Of a stretch of DNA of 64,000 nt, positions 1-64,000 are shown piece after piece (within the stretch, counting starts at the first letter, position 1; each line of letters begins with the position of its first letter). The notes under the pieces are model-generated. The model saw only the letters and a list, made by a program, of their open reading frames with translations. It had not been told where the DNA came from and ran no database searches. The stretch covers positions 335,234,001-335,298,000 of the forward strand of contig OZ024741.1 of the NCBI GenBank assembly GCA_964016885.1, given 5' to 3'. Made by a program: the position numbers and the translations under genes. This DNA comes from Eledone cirrhosa. Taxonomy: Eukaryota.

Positions 1-2715
1 CTAATGCGGTTTCACGTGATACAGGACGTTAAATGTTAAGGAGGCATCATCATAAATTATTTTCATGTTGTGAACCTTGCATCAGTAGTAAGCCTTCAAT
101 GTCTTGTATTAGTAATGCCAATTTGATTCTTGTTTGGAGCCAATACACCTCCCTTGTCTAAACAAAGCCCTTGTTAAAGGCATGAATATCTTAGAATCTC
201 ATTTCTTTGCCTTAATAAATTTAAGACTATAAGCTTATATCTAAGAATGTAATATGTATATATTCTTATTGATTCATTAATTTTGGCATTTTCCTTTTCC
301 TTCCCCCACTTTATATTGAGGGGACTGCTGTTTGTTCTTATATACAATTTATGAACCAAATTTTGTCGTCTCATGAGATGCTTGAACTAAGGAGACACTT
401 AATTGTGTTATTTCTGTTCTCTATTGATTTTGAGGCTTCTTCAGTGACTTAGTTGATTGATCTGCTGAATAACTTTTTGCTATTTATCCGTCGAGGTTTG
501 TTCTGCTGAAACAAATAAATTATTATTATTGACATTTTCTTTGTAAAATTGAGTTCCTTCCACCTCGCTGTATCATGATTAATTCGTATAGACAGTCAAA
601 TTACCTTAGCTAACGTTCCTCAACAGAATTCACAGCTACCACCACTACCACCACCACTACCCTCACCCATACCTCGACCCTGTTGTTTATAACAAACATT
701 AATTCTAAGTATGTCATTTTTCTTCATAGATCAGACAAATTAATTTTACTTCGGTGACGATGATCATAGAAATGATAAATTGGTGATTGGTCAGCTGCAA
801 TGGCTAAAATAGGCCCATAATCAACAAAATAATTGACTTTCAGGTCTTCAGGCTGTGGGGGAAACGAAAGTATAGTAGCACTTTATAAATAATGATTGCC
901 CAACTGAAACCAAAACGATTCATTTTCTGATTAAGTATATATAACTCCACTACACTATATAAATCTATAATTTCATTTATGTTGTTTTATCATTCTTAGC
1001 TTTATATTTACTAAACCGATATATCATATTTGTCCATCATACACTTCTACTCTTAATCTGTTGACTGATTTTCAGTTCTTATCTGAAATACCAAAACAGT
1101 GAAAGCTCAAATTAAGGATTTGTCATTCTTGATCAAAATCTTGGAATTATTAATATTTTATTATCCATCTTAATGAGGTTTTAAATATTAGAAGACCAAT
1201 CCTTATTGACAAATAAGAACAATTTTTAGACGTTCTGTTAAAGGCTTTGGAATTTTTCACACATTTGATATAGATGATATCTAGGAAGATTTAGCAGCCT
1301 GATGGATAACCATCTGTGTGAAATGAAGACAAACTCTTGGATCTATACCCAAAATGAGAATTGTCAGCTTGATTCAATAGTGAGCTGTACACATTACATC
1401 ATTAGCTCTACTTTTTTTTACCTTTGTCTCTTAAACCGGAATCTCAGAGATTCATTTATCTAGGATGCAGGCATGGCTGTGTGTTAAAGAAGTTTGCATT
1501 GCAACTGTGTGTTTATGTTTGTTCCTAGTTTGGGAAGTTTCCTCTGCCTTGGGTCATACAATGCCTTATGAGTGAAATCTGCTAGACAGAAACTTCAACC
1601 TCAGCATATAACTAAGGTGTTGAACTTTCACTCATAGTATACTTGAGCAAAACACTTCATTTCATGTTGCTTTTGTGCACTCAACTGAAAATGAGGACCA
1701 TCAGTAGTAGCTGGGGTTAACATTGCAATGAACTGGTGCAATATGTTTTCAATATTAATTTATCTATTCAAATAGATTTGAATTTCTTAAATGAACCATT
1801 AATATTTAATACATCAAAAGGAGAAACAGATAAATTATTTAATTCAATTTATTTATTTTTCTATGTTAGAATTATTTTTGTATGAAACTCTGGAGGTAGA
1901 AGCAACAAATATGATAGAAATCAAAGAATGGTTTTATCCTTTATAACATTGATTTGTTACTAACATTCAATGGTAAAAACTTTAAGTCCTTCAGAAAGCA
2001 TTACTTCTCAGGTCTTGTGTTTAGTAAAATTTTCATAGTGAGAAAATGTGATCATAACCATGTCGGCATATGGTGGTGAATTGGCAGAGTCATTAGAATG
2101 TCGGATAGAATGCTTTGCAGTAATTGTTTCAGCTCTCTACTCTCTGAGTTCAAATTCGGCTGAGGTCAACTTTGCTTTTCAGAAATTTGAGGTCAATAAA
2201 AAAAATACCAGTCAATTCTTCTTCTATATCACTTTCTCACTTCCATTCTCTCACTCTCTTTCCTTCTCTCGAAGAAATCTGACATATTTAGACCTGAAGA
2301 AAAGATGGCTCTGCCAGGTTGAAAAATGCCTTAGAAATGCTATATGTCAATACGGTACCCCTATGACTCCCCCAGGAGTTACAGTTCAATCCATTCATCT
2401 ATATCTGCATAGCTGTGTAGTTAACAAATTTTCAAATTGTTTTGCAAAACATGTGGTTCTGTGTTCAATTTACTGCATGCCACACTGGACAAGAGCGTTT
2501 TACTATAGCTGTGTGTATTTTAAGATGGTAGCATGTAATTTCTGAGAGATTTAGCTGCTATTTCTAGCAAAATGAGAGCCCTATACAGGCTCAATAATAA
2601 TTAGTCATGCAGAAATCTGAGGTGCATTGCACTAACACTTGAGTAGTTTTATGATTTAATGTAAACACCTTGTACAACAACAGCAGCTAAAACACTTTAG
2701 ATTGACATGTAAATT

Positions 2716-3225
2716 CTTCTTCTTCTTCTTCTTCTTCTTCTTCCAACTGGATCCCTAAGTGAGACCAGCTGAGCTTATGGAGATAGTATCTAACTATCTT
2801 GCTCAGGGTCTACCCGTGTATCCCCTGCCAGTTGGTTCTGCCCATAAAATCTATCCAGCAATTCTTTCCTGAGACATTCCAACCACATGTCCACAGTATT
2901 GGAGCTGTGATCTCTCAATTCAGAGAAGTAGCAGCTCTACCTGCAGCAACTCTCTGATCTCTGAGCTACACACTTTCTCATGTAACATTACTCCAAAGAC
3001 CCTTCAGAGGAATCCCATTCTAACCACATGTTCATAATATGAGAACTGTGATCTCTCTATTTGGAGAAGAAGTGGCTCTACTTGGAGCAACACTCTGATC
3101 TCTGAGCTATGCTCTCTATTGAGTAACGTTACTCCAAAGACCCTTCAGAGAAACCCCATTTTGGCCACCTGTCTCCATCTCTACCTAAAGCGACTCTCTG
3201 ATCTCTGAACTATATACTCTATGCT
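2716..3225 (-). mobile_element. 5'-truncated degenerate RTE-clade (Rex3/Expander-like) LINE 3' end with (GAA)n tail
   Basis: Minus strand translates as GFL*RVFGVMLHEKVCSSEIRELLQVELLLL*IERSQLQYCGHV...GRP, resembling the C-terminus of Rex3/Expander ORFs. It ends in (GAA)n and has an internal ~140 bp duplication (~2880-3170). Confidence 0.65.
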
Positions 3226-4830
3226 GGGGTGTAAAACGTTTGGGTCATTAATTTCTAGAAGGTTATCAACAGTCATATACCATTGCAAGTTTGCAGCCAA
3301 TTCTGCTTATTGTCTTTATATGTAGAAATGCCTGGAATTTGATAATACAAGGCAAGTAAATAGTGATAAATTTTCTGTAAATCTTCCAGTATTCACTATT
3401 GGTTTTCGGTAGAAATTACATTGATAAACCAATTATTTTTGGTTATTCACTTTGAACCTTTCAAGCCTCACTCTTTCTCATTTCAGTCTGACACACTATA
3501 TTCATCAAACTATTTCTTTTATTAAGCAAGGATATTCTCTGCTAATGAAGACACTAAACCTATTTTCTACAAAATCACTTCATTTTGGAGACCCCTGCCT
3601 CAGCATGCTTCCTACTAGAGTGAGTTAAGATAAAATTTGTGTAGCAAGATAGTTTGGCTCTCCTGATGATTTTTGTTATTTCAGCTTCTATAAAAAGAAA
3701 AAGAAAGAAAAGAAAAATTCCAATTAAGAGAAATTGTATCTCTCAGAAACAGAAAACTCTCCAGGCATTTTATTGTGGAAAATCACCGAATGTTGTTGTT
3801 ACTGATCTTACTAACTATGATGGAAACAAATAATGTATATCTTCAATATTTTTCTTGGGTGGTCAGTGTGAATATAGGATTTGATTAACATCTGCTCTGT
3901 CAACTCTTATAAATAATATTACTTCTATTCTCTAGAAAACAGCAGAGTTTTATTTCTTTTTAGCATATATATATATATATATATATACCTTTGTTTTATA
4001 CTTATTGTAGGAAATATTTGAAGAATATTCTTTATTATATATACAGTTTTATCTTTACTTTAAATTACAGGAAAATTCAGAGCAATTTCTTTAGTTCATA
4101 TTAAAATTGTAATGCATAGATTTGTAGTGATTGGAAGAAAACATAATATTCTTTTCATGCTAGACTTCAAATGTGTCATAGAAATGTAGTTTTCTCTTTC
4201 GTTTTTCTTGCTTATTCTTTTTGCTTTTGCCTTTTACCATTTGTTGCACTGCTTGCATTAACCAATACCTGACCAATATAGCTGCAATGTTGAGACAACA
4301 TTGACTACTGTTGTGAGGACAATACCTGCAGGCAATATATTTGTAAACATTCTTGTAGTTTTTGCTTATTAAATGTTTCTATATTAGAACCATTTTCTTC
4401 GATTTATTTAGCCTGGCTGTGTGTGTGCATGTGTGTGAGAAGGTTGGTATGTATGCATGTATGTATGCATGCATGTATGTATGTATAAGGAGTTATCATT
4501 CAAGTTACCTTCAGGAGATAGTTTTTCAGTTTACATCAAGTAAAATTATAGAAAGTAAATCTTCCCAGCCTCCAGGCATTGCAAAAAGACCGTTCTCATC
4601 GATTTTTTAACAACTTTGTCATCAGGGAAATATTCTGCTAAACATTAATATTAGATCGGCCGTCTTCTGTTTTTAACACACTTTTTCGTTGTTTTTCAAA
4701 GCTCTTTTATTTTTTCAATCTAATCTAAATAGAACATGTAGTTAATAACTCCAGAAATTTATAATGTTACATTTCAATTCTTCTGGAATCACAAGTTCTC
4801 CACAGTTCAGACATTGCTGGTTGCCAATCT

Positions 4831-5520
4831 AAATAATGATATCTAATTTAAGCATATGGCAGCAATTTTGGGGGAGGAGAAAGTCGTTTAAATCAACTCC
4901 AGTGTATTACTTGTACTTTATTTTATCGACCCTGTAAGGATGAAAGACAGAGCTAACCTTGGCAGGATTTAAACTTGGAATGTAAAGGGACATAACTATA
5001 TGTAGCAAAGTATGTTGTCCAACACTCTACCGATACTGCCAATCTACTGCCCTAAAATAATGATTTTTTATTTAGGTACAAGGCCAGCGATTTTAGGGGA
5101 AGGGCAAGTCGTTTAAATTGACACCAGTTCATTACTAGTATTTTATTTTATTGACCTCAGAAGGTTGAAAGGCAAAGCTGACCTTGGCAGGATTTGAACA
5201 CAAAATGTAAAGGGATGTTACTCTATGCTGCAAAGCATGCTGTCCAATACTCTAATGATACCACCAATCCACCACCCTCTAAATAATGTGTCAATCTAAA
5301 TAAGGATTTCTAATTTAGGCACAAGGCCAGCAATTTAGTGGAAGGGATAAGTCAGCTACATTGACCCCCCAGTACGTGAATGGTACTTTATTTTACTCAT
5401 CTCAGAAGGTTGAAAGGCAAGCTAATTTTGGCAGGATTTGAATTCAAATTGTAAAGTGTCTGAACAAATACTGGTATGCATTTGTCTGACCTTCTAACGA
5501 CTAACCTAATCTAAATAATA
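4831..5520 (-). mobile_element. Head-to-tail array of ~3 tRNA-derived Nin/Deu-domain-like SINEs
   Basis: Repeated units. On minus: GGTGGATTGGCAGTATCGG (A-box-like), GTTCAAATCC (B-box-like), TTTGCCTTTCATCCTT..GGGTCGATAAAATAAAGTACCAG core, then GGCCTTGTGCCTAAATTAGAAA tail. Confidence 0.8.
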
Positions 5521-7377
5521 TGTACAAAATCTTCTATCTTTTAATTATATAAAGTTTTCTACAACTCTGAAAAATGTCACCATGATATTATACTAAGGCT
5601 AGGTGGGCGGAAGCTCTACATAGTCTTTCAATTTGCTAGAAATAGCAGTCAAATCTGCAAATCAAAATCAACCATCTCAAAAAAAAGAAGAAACAGACAT
5701 ATTTATTCAGAAATCATTCGATCGATCGAATCGATCAAAAAGATTCCAGGCCTCATCAAACTGGACCAAAGAAACAATGTTTCCATTGGTCTTTCCATTT
5801 TTGATACTATCTACTGGTTGCAACTCCTGGCAGAAATAGCTTATACTGTATATATTATATTCAGTGATGACTATGGGTTTCAGGATCTACGGGATGAAGT
5901 TTGGAATGAGAGAGGGTGGATAGATCCTATAATTCCCACCACACCTCCTAACTAAAATTTAGAGGTATATTTGCACCATTTCCATCATTGCTTTTATTTT
6001 AAGCAAAAATGTGAGTAGTGGTATACCATGAAATAAATTCTAGGGTAAGAAAAAAAATTGTAGCTACTTTATATGTTATTGTTTAGCGTGCCCCCCACCA
6101 TTTATGTTTGAGAAATGCTCAAAAATCCAATCCTCATTGATAAGCCGAAGCAGATAATCAACACATTATTTAGATGTCATATATAAGCCAACACCTCTCC
6201 CCCCCCCCATTTTACCATCGATTTTTTTTTTTTGTCACATGTTCCTTGACTTTAATTCGAGTATATATGGTAAGTAAAGGAATTTTTCCATGATCCTTCT
6301 ATTATCCCCACCCACCACACATGTACAAAATTCTTTCAATGTGTTCTTAGCTTTATTTAAAGACAGTGGAGTGTGATTTGAAGGAGATTTGTCTGCCTTT
6401 TCTAGCAGGTCAAGTGTCCATGTAGAAGCTCCTTCATTTAGCAAATGTTATAGGTCCAGTATAATCTGTTTCATGGTAGAGTAGTCAGTGACTAAACTGG
6501 CTCCCCCATCAGACTGTGCTATGGGTTAAATAGCCTCACCAACCTGCAATTGGCCAAACATGGTGAGTATGGTTATGTCTCTGAAGACATGATCAAAACC
6601 AAACTGAAAGTAGTGGAGGTCAACCAGGGAAGGGTTCCTCCAACAGGAGTGAGAAGACCCTGGATTTGGACTTGGGTAGGTGAATACAAAGTGAAATTGG
6701 TTGGTTTATATATGAAACTGTACTGGAACTTAATTCTCTTCCTGGCCATCCTTTATCTCAAACCGAACCTTGAAAGGGTTAAAATGCACACACCCCACCA
6801 CACACACACACACAAAAACAACAATATTATGATAATACAAATACAGGACATATTTTCAGTCAACCGATTTCTTGGATTGTTGATATAAAGATTGATGTAC
6901 CCATGCACAGAGATGTGATAAAATAGCTTACAAAACAGAGTGAAGACTCTTAAAATATGGAAAAAAGAGCTGCCATCGAATGCCATGAAAAATTGAATCC
7001 TACATCTCTTGGTTTGTGCTTGTAAATTATTATATATTTACTTTAACATACTTACTCAACTCCTTTCCTCCAAAAAACATACTTTCCAGCCGAAATTTCA
7101 GTATAATCAGTGATATATATAATTCTGAGTCTCTGGAAACCTTGATTTATTGTGTATTGTGTACATTATTAAGACATTTTATCTCTAGAAGATATAATTT
7201 TCAAAAGACAAGACAAACTAATTGCTTTCTTTGACTTCATTATGGCTGCTAGAGCAAGTTCAAAACGATTTTGTTGTGTTATAAAATAGAGTGTATTATT
7301 CATGATCAAATTAATTATATATATATGTGTGTGCGTGTGTGTGTGTGTCTGTATGTGTGTGTGTGTGTGTGTGTGTC

Positions 7378-7433
<56 letters not shown>

Positions 7434-7828
7434 TGTATATATATATATATCAGAAGAAGATGTCTAGGGTAGTTTATGCTTCACAGAATTTCCTATTTAT
7501 CTATAATTTTTTTTTTCTTTTTACATCAAGAATTTTGGCTATTGAAAAACTTTGGCTCAACCAACCAACATGAGTTTTATCGATTAACTGTCACTGGCCT
7601 TAATTATGGAAGGAAATCAAAGACATAATCGAGAATGTAAATAATTTCATTGTTGAGTACCTCTGTTATGCTATGGGTGATATTTACTCTACAATGCTTC
7701 CCAGCCATTTAGATGAGTTCATATACCATCAGTTATTTGGTTGATCTTCTCAGGGATGCATGTGGCAATAATTTAACCCATATCTTCTAATCATATGAAA
7801 CTCCATTTGCATTACATATGTATGTAAG

Positions 7829-8030
7829 CATGGTGGATTGGCAGTATCAGTAGAGTGTTGATCATGCTTTGCAGCATATAGTTACATCTCTTTGTATTCA
7901 AATTTCAAATCCTGCCAAGGTTAGCTTTGCTTTTCATCCGTATGGGGTCGATAAAATAAAGTACCAGTAATGCTCTGGGGTCAATTCAATGAACTTTGCC
8001 TTGGCCTTGTGCCCAAAGTAGAAACAATTA
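7829..8030 (+). mobile_element. Nin/Deu-domain-like SINE
   Basis: Same head, core and tail as 45473-45660. Confidence 0.8.
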
Positions 8031-8738
8031 TGTATGTATGGGCCAGTAATGCCTGATTGAATCATAGGGGTACTATATTTACATATGGTGTGTCTTGGGT
8101 GTTTTAAACTTGGGGGAGTCCATATCCTGAAAATAGTCTGATAATAGCTAATTTCTTCCATAAAAGGAAAGAGAGTGATAGAGATGAAGTTAAGTGATAT
8201 AAAGAAAGAATTGAGCCCAGTAGTAGACTGGTACTATTTTTATATCAACTTTGACAGTGTCTGTTTGAAGGGAGATGCTCTAACAGCAATAATTTTGAAT
8301 AAACAATGGAAATTTTGCAAAGAGAATTTCTGGTCACTAGCTGACCATCACTAAACTGATGTGTGTAATTTACAGCAAATCAAAATATTTCGTTTTATTA
8401 TAGAACAGCAAACCCATGAAATAAATAATTACTAAATACAGCTAGTGGTCCCAGGCAAATGAAAAATAAATGTCAGGGACTTTAGTTTGAAGGTTTAGCA
8501 GCCAGCATTTGCAATAAAAACTGGACATGAATACCGAAGGTTGAATACTTGAGCTCAATAAAAATGATTTAATTCTCAGCACTTGTTTCACGTCACTACA
8601 GTATACTGTACTGTAAGGTTGCACATAAAAATAAGAATTCCATAAAATACTTCTATTCTGCAGTATTTATTGTCCAATGTAAACATTGTAGACTATTAGA
8701 TTACCTCTAAGATTTATCTCCAAATTAAAAGGAAACTA

Positions 8739-8940
8739 TGAGAGTCAGCTGAAAAGTTCATAGACTGACCAAGATACTCTCATGGAATAACAAAATGAGG
8801 TTTATTTTTCAACATAGTCCCTGAAAAGAAACAATGCAGCTACTAATAAAAAGAGTTGAAATTTATGCATGCAAGATTTCACAGTACTAACACCACTCCT
8901 TCATGATCAGTCAGCCTATGAACTTTTCAGCATACCCTCG
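8739..8940. mobile_element. Mariner-type MITE, copy 1
   Basis: TA-flanked. Imperfect TIRs TGAGAGTCAGCTGAAAAGTTCATAGACTGAC / GTCAGCCTATGAACTTTTCAGCATACCCTCG. Second copy at 9669-9859. Confidence 0.75.
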
Positions 8941-8991
<51 letters not shown>

Positions 8992-9055
8992 TCATCATCA
9001 TCGTTTAACATCCATTTTTCCATGCTGGCATTGGTTACACAAATACATATATATA

Positions 9056-9456
9056 TCTTCAATATATATAAAAGCGAGGATGTGTGTGTGTCTGTGGACA
9101 ACTTTGGACAGCTAAGGCTTTTACTATTCCCAACCGAATTTGACCAAATTTTCTGTGCACGTTGAACCTGTTGCTAAGATGGTCACATCACAAATTTTTT
9201 TCAAATCGACCCACGTTGAGCAATAAAAAATCGATAGCAAAATTATTTTTTCTAAAGTGTCCAGTTCAGTGTTTTCCTTCATTATCAGCATAGTTTTATG
9301 TGTACAAAGATTGCACTAAATATTCGTTTGCATTAATTATTGAAGACTTCTGCTTATTTTGACAGGTTGGGGACAAATAATTTTCTTCTTTTACTTCCTA
9401 GCTGTATATTCTTAGCATAATTTCAAACCCCGGGCAACGCCGGGTAAATCTGCTAG
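9056..9456 (+). mobile_element. Non-autonomous Helitron
   Basis: Starts with TC after host A (9055) and ends with CTAG before host T (9457). Subterminal hairpin CCCGG-GCAACG-CCGGG at 9429-9444; no TSD. These are canonical Helitron termini. Confidence 0.8.
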
Positions 9457-9488
9457 TATATATATATATTATAGTTAAAACAAAAAAC

Positions 9489-9635
9489 AAAATAACAAAA
9501 ACAAAGCGAAGAGGCAGTACAAAGTGTTAATATTAGGTTCACGCTTGAGAGTGCGGGGGTATATATATATACCCCCGCACTCTCAAGCGTGAACCTAATA
9601 TTAACACTTTGTACTGCCTCTTCGCTTTGTTTTGT

Positions 9636-9641
<6 letters not shown>
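9489..9641. repeat. Near-perfect ~150 bp palindrome centred on (TA)6
   Basis: ...AGGTTCACGCTTGAGAGTGCGGGGG-TATATATATATA-CCCCCGCACTCTCAAGCGTGAACCT...; the arms differ only by one A in a homopolymer. Confidence 0.95.
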
Positions 9642-9668
<27 letters not shown>

Positions 9669-9672
<4 letters not shown>

Positions 9673-9859
9673 GGTTGGCTGAAAGCTTCATAGGTTGACC
9701 AAAATACTCTCAAGTAAGATTTATTTTTCTACATAGTCCCTGAAAAGAAACAAAGAAACAATGCTATTATTAATAAGAAGAGTTGAAATTCATGCAAGAC
9801 TTCACAGCTCTAGCATCACGCTTTTATAATTAGCCTATGAACTTTTCAGCTGACCCTCA
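9669..9859. mobile_element. Mariner-type MITE, copy 2
   Basis: TA-flanked. TGAGGGTTGGCTGAAAGCTTCATAGG / CCTATGAACTTTTCAGCTGACCCTCA; interior homologous to 8739-8940. Confidence 0.75.
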
Positions 9860-9993
9860 TAAATAAGCTTCTAGTTCTCCCTTAACTCTCTTGATACCAA
9901 AATATCCTAAACAGCCCCTGGTTCTAGGATAATAAAATTGTCTGTTTTAACATGTTCATACTTATATTAAAAAAGCATCATAATCTTATTTAA

Positions 9994-10203
9994 CCCTTTA
10001 GCATTTAAACCAGCCATATCCAGCCAGAATTCTCTTACCTCTTTCAGTTCAAACTGGCCCCTCATACTGATGTTAAGGTATTGTTCTCAAAATAAATAAT
10101 ATCAAAATCTCATAGATTTGATATTATGTAAAATAATTGTGAGGTAAAGTGGTTCACCATGAAAATACAATAGTATATATAGAGTAATGTAAATGCTAAA
10201 GGG
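9994..10203. mobile_element. piggyBac-type MITE nested in an older TTAA-bounded element (~9881-10345)
   Basis: TTAA-CCCTTTAGCATTTA ... TAAATGCTAAAGGG-TTAA: 14 bp TIR and TTAA TSD. Host-like sequence recurs at ~34551-34840, ~36030-36830, ~49880-50465 and ~61960-62120. Confidence 0.75.
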
Positions 10204-10899
10204 TTAAGAAACCTGTGTTACGTTCCAAACACCAAGTTAATAATGGAAAAGTTGCTAAATCATTTCAAATTCTTGATTATTTTCAAAATTAATTGAAACA
10301 CATAGGCAGTCGCTTTTATGAGAAACATGGTAATGAAAGTGTTAAATGTGAGGGAATTTATGTTATAAATTTAACAATTCTTTGGTATTACCCTACATTT
10401 CAAATTGAAATAAACATTTTATGTATCAGAGTTAATGTTAGAATTAGGATTAGGGTTTTGCATTAGGGGTTAAGGTTAGGGTTAGAGTATGAGTTGGATA
10501 ATGTTAGTTCCAATTTGAAATGCTGAAAAATAGCAATGAAGCCCCATAAATTCTAATCATTTTGTTTAATCATTTTGTTGTATAAAAATATTTCTATCTT
10601 TGAAAATTTGTGTATGTGGGTGTTTCAAACTCAAAAAATAACTGTATTAACAGTTAGTGATTCAAAATAATAGTTGATAAAACTGGGTAAATTACCTTTA
10701 TAGACAAAAAAAAGTGGACATTGGTGCCTTTTTTAACAGTTCTGTTGGCAAAATCGAAAAATTACCAAAAATAATTTCCAAAGATTTCTTAACTACTCAA
10801 CCACACTACATCAAAACCAAAATTCCATAAGATTTTAAAATCATCTGAGTTTTAGTTCTTTTAAAATAATAAAATATTTTCTTAGGTTAGAACTTAATA

Positions 10900-11135
10900 A
10901 GTGGCTTAGTGAATTCTCAATCATGAAGTTGTGAATTTGATTCCTGGACCAGGCGATGTGTTATGACCTTGAGCAAGACGCTTTATTTTATGTTGTTCTT
11001 TCTGCCAGGAATCACTACAAGTAGATAGCATCAGCAACGGAAAGACCAATGGAAACAATGTTTCTTTGGACTAATTTGATGAGTTCTGCCCCACTTTGGT
11101 AAGCGAATGAGTTCTGGGATCTTGCCGATCATATC
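10900..11135 (+). mobile_element. tRNA/CORE-like-head SINE with alternative 3' body
   Basis: Head GTGGCTTAGTG...CCTTGAGCAAGACGCTTTATTT followed by GTAGATAGCATC...CAATGGAAACAATGTTTCTTTGG. This body also occurs inverted at ~5725-5840 and ~41690-41910. Confidence 0.55.
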
Positions 11136-12555
11136 TAAAAAAAAAATGAACTTTATATGAAGGAAATTAAGTTTTTGTCTACCCAATTTCAACTCATAGG
11201 GCATGGATTGACCCAAATGACACTTGCCCTACATACCAGGCAGTGGGATTGAACTTGGGTCCTAATGATTATGAAGCAAACGCCTTTTCCATTCGATCGT
11301 TCCTGAATATTCTAAATAAACAAAACAGAAGCAATAATGTTCATCTTATCTTATCCATTGCCTTTGTGCAATGGATAAGATAAGATGCACAACTTCACAC
11401 CAACAGTTTCTGTTTCTGATCAAGGTTTGTAGGTTTTCCTTGTCAATCCCAGTGTCCCTTAGGTGAGACAATAAGCACAACTTCATTCCAACAGTCTCTA
11501 TTTCCTATCAAAGGTTGTGGGTCATCCTTGTCAATTCCAGTGTCTCTTGTTAAAGAATCCTGGTATCTGAGCTTTCTAGTAGTGGAGATCTCAAATATCC
11601 CACAAGAGGTCTGAAACAATCTCATATTTTGTATGGAAGCAGTGACCAGAAAACCTTGTATGACTTTCAATCAGTTATGCACTTACTTATTTGGGGATTT
11701 TTATCATAAGTTTTGCCAAAGCAAGAATGAAAAACCAACAAAAGACAAAATAACAAACAATCACAAGAGGGAAAGAAGACTATGTGATCATAATTGTGTG
11801 TAAACATTCATATATGTTCCATAACTTGTATATTTTTTCTGTATTTCATGGTTCGAAAACAAATGAATTGTGTAAATGGTTGATATGAAAGACGAATAAG
11901 ATGTATTTCCTAGCTAAACTAAATATTGAGTTGCTAATTTCCATATGTTGGTTTCGACTCCATTACATTATTACATTATTTTTTTAACCTCTTTACATCA
12001 ATATGGTAAATAGTTGTTAACACATTACTACTGTTATTTGGTGTTGATGTCTTTATATTGTTGTTGTTGGAGGTGGGGTGGTTGTTGTTGTTGGTGGTGG
12101 TGGTTGTGGTGTGAGGTTTTGGTCTTGTTGGAAGTGGTGTGATTATTTTCGTTGTTATTGTTGGTGGTGGTGGTTTGGGGGCCTTGTTGCTGTTGGTGGT
12201 GGTGGTGTGGTTTTTTTTTCTTGTTGTTAATGTTGTTGGTGTAGGTTTGTTGTTGTTGGCTGCAGTGATTTTGTGTTATTGTTGTTGTTGTTGGTGGTGG
12301 TGGTGGTGATGGTGTGGGTTTTAGTGCTGTTGGTGGTGTGGGTTTTTTTGTTGTTTTGTTTTTCTGTTATTTGTTATTGTTTCCATTATTCCCTTTGAAT
12401 TATAATTTTTGCCAACTGTGTAGACATACCTTAAACTGCAATCAATATACAGGTTTTTAATTACTTTATTGTTTTCAAACACCTGCTCCTCCTTTCTCGA
12501 TCACCAGTGACCTTCTCAGTTTTCCTGTTCCATTGTTATTCGAAACTTTCTGGTT

Positions 12556-12592
12556 ATATATACACACACGCACACACATATATATATATATA

Positions 12593-12644
<52 letters not shown>

Positions 12645-12688
12645 TATATACATATATATATGTATATATATATGTATATATGTAGGTG

Positions 12689-12746
<58 letters not shown>

Positions 12747-12790
12747 TATATACATATATATATGTATATATATATGTATATATGTATGTG

Positions 12791-12833
<43 letters not shown>

Positions 12834-12938
12834 ATATGTATATATATATGCATATATGCATATGTATATATACGTATATGTATGTATATATATATATGTA
12901 TATACGTGTATATATGTATATATATATATTTATATATA

Positions 12939-13014
<76 letters not shown>

Positions 13015-13018
13015 TATA
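12556..13018. repeat. Long (TA)n/(TATG)n microsatellite
   Basis: Direct reading; it is the source of the YI-repeat pseudo-ORFs. Confidence 0.95.
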
Positions 13019-14270
13019 ATTGTTTTATGGGGTGTTTTATTTTGTTTTTTTTTCATCCTACAATGATATCTTTTACCGACTTTTCTTTTTATCAATAATG
13101 GCTCCAGACAACTATTACATTGTTGTTATCTTACCATTCTATCAGTTGGAAATAGCTAGTCATAGCTTTATTATATTGCCAATGTTATGCTCCACTCCTG
13201 CTGTTTTGCCATATTTCCCTCAACTTACTCAGGATAATTGTCTTTTGAGTTTTTCATCCTTTAAAAATATCTTGTGTTACTTTACCATTTCTGCTGTTTC
13301 AATAATTTGATATATCAAGCAGGCACTTTTATAGGAAATGTGGATTGGAGGTCTCACAAGAAAGTTCATTAGAATATCTTGTGGTATATGTTCTGGATAT
13401 TTGTGATCTGTGTTCAAATCCTGCCGAGGTTAATTTTGCTTTTCAGTGCCTGTCACTTCTTAGCTGTGGATTGAAGTACTTTTAGAGCATCAGAAAACAT
13501 CTTTTAAAGTATCTGTTCTGTTTATACATGCTCAACGTTTATGTAATTTTATTCCAGTAATATATCATTAAAGCATCATTTTTATTTTTAATTACTTTGT
13601 GTCAGTAACCAACATAAACTATTGGGTTTCTCTTGTTCAAACCATTTATTTATCAAAACACAAATTCTTCAGTTTGTATGATTGTGCTCATATATCCAAT
13701 AATTTTTGTATATAAGGAATACCATTCCTGGACTCCAAAAATTAAATGCTATCACCATCTTTATTGTTGGCATGAGCCCACTAATATATATATATATATA
13801 TAAAGTATACAGAAATAACAAAGCAAATGACACAGTACAATGAAGAAATGTATCAGTTTAACACTTAAAATAATAGGCAAAGATTTTTAATATTTTGGAC
13901 ACTAGTCCTGCATTGGAAGATAAACTGAGAAATAAAAGATGAAATAGAAAGACAAAGGGTAAGAAGAGGAAGTAACGGAAAAAAATTGAGAAAAAAACAC
14001 ATATTCAGAAATGCTAGTCATTGGGCATCTTAGGGGTTAAAGAGGTTTAAAAAGGGTGGTAATCAGTGTATATTTGGAGTGAACATGTGTATGCATGCAT
14101 TTGTGTGTGCATGTAGGTGTATTCATTTGTTTGTGCACATGTCTGAAGTATGGGTGATGGACTGTGACAGGCTGGCTACTGTGAGAGTGTGGAGGTGTGA
14201 ATATACTATGCTAGTTTGAACTGACCAATATAGGGAGATGTACAAACATATTTGTAGTATATATATATAT

Positions 14271-15675
14271 ATATATCTGTCTTGTGTTAAAATATTTTCT
14301 AAATAATCAAAGGTATAAATAAGATATTAATGATATACCTTTAATTCTGAAAAAATACAGTGATCAAAATAAGAGAACAGAAACATAATCTTTACGAAAA
14401 CACAATGTAACTTCAGATTTGGTCTACAAACTAGGGTTTATGCATTCTCAAAGATTAATAAGAAGTGTACAGAACCTTGCTTTGGATGACTTCGGCACAT
14501 CTCTATCCACATGAAGTTACCATCATATTGCACAGTTTGGAGTGATATTATTCCACTCTTTCTCTAGTTTCTTCCATAATTCAGTGGTTGTAGCTGGTGG
14601 TTTTGCCATGACATTGTCGCCAATGATCTTCCAAGGGTTATCAATTGGATTTAAGTCAGGACTCTGGGCTAGCCATTTCAATGCTTCTAGGAAAGGCATG
14701 TTGCTGAAGAAGGTTCTGGTACACATTAACATTAACAGTACCATTTAAGCATATGAGAGGCCCCACTCCGGCTGAGATCATTCTCCAAACCATGACACTG
14801 CCTCCTTCAAATTTTACATAATATTTGACACACTTAGAAAGAAGTCTTTCTCCAGTTTTATGTCTTACATATTGGTTACCATCTGAACCAACCAAATCAA
14901 GCTTGCTATCATCACTAAATGAACTTTGGGCCAGTTTTTTTCACTCCACACAACATGCTTCTCAGCAAAGACATGTCTAGCAATTTTATTTTTATTACTG
15001 ATAAGAGGTTTGATCACTGGGAAGCAGGCTTTCAATCCAGCTTCTGCCAAATGATGAGAGACATTTCCTTGCCCAAATTAATGCTGTTTTGTCAAGATAT
15101 TCCCGCTGCAGTGTTGAAGCAGTTCCCCATAGACATTCTTTGGATCATACGGTCTACTCGTTGACTTGTTTTACGTGGACAACCGGCCTTCTTCGTAGAC
15201 ATGAATGAGTTGGTTTCATTATACAATTTCAATATCCTCGCTATTACACTTTTAGAACGACTAACTTTCCTTCCAATGGCCGAGAGAGAGGGAGAGAGTC
15301 CATCACTCTTCATTTGAAAGACTTTACATTGGAGAGCTTCAGTTATCTTTGAATGAGATGGCATCTTGCAAGAGTTGATAGGAAAATGGAACGTACTGGT
15401 AATGTGACCTTGTTGATATTGTTGCCAGATATTTCTAGAAAATCCAGATAATTACCCTAAAATATAAAAGATCACATCTTATTTTGATCACTGTATTTTT
15501 TTAAAATTAAAGGTATATCATTAATATCTTGTTTACACCCTTAATTTTTTAGAAAATATTTTAGCACAAGACAGATATATGTACTTCAAATATTGTTTCA
15601 AATTTTAAAGGAAAATGTTGTCAAATAAGAAAAATGAAAAGTTGATTTGTCGTTCTCTTATTTTGATCGATACTG
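14271..15675 (-). mobile_element. Tc1-family DNA transposon, IR/DR type, defective
   Basis: Right TIR of ~200 bp (15477-15675) ends CTG|TA and carries inner and outer direct repeats (TCTTATTTTGATC). Left TIR 14271-14374 matches only the inner half. A transposase pseudogene lies inside. Confidence 0.9.
14458..15364 (-). pseudogene. Tc1-like DDE transposase, frameshifted
   Basis: Fragments: HTH plus AGCPRKTS (GRPRK-like), KPLISNKNKIAR, VKFEGGSVMVW, WLAQSPDLNPIDNPW. Split over four ORFs; the segment that normally carries the second catalytic Asp (QQDN) appears deleted. Confidence 0.9.
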
Positions 15676-16219
15676 TATATGTCTGTATCTATCTATCTAT
15701 CGATCTATCTCTCTCTATATATAATATAGACATTAAAATATCATTAATTTAATGATATAGGCATTATTATATAATATATTCAGTACAACACAGTATACAT
15801 GTTTAAAGTGTTTATAGTCTTGCTTTCATATTAATCTTGAAAAAGTAATTTAGATATTGAAATCACTTGAAGTCTGTAGTTTGTTGAACATCATTATCGT
15901 CCCCATCAACACAGCCACCATCATCATCATCATCATCATCATGATTATTATCATTATTTTGATACTAATATTATCATTATTATTATTATTATTATGAAAT
16001 CTTGCCATTATTTTTCAAATCATCCAAACAATAAGAACTCTTATAGTTTGAAATCGTTGCTTATGAGAAAGAGATAACATTTAAAAGATTCCATTCATTA
16101 AACTCTCTTTAACTCCATTTCTACAGTGAAATTTAAAAGAAATGCTATAAAAGTTTAAACCCTTTCATGACTGTATTTCTAATGAAACATGTTCTATGTT
16201 CTATTTCAATTAATTGATG

Positions 16220-16630
16220 GTTTCTAATTTAGGCACATTTAGGGGAGGGGAAAGTCAATTAAATCAAACCCAGTGTGTTAGTGGTACTTTATTATATCAA
16301 CCTTGGAAGATTGAAAGGCAAAGCTGACTTTGGCAGGATTTGATCTCAGGACGTAAAGAGACGTAACTATATGAAGCAAAGTATGTTGTCCGACACTCTA
16401 CCAATACTGCCAATCCTCTACCCACTAAATAATTATTTCTAATTTAGGCACAAGGCCAGCAATTTAGTGGAAGGGATAAGTCAGATACTTCAACCCCTAG
16501 TACTGAATTGTTACTTTATTTTCTCATCTCTGGAAATATGAAAAGCAAAGTTTACCTTGGTGTGATATGAGCTAGATGGAACAAATGTCACAAAATGCCT
16601 GGTGCATTAATGATACTGCCAATCCACCAC
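16220..16630 (-). mobile_element. Two tandem Nin/Deu-domain-like SINEs
   Basis: Two head-to-tail units like those at 4831-5520. Confidence 0.75.
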
Positions 16631-17468
16631 TCTTTATTTCAATTACTTAATAAAGAATTCTGAGGGATTTAAAAATTATTAATTATTTTATTACTAATAT
16701 AGTAAATAATTTAATGTTTCTTACATAAAACTAGTGAGTCCTGGCTGTTATGATTGAAGGTCATGTATATTAATAGTTAATGTAAATCTGTTTCAAATTT
16801 TAGATAAACTGCTTTCTAGATTTGCACTCCTTTCTCCAATATTTTCTCTTTCTCTCTCTCTTTCTTTCTCTCTTTTTCTCTCTCTCTTTCTCATTCGCTC
16901 TTTCTCCCCCTCTCTCGATGTGTATCTCTTTATTCCCTCTTTTCTCTCAGTTTTTCTTGCTCATGCATAGTATTTGTGATGTCAAACTCTGGCTTTCTTC
17001 CCCTGTTAGTCTTCTTTGATGACCCCCATCTCACTCTCTTTCTCTCTCTTTCTTCCCCCGCCTTCTCTCTCATTTGGCACAACAGCTGATTGTCTATGAG
17101 GATAAGGAAGGCATATTTATTAGTAAAATTGTAAGGATGAGAAAGCGAGAGAGATGAAAAGGAGAAAAAGCCTACATAGATTTTATTAACCATTACACTA
17201 AAAAGCAAAAACATAGGCCCAGAGGTACACAATGTTTATTGAATATATATAGAGATATATACAGAGAGAGAGAGAGAGAGAGGTAAAATCCAGACTGTGG
17301 TGCCAACCGGTTTCAGCTTGTGTGCTCACACACAAACTAAAACTCATTGGAACTGCAGTGTGGATTTTACCTATCTCTATACCCCCTCTATATCTCGCTT
17401 TGCATTGAGTACTCCCATGATTAGTGGTCTCCCCTGTCTTAGCACTGCAGATTTTCTCTCTCTCTCTT

Positions 17469-17529
<61 letters not shown>

Positions 17530-17661
17530 GTGAGGTTTTTTTTACAAAATGAAAAATAACCGAGGTGTCCTACACGAGTGGAAGTATAAAGAAAAAGAGT
17601 TGAAATCGAAAATGCAACTGAAGTCTTATTTAAAAAAATATATATATATATTTATTTAGTT

Positions 17662-17705
17662 CCTTTACCGGTTTCGGTTTCGCAGTTCTTCTGCTTTTCA
17701 AAAGG
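17662..17705 (-). ncRNA. Minimal type I hammerhead-ribozyme motif in the 3' pLTR (GAAACC duplicated)
   Basis: Minus strand: CCTT-TTGAAAA-GCAG-AAGAA-CTGC-GAAACC-GAA-ACCGGT-A-AAGG. Confidence 0.6.
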
Positions 17706-18742
17706 TGAGTTGAGATGGAGGGTCTGTGGTTTTTCTCACATCTGGTTGGTCTCTAAATGTTACTTGTTTTATATGGAAAAAGTGGCTCGAAAGCCAAGTT
17801 TTTCGAGAAGTAATTTGATTGGTTTGTCAATAATTATAATAAATTTTGCGCCAGTTCGCGTTACAATAGTTCTTCAAATAAGAGAGGGGGGGGGGGGGGG
17901 TTGTCACAGGTTGTTTTTTCATATATGAGTGTTTGAATTTCTTTTTACTTGAAAAAATGAGGCTCACGAAGGCTTTTTTTTGGTTGGTTATAAATGAAAT
18001 TTGGCTGTCACGTGAACAAGTTTTCATTACATTTTTGCGCCCTTATTTGGAAAACTATTCTGTAGTCTTTATAGTGAATGTTATGACAATGGAGAGATAG
18101 TGGTCAAGGGAAAAGGGATTGGGAGAAATGTTCTGGTTCAGTGAATATGGCCAGCTGTCAGAGTTCAGGTGTCAGAGTTCAGATTTTCTATTGAGACTGA
18201 AGATATGTGTTTATTTGTGTGCTTGTGTGTGTGTATATGTGTGTGTGTATGTATGTGTGTATTGGAAGATGATTCTATTAGTAGAGATGGGGGAGGGAGT
18301 TGTGTGTGTGTGTATATGGGTGTTATGTGTGTGTGTGCGAGTATGTTAGATGGAGAGAATATATATTTTGTGTATGTGTATATATATATGTGTGTGTAGG
18401 AAGTGGTTCTATTAGTAGAAATGGGGAGGGTGTTGTAGGTGTGGGGGTTGTTATGTGTGTGTATGGGTGTTATGTGTGTGGGAGTATGGTTAGCATGTTA
18501 AGATGAAGAGAATATATATATATATATATATTGTGTGTGTGTGTATGTGTGTGTGTAGGAAAATGATTCCTTTAGTAGGAATATTTTTGAATGAACATAT
18601 TTTCCTGACTTTTTCGTGTTTGCTGTTGTATTGCCAGTGCAAACGTATGTTAAGGTTTATTTAGTTCGGGTTTTTATTTTCTAAAGTAGAAGGTGTTATG
18701 TGTGTGTGTGTATGTCATATTGTGGTGTTGACATAATGTATA

Positions 18743-19986
18743 TTAAACCTTATTTAATGTTGGTCTATATTTTTGAATAAACATATTTTCCTTATTTATT
18801 CGCATTTGTTCTGTTGTATTGTTAGCGCAAAGGTAAAATGGGAAGACTTGGAATTTGGGTGTCTTATTACTTGCGCAAATGTCTAGATGTGCACTTAGTG
18901 GTATCTGTCTCGTGGTTGGATCTCGTAATTGTTGGCGATGAACTGTCATTCTGTTTCTGAGTGTGAGTTTAGTTTGTCCTATATAATCTTCATTGCATCC
19001 TTTACATTTAATGGCATAAATTAGATTTTTTGATGAGCAAGTGAAGTGATTTTTTACAGTAAAATTTTGTCCTGATTTAAATGTATACGTGTTGTCTTCA
19101 ATGAGGTGAGTGCAGGTTCCACAATTAGAGCAACCACATTTTTTGATACTTGATTGTGGGTTTGTGGTAGGTAATTTGGCATTGGTGAGTAATGTTTTCA
19201 GTGATTTTGGTTGTCTTTTGCTTTTGATTATTTTGTGTGTTTCAAGGGCTTTTTTCATTCTTGGGTTTTGTTTTAGTAGTGGGATGTTATTGTGAATAGT
19301 GTTGTAAGCTTCCACATTTCTTGGGTTGTGTGTTGAGATATATGATAGAATATTGGACGTACCTTGAATTTGTTTCTGTTTCCGTAATTCATCAATGCCT
19401 ATTGCTTTAGCCCTTTCTATTCCATTATTTATTAGTAATAGTGGGTACTCTCTCTCAAGTAGAATTTCCTTTAATTCTTGAAGTCTTTTATTTCGCGTTT
19501 CATAATTGGAGACAATTGTGCAAATTCTTCTTGCTAGGTTAAAAGGAATGTTCGTCTTCGTGTGCTTTGGATGGTTGGAGGTGAATAGCAGATATTGTTT
19601 GGAATTTGTTGGTTTGTAGTGTATGTCAGTTTCGATATTTGTGTCTTTTTTTGTGATTAAGATGTCCAGAAATGGGAGTTGATCTTGGCTGTATTCCATT
19701 GTGAATTGGATGTGGTTATTGATGCCGTTTATTAAGTTTTTGAAATCCTTCAGTTGGTCGAGTGTGTGGGACCAAAGAATGAGGCAATCATCCAAGTAGC
19801 GTTTCCAATTCTCCGATAAATATTTGTGGAAGTTCAATCCGTATTTTGATTTGAACTGTTCATATATCTGGACTTCTAAGTATGCCATGACTAAGTTGGC
19901 ATAAGTTGGAGCGGCTTTTGTGCCCATCGCAGTCCCCGATATTTGCTTGTAAGTATTGCCATCGAAATCAAAAAAGTGGTTCTGTA
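18743..19986 (-). CDS. PLE reverse transcriptase C-terminal half plus GIY-YIG endonuclease (5'-truncated, uninterrupted frame)
   Basis: NHFFDFDGNTYKQISGTAMGTKAAPTYANL, WKRYLDD, LPFLDI, HYKPT, Cys linker KKCGCSNCGTC, NLIYAIKCKGCNEDYIGQT, RMTVHR, KENMFIQKYRPTLN. Confidence 0.9.
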
Positions 19987-20133
19987 GGCGCGAAATTTAT
20001 TATAATTATTGACAAACCAATCAAATTACTTCTCGAAAAACCTGGCTTTCAAGCCACTTTTTCCATATAAAACAAGTAACATTTAGAGACCAACCAGATG
20101 TGAGAAAAACCACAGACCCTCCATCTCAACTCA

Positions 20134-20171
20134 CTTTTTGAAAAGCAGAAGAACTGCGAAACCGGTAAAGG
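20134..20171 (+). ncRNA. Minimal type I hammerhead-ribozyme motif in the inverted pLTR (U3-A8 core variant)
   Basis: CTTT-TTGAAAA-GCAG-AAGAA-CTGC-GAA-ACCGGT-A-AAGG: stem I, core, stem II, GAAA, palindromic stem III and a GUA cleavage triplet. Confidence 0.7.
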
Positions 20172-20241
20172 AACCAAATAAATATATATATTTTTTTTAA
20201 AAAATAAGACTTCAGTTGCATTTTCGATTTCATCCCTTTTT

Positions 20242-20300
<59 letters not shown>

Positions 20301-20559
20301 ATGCCTATATATTGGCTTATGCTGAAAGATTTTAATTTTATATAGAAATCCTTTAAAATGGGGAGTGGCTTTGTTTCATAGAACTAGAGCTAGTTTTGGC
20401 CAAGTTGGTATCAAAAGTGTTAAATGTAAGTATATGTTTGTATATTGTATATTTTATTTCCACTGTAATATAGAAATAAGTATCATACACATCAGTGTTC
20501 TAGACAACAAAGCTATCTAACTGATTTGGCAACACTTCACTCTAAACTATAACATAAAC

Positions 20560-20930
20560 AGCAAAAGCTGGCTCCTACTTATCTAGATGCTTTTAGTATC
20601 TTGGTGACTATCTCTGATGGTCCCGCAGCTTTACCATTCTTTATTTCCTTGATTGCTTCATTGACCCTATAACTGTAGATTTCAATAGCTGGTTCTGATG
20701 TTGGGTAAGTGGTGGGTAATCTCTCTTTCTCCTATTCATTCTCTACATTTACCAGTTTCTCATAGTAACATTTCTAGGCCTCATTCGTTTGACCATCAGA
20801 GGGGCTACGTGCACCAGCATCATTTTGAACACGCTTTTTTCTCCAACAACATCCCGATTCACACTGACACACTGCCTTGCAATGCAAAACATGTTACGTC
20901 TCTGATCTTCATGTCATAAGACATTGGCAA
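20560..20930 (-). mobile_element. Degenerate internal RTE fragment
   Basis: Reverse complement resembles ~47230-47570 of the full RTE (CYYEKLVNVENE...IKEIKNGKAAGPS). Confidence 0.65.
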
Positions 20931-21561
20931 ACTTTCTCTACTCCCATTTTTCCAGATTTTCCATACCTGTCTCTTGGCTTTAATGGCCCTGTCCACTGTG
21001 CTGTTTGACCACTGTCTAGCTGGTGTTTTGCTCTAGCCACAAGTAGTTCACAATAGGTTGTCAGATAAGATTCGCTATATATATAATAGTCAGATGAGCT
21101 ATCGATTCCAGAGTCAGGCATGATCGATACTGATTGTAACTTGAGATGACCAAACATGTCACACATGATTAAACACAATGATGATATTTGAATATCTCGG
21201 TTCAACTCCTTTATTTAGAAGGCTAAATAGTGAGTTCTGTTACACTCTAGTTTCACCTATGCACTCACAGGGTCAGCTAAACTCTACTTCAGTATTGAGT
21301 ACTCTTTTCTCATGTCCGTCAATATATATATATATATATGTGCATGTATGTACTTATATTATATGTATATAGGTGAGTGTGTGTTTGTATATGAATATAT
21401 ATATATGTGTGTATATATATATGTGTGTGTGTATGTATGTGTGTATGTGTGTGTATGTATGTGTGTATGTGTGTATATATATATATATACACACATACAC
21501 ACATACATACACACACACATATATATATACACACATATATATATATATATATTCATATATA

Positions 21562-22285
21562 TCATCATCATCATCATCATCAACGTTTAACGTCCGTGTT
21601 CCACGCTTGCATGGGTTTGGACGGGGGTAGTCCCACTTGAGGCAAGAGTGATTGTCTTGCTCGCATAGGACTGTCTGGCAGGTTTTCTACAGTTGGATGC
21701 CCTTCCTAACACCAACCACATTTACAGTGTGGGTCTGGGAGGTTTTTACCGTGTTACCTACACGGCCACATTACAGCGTGGACTGTGCGTTTTTTTGTCG
21801 TGACACCTACACAATCTCATTTGTTTCGGCCTGGATGGCGCGGCACCAACATAACTTTACATAGAACGGGGTGGTGTGGATGGGGTGGTGGTGGTGGGGC
21901 GGGGTGTATTTTGTTAGAGATGCCTACTGGCTGTAGTAGGTTTTACTATGTATTTAGGTAAGGCGGGTCTTCTCTGTTACTGAGTACCGCCAAAGGTCTC
22001 GGTCCAGTGACATTGTCTTGGAGAGGTGTAAGTGTGTGAGGTCGGAGTTTATCAGCTCATCCCAGGTTTTTCTAGGTCTGCCTATTCCGTGGCTACCGTC
22101 TATCTTTATTGCCCTGCACTTTGTTATACAGCTATCGACTTTCATGCGCATCACGTGTCCATACCAACGTAGCCTTATCTCGAGTAAACAACATCTGATC
22201 CCTCTTATTTCTAATTTTTTCCTTAGTTCGTTTATGCTTTGCCGTTCACGTATATTACTGTTACACATCCAGCGGAGCATGCAAT
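21562..22285 (-). mobile_element. 5'-truncated RTE LINE, family 2 (long composite 3'UTR, (TGA)n tail)
   Basis: [46 protein letters not shown], then a ~400 bp 3'UTR ending GGACGTTAAACGT(TGA)n. Confidence 0.85.
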
Positions 22286-22371
22286 GTATATATATATATG
22301 TATATATATATATACACATATTTATATATATATGCATGTGTATATATATGCATATATACATATATATATGT

Positions 22372-22416
<45 letters not shown>

Positions 22417-22462
22417 TATATGTGTATATATATATATGTGTGTGTGTATATGTATACGTATA

Positions 22463-22543
<81 letters not shown>

Positions 22544-22656
22544 AGATTTTATATATATAATATACACACATATATGTATACACACACATGCCCACAAAAA
22601 TTCATTATCATTAATATATTCCTTGGAATGTTTTTCCACACATTCACTCACCACCG

Positions 22657-22687
<31 letters not shown>

Positions 22688-24279
22688 CATCATAATCATC
22701 ATCATCACCATCATCATCATCACCATCACCAGCAGCAACAAATGCAGCAGTAGTAAATGCAGCAGCAGCAGCAACAGCAGTAGCAACCATTCACTCAATT
22801 CATATTCCTCTTCATTTGTGAAATTGTTTCAACATATTGTTACCATTTTGTTTTAGATATTATTTATTATTTTTTCTTCCATTTAACTTGCACTCTCATA
22901 GCATACAAATTTCATGATGTATTTGTTCCTGGGAAATCATTTTCTCCAAATTTTTCATTTCTACAAACACACATTGTTATTTATTTATGCAATAATCTTC
23001 TCGTTAAATTATATTTCCATCCTTCAGGTGAACCCCATTTTGTCCGACATTTATTGTTAATTTTCTATTTATTACCATCTTCTACTTTTTCTTCAAAATT
23101 CATCATCACTTAAACAAAATTATTATTATTATTTTGGGGGGTGGGTGGGTGGGTGATTCGAGGTTTTTGGTTGTTGGTAACAGTGGTGATGTTTGTTGAT
23201 TTTTGATTATTTTTTTAAAGTCTTATTTTTTTTTCTAAATTGGATTTTTTTTGTTGTTGTTGTCTGTATTTATTTCAATTTATTTTCTTTCCTCATCTCA
23301 CAAAATATGCTTCCTGTCTTCTTTCTTCTCATCATAATATTTCTTTGCCACCCCTGGGGTTCGATGATGGGGTGGAGTGGTGGACTTCACCACTGTCTTC
23401 TTTCCACTATGCCTATAACTTCTAGATAGCTTTTGCAAACATTCTTCTCTATTTATCACTTTCTCTACTACACACACACACATACACACACACATAAACA
23501 CACACACACGCACACATACACACACATATATACATGCATACACACACACACATATATTTATATACACACACACACACAAATGCACACATACATACACTCT
23601 ATATTTCTTTGTTCTCTCTCTCTCTCTGTCTCCTGTTCTTTCTCTCTGTTTGTCAAAACATAGCTTTCTGTGTTTCATTATCTTCACTTGTTTCCTGCAA
23701 ATACTTCTACTCTTTCTCCCCATCTTGCCAGTTTGAAATTTCCACCATATTCTAAAACCAAACAACAAACCATTTTAGGTGAAAATAATTAATCATCAAT
23801 AATGGCTGTAAAAAAAATTTTTTCTTGCGTAGTTGTTTACCAAAATATGTTCAACTTGCAGAATCTTGCACAATAATGTTGACATTACATATCAGTACAA
23901 AACAAAAAACCAATAATCGGTAAACTATTTCTTCAAGCCTGTGGCATTCAAGAAGTTTGTAGGAGCTGGGTCACTGACAGCGAAGTTCATGTCATCATTA
24001 CTGGCATGAGGTGTCAGCGGAAACCTGTGAGTGTGCTTGGTTGTTTCAGTATCTTAGCCATGCCATCATTTGTAGTAATGCTGCGAGCATGTTGGCTTGC
24101 CTCAAAAAGTTCTGATGACGTTTTGTGGTGTGTAACTAATAGATGCACTTAGTGGTGAATTAATTTATTTTTTTTGGGGGGGGGGGATCTCAATTTGATT
24201 GTTTTTTGTGTATTATATTTATAGGGTTCCTAGCATTAATTAGAAAAAAAATTAGACAATGGTTTTAAATATATTTGTA

Positions 24280-24440
24280 TAGGTATGGCTATATGGTTAA
24301 AGAGTTTGCTTTACAACCATATTGAAGTTTGTAGTGGAGTCATACTGCATAGTACCTTGGGCAAGTGTCTTTTACTATAGCATTGAGTTGAACAATGCCT
24401 TTTGAGAAAAATTTGGTAAACAGAAGCTGAAAAAGCCTGT
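24280..24440 (+). mobile_element. Degenerate tRNA-derived SINE (further family)
   Basis: GGTATGGCTATATGGTTAAAGAGTTTGCT...ACCTTGGGCAAGTGTCTTTTACTATAGC...GGTAAACAGAAGCTGAA. Related copies at ~1467-1595 and ~11190-11300. Confidence 0.55.
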
Positions 24441-24657
24441 CATGCACAGCAAAGTTGTACAGGTAAATAAAAATAAAACACCTGAGATGAATGAACAACA
24501 AAATCATCTATTTTCCTCATTAACCTCCCTCTGGGCAATGCAGTTTTGTGCATAAGGGTGGTATTGCATAATATTAAGCCCAGGGTGCATGACAGTTTGA
24601 AGAACTCACCAGAAAGATGCATATGACCAAATACAACAACATAAAACAGGGAACATC

Positions 24658-25045
24658 AATCATCATCATCATCATCATTTTCCATACTAGCATGGGTTTG
24701 ACCTGTTCTCCTATTTGAGGCAAGTCAGGTCAGGTGACCATGTCTTATTCATACAGAACTGTTTCTGGGTTGGTTTCTATGACTGGATGCCTTTCATAAT
24801 GCCAACCACATTTACAGTGTGTGCTGAGTACTTTTTGTCATGACACCTACATGACCTCTTTACAGTGTGTGCTGGGTGCTTTTTGTTGTTACACCTACAT
24901 GACCACTTTACAGTGTGGGCTGGGTGCTTTTGACATCTACACAACCACATTCCAGTGTGGACAAGGCACTTTGTGTTGTGACACCAATACAACTTTACAG
25001 TGTGGGCTGGGTGCTTTTTGTCATGATACCAACATGACCACTTTA
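24658..25045 (-). mobile_element. RTE family-2 3'UTR fragment with expanded ~40-45 bp tandem units
   Basis: About 6 copies of TTTACAGTGTG..CTGGGTGCTTTTTGTCATGACACCTACATGACC next to the GGATGCCTTTC motif and a (CAT)n tail. A similar fragment lies at 25225-25500. Confidence 0.7.
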
Positions 25046-26454
25046 CATATGTATGTACAAACAGTTCTAGTTGGTGCAAGTAGAAGCAAGCTGTAAAAAA
25101 GAAACACTGAGAAAAACCTGGGCAGAAATGGTTAGAGCTGATCTCAAAATGCTGAATATCACTGATGAGATGCCCACATTCTTGTTGGCCTTATGACTAA
25201 ATTAGAAATAATTATTAATCTGTTTCATCATCATCATCATCATCGTCTAACATCCATTGTCCACGATAGTATGGGTTGGACAGTTTTGTCTCACTTGAGG
25301 CGAGATTGGTCAGGAGATGTGTCTCACTTGTATAGAACTGTTTCTGGCAGGTTTTCTGCAGCTGGATATCCTTCCTAACACCAAACCACATTTACAGTGT
25401 GGACTGGCAGACTTTTTACTGTGTCTCCTGTATGACCACTTTACAGTGTGCACTGGGTGCTTTTTGTTATGTCACCTACATGACCTCTTTACAGAGGACG
25501 GAAATGGGAGGATGGAGTAGGGTGTGTGGGGTGGAGTGTATATTGGGTTAGACATAGATAAACACTAGGATTTTTTCAACATGCTGTATATGTGTGTTCA
25601 TGTATGCATGTGCATATGCATACATTTATATGTATGAGTGTATAAATATAAACACAAAACACAAGCACACTTACAAAAATACACACTCACAGACACACAT
25701 TTATACAAATACATATGCATTCACCACTCATGCAAACACACACACACATACATTTACACAAACACACACATACATATTCACTCACACACAGCATAGCAAA
25801 TGGAACGCCAGCCGCTGTTTTGCTATAGTATTTTTCACCATCCCCTTCCTTTTACACACACACACTTTCACACAAACACACTCATTGTGTGACAGACGGG
25901 TGGAAGTAGCTCAAATTTATATATAGATATTAAAACATAGAACCAAGGCCAGTTTCAGGTGGTTTGGTATCAAAAGTATTAAGATGGCACTATATGATTT
26001 CAAGGAGATTTTACTGCTATTTCTAATAGCCAGATGAATAACTACACCGAGGATTCTTTGTTCTTCTTGTGAGGCCCCTATATTGGTTCACCAGGTGGTG
26101 GTGTTAAATTAGGTGACAGATTAAGTCTTCCACTCAAACTTAATTGATGAGTTTCATTTGAAAGTTATCTTATTTACCTGAATATTTATTGGCAACGGGG
26201 TTTAGTGAATTCCAGAGGAAATTACTGCAAATGTTTTATTTGGTTAAAGTCATTAACTCAACTTTTCCGTTTGACACAATCTTGTATCAAATCATTTGCA
26301 TCTCAGCTATTTATTTCAAACATCAAAGTTGAAGCAATGGTGAAGCAAAACAGTAACTAATTTCATTTATATATAAAACAAGCATATGTTTAGGCACTCA
26401 TACTGAGGGAAAAAACACACACACACACAAGCAGTGTATTAACACACTTAGAGA

Positions 26455-27620
26455 CATAAACACACATATAGACCTATGCACACATATGGACATAATCACA
26501 CATATGAACCTATACACACGCACAGATACAAACATAGAGCATATTCATGCATTAGACATATAGACACACATAGACATATACACACAGAGATATAGACATA
26601 AACACATATATGAACCTATACACATACATATAGACATATACACACATATGAACCTACACCCATGTATAGACATAAACATACATAGACATATACATACATA
26701 GAGGCATATACACACATATGAACCTACACACATATATAGACATAAACATACATAGAGATATATACACACATAGAGGCATATACACACATACACATCTACC
26801 CATAGAGATATAGACAGAAACACACATATGCATCTACACACATACATATAGACATGTTGGCATATAGAGACCAACACACACATAGAGACATACACACACA
26901 TACAGGCATATACACACACATGTATATACATAAACACACAGAGACATATACAAATATAGACGTATACAAACATATAGGCATATAGACATATATACATACA
27001 CACATATGCACCTACACACACATATAGATATATGGATAGATTTTAAACCTATACACATGCATACAGACATATACACACATAGACACATATACACGCATTC
27101 AGATCTATACATGCACATAGGCATGTACACATATTTTAGTCCTACACACACAGATATATAGACATATTCACACACATAGATATGTAGACATATAGACACA
27201 TATACACACATACAGATCTACACATACACATAGACATATACACACATTTTAGTCGTACACACACACACACATATATACATATACACACATACAGATCTAC
27301 ACATACACATAGACATATACACACTTTTTAGTCGTACACACACACTCACACATATAGACATATACACACATACAGATCTACACATACACATAGACATATA
27401 CACACATTTTAGTCGTATACACACACACACATAGACACACATATAGACATATACACACATACACATCTACACACACACATATACATATACACACATACAG
27501 ATCTACACATACACATAGACATATACACACATTTTAGTCTTATACACACACACACACACATATAGACATATTCACACATACAGACATGTAGACATATAAA
27601 CATATACACACACACAAATA
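26455..27620. repeat. Complex CA/TA-rich minisatellite
   Basis: Recurring CACACATACAGATCTACACATACACATAGACATATACACACATTTTAGTCGTA units. Confidence 0.85.
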
Positions 27621-28264
27621 TTTTAATTTGACACCAACAAAACTGTGAGGTGCCACTATAAAATTGGTGTCAAAGAAAGCTGTGATATAATCAGAAATGG
27701 CCAATTGTTTTAGAAAATAAAAAGACACACAAAAAAAAAATAATAATAAATGAAATGAAATAGTGGTTGAAAACTTAAATCGGTTTTTAAATTTATATCA
27801 ATATTTTATTTTTTTACCATTTTTTAAAAATAAATTAAAGAAAATAATTCATCATATTCATCATCATCCTCATCTACTTCATCTTCTCTTTCATGCCTCC
27901 TCTCCTTTCTGGTCTTAATCAGATGAAAACCAGAAAGAAGAGGAAGCATGTAAAAGAACAGTCATTTTGGAGGTCACAGGATGTGTGACAAAAGAACAGT
28001 TTTTATATATTTTCTGCTGAATCATTATAGTATATTGTGAGTTAAATAGAAAGCCTCTAAAATGGGTGGTTTTGTTTCATAGAACTAGAGCCATTTTTGG
28101 TTAAGTTGGTATCAAATCAGTTAAAGAGAATATTAATATAACTCCATATTGAGAAGTTAGAGCTGAAATACTTGCAATGAGTGTGTGGGGGTGGGGGTGA
28201 GGAGGTCGTCTCTGGAGACCTTCTGCTATCCAGCTCTCTCTCCCCTGAGAGTTTCTTACCACTA

Positions 28265-28460
28265 ATAATTGTTTCTACTTTTAGGCACAAGGCCAGCAAT
28301 TACCCAGTGCATTACTGGTACGGTACTTTATTTTATCGACCCCGTAAGGATGAAAGGCAAAGTTAACTTCGGCAGGATTTGAACTCAGATCATAAAGGGA
28401 CGTAACTCTATGCTTCAAAGCAGGTGTCCGACTCTCTACCGATACTGCCAATCCACTAAT
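28265..28460 (-). mobile_element. Nin/Deu-domain-like SINE
   Basis: Reverse complement of the 45473-45660 unit. Confidence 0.85.
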
Positions 28461-29146
28461 AATATGCGTACATCCAAATCACATATTCAATGCTGTGGAT
28501 ATATAGGTATTGGTACTTTTTGAGCTAAATCTATTTGTAAAATTATTAATTCGTTCACAGATGTGTAGTTTATACAATAGATAAAACCAGATAGAAAAAT
28601 GTGTGAGCAGAAGAAATTTGAATTACCAAGCAAGTCATGAGTTGAATGAAAATGACATGATATTTTAAGCTATTAATATTTGGTAGTATATATATATATT
28701 ACAAGGGTAGCCTGAAAATTGTCAGGTGTTTACAATCACACACACATCATCATCGTTTAACATCCATCTTCCCCGCTAACATGGGTTAGTCGGGTTTGTT
28801 CCATTTGATGCGGGATTTGTCGGGAGACAGTGTCTCGTTGATACGGAAGTGTCTCTGGCAGGTTTTCTATGGCTGGATGCCCTTCCTAACACCAACCACA
28901 TTTACAGTGTGGACTGGGAGCCTTTTTACCATGTCTCCTACACAACCACTTTATACACACACACACATATATATATATATACATGCATACATACATATAT
29001 ATAGATATACACATATATATATATATACATACACACACATACACACGCATATACATATACACACAGACACATGCATACATATATATATATATATATATAT
29101 ACATATATGTATATATATATATACATACCTATACATATATGTCTAT

Positions 29147-29535
29147 CTAGGGCAGGTAAAATTCCCGAGATCCATGGACGAGTTCTCTCCAGAGCTCTCT
29201 GTCCCTCATTATCGCTGCCATCTCCTGCATCTCCAACAGACCAGTGTCTGTACTTAGGGCATCAACATATGTTAACTTTGGTCTTCCTCTTCCAGTGTTT
29301 CCATGCAGGGGCTCCCACAGAAGCACTGAGTGCAGTGTCAACTCTGGATGTCGGTGAGCATGTCCAGCTAACCTCAGTCTCCTCTGTGTCACTTTTTGCT
29401 GACTTTTGGGAGGCTCCCGTACAGCTCTGAGTTCTTCAGAAGAAGAACTCAGAGCTGTACGGCAGCCTGAGTGTATACTGATCAATGTTCAGAGCCATCC
29501 TCAGAATTCTCGTGTAGCACCCATCCACTATCATG
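29147..29535 (-). mobile_element. 5'-truncated RTE-related LINE 3' end (family 3)
   Basis: DGCYTRILRMALNI...KNSELYG..RRLRLAGHAHRHPE..VLLWEPLHG..GRGRPKLTYVD..MRDRELWRELV. Confidence 0.8.
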
Positions 29536-29542
29536 CATATAT

Positions 29543-30384
29543 ATCATCATCATCATCATCATCATCATCGTTTAACGTCCATCTTCCACGCTTGCATGGG
29601 TTTGGACGGGAGTTTTCCCACTTGAGGCAAGATTTGTTGTCCTGCTCGTATAGGACTGTCTGGCGGGTTTTCTACGGCTGGATGCCCTTCCTAACACCAA
29701 CCATGTTTACAGTGTGGACTGGGAGGTTTTTACCGTGGTACCTACACGGCCACATTACAGCGTGGACTGTGTGTTTTTTTGTTGTGACATCTACACGACC
29801 TCATTTGTTTCGGACTGGATGTTGTGGTACCAACATATATATATACATATATATGTATATATCATCATCATCATCATCATCATCAACGTTTAACGTCCGT
29901 GTTCCACGCTTGCATGGGTTTGGACGGGGGTAGTCCCACTTGAGGCAAGAGTGATTGTCTTGCTCGCATAGGACTGTCTGGCAGGTTTTCTACAGTTGGA
30001 TGCCCTTCCTAACACCAACCACATTTACAGTGTGGGTCTGGGAGGTTTTTACCGTGTTGCCTACACGGCCACATTACAGCGTGGACTGTGTGTTTTTTTG
30101 TCGTGACACCTACACGATCTCGTTTGTTTCGGCCTGGATGGCGCGGCACCAACATAACTTTACATGGAACGGGGTGGTGTGGATGGGGTGGGGGTGGTGG
30201 CGGGACGGGGTGTAGTTTGTTAGAGATGCCTACTGGCAAGGCGGGTCTTCTCTGTTACTGAGTACCGCCAAAGGTCACGGTCCAGTGACATTGTCTTGGA
30301 GAGGTGTAAGTGTATGAGGTTGGAGTTTATCAGCTCATCCCATGTTTTTCTAGGTCTGCCTATTCCGTGGCTACCGTCTATCTT

Positions 30385-30385
<1 letters not shown>
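29543..30385 (-). mobile_element. Two adjacent RTE family-2 3' ends (29543-29833 and 29860-30385)
   Basis: 29860-30238 is nearly identical to 21562-21930 and includes [15 protein letters not shown]. Confidence 0.85.
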
Positions 30386-30420
<35 letters not shown>

Positions 30421-31817
30421 TGCATGTGTGTGTGTATATGTATATGCGTATATATGTGTATGTGTCTGTATGTATGTATATATACACATAAATATATCTG
30501 TACATACAAACATATACACATTATAAATATATCTGTACATATAAACATATACACATTATACATATATATATATATCTGTACATATAAACATATACACATT
30601 ATATATATATATATATCTATACATATAAACATATACACATTATATATATATATATATCTATACATATAAACATATACACATTATAAATATATTTGTACAT
30701 ATAAATAGTGTAGAATATAGATTCCTATAATACATTATTAAAAATGTATCTAGGCTGTAGTTTTGTTTCTTTTATTAGTCGTTTTTCACATTAATTTATT
30801 AGTCTGTTATATTTTGTTTGAAACACTAATCTTTCAATGTTCATCCATGTTTCCTAAATTTCCTCATCTTTGCTGTTTCAGAAACTGCCTTCCCACTGGC
30901 GTTTTTATAGTCGTTTTATTGTCTACACTAAAAATTCCAATACCTGTCTATAAATGCTAGGACACATTAAATGTCTCTATAGATATAAAATGTTAATTGT
31001 GTAAATCATTGCTTTGAAGATTTTCTCCCTTCTCTTTCTCTCTCTCTCTCTCTCTCTCTGCCTTTATCTCACTTTCTCTTTCTCTCTATCTATATCTTTC
31101 TTTCATCTCTCTCCCTCTCTCTCTCACTTTCTCTTTCTATCTGTCTATCTATCTATCTCTTTCTTTCATCACCACTTCTCTTTCTCTCTCCCACTTTCTA
31201 TTTCTATGTCTATCTATATCTTTCTTTCACCCTCCCCTCTCCCTCTCTCTCACTTTCTCTTCTCTTTCTTTCTATCTGTCTATCTATCTATCAATATATT
31301 TCTTTCGTCACAACCCCTCTTTCTCTGTATGTATGTATAGATAGAAAGATATATATATATATATTTATATATATTTCTTTCACCACTACTCCCACCACCT
31401 CCCTCTCTCCAAATAATGGTTCAGATAATAAAATTAGTATAATAAAACAAATGGTAGTCATGAACAGATGCACACATAATTTAGTCAAGCATTCTATAGA
31501 ACAATGCAGGGATAAACTAAATACAATAGATGCAACAACAGATACAACACCAAGTGAAATGAATAGGAATCATGTATAAATTATTTTGAATAAACCATAT
31601 TCACACATTCACACTCTGATGATAGAATATATGACCGATGTGTCAAGAATCTCATCAACAAACACAGGAACAGATTATAACAATCTTGTATTACATGGAT
31701 CCATAAAACTATTGTTTATAAATGTTTGATTTTCTGAGCAAGGAGTAATCATTAATATAGTAAACTAATTTATTTGGACTACTTTCCTCACATTGGTTGT
31801 TATATATATATATATAT

Positions 31818-32167
31818 GGAGGCACATGGCTTAGTGGTTAGAACAATGGCCTTGCAATCGAAAGGTTGTGAGTTCAATTCTCAGACCGGGTGATGTGTTG
31901 TTTCCTTGAGCAAGACACTTTATTTCACATTGCTCCAGTTTACTCAGCTGTAGAAATGAGATGATAGGGACTGGGGTCCATATCATTCCACTGCAAAGTG
32001 GTCGTGCAGGTGCCACGGCAAAAAAGCACCTACCACTCACTGTAAATGAGGTTGGTGTTAGGAAGGGCATCCAGCTGTAGAAATCAAGCCAGAATCAGTT
32101 CCCATCCAACCCTTGCAAGCAGGGAAAAGCGGACGTAAAATGATGATGATGATGATGATGATGATGA
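31818..32167 (+). mobile_element. Full-length tRNA/CORE-like SINE with bipartite RTE-derived 3' part
   Basis: A-box TGGCTTAGTGG, B-box GAGTTCAATTC, CCTTGAGCAAGACACTT, then GGTGTTAGGAAGGGCATCCAGC and tail CCCTTGCAAGCAGGGAAAAGCGGACGTAAAA(TGA)n. Truncated copies at ~39390-39595(+), 42957-43232(-) and 43900-44187(+). Confidence 0.85.
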
Positions 32168-32890
32168 TACACCATTTCACATTAGACCTTATTACTCTCC
32201 TCACATTGGTTGTTATATATATATACACCATTTCAGTCATTAGACCTTACTACTTCCCTCACACTGGTTGTTAGATACACACCATTTCAGCCATTAGAAC
32301 TTACTACTCTCTTCACATTGGTTGTGATATACACACCATTTCAGTCATTAGAACCTACTACTCCCCACACCTTGGTTGTTATATACACACCATTTCAACT
32401 ATTAGAACCTACTACTCTCCTCCCCTTGGTTGTTACATACACACTGTTTCAGTCATTTGAACCTACTACTCTCCTCCCCTTGGTTGTTACATACACACTG
32501 TTTCAGGCATTAGACCCTACTACTCTCCTCCCCTTGGTTGTTACATACACACTGTTTCAGTCATTTGAACCTACTACTCTCCTGACCTTGGTTGTTAGAT
32601 ACACACTGTTTCAGTCATTAGACCCTACTACTTTCCTCACCTTGGTTGTTATATATACACCATTTCAGTCATTAGAACCTACTACTCTCCTCACCTTGGT
32701 TATATATATACAATGTTTCAGTTATTAGACCCTACTACTCTCCTCACTTTGGTTGTTATATACACACTGTTTCAGTCATTAGAACCTACTACTCTCCTCA
32801 CTTTGGTTGTTATATACACACAATTTCAGTCATTAGACCCTACTACTCTCCTCACCTTGGTTGTTATATATACACTGTTTCAGCCATTGG
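32167..32890. repeat. 54-bp minisatellite, ~13 units
   Basis: Unit ACACCATTTCAGTCATTAGAACCTACTACTCTCCTCACCTTGGTTGTTATATAT. A partial unit at ~31778-31810 lies on the other side of the SINE. Confidence 0.92.
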
Positions 32891-32939
32891 ACTCTCTAAA
32901 CTTTTTCAGAAACATCACAAGTAACTAATTAATAGGATT

Positions 32940-33263
32940 ATATCTCGATAGAGTGTGTAGCTCGGTGATCAGTGAGTCACTCCAGGTAGGGCTGCTACGT
33001 CTTTAAATTGAGAGATCAATGCTCCAATATTATGGACACATGGTTATAATGTCTTAGGAAAGAATTGCTGTACACATTTTACTGGAAAAACCAACCAGCA
33101 AGAGGCCCAGGGGTAGAAACCCCTAGCAAAGTAGTTGGATAACAGCTCACCTGGGTTAGGGATCCAACTGGATCAGTTGGAGATGGTCGCTTCTGACAAA
33201 ACCGACAGGAAGGAGTGTTTGCAGACTCTGCCCCTTACCAAGAATAGATGAAGAAGAAGAAGA
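32940..33263 (+). mobile_element. Degenerate Rex3/Expander-like RTE 3' end with (GAA)n tail
   Basis: Homologous to 2716-3225 in the opposite orientation. Confidence 0.6.
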
Positions 33264-35362
33264 TATCTTGAGAATGCAGAGCTGGATTAAGTTTTATTTG
33301 TGGGCTCTAAACACTTAAATATTGTGATATCGTTGATTCAATTCCTCAACAGGGTGCTGCATTCTGTTCCTAACCAAAACATTTTAGTTCACATTGCTCC
33401 AGTACACTCAGCTAACAGTGACTACCAGCAGTAGGTGGGAAGTTAATCCTGAGATAGACCAGCATCCTGTCCATGGGAAATCTTGTACTCTCAGTTGCTT
33501 AATGCCAAGGAAACTGCGGATAAGGATTGGCCTAATAAGCCTTCGGGTGAAAACAGACTTTAAATAACTAAACATATATAGTCTACAAAACAAAATCTGT
33601 TTATGAATGACAAATACAATTAATTTAGATAAAACAGAGCCTCTCTTCTTTTGGTGCCATAAGTATGTGTTTATTTTGCTTAATGTTTAATCCAGCCCTG
33701 CCAGCACAGATAACTAAATGGGAACAAGCTCTACCTATGGTTTGAATAAAAGGTTTAGTTTGAAATTCTAAGGATATTACTAAAAAGGATAGACACCTGA
33801 GGATAAAATGTCCAAAATATTGTGATTATAACAACGATGGTGAGAACACTAGTTCAAATAAATCATTTTATTAGTAATTCTATATTATATGTTAAGGGCT
33901 GAAACACTTGCTTGAGGTGGTGGGGGGTGATTCTTATCTGAAGGCCTTTTGATGTCCAGCTCTCCTGAGAGTTTCTTATCACCATATGGACCTCCACCAG
34001 TCTCAATGATGAATATTCTAGTTGTCCAATCAACAATACAGCTTGCTCATGAAATTAATATATAACTGAGTGAGCGTTCTAGAGATATGTGGACCATAAA
34101 TATAATTATCATATAATCATCATCATTATCGTTTAACATCCATTTTCTATGCTAGCATTGGTTAGACAGGTTGTCCCATTAGAGGCAAGTTGGGTCAGGT
34201 GACCGTGTCTTGCTCATATGACAACTATAATTTACAAATGCACATATAATCATGAATATTGTAAACTTCATGACATTAACAGGCTTGTTTTCTCAATGTA
34301 TGTGTAATTCTGATTTCAATTAATTAATATTTTGGAGTTACTATCTCTTTACTTTGATAAGGTTTGATTAATAGTACTTATTGAATCTATTTGAGTTTAT
34401 GTATCCTCTCTCCTCACTGCAAACATAATTTCAATTAAGATTTTCCTTTTTTTCATCTCTACATTAAATTCATTAGCTCTCTAACAATTACTGCCTAGGA
34501 ATTTATAGTAGCTCATAAGTTCTTGTTATAATAAAGTAAATCAACTACAATTTAACACTTTTGATACAAAACTGCCCGAAACTGGTCGGGATTTATGATA
34601 CAAAACTTGCACATTTTAAAATGTTTATCTTTATATTAAAACCTTTCATCATGATTTTATTTAAGACATTTTTGTAAAGTAATGTTCTATATATCAGTTT
34701 TTGTAAAGTAATGTTCTATGTATCAGTTTACTAATGAAAGAGTTGTTGCTTATTAAATTCCTCTAAATATTTGAAAAACCTAAATTAATTGAGACATATA
34801 CAGTGTATTTCACTAGAAATATGCCAATGTAATGGTTATAATAAGATAAATCAACTGATACCAACTCGATACCAAACTATTTGAAACCAATACAAAACAG
34901 CTCATTTCAAAATGTTTATAATGAAAGAGATAGTTATTTTATTAAATTCATCCAAATATTTAAAAAATTTAGAATGCTTAGACACATAGGCAGTGTATTT
35001 CGCTAAAAATATGCTAATCATCATCAATCATCATCACTGTTTTATGTCCATTTTCCACACTAGCATTAGTTAATTCTTAACAGTCTGTCCTGCCGCAAGA
35101 AAAAAAAAAAGATTAGCAAGACAAGACATTCTTGATAATGTAAACTAGGGTATACTATGTTTGAAAAATAAAATAGTTTCATTGTTTAGATAAAATCATT
35201 TGGTAACAAGCTTAGTTTGAGCAAAATTAACCTGCAGCTAATACTTCAACATTTATTGAGGTGCGTCTACTAGGTTGCTTAAACTCTTAGAAATAACAGA
35301 CGGTTTAACCACCACACACACACACTCTGCCATACTCAAGAAATGACATAAACAATGTAGTT

Positions 35363-35845
35363 ATCATCATCACCTTTCTTACGTCTGTTTTTCCATGATT
35401 GCATAGGTTGGATGGTTCCTTTTCAGTACAGAATCTCTCCACTCGTGAGGTTCCTTCATCATCTCCTCTGTGAATCTTAGCAATTTGAAATCATCTCCCA
35501 CCACATCTGTCCATATCTTTCTAGGCTTATGGCTACTGCAGCTTCCTACCACTGGAATTTATTGGCACTTCTTCACCCAGCATTCATCATGTATGCACAT
35601 CACATATCCATGCCAACACAATCTTCTCTCTTTCACACCACTTCATATTCCTCTTAAACCCAGTTTCTCCATCAGTTCATCCAAACTCTGTCTTTCTCTC
35701 ACATTTACAATGCCCATCCAATGAAGCATGGTTGCTTCATTTCACTCCAGCCTACACAAGTCTTCTGCAGTCACTGCTCATGTTTCACTGCCATACAGCA
35801 TCACACTTTGCACACAGGCCTCATACAACCAGCCTTTTGTTGTCA
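35363..35845 (-). mobile_element. Degenerate 5'-truncated RTE 3' end
   Basis: Reverse complement resembles ~48670-49150 (LYEACVQSVMLYGSET). Confidence 0.7.
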
Positions 35846-36339
35846 TAAATATGCAGAAGGACAAGATGGTCACACCAGGAATGTCTTTAATCATAAGCCT
35901 GTTGGTTCAGGGCTGATTATATCATATGGTAGATATTTGTTCCTGCTACTAAATGTTGCTCAATTTTGGCATAGCTTAGGATTTATTAGGATGTAACCTT
36001 TTTTCCCCTTATATTTCCAATGAAATACACTGTCTATGATTTTCAAATAATTTTGAAAATAATAAAAAAAATTGGAGACCTTTAGTAATATAACTAACTT
36101 GGTGGTTGGTGCATAACTTAAAGGTTTCTCTTTTGATACATATAAATAGTTTTAAAATAAAGAGTTTTGTATGTAGAACCTGAGCCAGTTTCTGGCAGTT
36201 TGGTATCAGTGCCATATTTCTTAGGAAAGACCCTGACTATTTATTATTTTCAAAATAATGACTATTTATTATTTTGAAAATAATCAAAAATTTGGAGAGA
36301 TTTAGTAATATAACTAACTTTCCCATATTAAGCTGGTAT

Positions 36340-36710
36340 AATGGCAGTGGATTTTCAGTAATCAGTAGAGTATCCTAAAAAATGTTTTGCAGTATATAGT
36401 TACATCCCTTTACATCCTGCGTTCAAATTCTGCCAATGTCAGCTTTGCCTTTTTTCCTCACGGGTTCAATAAAATAAAGCAACAGCATTGCACTGGGGTC
36501 AGTTTAATCAACTTTCTCCTTCCTCGAAACTTTTGTCCTTGTGCCTAAATCAGAAAACATTCAGCACAGTTACGTCCCTTTACGGACTGAGTTCAAATCG
36601 CGCCGAGGTTAACTTTGCCTTTCATCCTTACGGGGTCGATAAAATAAAGTACCAGTAATACACTGGGATAATTGCTGTCCTTGAGCCAAAAGTAGAAACA
36701 ATTATTTAGT
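36340..36710 (+). mobile_element. Two tandem Nin/Deu-domain-like SINEs
   Basis: Two co-oriented units, the second lacking its head. A single copy lies at ~37530-37760. Confidence 0.75.
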
Positions 36711-36981
36711 CAGTGTCTCTTTTATCATAAAATTATGATGCAAGATTTTTAGATAATTGTGTAAACTTTAAAATAAATGGTTTGTATCAAAGAACTAGGG
36801 ATGGTTTTAAGCAGGTTGATATCAAAAGGATTAAATCTAATTGGGTATCAGAGAGAGACTGTATTTGAAAGACAGATAGATATCACCATAGTAACTAACT
36901 ACAAAACAAGTGATGTTTTTCCACCAATACTCCCAACCATCGTTGCCAACTTGAGTGCTTGTTACTCAAGCATTTTATGTT

Positions 36982-37030
36982 TGGAAAAATTGTTCGTGAT
37001 GAGAGGGGTTCGTGAACTGAGGTTCCACTG
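36982..37030 (-). mobile_element. pogo/Tigger-like TIR remnant
   Basis: Minus strand CAGTGGAACCTCAGTTCACGAAC resembles Tigger-type termini; no partner TIR was found. Confidence 0.4.
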
Positions 37031-37859
37031 TGTGTATATATATCATTATAATACATTGTTGGTTTGTGTGTCTGTCCATTGCTGCTGACAACAAGATTCA
37101 GCTTTGTACTAACAACATAGAAGCAGGTGATAGCTATATATATAAAAGAAAGAGAGGAGATGAACATATACACACAAACTTTCTCAAATATGTACAGTTA
37201 TATATATTCATAAATATTCATTTGAAAATTACTTATATAATGTGTGTGTATCTACTTGTCAATGCAATATACATACACATATGCATGCACACATATCACA
37301 ATAAAATGCACCCAGTACACTCTGTTAAGTAATAGGAGATAGGAAGTACACCCAATTGTAGAAACTGTGTTAACACCTGAACTTATGTAAGTGATATGAG
37401 GCCTTTGGCATGTCTAGAAGAGCAGTATCAACTGTAACAACTTCTCCGACCCATACCAGCAGGAAAAAATGGACATTAAATGATAATGATAATGATTTAA
37501 TCACTGGTGCCTCTTCTTATATACATTCGGGGTGAATTGGCAGTATCAGAAGAGCATAAGTCAACATGCTTTATGGCATATAGTTACATTCCTTATTTTG
37601 ATGGATTTACGATCTGAGTTCAAATCCCGCCGAGGTTGACTTTGCCTTTCATCCTTACGGGGTCGATAAAATAAAGTACCAGTGATGTACTGGGGTTGAT
37701 TTAATTGACCTTCCTCTCTCCAAAAATTGTTAGCCTTGTGCCTAAATCAGAAACCACATATTCATTCAGGATTATATATTTATATTACATAGCTCAGCAT
37801 ATTTCTCTCCATTCATACAAGTTAAACAAGAACTTTTCCATCATTCCCTTTTCTTTATT

Positions 37860-38400
<541 letters not shown>

Positions 38401-39656
38401 TTTTCACTTTTATCAATTCAATTCCATCAAACATTTCACTTGCTGTTTCATTTTGTTTATTCCCATCTCTATGTATGTTTACACTTCTATTATTTTCTCT
38501 CTGTTTAAGTAGAATGTTTTCCTTCTAATTATATCGTTTTCCTGAATGCTTCCCTCATGCGATGCACCAAAGAAAATTGGGTGGAAGTGGGGGGTGGAGA
38601 TGGAGGGGGGAAAGCAACATTGAAACAAACAGTGTGTTGTAATAAAACGAAGAAAAAAAGAATACAATTTAACTCCATTTTGAATTGTCTTTACTGCTAA
38701 TCATTTTCTCTTTAGAACCAACCACAACCATTTTTGAACCTTCCCTGTAATGTAAATTCCTTCTTCTTTATATGTGTGTGTTTTTTATCCATTTCCTAAT
38801 TGTAGTCAAGTGTGTTCTTGTTTTCATTGTGTGGGATGTTGGGATGTTCGGCGCTCATTGTCAGTATCAGATCAAAATATTTTTTTTCTATTTAACACTT
38901 TATTTTTTCTTCTCATAACATTCCCCACTCCCCATTTCATTCAATATCTTATCACCTATTTCTTCCTTAATTTTCTCCTGTAATATTTTGTCTGTATTGT
39001 TCTAGTTTTTTTTTTCTCTTCTCCAATTATTTACACATCATTAGAACATTTGTTATCATTCATTTGCCTCACTGATCCCTTTACCATAACAACCCACACA
39101 ACCCACATCCTTTGCCCAACACCAAACATTGATGAGCTACAAAAGCTATATGTAACAACCACTCTTGTCTGAATACTTCTTTCAGTTTGTCAGCAAGTAA
39201 TATTATTCCAAATGTATAAATTTGAAATTATTTATGATACTTACTTATTGAAGTATTAAGTGATGTTTGCGAGGATGTTTGTCTGTTCCAGCTCCTCCGC
39301 TTTTTATTACCTTCAGTAATGCTGTGTGTGTTTTGGGTTACCTGAAAAAATTTGTAGAGGACAATACAAGCATTCCTTTTTGTCATATATAAGATGATAG
39401 GACTGGGGTCCATATCATTCCACTGCAAAGTGGTCGTGGAGGTGCCACGGCAAAAAGCACCCAGCACTCACTGTAAATGAGGTTGGTGTTAGGAAGGGCA
39501 TCCAGCTGTAGAAATCAAGCCAGAATCAGTTCCCGTCCCACCCTTGCAAGCAATGAAAAAGCGGACGTAAAATGAAATGATGATGAAATGATGATAACCA
39601 TGAGAGGATGTATGTAATTTTCTTTCTTCTTTCTGTCATATTTTTGTTATTTTTCA

Positions 39657-40075
39657 GAGTGGTAGATTGGTAGTATATGCTCTGTGGCATATAGTTAAGG
39701 CCATTTACGCTCTGAGTTCAAATCTTGCTGAGGTTAGCTTTGCCTTTCATCCTTACGGGGTTGATAAAATAGAGTACCAGTAACACACTGAGTTCAATTA
39801 CATCAGATTTCCCCTCTCCCCCAAAATTGTTGGCTTTGTGTCTAAATCAGGAGCCATTTATTTAAGGCAGTGGATTGGTAGAGATTTGGACACCATGCTT
39901 CATGGCATATAGTTATGACCCTTTACTTTCTCAGTTCAAATCCCACTGAAGTTAGCTTTGCCTTTTCTCGTTAAGGGATCAATAAAATAGAGAACCAATA
40001 ATACACTGCAGGCAATTTAATTGACTTTCTCATTCGCCCAAATTGTTGGCCTTGTGCCTAAATCAGAAACTAATA
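39657..40075 (+). mobile_element. Two tandem Nin/Deu-domain-like SINEs
   Basis: Head-to-tail units. Confidence 0.75.
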
Positions 40076-40852
40076 TTGTCCATGCTTTGTTGATGTTATA
40101 TTTTGGAAATAACATTTTTAATGTATTGTATATTGTTCATTTTTATGTTAAGTAAAACAAATGTTACATTGTTTCCCATGAAGTCCAACATGTACAAACC
40201 CCCTGGTAACATGGATCTTTCTGTACAGGTGTAAAGGAGAAAGAAGGAGAGAGAGAGAGAGGACCATTCCCAATACTAGATTTGTAGTTTATTGCCCCTG
40301 AAAGGATGAAAGACAAGATTGACCTTTGTGTTATTTGAACACAGAAGCTCAGAGCCAAAACAAATACCAAAAGGCTTTCTACCCAATATTCTTACAACTC
40401 TGCCAATTCACAGGTTGAGATGCAGTGGAATTGTTTAAGTAACCAAATCACAGACGTGCAACAAAATATTTGACTTATTAGGAACTAAATTAGATATAGA
40501 TATCACAGGCTTTAAATGTTTTAAATGGCTATTCCATGATGTAATATGTAATGTTTAACTTAGAATGAAATTATTAGCACCAGAAGAATTTCATTCATGA
40601 ATATCATAATTTTTTTTAAATGGTTGCTCTGTTCTTGCTGTTTTAGAATGAAAGCAGAAAATCATTCCTTTTCACAAAAACAAAAACACTTCTTTTTGAG
40701 GATGTTTCTTATTTTATCATATATATTATCCTTTTTTAATTAAAATATCTGTCTTATAATCTAACAATTCTTGAAGAAACAAAAAAAAAAAAGAAAGCGC
40801 TTCAAAAAATCAACATGAGCCATTTTGAAAGAAAAAATTAAAAGTAAAAGTA

Positions 40853-40896
<44 letters not shown>

Positions 40897-40931
40897 TGTA
40901 TAGATATATATATATACATATATATATATAT

Positions 40932-40990
<59 letters not shown>

Positions 40991-42166
40991 AAGAGAAAGA
41001 CAGAGTGAGGGAGAGTAATATATATATATATAGTAAAATTAATATAAATTTATATATATATATATTATTTTAGCATTAACTTTAGTAGTAGATATTTTTC
41101 CTTTGATCAGAGTTCTTGAAAATCTAATGAAAAACTTTTTGTACCTCAAGCTAGAATTTTCATATCGTTCTGCCTGTTGTTTTTACTCCATCTTGGAAAT
41201 TTTACTGTGTTCTTTTCTTTTTTCTTTTTTTTTTTTTTCTTTTCTATGAATGTTACATAAGCTGTGTGGTGCAAAGTTGAACTATTTTTTTGAAAATACT
41301 GACTTTCTTTTCTATATTTTTTCCAATGTGATGTTCCCCAAGCTGTCAGTTAGTCCCTTACATTTTCTTTCTTACTCCTTTTTTTTCTTTTTTTTTAATA
41401 AGAGATAAGAAGTATTTCTTGAAAGAAGTTTGAAAAGTAAATAAATCAGTAAAGAAATGCGAGCTAGTTTTATAAGAATCAAGTTTAAGACTGTCTCTCA
41501 AATATGTCTAGCATAACATTCTTCATTGTACTCTTGATGGAGTTATAGGGCCACTTGGCATTGAATTAACATTTGCATGTGTTGGGGATTTTAAACCTGG
41601 TAGAACCGATCTCACTCTCCAGATCTGAACACAATGAGTTTCCTCCAGAAAGAAAGATTGAGATAGAGAGAAGAAGAAAAAAGATTTTGATCGACAAGAT
41701 CCCAGAACTCCTTTGCTTAATATGTGGGGTGCAGGTCATCAAATTTGACCAAGGAAACAATGTTTCCATGGATCTTTCTATAACTAATACTATCTACTGG
41801 TTACAACTTTTGACAGAAGGAGCAGCATGAAATAAAGTGTCTTGCTCAAGCAAATAACAGTTCACTTGGTCTTGGAATTGAACTCACAATCTGACACTTG
41901 CAAATCCAATTGTTTAATCACCAAGAAAGTGTAAAGCAATGAGATAGAAAGATAAAATCAACCCCAGTGCTGGATTGTTAATATATCTATCAACTCTGAA
42001 GTCACTGAACAAAATATCATAGTTTAAACATTAAAGAAGCAATTCTCATTCATAGACTAAGGTGTGCTATTAATGATAGACACAGAAACTGCTAATGGCT
42101 GATTGGTAATTGTAACAATGCTATATATATGTATATTTAGAGAGAGAGAGAGAGAGAGAGATACAA

Positions 42167-42198
<32 letters not shown>

Positions 42199-42344
42199 TT
42201 ATATATGTATATGTATATATATATATATGTATATATTTACATATGATGATGATGATGATGATGATATATGTATATGTATATATTTTTATATATATATGTG
42301 TGTGTATATGCATATATATATATGTATATATTTATATATTATAC

Positions 42345-42381
<37 letters not shown>

Positions 42382-43228
42382 CAGTCCTATGCGAGCAAGA
42401 CAACCACTCTTGCCTCAAGTGGGAAAACCCCCGTCCAAACCCATGCAAGCGTGGAACACGGACGCTAAACCGGATGATGATGATGATGATGATATATATA
42501 TATATATATATATAAATTTCTTTTAACCATTTCTCATTAACACAATGTTTGTAACAAATATTTTTGATTATATTCAATATTCTACCTTCACATGGGAGAG
42601 TGAAATTATATTTTATGTTATCAGTTGTAAACAGTCTCAGATGAAGCGTCAACCTGTTCCGTTTTATCTCCATAGAGACAGTAAATTGGTTGAGAAACTG
42701 AACCAAAGCATAGATAAATGTTCTCATACCAACCATTTCCTATATTTGTATATGTTACAATTAGATTTAATATTCTTAACTTTTAGTGATTTGTGAGGTC
42801 TCTGCACCTCCAGGGCAATAGCTGTATGTAATAAAGACAGATTTCTTGTCAGGAATCAATAAACTAAGTTCAAATCTAGTTTTGATACTAAAATTGGAAG
42901 ATTTCTATCTGCTTAATGTGTATGTGTGTTTTCAAATATTATATATGTCTGCGTAACATCATCATCATCATCGTCGTCATCATCATTTTACGTCCGCTTT
43001 TTCCCTGCTAGCAAGGGTGGGACGGGAACTGATTCTGGCTTGATTTCTACAGCTGGATGTCCTTCTTAAAACCAACCTCATTTACAGTGAGTACTGGGTG
43101 CTTTTTTGCCATGGCACCTCCACGACCACTTTGCAGTGGAATGATATGGACCCCAGTCCCTATCATCTCATTTCTACAGCTGAGTAAACTGGAGCAATGT
43201 GAAATAAAGTGTCTTGCTCAAGGAAACA

Positions 43229-43271
<43 letters not shown>

Positions 43272-43282
43272 CATATACACAT

Positions 43283-43328
<46 letters not shown>

Positions 43329-43383
43329 ATATGTATTATCGGTCTTTTACTACATATCTCAAATCTCAATGTTTCATATTAAC

Positions 43384-43456
<73 letters not shown>

Positions 43457-44878
43457 TATATGTACATATATATATATATTTATTAAAATAACAGATTAAA
43501 GTTTAAGCAAAGAATCGCTGCTTTCACCCTTAACAGGATCTTCTGAAACTAAAAAAGTCAATCTGTGAACGCAGAAGTAAATATTTCAAAAAACGTTGCA
43601 ACCGAAGGAAGACAGGAAGATGATACTTTGATTCGTGGAAACGTTCCCTGACAAAGAACGAAATAAAACGAAGATAAAACGTCATTATTAGGTGCGGTGA
43701 AAACAATTACGCAGAAAGACAAAACCACATTTATGGTATGAATCAAGTCGTAGACTAATATTCTATTAGATAGTTCATGGAGACATTCTCAGGCAATGAA
43801 CGGAAAAAACGAAGATATTTGCTCTACGGCTCTTATATATCTGATATATATTTGGATTTTAGTCTTCAAATTTATTATTATTACTATATATATATATATA
43901 ATTCTCAGACCGGGTGATGTGTTGTTTCCTTGAGCAAGACACTTTATTTCACATTGCTCCAGTTTACTCAGCTGTAGAAATGAGATGATAGGGACTGGTG
44001 TCCCTATCATTCCACTGTAAAGTGGTCGTGGAGGCGCCATGGCAAAAAAGCACCCAGCACTCACTGTAAATGAGATTGGTGTTAGGAAGGGCATCCAGCT
44101 GTAGAAATCAAGCCAGAATCAGTTCCTGTCCCAAGCAGGGAAAAGCGGACGTAAAGTGAAATGATGATATATGTATATATATATATATATATATATGGAC
44201 ACACATATATATATATATATAATATATATAGGGAGCTCATAGATCGGACAACACACTGTTTTTCGTGGGGGTAAGTTTTTTTTATTTTCGTATTCTGAAA
44301 GATCAAAATACAACATTTTTGCTCATTGGACTCCGGGGAAATGTTCTGACAAAAGCTGTGGAAGTTACAGAAATATTCCATATATTTTTCCAGAGCAATC
44401 TCTATTTAAATTTTACATTTTTATGTTTACTTGTCCCCCATTGCAAAATGGCCATGAATTCAAATTTTGAAAAGAGAGGAAAAGGGACAAGTGAACTATG
44501 AACTTGATACATCTCACTGTCCCCTGCCACCACAATAACCTCTACACTCGCTCCCCACCACCATCACATAAGTCATTACTCTACCTACACTAAGGCGTCT
44601 GACCTGTTGACAAGCTCCTTTCTCTGTGTTGAATGTGTGTGCATATATATATATGTATGTGTGTGTATATATGCATATATATATATATCTCAGTCAATGC
44701 GACCAGATTTCAACACAGCAACAACAACTACTTCAACAACAACAGCAACTACAGCAACATATATATATGTATATATATATATATATATCACTGACCTGTT
44801 GCTAACCTCCTTTCTCCGTGAAGAATGTGTGTGTGTATATATATATATATGTGTGTGTGTGTGTGATATATATGTAAA

Positions 44879-44931
<53 letters not shown>

Positions 44932-45472
44932 CAACACAGCAACTACAACAACAGCAACTGCAATAACAACAGCAGCAACAACACCATTGTCTGTGTTGAA
45001 TGTGTGTGTATGTATGTATATATGTGTATATATATATATATATATATGTATGTGTATATATCACACACGCGAAGCGACCAAATTTCAAAATTTCAACCCA
45101 GCGACTACAACAACAGCAACAACAACAACAACAACAACAACAATGACAACAACAACAACTGCCATCACCATCACTGACACCATCCACCACCACCACCATC
45201 ACTGACGCCATCCACCACCACCACCACCATCACCATCACTGACGCCATCCACCACCACCACCATCACCATCACTGACGCCATCCACCACCACCACCACCA
45301 CCATCATCATCACCAGTGATCAGGCCTTAAGAAGAAGAAAACAACTATAATACTAAATAACTATTCTGTTCTTGGCATGGGCTGCGATTATCCCAGGGCA
45401 TTGCTGGTGCCTTGTTTTGGACCCGGAGCGTGGAAGGCCGTTGCTCTATGCTCTAAAGCAAATAATTATTAT

Positions 45473-45660
45473 CGGTGGATTGGCAGTATCGGTAGAGAGT
45501 CGGACGCCATGCTTTCCAGCATAGTTACGTCCCTTTACGGTCTGTGTTCAAATCCCGTCGAGGTTAACTTTGCCTTTCATCCTTACGGGGTCGATAAAAT
45601 AAAGTACCAGTAATGTACTGGCTAATTGCTGGCCTTGTGCCAAAAGTAGAAACAATTATT
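45473..45660 (+). mobile_element. Young Nin/Deu-domain-like SINE
   Basis: CpG-retaining copy: GGTGGATTGGCAGTATCGG...GTTCAAATCCCGTCGAGGTTAACTTTGCCTTTCATCCTTACGGGGTCGATAAAATAAAGTACCAG...GGCCTTGTGCCAAAAGTAGAAACAATTATT. It is flanked on both sides by AATTATTAT. Confidence 0.85.
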
Positions 45661-45869
45661 ATATAAAAACTGAACTGTAAAAGTCAACAGTTGACATGAT
45701 CTTGTATCAGTACTGACAGTAATATATGTATGTGTGTGTGTGTGTGTGTTTGTATGCATGAGTGTTGGTGTGTGAGTGGCGTGTGTGTTTGTATGCATGA
45801 ATGCTGGTGTGTGAGTGAGTGTGAGTGTGTGCCGTGAGTGTCAATAATTGGTGCTTTTTTTTTTTTGTT

Positions 45870-48800
45870 ATGACCATGCTGTAAAAGGGAGGGGTAGAGA
45901 GGGCCCATGAGTCCAGTAAGACATCCTCTCTAGTGCTGGTGGCACAAATAAAAGCACCCTGTCCATGCTGTAAAGTGACACTGGTGTTAGAAAGGGCATC
46001 CAACCAGTGTATCAATGTCAAAAGAATTATGAGCACAGCAACAAATATATAGGACGAACAAAAATATGAAAACATCGCATCTCAGAGTTGTAACACTTAA
46101 TGTTGGCCCTCTCACAGGTAGATCTGGTGAAATAGTCGAGATGCTGGAGACAAGGCATGTGGATGTGTGCTGCGTGCAAAAAGTGAGATGGAGAGGTGCT
46201 TCTGCAAGACTAGTCGCAGGCAAACATCTTAGCTATAAGCTTTTCTGGGTAGGTAAGGATGATGGGTTAGGGGGAGTAGGCATTTTCCTTGCTGAGAGAT
46301 GGATCAATAAGACAATAGAGGTAGTTCGAGTTAATAATCGAATAATTAAGCTTAGATTAGTTGTAGGCAGGAGACTACTGACAATTATCTCTGCCTATCC
46401 TCCCCAAGTAGGCCTAGGCAAAGAAGAGAAAGACTGCTTTTACGAGAAACTTTTACAAACAGCCGCAATGACAGAGGACAGAGACATCGTTATGCTAGCA
46501 GGAGACTTCAATGGTCATGTTGGACAGCTCCAGGATGGTTACATGGGGTACATGGTGGTCACGGTTACGGCTTAAGAAATGAAGAAGGAATGAGACTTCT
46601 TGAATTTTGTGATGCAAGTACACTGACTATTTACAACACTAACTTCCAGACACCTGCCAACCACCTAATTACCTACAAATCAGGCGAGCACATAAGCCAG
46701 ATTGACTTCTTACTAGTTAGGCAGCAGGACAGGCAGATGGTATCAAATACCAAGGCATACCCTGGGGAAGAATGTACCCTACAGCATAGGTTAGTCATTA
46801 GTGATATCTCAGTAAGCAAGAAATGGAATGAGACATACAGGAAGGTGTGGAGAAGAAAGGTCTGGAAGCTAAAAGACCTTTCACTAAAATACAAATTTAG
46901 GAAAGCCCTTCAAGATGTGTATGACGAAAAAGAAGACGATTTAGAGTCATATGACATAGATAATAACTGGAATTTCTTACGTGACAACTTACTGCAGGCT
47001 ACTGATGAAACTTGTGGCTGGAGCAGAGCTCCAACCAACAGCGAGTGACCTGGTGGTGGAACATCACAGTAGATAGGGCAATTAGTGACAAAAGACTAGC
47101 ATGGAAGGCTTGGAAAAAGGGTGGGAGTAGAGAAGGATATACAGCCGCTAAGAGAGAAGCTAGACGTCAGGTGTACTTAGCACACAGGGAGGCTGAGAGT
47201 AGGAGGTTTGCCAATGTTCTACGACGGGAAGATCAGAGGCATGAGGTGTTCCACATTGCAAGGTAGTGTGTCAATGCAAATCAGGATGTTGTTGGAGATA
47301 AGTGTGTCCAGAATGATGCCGGTATACTTAGTGTCATGAATGATCAGAAAAAGGAGGCCTGGAAATGTCATTATGAGAGACTGATGAATGTGGAGAATGA
47401 ATGGGAGAGAGAGAAATTACCCTCAGTAGATCCAACAGAGGGACCAGCTATTGAGATTGATGAATATAGGGTCCAAGAGGCGATTAGGGAAATGAAAAAT
47501 GGTAAGGATGCTGGACCGTCGGGGATAGTTGCTGAGATGCTGAAGGCACCAGGGGACGTAGGCACTAAACTGGTTGCATGCATCATCAATCAGGCTATAT
47601 ATGGTGGTGTCATACCCAAAGACTGGTGCAGCAGTATTCTCATAAATTGCTACACAGGTAAAGGGGATGCTCTGGGGAGGAGCAATTATAGAGGTATAAA
47701 ACTGATGGATCAGGTTATGAAAGTGGCAGAAAGGATATTAGCGCAACTAATTAGAGAAAGGGTCAAACTAGATGAGATGCAGTTTGGTTTTGTGCCTAGG
47801 AAAAGTACAACAGATGCCCTCTTCTTGGTGAGACAATTACAAGAGAGGTTCTTAGAGAAGAATAAGCCACTATACTTAGCCTTTGTTGACCTAGAGAAGG
47901 CCTTTGATAGGGTACCACAATCTGTCATCTGGAGGTCCCTAAGGAAACTAGGTGTTGAGGAATGGCTTGTGAGGACAGTGCAAACTTTGTACAGTGGTGC
48001 TGTCAGTAAAGTCAGGGTAGGAATGGAGTTTAGTGAGGAATTCCAGATACAAGTAGGAGTACATCAAGGTTCGGTCCTCAGCCCGCTCTTGTTCATTATA
48101 GTACTCCAAACCATAACAGAGGAGTTTAAGACTGGCTGTCCATGGGAACTTCTCTATGCTGACGATCTGGTTCTTATAGCAGAATCAGTAGAGGAGCTAG
48201 AGAATAAATTCTGGCTATGGAAACAGCAGTTGGAAGCAAGAGGACTGAGAGTGAACCTAGCTAAGAACAAAGTGTTGATGAGTAGAAAAGAGGACAAAGC
48301 TCTGATTCCATCAGGGAAATTGCCATGTTCGATATGCAGAAAAGGAACTGGCATAAATTCTATAAAATGCACACAATGCAGATCCTGGGTACACAAGAGA
48401 TGTAGCAGGATAGCAGGCAAACTAACAGGTAGGGAGAAATACGTATGCAGTAGATGTACAAGGAAATTAGACAGTAGAAGTCGCATTGATAGACACATTT
48501 TTCAAATGCAGGCAGGTGCTATAGAAGTGGTTGATAGCTTCCGGTACTTAGGAGATCAGATTAGCATGGGAGAGGAGGGTGTTCCGAGGCCATAGTATCT
48601 AGAATAAGGACGGGTTGGAAGAAGTTTAGGGAGCTGCTTTCTCTGCTGACGAAGAAGGGTTTCTCCCTGCGTACGAAAGGCCGGTTATATGATGCCTGTG
48701 TGAGGAGTGTGATGCTGCATGGTAGTGAGACATGGGCAGCAACTGCAGAGGATATGCGACAGCTGGAGAGAAATGAGGTAAGCATGCTCCATTGGATGTG

Positions 48801-49155
48801 CAATGTCAATCTGCATGAACGACCCAGCATGGATGTGTTGAGAGAGAAACTGTGTCTGAGAGGGATACAATGTAGTGTGCGAGAGAAGAGACTGCGGTGG
48901 TATGGACATGTAATGCACATGGAGGATGACCGATGGGTGAAGAAGTGCCAGGAAATGCCAGTTGAAGGAAGACATAGTAGAGGTAGACCACGAAAAAAAA
49001 TGGGCGGAGGTGGTGAGAACAGACCTCAGATCGCTGAAGCCCACGGTGGAGATGACGAAGGACTGTGACAAGTGGAGAGATGCTGTGCTGAATAAGACCC
49101 ATCCCACCCTTGCAAGCAGGGAAAAGCAGACGTAAAATGATGATGATGATGATGA

Positions 49156-49157
<2 letters not shown>
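45870..49157 (+). mobile_element. Near full-length RTE-clade LINE (family 1)
   Basis: Short 5'UTR, single APE-RT ORF, very short 3'UTR and (TGA)n tail. The 5' boundary is approximate. Confidence 0.92.
46066..49100 (+). pseudogene. RTE ORF: APE endonuclease + reverse transcriptase + PHD-type finger; frameshifts and stops
   Basis: LRVVTLNVG, GVGIF, ISAYPPQ, AGDFNGHVG, SQIDF, QHRLV (APE); NYRGIKL, QFGF, AFVDLEKAFDRVP, GVHQGSVLSPLLF, LLYADDL (RT); [13 protein letters not shown]. Confidence 0.92.
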
Positions 49158-49194
<37 letters not shown>

Positions 49195-49574
49195 TGGTGA
49201 TGTGATACTTTTAATCTGAGATATATCTCATATTGGCATGGTGCACTTTGAAAAGTATCCTTTATATTTACTGAAATGTTGTTACATTTAACTGAATAAG
49301 CTGACTCTAGTGTTGCTATGTTGAATGAGACTGGTGTGAAATTTGAGGAATGATGACATCATAGGAAAAAGATTGCTGTTAGTAATGGTGCTGCTTAACC
49401 AATTCATTACCCTATTGCTAATGAAAGACTCTCCACATTATATAACCCCTCGGACATCATGTTCATTGTTCCATATAGATTTTAATAGAGTAGATTTTAT
49501 CAACTCATTTTTACTGCATCTATAAAATAATCTTTTAGAACATTTATCAAAGGGTTTTTAAGCTAGATGCAAGC

Positions 49575-49852
49575 ATATGCGTGGCCTAATGGTAAGGTTG
49601 TAGGACTTATGATCATAATACCGTGGTTTTGATTCCTAGCCTGGGTTGTGTTTTGTGTTCTTGAGCAAAAACTTCATTTGACATTGCTCATGTACACTCA
49701 GCTAAAAATGATTACCAGCAATAGCTGCGGGTTTAACCCTGCAATGGACTGGTATCCTGTCCATGGGGGAGTCTTGTACTCTCAGTCGCTTAATGCCACA
49801 GAAACCAGAGTAAGTACCAGCCTGATGAGCTTCCAGGCTCAAGACAGACTTT
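49575..49852 (+). mobile_element. tRNA/CORE-like-head SINE with a third 3' body
   Basis: Head as at 31818, then TTAACCCTGCAATGGACTGGTATCCTGTCCATGGGG..TCGCTTAATGCCACAGAAACC. Relatives at ~1620-1740, ~33385-33560 and ~52470-52650. Confidence 0.6.
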
Positions 49853-52800
49853 AGATATTTAGAAAGAAAGAATGCCTGTGATTTTCAAATAATTTGGAAA
49901 ATAATAAAGGATTTGGATGGATTTAGTAATATAACTAACTGTCTTGTTATTAGGTTAATGTGAGTGTGGTGGATTGGCAGAATTGCTTGTGTCAGACAAA
50001 ATGCTTTATGGCATTTAGTTACAGCCCTTTACATTCTGAGTTAAAATTCTAGTAAGGTCACCTTTGTCCTTCATTGTTTTAGGGATCAATAAAATAAAGT
50101 ACCAGTCTTGTACCAATACAAGACTGGTACTTTATTTTATTGTAATCGAGCTTTCCTTCCTATAAATTGCCAGTGTTGCACCTAAATTAGAAATCCTTAT
50201 CAAACCTGCATCTGAACAGAACAAGTGTTTTTACATAAAATTATCTTGGAAGGCTTTTAGATGTATATGAATTCTCTTACTTGTCATCCTTTGCTCTTAT
50301 ATATTTCTACCACATTGTACCAGATTTCTGAAACTTATCAGTCATTTATTACATATCTCACAATGCTTCTTATTAACGATACTACTTGATAAATAGTTTG
50401 ATATAAACAGCATTGTATCCTTGAATCAGGTCTGGTTTTCAGAGGTTTAGTATCAAAACAGTTAAACATGACTACTGCAATGTAATAAGGTAAAGATGAT
50501 TGGTTGCAGTTGTACAGAATTGGCAGTTAGCAAATATCATATAAATATTGATGTTAAGAAATATATCTTTAGTTCCTCTGTTTTGACAAGAAAATATTTT
50601 AATGTCATATTTGATTTTTATTTACTCTTTTACCTATTCCAGCCCTGCAAATAATAAAAATATTAATAATAATAATCAACTCGATATGAAAGACTCTAAG
50701 GAGCAATACTTATTTAGTAGAATATTAGGGGAAATTTATTTTCTTCCAAAAGGTTAAAATAAACTCGTTGAGAAAATTGTTTTGCAACTGAAATAAAATA
50801 ATATTTTTTTTTTAGGGAAGTAACATTGAAAAATTTTTTTTATCATTTTTAGCTATATTTGAAAAATGGAGATAACTGGGTATTAAAAAAAATTATTTGT
50901 AACAAATCCATTTTCTTTAGTGCCATTAACCCGCTTTTAGAAATATTTCCTGGCACTAGCCATTAGAATTTCAGTAATAGGCCATAAATATTTCTTGTTG
51001 CTCAGAAAACCACTAAAAGTGCTTAATGTTCTTCCTAATTGTCAGCAAGCTTTTAAAAATTTTAACCACTCTTAGTTTTACTGGCCTAAGGTCACAATAG
51101 CCGATATTGGGAAGGCATCTGTAAAGCCGATAATTTCTCAATGCAAAATGTGATAACAAGAAATATTGATGCAGTAACAAAATAATACTACTACTATACA
51201 CCATTGAGTTCTCCAATTATTTTTATTCTCTCTTTCTTTTTTTCATCTGCATTTTTTATTATTTAACATATTTTGTTTTGTCTGCATCAACAACATAAAC
51301 TACAATCATTTAAAATTCATGTTCCCTACTAAAGCAGGGATTAACCTTGGAAGCCCTATGACAGTGGAAATGTCTAGCATCCTGAGTCCCCACACCCCTA
51401 AAAAAAAACACTCTCTTATTCACTTTCATTAGGAGGAAGATGGCCATCTGCCAAGAATGACCCCCCATAAGATGTTACTGGCTCTTTCAGTGCATCTCCC
51501 TTACCATCCTTTAAGCTAAAACATTCCGAATTTTGTTCAATGTGACAATGAAATATTTGTATAACCTGTGATTCTTTTTGTTTATTAAACAGCAGAAATG
51601 CCAAAAGCATTTTAAGGCCAATTTCCCTGCTACAGCAGGGAAGATAGCCTTGCAGGCCTTATAACAAGTTTCTCTATTGTTCCCTATTTTTCTGTATCGG
51701 CCCTCAGCAATTCTTGGCTTTCATTTCCTCCTTCATTATCTTTAACCATGTCTTTATTGGTCTTCCCCTTATACTTCCTTCCATATCTATTTCCATCATT
51801 CCTCTCACCCAGTCACTTTCACCACTGGTTCTATCATCGTCTGCAATTCATTGTTTGCCTATATTTTCTCTCAGTGATACTCCACTCATCTACTAGACTA
51901 TTCTCATTTCCCTTCTTTCCAGCTTGCTTTGCTTCTTCATGTTTATCAACAATGTCTCACTCTCTTATAAATAATGGCACTTCTCATATATGCAGAATAC
52001 ATCTTATAAACATCTGTTCACTGTTCAATCCCAGATTAGTCAATGATAACTTTAATTTAATAATACTGTAGTTATTAATAAAATGCACCCAGTAGATTCT
52101 GTAAAGTGGTTGGCAATAGGAAGTGCATCCAGCCAGAGCAAACTTGTCAAGTTGTGTCTCAAACATGGTTCCAAGATAAAATAGCATTGTGCACTCTGAA
52201 GAGTGCAGGAATGCATGTAAGTAAGATATGGCCCACAGCCTACTTGAGCAATCAGTGGCTCCAATTAAGTACTTTTCTAGGTCTGTGATGAACTGTCTAA
52301 CCATTACTAGCAGGGAAAAACAGATAATGATGATGAAAATTTTTGAATTATAAAATTAAGAATATAAATTTCTATAAAGAACAGCATACAAAATGATAAT
52401 TAAACTTAGATTTATTTTTTACTTAGTACTAACCAAAGGAAATATTTATGTAAATACATATAGCTTGGTGGTTAAAGGGTTAATTTCAACATCATAAGGT
52501 TGTGAATCTAATGGCCAGACAAAGCAGTGTGTTGTGTCCTTGAGCAAAATATTTCCTTTCACATTGCACCAGTTAACTCAGCTGAAAAAAATGAATAAAC
52601 AGCAGCATTAAGGAATTAACCTTGTGGCAGACTAGCATCCTGTCTTAATACACCTTTCTAGATGTGCCAACAGCTGTTGGTGTTTTTTCTTCACTGTTTT
52701 TTGGTTAGTGGATGGGGGAGATTTTTAATTATTTTACTTTCCTACTATGACTTGTAAAAATTGTAGTATTTTTCTATTGAACATTTTAACTGCCCTATTA

Positions 52801-52994
52801 TGACATGAAAGAATAGGAAAATCTTAAATTTTACCATTTTATAGCCATTTTGTTATATTGTATGTTGTCTCACATCACGGGAGAATTTGGAAGTAATGAT
52901 AACAGTGATGAGTGTATTTGCTTTGTTTTTAACAGACATAAGGAAGGCTCTTTCAATAATGGTGGAGGGGGGCATGATAATAATGAAGAAAATA

Positions 52995-53740
52995 ATGGTT
53001 TCTTATATAGGCACATGGCCAGTAATTCGAAGGGAAGGGGAATGTCGATTAAATATCTCCCCCAGTGCATTACTGGTACTTTATTTTATCAACCCCATAA
53101 GGATGAAAGACAAAGCTAATATCGGCGGGCTTTGAACTCAGAACGTAAAGGGCCGTAACTAAAGCATGGTGTTCAATGCTTTATCAGTACTGCCAAATAG
53201 TAATAATAACAATAATGATAATAATCGTTTCTAATTTTGGCACAAGAGAAGCAATTAAGAGTACTTTATTTTATCAACCCCCAAAATGATGAAAGGCAAA
53301 GTTGACCTCAGTGGGATTTGAACTCAGAATATAAAGAGTCAAAATAAATACTGCTAAGCATTTGTCAGATTTTCTAACAACTTTGCCTCACACCAATAAT
53401 AGTGATAATTTCTAATATAGGACAAGGCCAGCAATGATAAAGGGCAAAATTGACCTCAGTGAGATTTGAACTCAGATTGTAAATAATCATAATGAAAGCT
53501 GCAATAAATAACAATAATAATAATAATAATAAAGGTTTCTGATTTAGGCACAAGGCCAGCAATTTGTGGGAAAGGGAAAGTCTATTAAATCGACCGACCC
53601 CAGTACATTACTGGTACTGTATTTTAACAACCCCATAAGGATGAGAGGCACAGCTAACCTCGGCTAAACTCAGAACATAAAGGGACGTAACTATATACCG
53701 AAAAGCATGTCTAACACTCTACCGATACCGCCACCCTTAT
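52995..53740 (-). mobile_element. Head-to-tail array of Nin/Deu-domain-like SINEs downstream of the Tx1-like LINE
   Basis: About 4 co-oriented units separated by (AAT)n. Confidence 0.8.
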
Positions 53741-54009
53741 AATAATAATAATAATAATGCTTTCAATATTAACCACAAGGGTTGACACAAAGTAGACATT
53801 AAGGACAGTACAGGACAATACAGGACGGTACAAATGGGCATTTCTGCATATAAAAAAAAAAACAGGATGTAACAAAAAAAAGGAACAATGAAAAATTCCC
53901 CAATAAGGGGGAGACTTCCGAGGGCCATCGTGGTGAAAGCCCATTAAAAAAAGCCACAGTAACCCTTACCACCAGGGCAAGTGCCCTCTCCCAGTTTTCC
54001 ACCTTCAAT

Positions 54010-57000
54010 TTACAGGCACATACTCAGAGTAGGTCCATTCACTCGGGCCATTCTTGCCTCTCTCACAAATCTTTCAACAAAATGCTGGGAAGAGAGCACT
54101 TCCCTCTCTACCCTGATTTTCCTTTTCAAATGAAATTTGAAAAAGTTAATCAGAGCATCACTGAAGAGGTAAGTGCTCGTCTTCAGCCCTTTCAGATGCG
54201 TCCACCATACTATCTCTTTCGCCATGGCCACCAGACAGATAAAAAAGCCTGCCCTTCCCGGCTAAAGGAAGAGAGCGAAGCAATCCTCACGATGGACTCA
54301 GCTGATAGCCGGATCTGTTCTACATGCAACAGCAGGTGTTCGACATAAACCCACAAGTTGGCAATGCTCGGACACTGAACGAGTGGGTGCAGGACGGTTT
54401 CGTTGCCCTGCGCACATCTCGGACATGCCCGGCTGACGGCACTTCCATGCTTGTAGAGTTTATCCCGAACTGGCAAAGCTCCTTGGTAGCACTGCCAGGC
54501 CAGGGATTTCTGGAAGTTGTCCATAGGTCCCGGCCCAGAAGTTCTTCCGAAGAGATTGGCTAGTTGATTTTCGTTGACGCCTAGAGTTTCCCCAAGTACG
54601 TCGTCGCTGTTCCCCTCCACTAATCCTCTATAGAATGCCAAGGTGGAGTTTCCACTGATCACATTGCCTGACTGGTCGAGGGCTGTGAGCACCTAAAGAC
54701 ATTCCAGTCTCCAAGCGCTCCCTCTCGGTCTTCGCTTGACCCAGGACTGCAGCTCCATCAAGGAGACGAGCTGGGGAAAGACGCGTCTAGCAAACCGCGA
54801 CCACACCTGATCACCGTCGAGGAAGAGGTGGAGATGTCGTAGCCTGAGCGCGTGTCTGCGCATCATCAGCCACAGCATGCCCAGCCCTCCACGTAGCGGG
54901 TGTTGACAGCAGATGGACCGCCTGACCATCGGAGTGCGTCCCTTCCTCAAAAAGCGAAAGAGCAAACGATCCAGTGCAGTCAGGCGAGGCTTAGTACGCA
55001 TTCGCCACCTCCGCTCAACCTTTCAGGGATAGCTTCCTCTCCGCCCATTTCTGGGTGAGAGAAGCCACCCTGCTCGTCACCTTGTCCCAGTTTTTGTCCG
55101 TCTGGATGTCTGGACCGAACCAGACTCCTAGCAATTTAACCGGTTCGTTCGTCCAGCGCCCGATGACGATGTTGGATGGCATGAACCTGCCTCTCCAGGT
55201 GCCGAGCTGCAGGCCGATTGACTTTTCCTGGTTGATCATTGCTCCTGTCACCGCTTCGTATTCTCTTAGTGTAGTGCCGATTGCTTTGATATGTTTGGCA
55301 TTCGACACTACTACGTTGACATCATCCGCATATGCTGACATGGATCTTCTGCATCCTAGTCCAGTTTGTGCAGTACAAGAGGGATGAAAGGGGTCATCCT
55401 TGGCGGACCAAACGCATGATGTTGAACGGTTCCGAAAGGTGACCATTCACTCTCACCACAGAGCATATGTCACTGCGCATGGCAGCGATCCAGCCTCTGA
55501 AGACGAGCCCAAAGCCAGCCGCCCTCAGGACTGCCGCCAGATAACGATGGTTGATCTTATCGAAAGCTTTCGACTGATCTAAATTGATCAAGGACCCACC
55601 CATGCCAGGTTCCCTAGCTACCCTCTCTACGATGTATCGCATGAGGTGGAGCTTGTCATGGATGGATCTGTCTGGAATGGCACATGTCTGCGCCTCTCCC
55701 ACCAGACCAACAATGACAAGCGCCAACCTCTTTGCTACCACCTTGGCCAAAATCTTGAACTCTGTGTTTAGCAGAGTTATGGGCCTGAAATTATCTATGT
55801 TATCCCCCTTGTTCAGATCTTTTCTCAGCAGCGCAACCGCTCCTCGGCTCACAGAGCTGAGAATTCTCCCGTTCTGTTGCCAGTTGCAGTAGACGTCCGC
55901 CAAGAGGCCTCCAAACAAGTCTGGCATCTGTACGTAAAGTTCATAGAGCAGACCATCCAAACTAGGCGATTTACCCCTTGTGCAGCCAGTCATTGCCTCC
56001 TGTACTTCAGCTGCTGTTATCGGATTTTCGCAACACTCCCTCAGTGACCGAGAGCCGCGGCAGTCCATCGAGGTAGGCACTAAAGTCCATCCCTCGATCC
56101 GGCCCACCGCTGCCCCCGAACAGCTGAGCGAAGTGTCGCTGAAAAGCTTCACAAATTTGCCCGGGATCGAGTAGCATGCGCCTGTCGTGGTCCACCAAAG
56201 ACCGGATCGGGGCTTTGTTGCTACGACGTGCTTCCGCCACTCGGCCCATTGAATGGCTTTCGTCCTCTTGTGTCTGAGAGCACGCACTCTAGCTCTGACA
56301 ACGCAGCCTTCGTGCTTTGCATTGAAGAACTGCTCAAAGGCCAATTTCGCTGCAAACGTCGATCGCGATGCCTTTGCTAAGCGCCTCGTCTAATTTTCTA
56401 TCTAGTTCTCCCTCTGCTCTATTTTTCTCTATTCCTAAAGCCTTACTACACCTAATGGACTCTATTCTAATCGCTCTTTTCAGAGCAAACCACCATTTGT
56501 TGTTGACGATGGCCCTCGTCAACGCTCGCTTAACTAGTTCGCTAATCCGGTCTCTGTAGGCCTTGTGCGCTGTTAATGACGCATTTAGCTTCCAGTAGCC
56601 AGGTCCCTGTCTATGAAGCCTATCTAAGTCAACCACACAGATCACAAATTTGTGGTCCGTGTAGCTGACTATCTTGAATTGTGAACAGCCTATGCAAGAC
56701 CTATCTATTTCCCTACAAAATACTCTATCTAGATATGATCTGGATGAGCCGACGCGGTTTGTCCAAGTCCACATTGGCACATTCGGGAAATCCAATCAGT
56801 ACCTGTCTGACAGTTGAAAACACCTGAGTAGGTTTGTGAGGCATTTACACCCTCCTCCCCTATCCGCTAATCCCACACAATCCCAGCGTGCATCTAAGAT
56901 CCTGTTCCAGTCGCCCACTAACACTAGAGAGCGGAACGTTCCAAGAAAGGTCTCCAGACGCCGGAAGAATTCAGGCCGTCCTGCTCCTGTTGGGGCATAG

Positions 57001-57344
57001 GCAGCCACTAGCCTGAAAGCTTGTCTTTCTCCGCTGGTCACGTCCAGTACCACAAACTTACCCTCTGGGTCCAAGAAGACGGCCCGTATCTCGACATCCA
57101 GACATCTGGCCGGAACAACACGGCCATTCCCCCCGCCCTCCACCCCCGATCCGGGACGGCTTGGAGATGTGTACACCTCGTAGCCGCCGAAAATGGGTGA
57201 GAATGTCCGTGCCTCGGAGATTCTGGTCTCGCTGATGGCCGCCACATCTATGTTTAGCAACCTGAGATCGTTCACCATGTGGCCCTGCTTCCAGGACGAC
57301 CCCAGGCCACGTACATTTATGCTACCTATTTTGAGATAAGCCAT
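54010..57344 (-). pseudogene. Tx1/L1-type ORF2 (APE, RT, C-terminal zinc finger), disrupted
   Basis: IGSINVRGL, ISETR, LVGDWN, SYLDRVF, YTDHK, GPGYWKLNAS, FRPITLLNTEFKILAKV, LDQSKAFDKINH, VRQG, SAYADD, KLLGVWF, GGLGM, CPRC..ETVLHPLVQC. Confidence 0.9.
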
Positions 57345-57399
57345 GTTGGCTAGGATAGGAGGAAAACAAGTGAGAGGGAGGAGGTATAAAAAATTACCT

Positions 57400-59005
57400 G
57401 TGGCTCTTCTTTAGGAAGGGGGTGGGTGATCCATCCTTCCGACCAGTGGTGGGTTTCTCCATGAAAATATCCGTGAATATTCTTTTGGTGATGTTCCCTC
57501 GGTAGTCTCCAATTTATGTGGGGAACATTTTTTTTAATGTTATGTAATTTTTTTGTGTAATTTCTATTATTTTTATGCGTGTGGGGGGTGCAATTTTGGT
57601 AGTTTGTTTCTGTGATGTTGGTGTGGTGTTGAATGTAATTTAAAAGCTTTGTGTTGTCTGTGTCTATGGCTGTGTATTGTATCTGCTGTTTGGGTGTTGG
57701 TGCTTTCTGTGTTTGCTGTCGTGTTGTTGGAGGTGACGATGGGGTAGATGCTAAGAGTGGCAGTGATGGTGATGGCGGTGGTGGTGGTGGTGTTGGTAGT
57801 GGTGGTAGGTGATGGTGTAGGTGGTTGTGGGGTGTGTGGCTGTTGATGGTGGTGGGGTAGATTTCATTTTCTTTTCTTTAGGGTTCTTTCTTCCTCTTTT
57901 TTTTGGGGGGGGGGGGAGTAGGGAGTTCTTCCTTTTTTTTTGTTGGAATAGTCCTCCACTCTTCGGCCTCATTGCACTCCTTGTCCGATTTAGCTATATC
58001 AGGAAGGGGTATGCTTTCCATTGGTTCTCTGGGTGGTGGAAGAGATGGTGCTTTTGTTGTTGGGGATGATGATTTCTCTTCTGCCACTGTGGTCTTTGTT
58101 TGTTTGTCTGCTCCAGTTGCGGGGCACGGCGTGGGGAGAAGGGGTGGGCGCGTGCCTGTTTTGGTAAGTTTGGGGCAGAATGCCTTAAGGTGCGTCTTGT
58201 CACCGCATCCATGACACCTTGACCGCCTACCTTCGACAGTCACGGGTAGATGGCTGCCGTCGTCGAGGTCTATTACATTGAGGATGGCCTCAATGCTCTC
58301 ATGGTTTGCTAGGATGATTAGCTCCATCCCCGACCCTGTCCAATTTTCCTGTCTTATTCGCATGACGTTGAGTATGGTTGTTGAATCCTCAACGTCAGCG
58401 AGGACGGCTGCCGTCAACCAAGCCATCTCCACTGAGGGTGGAACCTGGCCCACTTAAACCCTCACGACTCTCTGGCCGCAGTATGTGGGCATCATTATGA
58501 TTTCGTCACTGCGGAGTGGCGCAATGTAGTGTGCTCTGGCTTCTTCTGGTGTAGCGAAGAGCAAATCCACAGTGCCATATCTCGATCCCCGGGCTATATA
58601 TGTTTCCTGTGCCTAGATGGTGCCCATAGCTCTTTGTACCTGTGACTCCATTGCCCATTCAACTCGCCTGGATTTTGATCCGATCGTGCGATAACTGACC
58701 GAACACAAAAGCTTGTTTCGTATTATCTCAGATGGGCGAGTGATACTTACTCTGTGTCCGGTCTTTTTAACCAAGACCTTTGCTTGTTTTATCTCTTCGT
58801 TAGTGATGTGTACTTGTTCAAAATTATTTGTCGTTTTAGCGAAAGCCGTGTTTGTTTTGATTTGTGTTGACTCATCACTAGTTTCGTCTTTGTTGCCGTC
58901 GTTAGTATTTTTGTTTGTTTTATTTTCCTCTGTGTTGCTGCTGTTATAGTTGTTGTTCTTTGGGTTCTTTATGGCTGTTGCTGTTGTTATTGTTGTTATT
59001 GGGGT
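57400..59005 (-). pseudogene. Tx1/L1-type ORF1 with CCHC zinc knuckle, disrupted
   Basis: VTVEGRRSRCHGCGDKTHLKAFC (CX2CX4HX4C), followed by a Pro/Lys-rich tail. In-frame stops join ORFs 58613..59086 and 57878..58453. Confidence 0.75.
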
Positions 59006-59008
59006 GGT

Positions 59009-59630
59009 GATGTCTAATATAGATACAAGGCAGGCAGTTTTGGTGGGAAAAAAGTTGACTAAATTAACCTTGGTTTTGCTTTTCATCTTTTCAGGGTCAA
59101 TTAAATTAAATATTTTCTTTCATCGACCCTGGAAGTACAAGAGGCAAAATTGACCTTGTTCAGACTTGAACTCAGAATGTAAATGGCCATAATGAAAAAC
59201 TGCAAAGAATAACAAAAATAATAATAATTGTTTCTACTTTAGGCACAAGACCAGAAATTACCCAGTGCATTACTGGTACTTTATTTTATCGACCCCATAA
59301 GGATGAAAGGCAAAGTCAACCTCGGCGGGATTTGAACTCAGATCGTAAAGGGACGTAACTATGCTGGAAAGCATGGCGTCCGACTCTCTACCGATACTGC
59401 CAATAATAATGGTTTCTACTTTGGGCACAAGGCCAACATTTTTTGGGAGAGGCAAGTCGATTAAATCAACCTCAGTGTGTTTCTGATACTTTGTTTTATT
59501 GACCCAGTAAGGATGAAAGGCAAAGCTCACCTTGGTGGGATTTGAACTCAGAACGTAAAGGGCCATAACTCTATGCCGCTAAGCATGTTATCCGACGCTA
59601 TACCAATTCTGCCAATCCACCACCCTTCAA
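59009..59630 (-). mobile_element. Head-to-tail array of ~3 Nin/Deu-domain-like SINEs upstream of the Tx1-like LINE
   Basis: Co-oriented units separated by (AAT)n. A copy in the opposite orientation lies at ~59850-60065. Confidence 0.8.
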
Positions 59631-59631
59631 A

Positions 59632-59718
59632 AATAATAATAATAAAGATGTCTTTTAATGACAACAAGGGTGCAAGACATTGGGGACAATACAAGGACGA
59701 AAAATAGGGTTTACAATT
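59632..59718 (-). mobile_element. Short 3' stub of a Tx1-like LINE
   Basis: Minus GTCCTTGTATTGTCCCCAATGTCTTGCACCCTTGTTGTC...(ATT)n resembles the 3'UTR at 53740-53830 (GTCCTGTATTGTCC..AATGTCT..ACCCTTGTGG). Confidence 0.55.
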
Positions 59719-60411
59719 CATCATCATCATCATCATTGTTTAACATCTATCTTCCACGCTAGCATGGGTTAGACTAATTATGATTATATTTTTTTTAATT
59801 CTTTTGCTAGCATAGGATGAATATGTTGGCATTACAGTATTCATCCAAGGGCTGTGGATTGACAGTAATCAGTAGAGCATCAGAGAACATGGTTTGTGGC
59901 ATATAGTTATGTCCCTTTACATTCTGAGTTCAAACTCTGCTGAGGTTAGCTTTGTCTTTCATCTTGATAGGGGTCGGTAAAATAAAGTACCAGTAACAAT
60001 AATCGATATTTGACTTTCCCCCTTCCTTCAAATTGCAGGCCTTGTATCAAATATAGTAACAATTATAGTATTTGTCCAAGAATCGTGATTTGGTATTACC
60101 TCATTTCAGATTTGTCTCCTGTTTCTAAATTTGACACATGTACTTCATTGAAAATCTACATTAAACTACTAACTCATGGCACATTTTTAACCCAGCATGC
60201 CTCATCCATTCATATTGAATATCCATTTTCCTTCTTCTTCTTCTTCTTCTTCTTCTTCTTCTCCTTCCCCAAATAGATTTCATATCCAACTGTTTGTGAA
60301 TCTAAACTTTTCACAGGAATTAACATTGTACATTCTATGGAACATAAAACAATTGCTGTCTGTTTTACTGATACCTACAGCTAACTTCTCTGTTGGATCT
60401 ACTGGGAATAT

Positions 60412-60476
<65 letters not shown>

Positions 60477-60837
60477 AGCTATCTACATATATATATGTGT
60501 GTGTGTGTGTGTATATATATATACAATATATATACATATATGTGTGTGTATGTATATATATATATATGTATGTGTGTGTTAGTATTAGTAAATGTGAGAA
60601 TAAAGAATACTCAATACCATAGTAGAGATTAATAATTTATTAAAGCTGACCCAGTAGCTTGTCGCTCTGGAGTTTGCTGGGTGTGTGCTGCCAATTCTTC
60701 AGACAGAAAAATATCAGTGTTTCCATTAATAAACTCTATCTCCGTTTTTTCTCTCTGCCTTTCTCTTTTTCTCTATCCCTGTATATCTCTTTCCCCTCTC
60801 TCTCTCTCTTTCTATATATATATATATATATATATAT

Positions 60838-61623
60838 ACGAACAGCAATGTTGCATGGCAGTGAGACCTAGGCCTTGTGTGCAGAGGATCTACGCAGACT
60901 GGAGAGGAACGAAGCTTGCATGCTCCGTTGGATGTGTGATAGTAATATACGTGAATGGCAAAGCATAAATGAACTAAGTGAGAAATTAGGAATAAGAGGG
61001 ATCAGATGCTGTTTACTCGAGAGAAGACTACGTTGGTATGGTCACATGATGCGCATGAAAGATGACAGCTGTATAAAAAAGTGCAGGGCGATCAAAATAG
61101 ACGGTAGCTACAGAGTAGGCAGATCCAGAAAAACCTAGGATGACTTGATAAAATCCGACCTCACACACTTACACCTCTCCAAGACAATGTCACTGGACCG
61201 GGATCTTTGGTGTTACGTAGTAATACAGAAGACCCGCCTTGCCTAAGTACAAAGCGAAACCTAGTCAGTAGGCACCTCTTAACCAAAATACACCTCCGTC
61301 CCACTAACCCTACCCTCACTGCCATCTACACCACCCCTTTCGATGTAATCTATGTTGGTACCACAGCATCCAGTCCTAAATAAATGAGGTCATGTAGGTG
61401 TCACAACAAAAAAACACACAGTCCACGCTGTAATGTGGCCGTGTAGGTAACACGGTAAAAAGTTCCCAGTCCACACTGTAAACGTGGTTGGTGTTAGGAA
61501 GAGCATCCAGCCGTAGAAAACCCACCAGACAGTCCTGAGCCAAACCAATCTTGCCTCAAGTGGGACAATTCCCGTCCAGATCCATGCTAGCGTGGAAAAT
61601 GGACGTTAAACGATGATGATGAT
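60838..61623 (+). mobile_element. 5'-truncated RTE LINE, family 2
   Basis: RTAMLHGSET*ALCAEDLRRLERNEACMLRWMC..RRLRWYGHM, with the composite 3'UTR and (GAT)n tail. Confidence 0.85.
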
Positions 61624-62161
61624 AGTGATGATATCTATCTGTTTTTCCCTTTCCTATATATACACACACATACAGTGGCTATTGATATCTAACATAACTC
61701 TCTCTCTCTATCTATCTCTCACCCTCTCTCTGCGTGTGTGAGGTTAGAATTATGTTAGTAAAGCCCATACAATGCAGCTTAAAAGTAAATAAGTGAAAGC
61801 AAGAGTAAAGTAAAACAAACAAAATAAAGCAACAGTTAACACTTTTACCTTATATTTTATTATATTTCAGGGTTAGGACCCCGTTTTCAAAAGACAGAAA
61901 ATAGAGTGTGATGGTGGTGGGGAACTGTCTGTAATCTTTTCATTACAATATTTCTATTTTGATAACATAACTAACTTTCCTATTATTAAGTTGGAGTTTG
62001 GAACATAACTTAACAAAGGTACTTATATAAGATTACAATGGAAGGGTTTTAGATAAATATAAACATTTAAAAATAGTTTTGCTTCATAGAACTAAGGGCA
62101 GTTTCAGGCAATTTGGTGTCATGGGCTAAAATACTGGGAAAATTACAATAACCCTTGTTAC

Positions 62162-62271
62162 TAGCTCATTCTAGAATTTCATAAAAGATTTTTCTTATGC
62201 TTCCCTCCATTTATTGCAATAAATGGAGAGAAGCATAAGAAAAGTCTTTTATGAAATTCTAGAATGAGCTA
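62162..62271. repeat. 110 bp spacerless palindrome
   Basis: 55 bp arms with 2 mismatches, centre ATTTATTG|CAATAAAT. Confidence 0.95.
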
Positions 62272-63635
62272 TAAAAAGATTACAGTGGCTGTCATGTTAC
62301 TTATTTAACAACTTAATAGTTATAGTGGTTTCTTCTGTTCCTGCACTAAACCATTTTGTTAGGTGGTGCAGTGCAGAACTACCGTTGACTGAGTAAATAA
62401 ATTGACTAAATAACTAACACTGGTTTTCTTGACCATAAACAAATGAAAGTCAAAGGCAACTTTTTTTCTCTTTTTTTTTTTCGTTATTTTTTGAAAATAA
62501 TAAAAATAAAAAAAAAATTAGCAGGATTAGAAAATTCAAAGACTTGAAAGTGAAACAAAAAATTAGCAATTATAATCATAATAATGTTCAGCATAAAGTC
62601 TAACATATAAATTCAATTGTTTACATAAAGGAAACCTTCATTTGTATTCACTGCTCTATAACACTAGCATAACACAAGGCTTTAAATAAAATAATTAAAT
62701 AAAATATGATAAATTATGATAAAATGTTATAAAATAAAATAAATTGTAATAAAATAAAATAAAATACAATAAAATGTAGTACAATGAAATGAAATGAAAT
62801 AAAATAAAAAGCCATGTTTTCACACAATAAACCAAGAAACTGTAGTGAAATGAAAAGAATGTATTATTTAGAACCTATTGCTTACTGTGCCACTATGCTT
62901 CATTTCATGACAAACGCCAGGAGGAAAAATGAAGGTTGTGATGCTTGCAGGAAGTAGCATGGTGGTTGTAACTCTATGGCTGGTTTACTCTGCTTTGTTC
63001 TTACTTAAGAAAAACGTAAAAAAAAAAATAAAAAAAATAACCATTGTTCTTCATAAGCAATTTGTTTCATTTCATTTCAATATATTGTAGTGGGCTGGTT
63101 CCTTCTCAAAAATAATTCTTTTCTTACTCCAGATATCATTGTTCTCAGAATAGTTTCCATTTTCTCTTGTCCTTTAAATATTCTCGAACCTTTAATACAA
63201 TATCTCCTCTGTAAAATTCTATTCCTCAAATCCTGTATATTTCTACTCTCATTTGAAATATTTATCTTATATATTTTCTTTGTTTAAATACTTACATTTT
63301 CCTCTTTCATAAAATGTGAGATTGCTTCTATAAATCTTTTGTTGGGGTTTTGCAATTCTTCATTGTACTATGATTATGTTTTCAGCACAGATAAAACAGG
63401 AAAAATATCAGCAGATTGGAATAATATAATTTTTTTTCTCTTTTGTTGACAAGTTTAATATATTTCACTCTTCAACTAAGATGGCATTATTCAGTCCATT
63501 ACTAGTTTAAATAATAACTACTGCATGATCCATTGTTTTACAACTGGAATAATTAATAGCATTCTGTTTCATCACGTTTCTTCACACACACATAAAAATA
63601 TAATGCATATGTGCATACAAATATATATATTCTGA

Positions 63636-63687
<52 letters not shown>

Positions 63688-64000
63688 TGTTATCTCACCC
63701 CCTCCCTCTCTCTCCACAAATATAAGATAAATCGGTTCAGAGTTATGAATCAGAATTTCTCGTATCTTGCTGTAGAACATTACTGCCAAATTGTCGTTTT
63801 GATAAATGTAATGTATTCACTTCATTTTCTTATCGTCTCTCTATGCTTCTTGATCCATTTACTTATCCGTATTTATATTGCCCATTTAAGTTAAATGTTC
63901 ATTTAACTTTTCATAATTAAGGTCGAATCTGTAAGTCCTTTATATAAAAATAAGCTTCTCGTTGACTTTCCCATTTCCCTCCCTCCCCCCGCCACCATTA

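What the first reader, a model, noticed from the sequence alone, without database searches (positions are those of the whole stretch)
52995..59718. Tx1-like LINE embedded in a co-oriented SINE array: candidate target-specific LINE/SINE system that builds tandem arrays
Seen: the LINE lies between SINE units, all on the minus strand. A SINE tail abuts its 5' end, and its (ATT)n 3' end runs into a SINE head. A second LINE 3' stub (59632-59718) sits in the same context. The same SINE forms head-to-tail arrays at 4.8, 16.2, 36.3 and 39.7 kb. Known: many Tx1-group APE endonucleases are sequence-specific, including for microsatellites and small-RNA genes. Inference: this endonuclease targets the (ATT)n or tail-head junction, so each insertion recreates the target and SINEs and LINEs pile up in polarised arrays. 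I cannot tell whether this is already described.
Basis: partly seen in the sequence, partly recalled or inferred. Interest (0 to 1): 0.75.

Follow-up and report, generated by a model that had tools for sequence, protein, structure and literature searches.

The report
ATT-seeking LINE stacks with its SINE
In this likely octopus genome a long jumping gene and a very common short one sit at ATT repeats in one fixed direction and end in the same small predicted RNA hairpin, so the long one's enzyme likely copies both and each insertion would leave a fresh landing site for the next; similar repeat-seeking pairs are known in other animals.

Summary
The window's LINE (53759-59010, minus) is a decayed, 5'-truncated copy of an APE-RT-zinc-finger family. 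Of 70 LINE 3' ends taken in position order, 16 run into a co-oriented SINE (1 opposite; 0.3 expected), 17 into another co-oriented family member and 15 into antisense R4/Dong-like elements. Generic ATT tracts carry a SINE about as often (12 of 88, p=0.15). SINE target-site duplications (26 of 86) start ATTAT, median 17 bp. Adjacent SINEs are never each other's best match (0 of 32), so arrays grow by serial insertion, not duplication. SINE and LINE share a CUUGU-loop hairpin with compensatory stems. A young sister subfamily has open ORF2 frames, and 27 of 28 copies follow at least six ATT units. It works like Kibi/Koshi and Tx1-Mar/SINEU. Nine literature searches found no ATT-targeting Tx1; Repbase was not available. 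This scan has noted the same system repeatedly elsewhere in this genome. Enzyme specificity and Tx1-clade membership are untested.

The parts
52997..53196 (-). SINE unit, near full length
   Evidence: nhmmer, profile positions 4-209
53227..53387 (-). SINE unit, decayed
53435..53503 (-). SINE fragment
53534..53738 (-). SINE unit whose head follows the LINE tail
53741..53758 (-). (ATT)6 tract between LINE end and SINE head
   Evidence: sequence
53759..59010 (-). Tx1-like LINE, old subfamily, about 410 bp missing at the 5' end; 87-89% to full-length copies
54019..57335 (-). ORF2 remains (APE, RT, zinc finger) in five frame pieces
   Evidence: tblastn with an intact sister ORF2; RVT_1 and zf-RVT
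57878..59010 (-). ORF1 remains with a CCHC knuckle
   Evidence: ORF translations; similarity to ORF1 of sister families judged by eye
59010..59210 (-). decayed, 5'-truncated SINE joined to the LINE 5' break without an ATT run
59230..59404 (-). SINE unit, young short form (94% to family majority)
59411..59628 (-). SINE unit, full length, with A- and B-box-like motifs
59632..59716 (-). 3' stub and ATT tail of another Tx1-like subfamily
59719..59775 (-). 3' end of an unrelated (GAT)n-tailed repeat upstream of the stub
4840..5500 (-). three-unit SINE array
16219..16625 (-). two-unit SINE array
36350..36698 (+). two-unit SINE array
39660..40070 (+). two-unit SINE array

Best explanation
This is a decayed copy of an L1/Tx1-group LINE family whose members, like an abundant tRNA-type SINE, sit at ATTAT(T)/(ATT)n sites in one fixed orientation, and whose ORF2 protein likely inserts both. 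Inferred steps: ORF2p binds a 3' hairpin (CUUGU loop) shared by LINE and SINE RNA; it nicks the AAT strand at the start of an ATT run; the RNA's (AUU)n tail pairs with the freed end and primes reverse transcription; a second nick about 17 bp downstream gives a duplication that begins with ATTAT. Shown: the site stands on both sides of a SINE insertion, and both elements end in ATT. So each insertion leaves two usable sites, and later SINEs and LINEs stack head to tail there. The SINE is a passenger and a supplier of targets, not the thing recognised. R4/Dong-like elements occupy the same tracts from the other strand.
For: Of 70 position-ordered LINE 3' ends: 16 co-oriented SINE vs 1 opposite, 17 co-oriented Tx1-like vs 1, 15 antisense R4-like, 20 unrecognised; 0.31 SINE expected at random. 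23 of 51 truncated 5' junctions have an ATT triple within 25 nt upstream, 2 the reverse, background 1.1%. 27 of 28 young intact copies follow at least 6 ATT units, the other follows 3. SINE TSDs: 26 of 86 in blind loci (shuffled pairs 0-4), 10-21 bp, median 17, all starting ATTAT-like; in 6 of 26 the upstream copy directly follows another SINE's end, judged by eye. Both orders occur: a LINE stub whose TSD includes the next SINE's first bases (L053), and SINE TSDs that start at a LINE end (L009, L018, L108). Neighbours 78% identical vs 84% dispersed and 79% for array members at other loci. Hairpin pairs hold in 97-98% of 319 ends at three positions, with C-G/G-C and A-T/G-C swaps between families. 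Controls: 0 of 18 GAT-tailed element ends, 0 of 66 GAT and 0 of 228 GT tracts are followed by a SINE head. APE catalytic motifs are intact in the young ORF2.
Against: The automatic TSD finder was near noise for LINEs (8 of 67, shuffles 1-6); only a few LINE TSDs are individually clear (L053, L128, L165, L039 by eye), and pure-ATT duplications cannot be scored. The window's own 5' junction has no ATT and no TSD. Primary-sequence similarity of SINE and window-LINE tails is weak (p 0.09 and 0.011; 0.002-0.004 for another subfamily), so the partner may be a sister subfamily. The 319 hairpins are dominated by two families, giving only 3-4 independent stem types. SINE ends are about 5% of short ATTAT sites (59 of 1108) but about 23% of TSD-bearing insertions start at one, so the short motif alone does not explain the whole excess. 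Some LINE-only arrays include near-identical units or duplicated flanks, so duplication contributes there. No enzyme test.
Confidence: 0.8

Rival explanations
1. The bias comes mainly from pairing of the (AUU)n RNA tail with nicked AAT DNA, with an endonuclease of only loose A/T preference.
For: Both RNAs end in ATT; SINE adjacency rises from 34 of 1117 short sites to 9 of 68 tracts of 3-4 units. Tail-target pairing is known for L1 (recalled).
Against: SINE TSDs begin sharply at the first ATT after a mostly pyrimidine base (19 of 26), and young LINEs show 5' runs clustered at 6-8 units, which fits a positioned nick. Target choice is said to be set mainly by the endonuclease (PMC4494074, passage).
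Confidence: 0.3
2. The enzyme recognises the SINE tail-head junction itself (a SINE-targeting LINE).
For: 16 of 70 LINE tails precede a SINE; 5 of 21 full-length old 5' ends follow a SINE; SINE ends are over-represented among TSD starts.
Against: Not above generic ATT tracts (p=0.15); only 3 of 28 young copies precede and 1 follows a SINE; downstream SINEs start at many different positions, so there is no fixed site.
Confidence: 0.07
3. Chains are made in single events by template jumping: cDNA ending in the element's ATT-like 5' leader primes on the (AUU)n tail of a second RNA.
For: The old subfamily carries a conserved ATT/GTT-rich 5' leader; young-young junctions are short (median 10 units vs 16 terminal) and some tandem units differ by 0-12 bases in 6 kb.
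Against: Short junctions also fit an 18-21 bp duplication at the start of an older tail; SINE neighbours differ in age and have flank-derived TSDs between them; one LINE array has units 45-68 bases apart.
Confidence: 0.12
4. SINE arrays arise by tandem duplication or unequal crossing-over.
For: Duplicated flanks in two LINE-only arrays (A234, A55).
Against: 0 of 32 adjacent SINEs are best matches; window neighbours are 63-80% identical.
Confidence: 0.03

Closest known systems
Kibi (TC)n, Koshi (TTC)n and crocodilian (TTCC)n/(TTTC)n Tx1 families (PMC4494074, passages; Kojima and Fujiwara 2004 not read)
   Same: APE-type L1/Tx1-group LINE with microsatellite preference; passes that paper's criterion of more than 20% of flanks
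   Different: Target is ATT, also short ATTAT sites; mollusc host; tracts shared with antisense R4/Dong-like elements; kinship to Kibi/Koshi not tested
Tx1-Mar with SINEU (PMC4494074, passages and sections 14 and 16 read)
   Same: SINE and Tx1 share a target; tandem SINE copies sandwich a TSD and are read as sequential insertions
   Different: Target there is a Mariner transposon; here the SINE is tRNA-type, shares a 3' hairpin with the LINE, and its own tail is a target
L1/Alu tandem insertion into A-tails (El-Sawy and Deininger 2005: title seen in a reference list, content recalled)
   Same: Tail equals target, so later copies land in earlier tails in the same orientation
   Different: ATT unit instead of poly(A); hairpin-type 3' end rather than relaxed poly(A) recognition
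Maize/sorghum L1 lineage with stringent 3' hairpin SINEs (PMC3747384, passage)
   Same: L1-clade LINE and SINE share a hairpin with conserved loop and compensatory stems
   Different: Plant lineage; no target preference stated in the passage seen
Octopus 'L1-Tx1', 'Dong-R4' and 'tRNA-Deu' repeat classes (PMC13282606, parts 1-2 of 3 read; PMC8967140, passages)
   Same: These classes are abundant in octopus; L1-Tx1 and Dong-R4 are listed as recently active
   Different: The text seen gives no targets, partners or arrays; supplements and libraries not seen

Membership tests
L1 group non-LTR retrotransposon | ORF2 with APE, RT and C-terminal zinc finger | tested here: met
   RVT_1 and zf-RVT in window pieces; APE of the young sister matches L1 endonuclease structures, E 6e-6 to 2e-5; homologue P0003 is closer to L1 ORF2p (5e-68) than to R2 (8e-21)
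Tx1 clade | RT phylogeny groups with named Tx1 references | tested here: inconclusive
   Quick tree of 63 rows places the window RT with the young subfamily (98) and an Argonauta protein (100), apart from RTE- and R4-like rows, but holds no named Tx1 or L1 reference
Tx1 clade | ORF1 with CCHC zinc knuckle (feature recalled, from no call) | tested here: met
   CX2CX4HX4C in the ORF at 57878-58453 and in sister ORF1s
Target-specific non-LTR element (PMC4494074 criterion) | One sequence type in more than 20% of flanks | tested here: met
   28 of 28 young copies follow an ATT run; 23 of 51 truncated junctions
Target-specific non-LTR element | Endonuclease cleaves the target selectively | not testable with these tools
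   Needs an in vitro nicking assay
tRNA-derived SINE | Short, non-coding, A/B boxes, TSDs, simple-repeat end | tested here: met
   About 210 bp; A- and B-box-like motifs in 2 of 4 window units tested, A only in 1, none in 1; TSDs; ARAGORN finds no tRNA gene
Nin/Deu-domain SINE | Conserved central Nin domain | not tested
   Resemblance recalled only; no reference sequence was available
SINE-LINE partner pair | Shared 3' end and shared target | tested here: met
   Hairpin and terminal motif; ATTAT-starting TSDs and orientation
SINE-LINE partner pair | Mobilisation in trans | not testable with these tools
   Needs a reporter assay
SINE-derived satellite | Neighbouring units more alike than dispersed ones | tested here: not met
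   0 of 32
R4/Dong clade (antisense neighbours X, W) | RT followed by CCHC and a restriction-like endonuclease; clade placement | tested here: inconclusive
   Motifs read by eye in translations; the clade name is recalled and no named reference was compared

The most novel reading that the evidence does not exclude
The ORF2 protein does more than revisit a motif: the element's ATT-like 5' leader lets finished cDNA jump onto the (AUU)n tail of the next LINE or SINE RNA, so polarised chains are written in single events and a self-renewing microsatellite is used by two unrelated enzyme types from opposite strands.
Probability: 0.12. Interest if true: 0.7.

Novelty: new member of a known kind. Interest (0 to 1): 0.45.

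Why it matters
It names a likely motor and target for a SINE with roughly 450,000 copies here (extrapolated from 88 in 590 kb) and explains why octopus-type genomes hold polarised SINE/LINE stacks and many ATT tracts. More than 60 of 150 scored copies have an open ORF2 frame of about 1200 codons, so an in vitro test of how an APE domain reads a trinucleotide repeat, and of hairpin-dependent SINE capture by an animal Tx1-like LINE, is feasible. The principle (microsatellite-targeting Tx1, SINE sharing the target, serial stacking at a TSD) is already in print for fish and crocodilians.

Tried and rejected
No genome-wide count of LINE-end-plus-SINE-head junctions was obtained; proportions rest on samples (70 of 2361 exact 3' motifs, the first by position on contig C1; 59 blind 10-kb loci at round coordinates, a 60th did not exist). 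Laying two contig sets and two RAD-seq runs on a young LINE-SINE locus (L259) showed no empty allele among the rows shown, and the ATT junctions were skipped as repeats: uninformative. The protein atlas gave no result. Three homologue searches gave no protein named Tx1. The careful tree did not finish; the quick tree is used. Automatic LINE TSD calling was near noise. Age polarity in SINE pairs was even (18 vs 18), so arrays do not grow from one end. A fixed LINE insertion site inside the SINE, as notes on another genome suggest, was not seen here. Pfam missed the window's APE and ORF1 pieces. Tx1-1_ACar targets telomeric repeats, not ATT (PMC5537684, PMC10088271, passages).
Full report
Setting. 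The window lies on contig C2 of a 3.0-Gb genome. Octopod origin is inferred from the only named close homologue, an Argonauta protein at 74% over the RT region, and from the repeat types.

Observation. The LINE spans 53759-59010, is 87-89% identical to full-length copies, lacks about 410 bp at the 5' end and has ORF2 in five frame pieces. Its (ATT)6 tail runs into a SINE head. The upstream SINE joins without an ATT run or TSD. The stub at 59632-59718 belongs to another subfamily and follows a (GAT)n-tailed repeat.

Flanks of the LINE family. One exact 26-letter 3' motif occurs 2361 times. I took the first 70 places by position (C1). Directly behind the tail lie 16 co-oriented SINEs and 1 opposite, 14 full-length heads of other Tx1-like subfamilies plus 3 truncated co-oriented copies and 1 opposite, 15 antisense 3' ends of RLE-type elements, and 20 unrecognised flanks. 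A stricter first rule gave 12 co-oriented SINEs and 1 opposite. Random expectation for a SINE is 0.31 of 70. Upstream, 23 of 51 truncated junctions (from the 70 plus 28 BLAST-picked copies; 47 of these 98 had no junction within the locus) have an ATT triple within 25 nt, 2 the reverse, background 1.1%. Of 30 best 5' matches, 21 had a full 5' end: 5 follow a SINE, 4 another Tx1-like tail, 9 an ATT run and 3 other DNA.

Young subfamily. A protein search scored 150 of 28,622 candidates; more than 60 lie in open frames of 1195-1204 codons. I fetched 28 such copies on C1 and four arrays. They are about 99% alike. All 28 follow an ATT run, 27 of them at least six units. Downstream are 3 SINEs, 8 Tx1-like heads, 6 antisense R4-like ends and 11 unrecognised flanks. 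In two copies an older subfamily's tail is followed by exactly six ATT units and then the young head, which fits an 18-bp duplication at the start of that tail.

Is the SINE the target? In 59 blind loci (590 kb), 12 of 88 ATT tracts are followed by a co-oriented SINE and none by an opposite one. This does not differ from LINE tails (p=0.15). GAT, CTT and GT tracts and 18 GAT-tailed element ends show no SINE head. SINEs behind LINE tails start at many positions. The target is therefore ATT DNA. LINE tails do carry more R4-like (15 of 70 vs 4 of 88) and Tx1-like neighbours (17 of 70 vs 0 of 88) than generic tracts. Tract length and local density were not matched, so this excess is unexplained.

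SINE insertion sites. 88 tail-bearing SINEs lie in the blind loci, 28 in arrays; 16 adjacent pairs are co-oriented and 3 opposite, against 0.75 and 0.68 by permutation. TSDs were found for 26 of 86 scorable copies (shuffled pairs 0-4), 10-21 bp, median 17, all beginning ATTAT-like; the register was set on that motif, so the letter table is partly circular. A stricter run on all loci gave 19 of 139. Most lie in unique DNA, so a short motif suffices for the SINE. In 6 of 26 the upstream copy directly follows another SINE, and L141, L191 and L209 show the same flank-derived TSD between successive units, which is direct evidence of repeated use of one site. LINE TSDs were near noise by machine (8 of 67 vs 1-6), but L053 shows a LINE stub inserted into an existing SINE-SINE joint, and L009, L018 and L108 show SINE TSDs starting at a LINE end.

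Duplication test. 32 adjacent pairs have median identity 78%, dispersed pairs 84%, array members at different loci 79%; the neighbour is never the best match. LINE-only arrays are mixed, with some near-identical units and duplicated flanks.

Partnership. A search anchored only on the loop and the terminal motif returned 319 ends; the first three stem positions pair in 97-98%, with different stems in SINE, window LINE and other subfamilies. Two families dominate the count. Linear similarity is significant for another subfamily (p 0.002-0.004), weaker for the window LINE (0.09, 0.011) and absent for R4-like and RTE-like ends. An earlier scan note (e1-9802332) pointed to the hairpin; the counts are mine.

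Mechanism. Shown: polarity, ATT context, ATTAT-starting TSDs, reuse of sites, no tandem duplication of SINEs, shared hairpin pattern, intact APE motifs. Inferred from target-primed reverse transcription as known for L1 (recalled): an AAT-strand nick, priming on the (AUU)n tail and a second nick about 17 bp on. Untested: enzyme specificity and mobilisation in trans. The share of endonuclease versus tail pairing in target choice is open.

Known systems. PMC4494074 (passages, sections 14 and 16) describes microsatellite-specific Tx1 families, a SINE sharing a Tx1 target, and tandem SINEs sandwiching a TSD by sequential insertion. PMC13282606 (parts 1-2 of 3) lists L1-Tx1 and Dong-R4 as recently active in Octopus vulgaris without target analysis; its supplement and library were not seen and may bear on novelty. 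Passages were also seen in PMC8967140, PMC4758252, PMC5804259, PMC4640811, PMC3747384, PMC5537684, PMC10088271 and PMC12840619. Searches found no ATT-targeting Tx1 or this pair; Repbase and Kojima and Fujiwara 2004 were not available. Tx1-clade membership is likely but not shown, since the quick tree lacks named references. The names Nin/Deu and R4/Dong are recalled labels. This scan has reported the same system many times in this genome; those are unreviewed notes, not support.

Verdict. Real, genome-wide and well supported: a new member of a known kind with an apparently undescribed target. This locus is a decayed, ordinary example of it. Interest 0.45.

Noticed in passing
G000:C1 234.59-234.63 Mb (L220-L223), 179.62 Mb, 55.42 Mb, 178.63 Mb: Head-to-tail arrays of 2-5 young intact LINEs; some units near-identical (0-12 mismatches in 6 kb), others as different as dispersed copies; two arrays also repeat a flank, suggesting unequal crossing-over on top of serial insertion.
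   Followed up: partly
L233 vs L155/L159: The young subfamily shares ORF2 and 3' end with the window's subfamily (about 90%) but has a different 5' UTR and ORF1; at least five further 5' heads occur behind LINE tails.
   Followed up: partly
L062-L089, L151-L170: Full-length copies of the old subfamily start with a conserved ATT/GTT-rich leader that mimics the target.
   Followed up: partly
L234, L240, L242, L243, L256 upstream flanks: The same repeat ending in (TTC)n precedes the ATT run in five young copies, possibly the 5' end of an antisense R4-like element.
   Followed up: no
window 59856-60059 (+): Solitary SINE with a 19-bp TSD, opposite to the array 240 bp away.
   Followed up: yes
window 18743-19996 (-): Penelope-like ORF with RT and GIY-YIG, open for 417 codons.
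   Followed up: no
window 46033-49150 (+): RTE-like LINE with a PHD-type finger behind RT and a (GAT)n tail.
   Followed up: partly
blind loci, e.g. L141:5904-6369: A related SINE with the same head and core but another 3' end (34 hits); only 1 of 34 has the ATTAT motif upstream, and it also forms short co-oriented arrays.
   Followed up: partly
window 32186-32728: Tandem repeat of about 60 bp.
   Followed up: no

What the first reader, a model, noticed from the sequence alone, without database searches (positions are those of the whole stretch)
53740..53790. Shared 3' hairpin with conserved CTTGT loop and compensatory stems in the Tx1-like LINE and the Nin-like SINE
Seen (element sense): the LINE ends AACC-CTTGT-GGTT-AATATTGAAAGC(ATT)n (hairpin 53771-53783). 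The SINE ends GGC-CTTGT-GCC-TAAATCAGAAACCT(TTA)n (hairpin 53547-53557). Loop, spacing to GAAA and tail repeat match, while the stems differ but still pair. Known: stringent LINEs such as eel UnaL2 recognise a 3' stem-loop shared with their partner SINEs, whereas mammalian L1 needs only poly(A). Inference: this is the RT recognition signal, and an L1/Tx1-clade element is the stringent partner of this SINE. The stems are short, so chance similarity is possible.
Basis: partly seen in the sequence, partly recalled or inferred. Interest (0 to 1): 0.7.

Follow-up and report, generated by a model that had tools for sequence, protein, structure and literature searches.

The report
SINE mimics Tx1 LINE tail hairpin
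In this probably octopod genome, a very abundant short jumping element ends in the same 24-letter signal as a group of long jumping genes, with a predicted small RNA hairpin, and leaves the same landing scar, so it likely borrows their copying enzyme, a pairing I did not find described for this group of long elements.

Summary
Observation confirmed and family-wide. The LINE hairpin AACC-CTTGT-GGTT is intact in 28 of 30 copies; the SINE's three pairs hold in 212-216 of 230 copies. Five related L1/Tx1-type lineages keep (G/A)CC-CTTGT-GG(C/T)-N-AATAAA-GAAA (13,743 pattern hits, control 0). The SINE matches three of them at 14-17 of 24 letters without gaps; CR1, RTE and Dong tails reach at most 10. 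Corrections: the conserved stem is 3 bp, covariation rests on two events, folding energy is ordinary, and the (ATT)n is largely duplicated target, not tail. The strongest new evidence is the scar: SINE and LINE both make 10-22 nt duplications starting ATTAT, while an ATT-ending CR1 makes none (0 of 21). Against: the SINE lands mostly on short ATTAT sites, the LINE in long arrays; rarer LINE families were not surveyed. Tx1 partnership about 0.8; hairpin as RT signal about 0.6, untested. This scan already noted the same pairing on at least eight other stretches of this genome.

The parts
53757..59000 (-). Decayed L1/Tx1-type LINE, lineage A (ORF1-like remnant about 58700-57500; ORF2 with endonuclease, RT, zf-RVT from 57347, broken by stops and frameshifts; 3' UTR to 53759). 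5' boundary approximate
   Evidence: RVT_1 and zf-RVT in window ORFs; 89% DNA identity over 57347-53750 to a young copy whose 1204-aa frame carries Exo_endo_phos, RVT_1, zf-RVT
53771..53783 (-). LINE 3' hairpin AACC-CTTGT-GGTT (inner 3 pairs conserved across lineages)
   Evidence: in MFE and centroid folds
53759..53770 (-). LINE terminal 12 nt: mutated AATAAA (here AATATT) + GAAA + GC; insertion junction at 53759
53741..53758 (-). (ATT)6 between LINE end and SINE head: shared target / target-site duplication
   Evidence: ATT arrays on the 5' side of 17 of 17 LINE copies with an identifiable 5' end
53534..53737 (-). SINE, long subfamily (about 213 nt), with A-box-like and B-box-like motifs read by eye from established Pol III consensus
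   Evidence: ARAGORN and Rfam give no significant tRNA match
53547..53557 (-). SINE 3' hairpin GGC-CTTGT-GCC
53534..53546 (-). SINE terminal 13 nt: 7-nt spacer of variable sequence and fixed length + GAAA + CC
   Evidence: spacer 7 nt in 178 of 188 copies, 24 distinct spacer sequences seen
52990..53500 (-). Further same-strand decayed SINE copies and fragments stacked behind the first
   Evidence: hits 53161-52991, 53361-53261, 53256-53218
59220..59620 (-). Two same-strand SINE copies (long and short subfamily) upstream of the LINE, separated by ATT units
59645..59715 (-). Short decayed 3' end of an older lineage (B) of the same LINE group, heading the stack
   Evidence: relatives carry ORF2 C-terminal similarity (6 of 30 loci by tblastn)

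Best explanation
The SINE and a group of L1/Tx1-type LINEs share a 24-nt 3' end and the same insertion scar, so the SINE is likely copied by these LINEs' ORF2 protein, which would recognise the predicted 3-bp hairpin with its CTTGT loop and start reverse transcription a fixed distance downstream. Shown: shared gap-free end (loop 16 nt before the junction in the SINE and in lineages A, D/E, G; 17 in B, C); 10-22 nt duplications that begin ATTAT in both; three stem pairs kept through two double changes; AATAAA kept only in the LINEs. Inferred: the endonuclease nicks opposite ATTAT(T); hairpin plus GAAA is the ORF2 handle; AATAAA serves Pol II 3' processing, which a Pol III SINE does not need; AUU read-through in the RNA pairs with the nicked primer, several units for the LINE and only AUUAU(U) for the SINE, which would explain why the LINE sits in long arrays and the SINE at short sites, and why both pile up head to tail.
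For: (1) Tail identity 14-17 of 24 for A, D/E, G versus at most 10 for RTE, CR1, two Dong-type ends; shuffle frequencies 76 and 18 of 200,000; 18-row alignment is gap-free. (2) Motif conserved across five LINE lineages whose ORF2 pieces are roughly 60-90% identical in protein and whose upstream 3' UTRs differ, including lineage G, which is followed by TC/TATC repeats instead of ATT. (3) Inner three pairs standard in 54 of 54 cells; pair 3 GC to AU on the branch to A, pair 2 CG to GC in the SINE; RNAalifold predicts only these three pairs. (4) SINE constraint: spacer sequence varies, length fixed in 178 of 188; the short subfamily deletes about 35 nt just upstream and keeps the last about 31 nt. 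(5) Scar: 79 of 156 full-length SINEs have a duplication of 10 nt or more, 50 of them non-repetitive, 10-22 nt, ATTAT at 94-98% per position, versus 2.5% in mismatched-flank controls; LINE copies followed by only two ATT units: 9 of 17 mappable have one of 9-20 nt, five exact at 14-19 nt; the ATT-ending CR1: 0 of 21 at 10 nt or more. (6) Ages overlap: short SINE median 5.8% from majority, LINE A 5.9%, D 3.0%, long SINE 12%. (7) In zebrafish L2, loop is the specific and stem the general determinant, and stem swaps still transpose (PMC4176376, abstract and Discussion), the pattern seen here.
Against: Folding energy is unremarkable (z from -0.65 to +0.65 in 5 of 5 folds). Covariation is two independent events; for pairs with a change on both sides 215 of 500 shuffles reach the observed value, and pair 4 fails in 12 of 18 rows. 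Shared sequence is only 24 nt. Target use differs: a perfect ATT run of 15 nt or more follows 63 of 104 LINE ends but 25 of 266 SINE ends, 0 of 91 in random DNA. 34 of 54 LINE copies with a mapped 5' end showed no duplication of 10 nt or more and only 2 were non-repetitive; lineage B gave no usable duplications. A similar GC-stem hairpin sits in the LINE 5' UTRs, so such hairpins arise in more than one context. Low-copy LINE families were not surveyed (1.8 Mb seen, 854 kb of it random). No functional data.
Confidence: 0.62

Rival explanations
1. The Tx1-type LINE is the partner, but the hairpin is not what ORF2 reads: the SINE tail is an inherited piece of an ancestral LINE end, and specificity comes from AUU-target pairing or from the GAAA-C end; in the LINE the block is conserved as a poly(A)-signal module.
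For: AATAAA is invariant in all five lineages; hairpin is weak; only two compensatory events.
Against: The SINE lost AATAAA yet kept hairpin, GAAA and spacing through subfamily turnover; both double changes keep pairing; no other recurrent family with ATTAT-starting duplications appeared among 92 repeat pairs in 854 kb, 12 of which end in the SINE tail versus 0-2 for six control prefixes (weak test, most other rows are satellites or chance).
Confidence: 0.2
2. The true partner is an unseen or extinct LINE (another L1/Tx1 lineage or another clade) whose tail matches the SINE exactly; the lineages seen here are only relatives of it or resemble it.
For: No LINE with the SINE's GGC/GCC stem was found; a genome-wide pattern joining that stem to AATAAA gave 2 hits, both SINE copies; SINE and LINE differ in ATT-run length; an Octopus vulgaris annotation lists 47 recently active LINE families (PMC13282606, part 1 of 3 read), far more than I sampled.
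Against: 110 of 114 SINE-tail motifs lie on SINE bodies, two on 5'-truncated SINEs, one is a lineage-G tail, one is isolated; CR1, RTE, RTE-like and Dong-type ends do not match. An extinct Tx1 lineage would still leave the main claim (Tx1-group partner) standing.
Confidence: 0.13
3. Chance or convergence: two unrelated A-rich ends with a small GC hairpin next to the same ATT microsatellite.
For: Short match; 5' UTR hairpins of similar look exist and their similarity to the SINE is not significant (z at most 2.5 in 36 comparisons).
Against: Anchored, gap-free 16-17 of 24 with shuffle frequency below 4 in 10,000, plus the shared duplication signature that the ATT-ending CR1 lacks.
Confidence: 0.05

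Closest known systems
Stringent L2 pairs: eel UnaL2/UnaSINE; zebrafish ZfL2-1, ZfL2-2 (PMC4176376, abstract and Discussion read; PMC3747384 Table 1 read)
   Same: Shared 3' stem-loop near the end, loop conserved and stem exchangeable, no poly(A) in the copies
   Different: Different clade; those signals are proven by assay; here the stem is only 3 bp and the repeat behind the element is largely duplicated target
L1-clade stringent pairs: maize LINE1-1_ZM with ZmSINE2/3, Chlamydomonas L1-1_CR with SINEX-3_CR (PMC3747384, passages and tables read)
   Same: L1-group LINE sharing a 3' hairpin with compensatory changes with a tRNA-type SINE
   Different: [quoted passage not shown]
Crocodilian SINEU with Tx1-Mar (PMC4494074, parts 1-4 of 5 read)
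   Same: Tx1-clade partner inferred from shared target preference, overlapping ages and tandem stacking
   Different: SINEU has poly(A) tails, snRNA heads and no LINE sharing the SINEU-1 3' end was found; target is a Mariner element, not a microsatellite
Microsatellite-targeting Tx1 families Kibi (TC)n, Koshi (TTC)n, crocodilian (TTCC)n/(TTTC)n (PMC4494074)
   Same: APE-type Tx1 elements flanked by a microsatellite; lineage G here is followed by TC/TATC repeats
   Different: Target here is (ATT)n; no partner SINE named for those families in that paper; kinship to Kibi/Koshi not tested by tree
Nin-DC/Deu SINEs and the octopus OK, OR1, OR2 SINEs (PMC4758252, PMC4824008, PMC5804259, PMC3531059: passages; Ohshima and Okada 1994 seen only as a reference)
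   Same: tRNA-type head plus central body in a mollusc; that the body resembles Nin and the family may be octopus OK is recalled, not tested
   Different: Listed Nin-SINE partners are L2 and CR1 (PMC3747384 Table 1), not Tx1

Membership tests
L1 group LINE | ORF2 with APE endonuclease + RT + C-terminal zinc finger, closest to L1 among references | tested here: met
   Exo_endo_phos, RVT_1, zf-RVT; best PDB hit human L1 ORF2p E 2.8e-51 versus R2 2.8e-20 (the PDB holds few clades)
Tx1 clade | RT groups with Tx1/Keno/Kibi/Koshi in a phylogeny | tested here: inconclusive
   No reference RTs on hand, no tree with references; the only informatively named hit among 120 listed is 'Transposon TX1 uncharacterized 149 kDa protein', 36%, E 3.5e-62
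Tx1 clade | Target-sequence preference | tested here: met
   (ATT)n on the 5' side of 17 of 17 copies with identifiable 5' end, from 20 loci; only 250 A/D/E-type ends are followed by two ATT units and then C or G
tRNA-derived SINE | tRNA-related head with Pol III A and B boxes | tested here: inconclusive
   Box-like motifs by eye; ARAGORN 0 genes; Rfam no significant hit
tRNA-derived SINE | Short, non-coding, dispersed, target-site duplications, fixed 3' end | tested here: met
   182- and 213-nt forms; 187 hits in 854 kb random DNA; duplications
Nin-DC/Deu SINE | Central Nin domain | not testable with these tools
   No reference sequence available; motif search of 4 supplementary files found nothing and file 1 could not be searched
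Stringent LINE/SINE pair | Shared 3' terminal sequence | tested here: met
   14-17 of 24, gap-free, for A, D/E, G; short by the standard of known pairs
Stringent LINE/SINE pair | Conserved stem-loop with compensatory changes | tested here: inconclusive
   3 pairs kept in 54 of 54 cells, two double changes, but only two events and z near 0
Stringent LINE/SINE pair | Same insertion signature and overlapping activity | tested here: met
   ATT-run length differs
Stringent LINE/SINE pair | ORF2 binds the stem-loop and needs it for retrotransposition | not testable with these tools
   needs binding and mobilisation assays

The most novel reading that the evidence does not exclude
An animal L1/Tx1-type lineage reads a minimal 3-bp hairpin with a CUUGU loop as a ruler 16 nt from the priming site, ignores its own poly(A) signal as a priming site, and drives a SINE of several hundred thousand copies: a stringent L1-group partnership in animals with one of the smallest recognition signals described, while target choice (ATT versus TC/TATC) has changed independently of the signal.
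Probability: 0.45. Interest if true: 0.7.

Novelty: new variant of a known kind. Interest (0 to 1): 0.5.

Why it matters
Whether L1-group elements were ancestrally stringent and relaxed later is an open proposal resting on plant and algal pairs (PMC3747384). An animal L1/Tx1-type group with a shared tail hairpin, young intact-frame copies and a natural series of stem variants would make that directly testable, would name the engine of one of this genome's commonest repeats (roughly 650,000 copies extrapolated from 187 hits in 854 kb), and would explain its head-to-tail stacks in ATT repeats. The mechanism type itself is known, and Repbase or Dfam entries, which I could not see, may already record the pairing.

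Tried and rejected
Folding energy as evidence: rejected, z near 0. A 4-bp stem: rejected, pair 4 fails in D/E, G and over half of SINE copies. (ATT)n as a shared encoded tail: largely rejected, it starts the duplication. CR1, RTE, RTE-like and Dong-type partners: tails do not match; CR1 lacks duplications. SINE tail derived from the LINE 5' UTR hairpin: one blastn hit, 79% over 47 nt, E 8e-4, but not significant in 36 shuffled comparisons; left open, not supported. Search for a LINE with the SINE's stem: 2 hits, both SINEs. Lineage B duplications: 5' ends could not be mapped. Expression and RNA 3' ends: no RNA holder listed. Cross-species covariation: contigs of organisms B and C did not cover the LINE hairpin; no letter differences listed at the SINE hairpin on thin cover; uninformative. 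Nin check: supplements gave nothing, one file unseen. Literature: 8 searches; 'SINE' with 'mobilized by Tx1' returned only PMC4494074; none of the passages read describes an octopus SINE-Tx1 pair; Repbase, Dfam and subscription papers were not searchable. Two rows of the tree (L153, L020) pair a tail with a neighbouring element's ORF and were disregarded; 6 lineage-D tails were mis-binned as A.

Full report
Setting. The window lies in a 3.0-Gb genome; the nearest named protein relative of the LINE is from Argonauta hians (72% over part of the query), so the host is probably an octopod. On the minus strand the window holds a same-strand stack: a short old LINE end (about 59715-59645), two SINEs, a decayed LINE (about 59000-53759), six ATT units, the SINE of the finding (53737-53534) and further SINE remnants.

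Observation. Both hairpins are at the stated coordinates, with 10 nt from loop to GAAA in each. The LINE hairpin is exact in 28 of 30 genomic copies. The window's AATATT is a private change from AATAAA (1 of 44 tails). In 230 SINE copies the three inner pairs are standard in 216, 212 and 214; a fourth pair in only 98.

The LINE. A young copy has a 1204-aa frame with endonuclease, RT and zf-RVT; its best solved relative is human L1 ORF2p and the one informatively named database hit is a TX1 149-kDa protein. No tree with reference clades was possible, so 'Tx1' is likely, not shown. Of 20 long copies fetched, 17 had an identifiable 5' end and all 17 follow an ATT array. None of the 30 ends carries a poly(A) tail. 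A pattern with free stem positions has 13,743 hits, some double-counted, against 0 for the reversed control. A tree of the ORF2 C-terminal region separates five lineages: B and C (GGCC/GGCC or GGCT), G (YGCC/GGCW, followed by TC or TATC repeats), D/E (AGCC/GGCC) and A (AACC/GGTT, the window's). The shared core is GCC-CTTGT-GGC; A carries one compensatory change at pair 3. Pair 4 is not conserved.

SINE versus LINE ends. Ten LINE and eight SINE ends that I picked as representatives align without gaps. The inner three pairs hold in 54 of 54 cells; the SINE has pair 2 flipped, and RNAalifold predicts just those three pairs. These are two evolutionary events, and the count of pairs with double changes is reached by 215 of 500 shuffles, so covariation is suggestive only. 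The hairpin appears in the MFE and centroid of all 5 folds, but the energies are ordinary. Over the last 24 nt the SINE variants match A at 14-16, D/E and G at 16-17, B and C at 11-14 ungapped (they are one base longer), and RTE, CR1 and two Dong-type ends at 10 or less; 76 and 18 of 200,000 shuffles reach the A and D/E scores. The SINE's 7-nt spacer, where the LINE has AATAAA, varies in sequence but keeps its length in 178 of 188 copies, and the short subfamily has lost about 35 nt just upstream while keeping the last 31 or so.

The scar. Of 156 full-length SINEs, 79 have a duplication of 10 nt or more starting at the first base after the element; 50 are non-repetitive, 10-22 nt, and begin ATTAT; mismatched-flank controls give 2.5% (18% counting pure repeats). 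So the '(ATT)n tail' is largely target. LINE duplications are mostly hidden in pure repeats (20 of 54, 2 informative). I therefore selected copies followed by only two ATT units (250 genome-wide, 30 fetched): 12 ran off the locus, 1 gave no hit, and 9 of the 17 mappable had duplications of 9-20 nt, five of them exact at 14-19 nt. The obvious rival, a CR1-type family that also ends in (ATT)n, has an unrelated tail and no duplication of 10 nt or more in 21 mappable copies of 30. RTE ends in (ATG)n and Dong-type ends face the other way, in (AAT)n. In 854 kb of random DNA, 110 of 114 SINE-tail motifs sit on SINE bodies and none on a non-Tx1 LINE. Ages overlap.

Against. The SINE mostly uses short sites and the LINE long arrays: 15 nt or more of perfect ATT follows 25 of 266 SINE ends and 63 of 104 LINE ends. 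No LINE with the SINE's exact stem was found. Only 1.8 Mb was examined, so rare families are unsampled. LINE 5' UTRs end in a look-alike hairpin, a caution that such hairpins recur. Nothing functional was tested.

Mechanism (inferred). ORF2 binds hairpin plus GAAA, nicks opposite ATTAT(T), primes 16 nt below the loop, helped by pairing of read-through AUU with the primer, and nicks the second strand about 14-19 nt away. AATAAA would serve LINE RNA processing only. More AUU units on LINE RNA than on SINE RNA would account for the different array lengths. Each insertion regenerates ATTAT on both sides, which would build the stacks. Odds: Tx1-group partner about 0.8; hairpin as the handle, given that, about 0.75.

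Known systems. Stringent stem-loop reading is proven for L2 (PMC4176376: abstract, Discussion). In the L1 group, shared tails are listed for maize and Chlamydomonas only (PMC3747384: passages, tables). A Tx1-SINE partnership is proposed for crocodilian SINEU from target preference, without a shared tail (PMC4494074: parts 1-4 of 5). PMC5786205 (Introduction), PMC13282606 (part 1 of 3) and passages of PMC4758252, PMC4824008, PMC5804259 and PMC3531059 name no such pair. The Nin and OK labels are recalled and untested.

Earlier scan notes. After forming this reading I found eight listed notes from other stretches of the same genome with the same conclusion. They are not independent support.

Verdict. 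Real feature, new variant of a known kind; partnership well supported, recognition role plausible and untested. Interest 0.5.

Noticed in passing
L132:6940-6980 (minus), L265, L270, L271, L262, L123, L274 5' UTRs: Every LINE 5' UTR type examined ends in a strong hairpin about 40-60 nt before the ORF1 ATG (up to 11 bp in lineage C); in the older A subfamily it reads GGGC-CTTGA-GCCC and resembles the SINE tail. At least five different 5' ends occur, suggesting repeated 5' UTR turnover.
   Followed up: partly
L279, L280, L281, L200: Lineage G keeps the same 3' hairpin but is followed by TC or TATC repeats instead of ATT: target switch without signal change.
   Followed up: partly
L141:1500-1525, L142:1500-1525: Two SINE copies end in a LINE-type AATAAA-W-GAAA; L141 has exactly lineage C's last 13 nt, a possible template switch; chance mutation not excluded.
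   Followed up: partly
L128, L132, L138, L140 flanks: Dong/R4-type elements use the same microsatellite from the opposite strand, ending in (AAT)n; clade label from recalled motifs.
   Followed up: partly
window 47267-49150 (+): RTE-type LINE with a PHD finger inside the RT-bearing frame, ending in (ATG)n; abundant, 93-96% protein identity among 150 listed hits.
   Followed up: partly
window 18743-19996 (-): Penelope-like frame with RT and GIY-YIG.
   Followed up: no
G000:C1:441098534-441134912 and C2:188056358-188074641: Head-to-tail arrays of the young LINE at about 6.07-kb spacing, joined by only two ATT units.
   Followed up: no
L232-L261: CR1-type family with its own 3' hairpin (AGTGC-ACCTGA-GCACT), an encoded (ATT)n tail and no target duplications.
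   Followed up: partly
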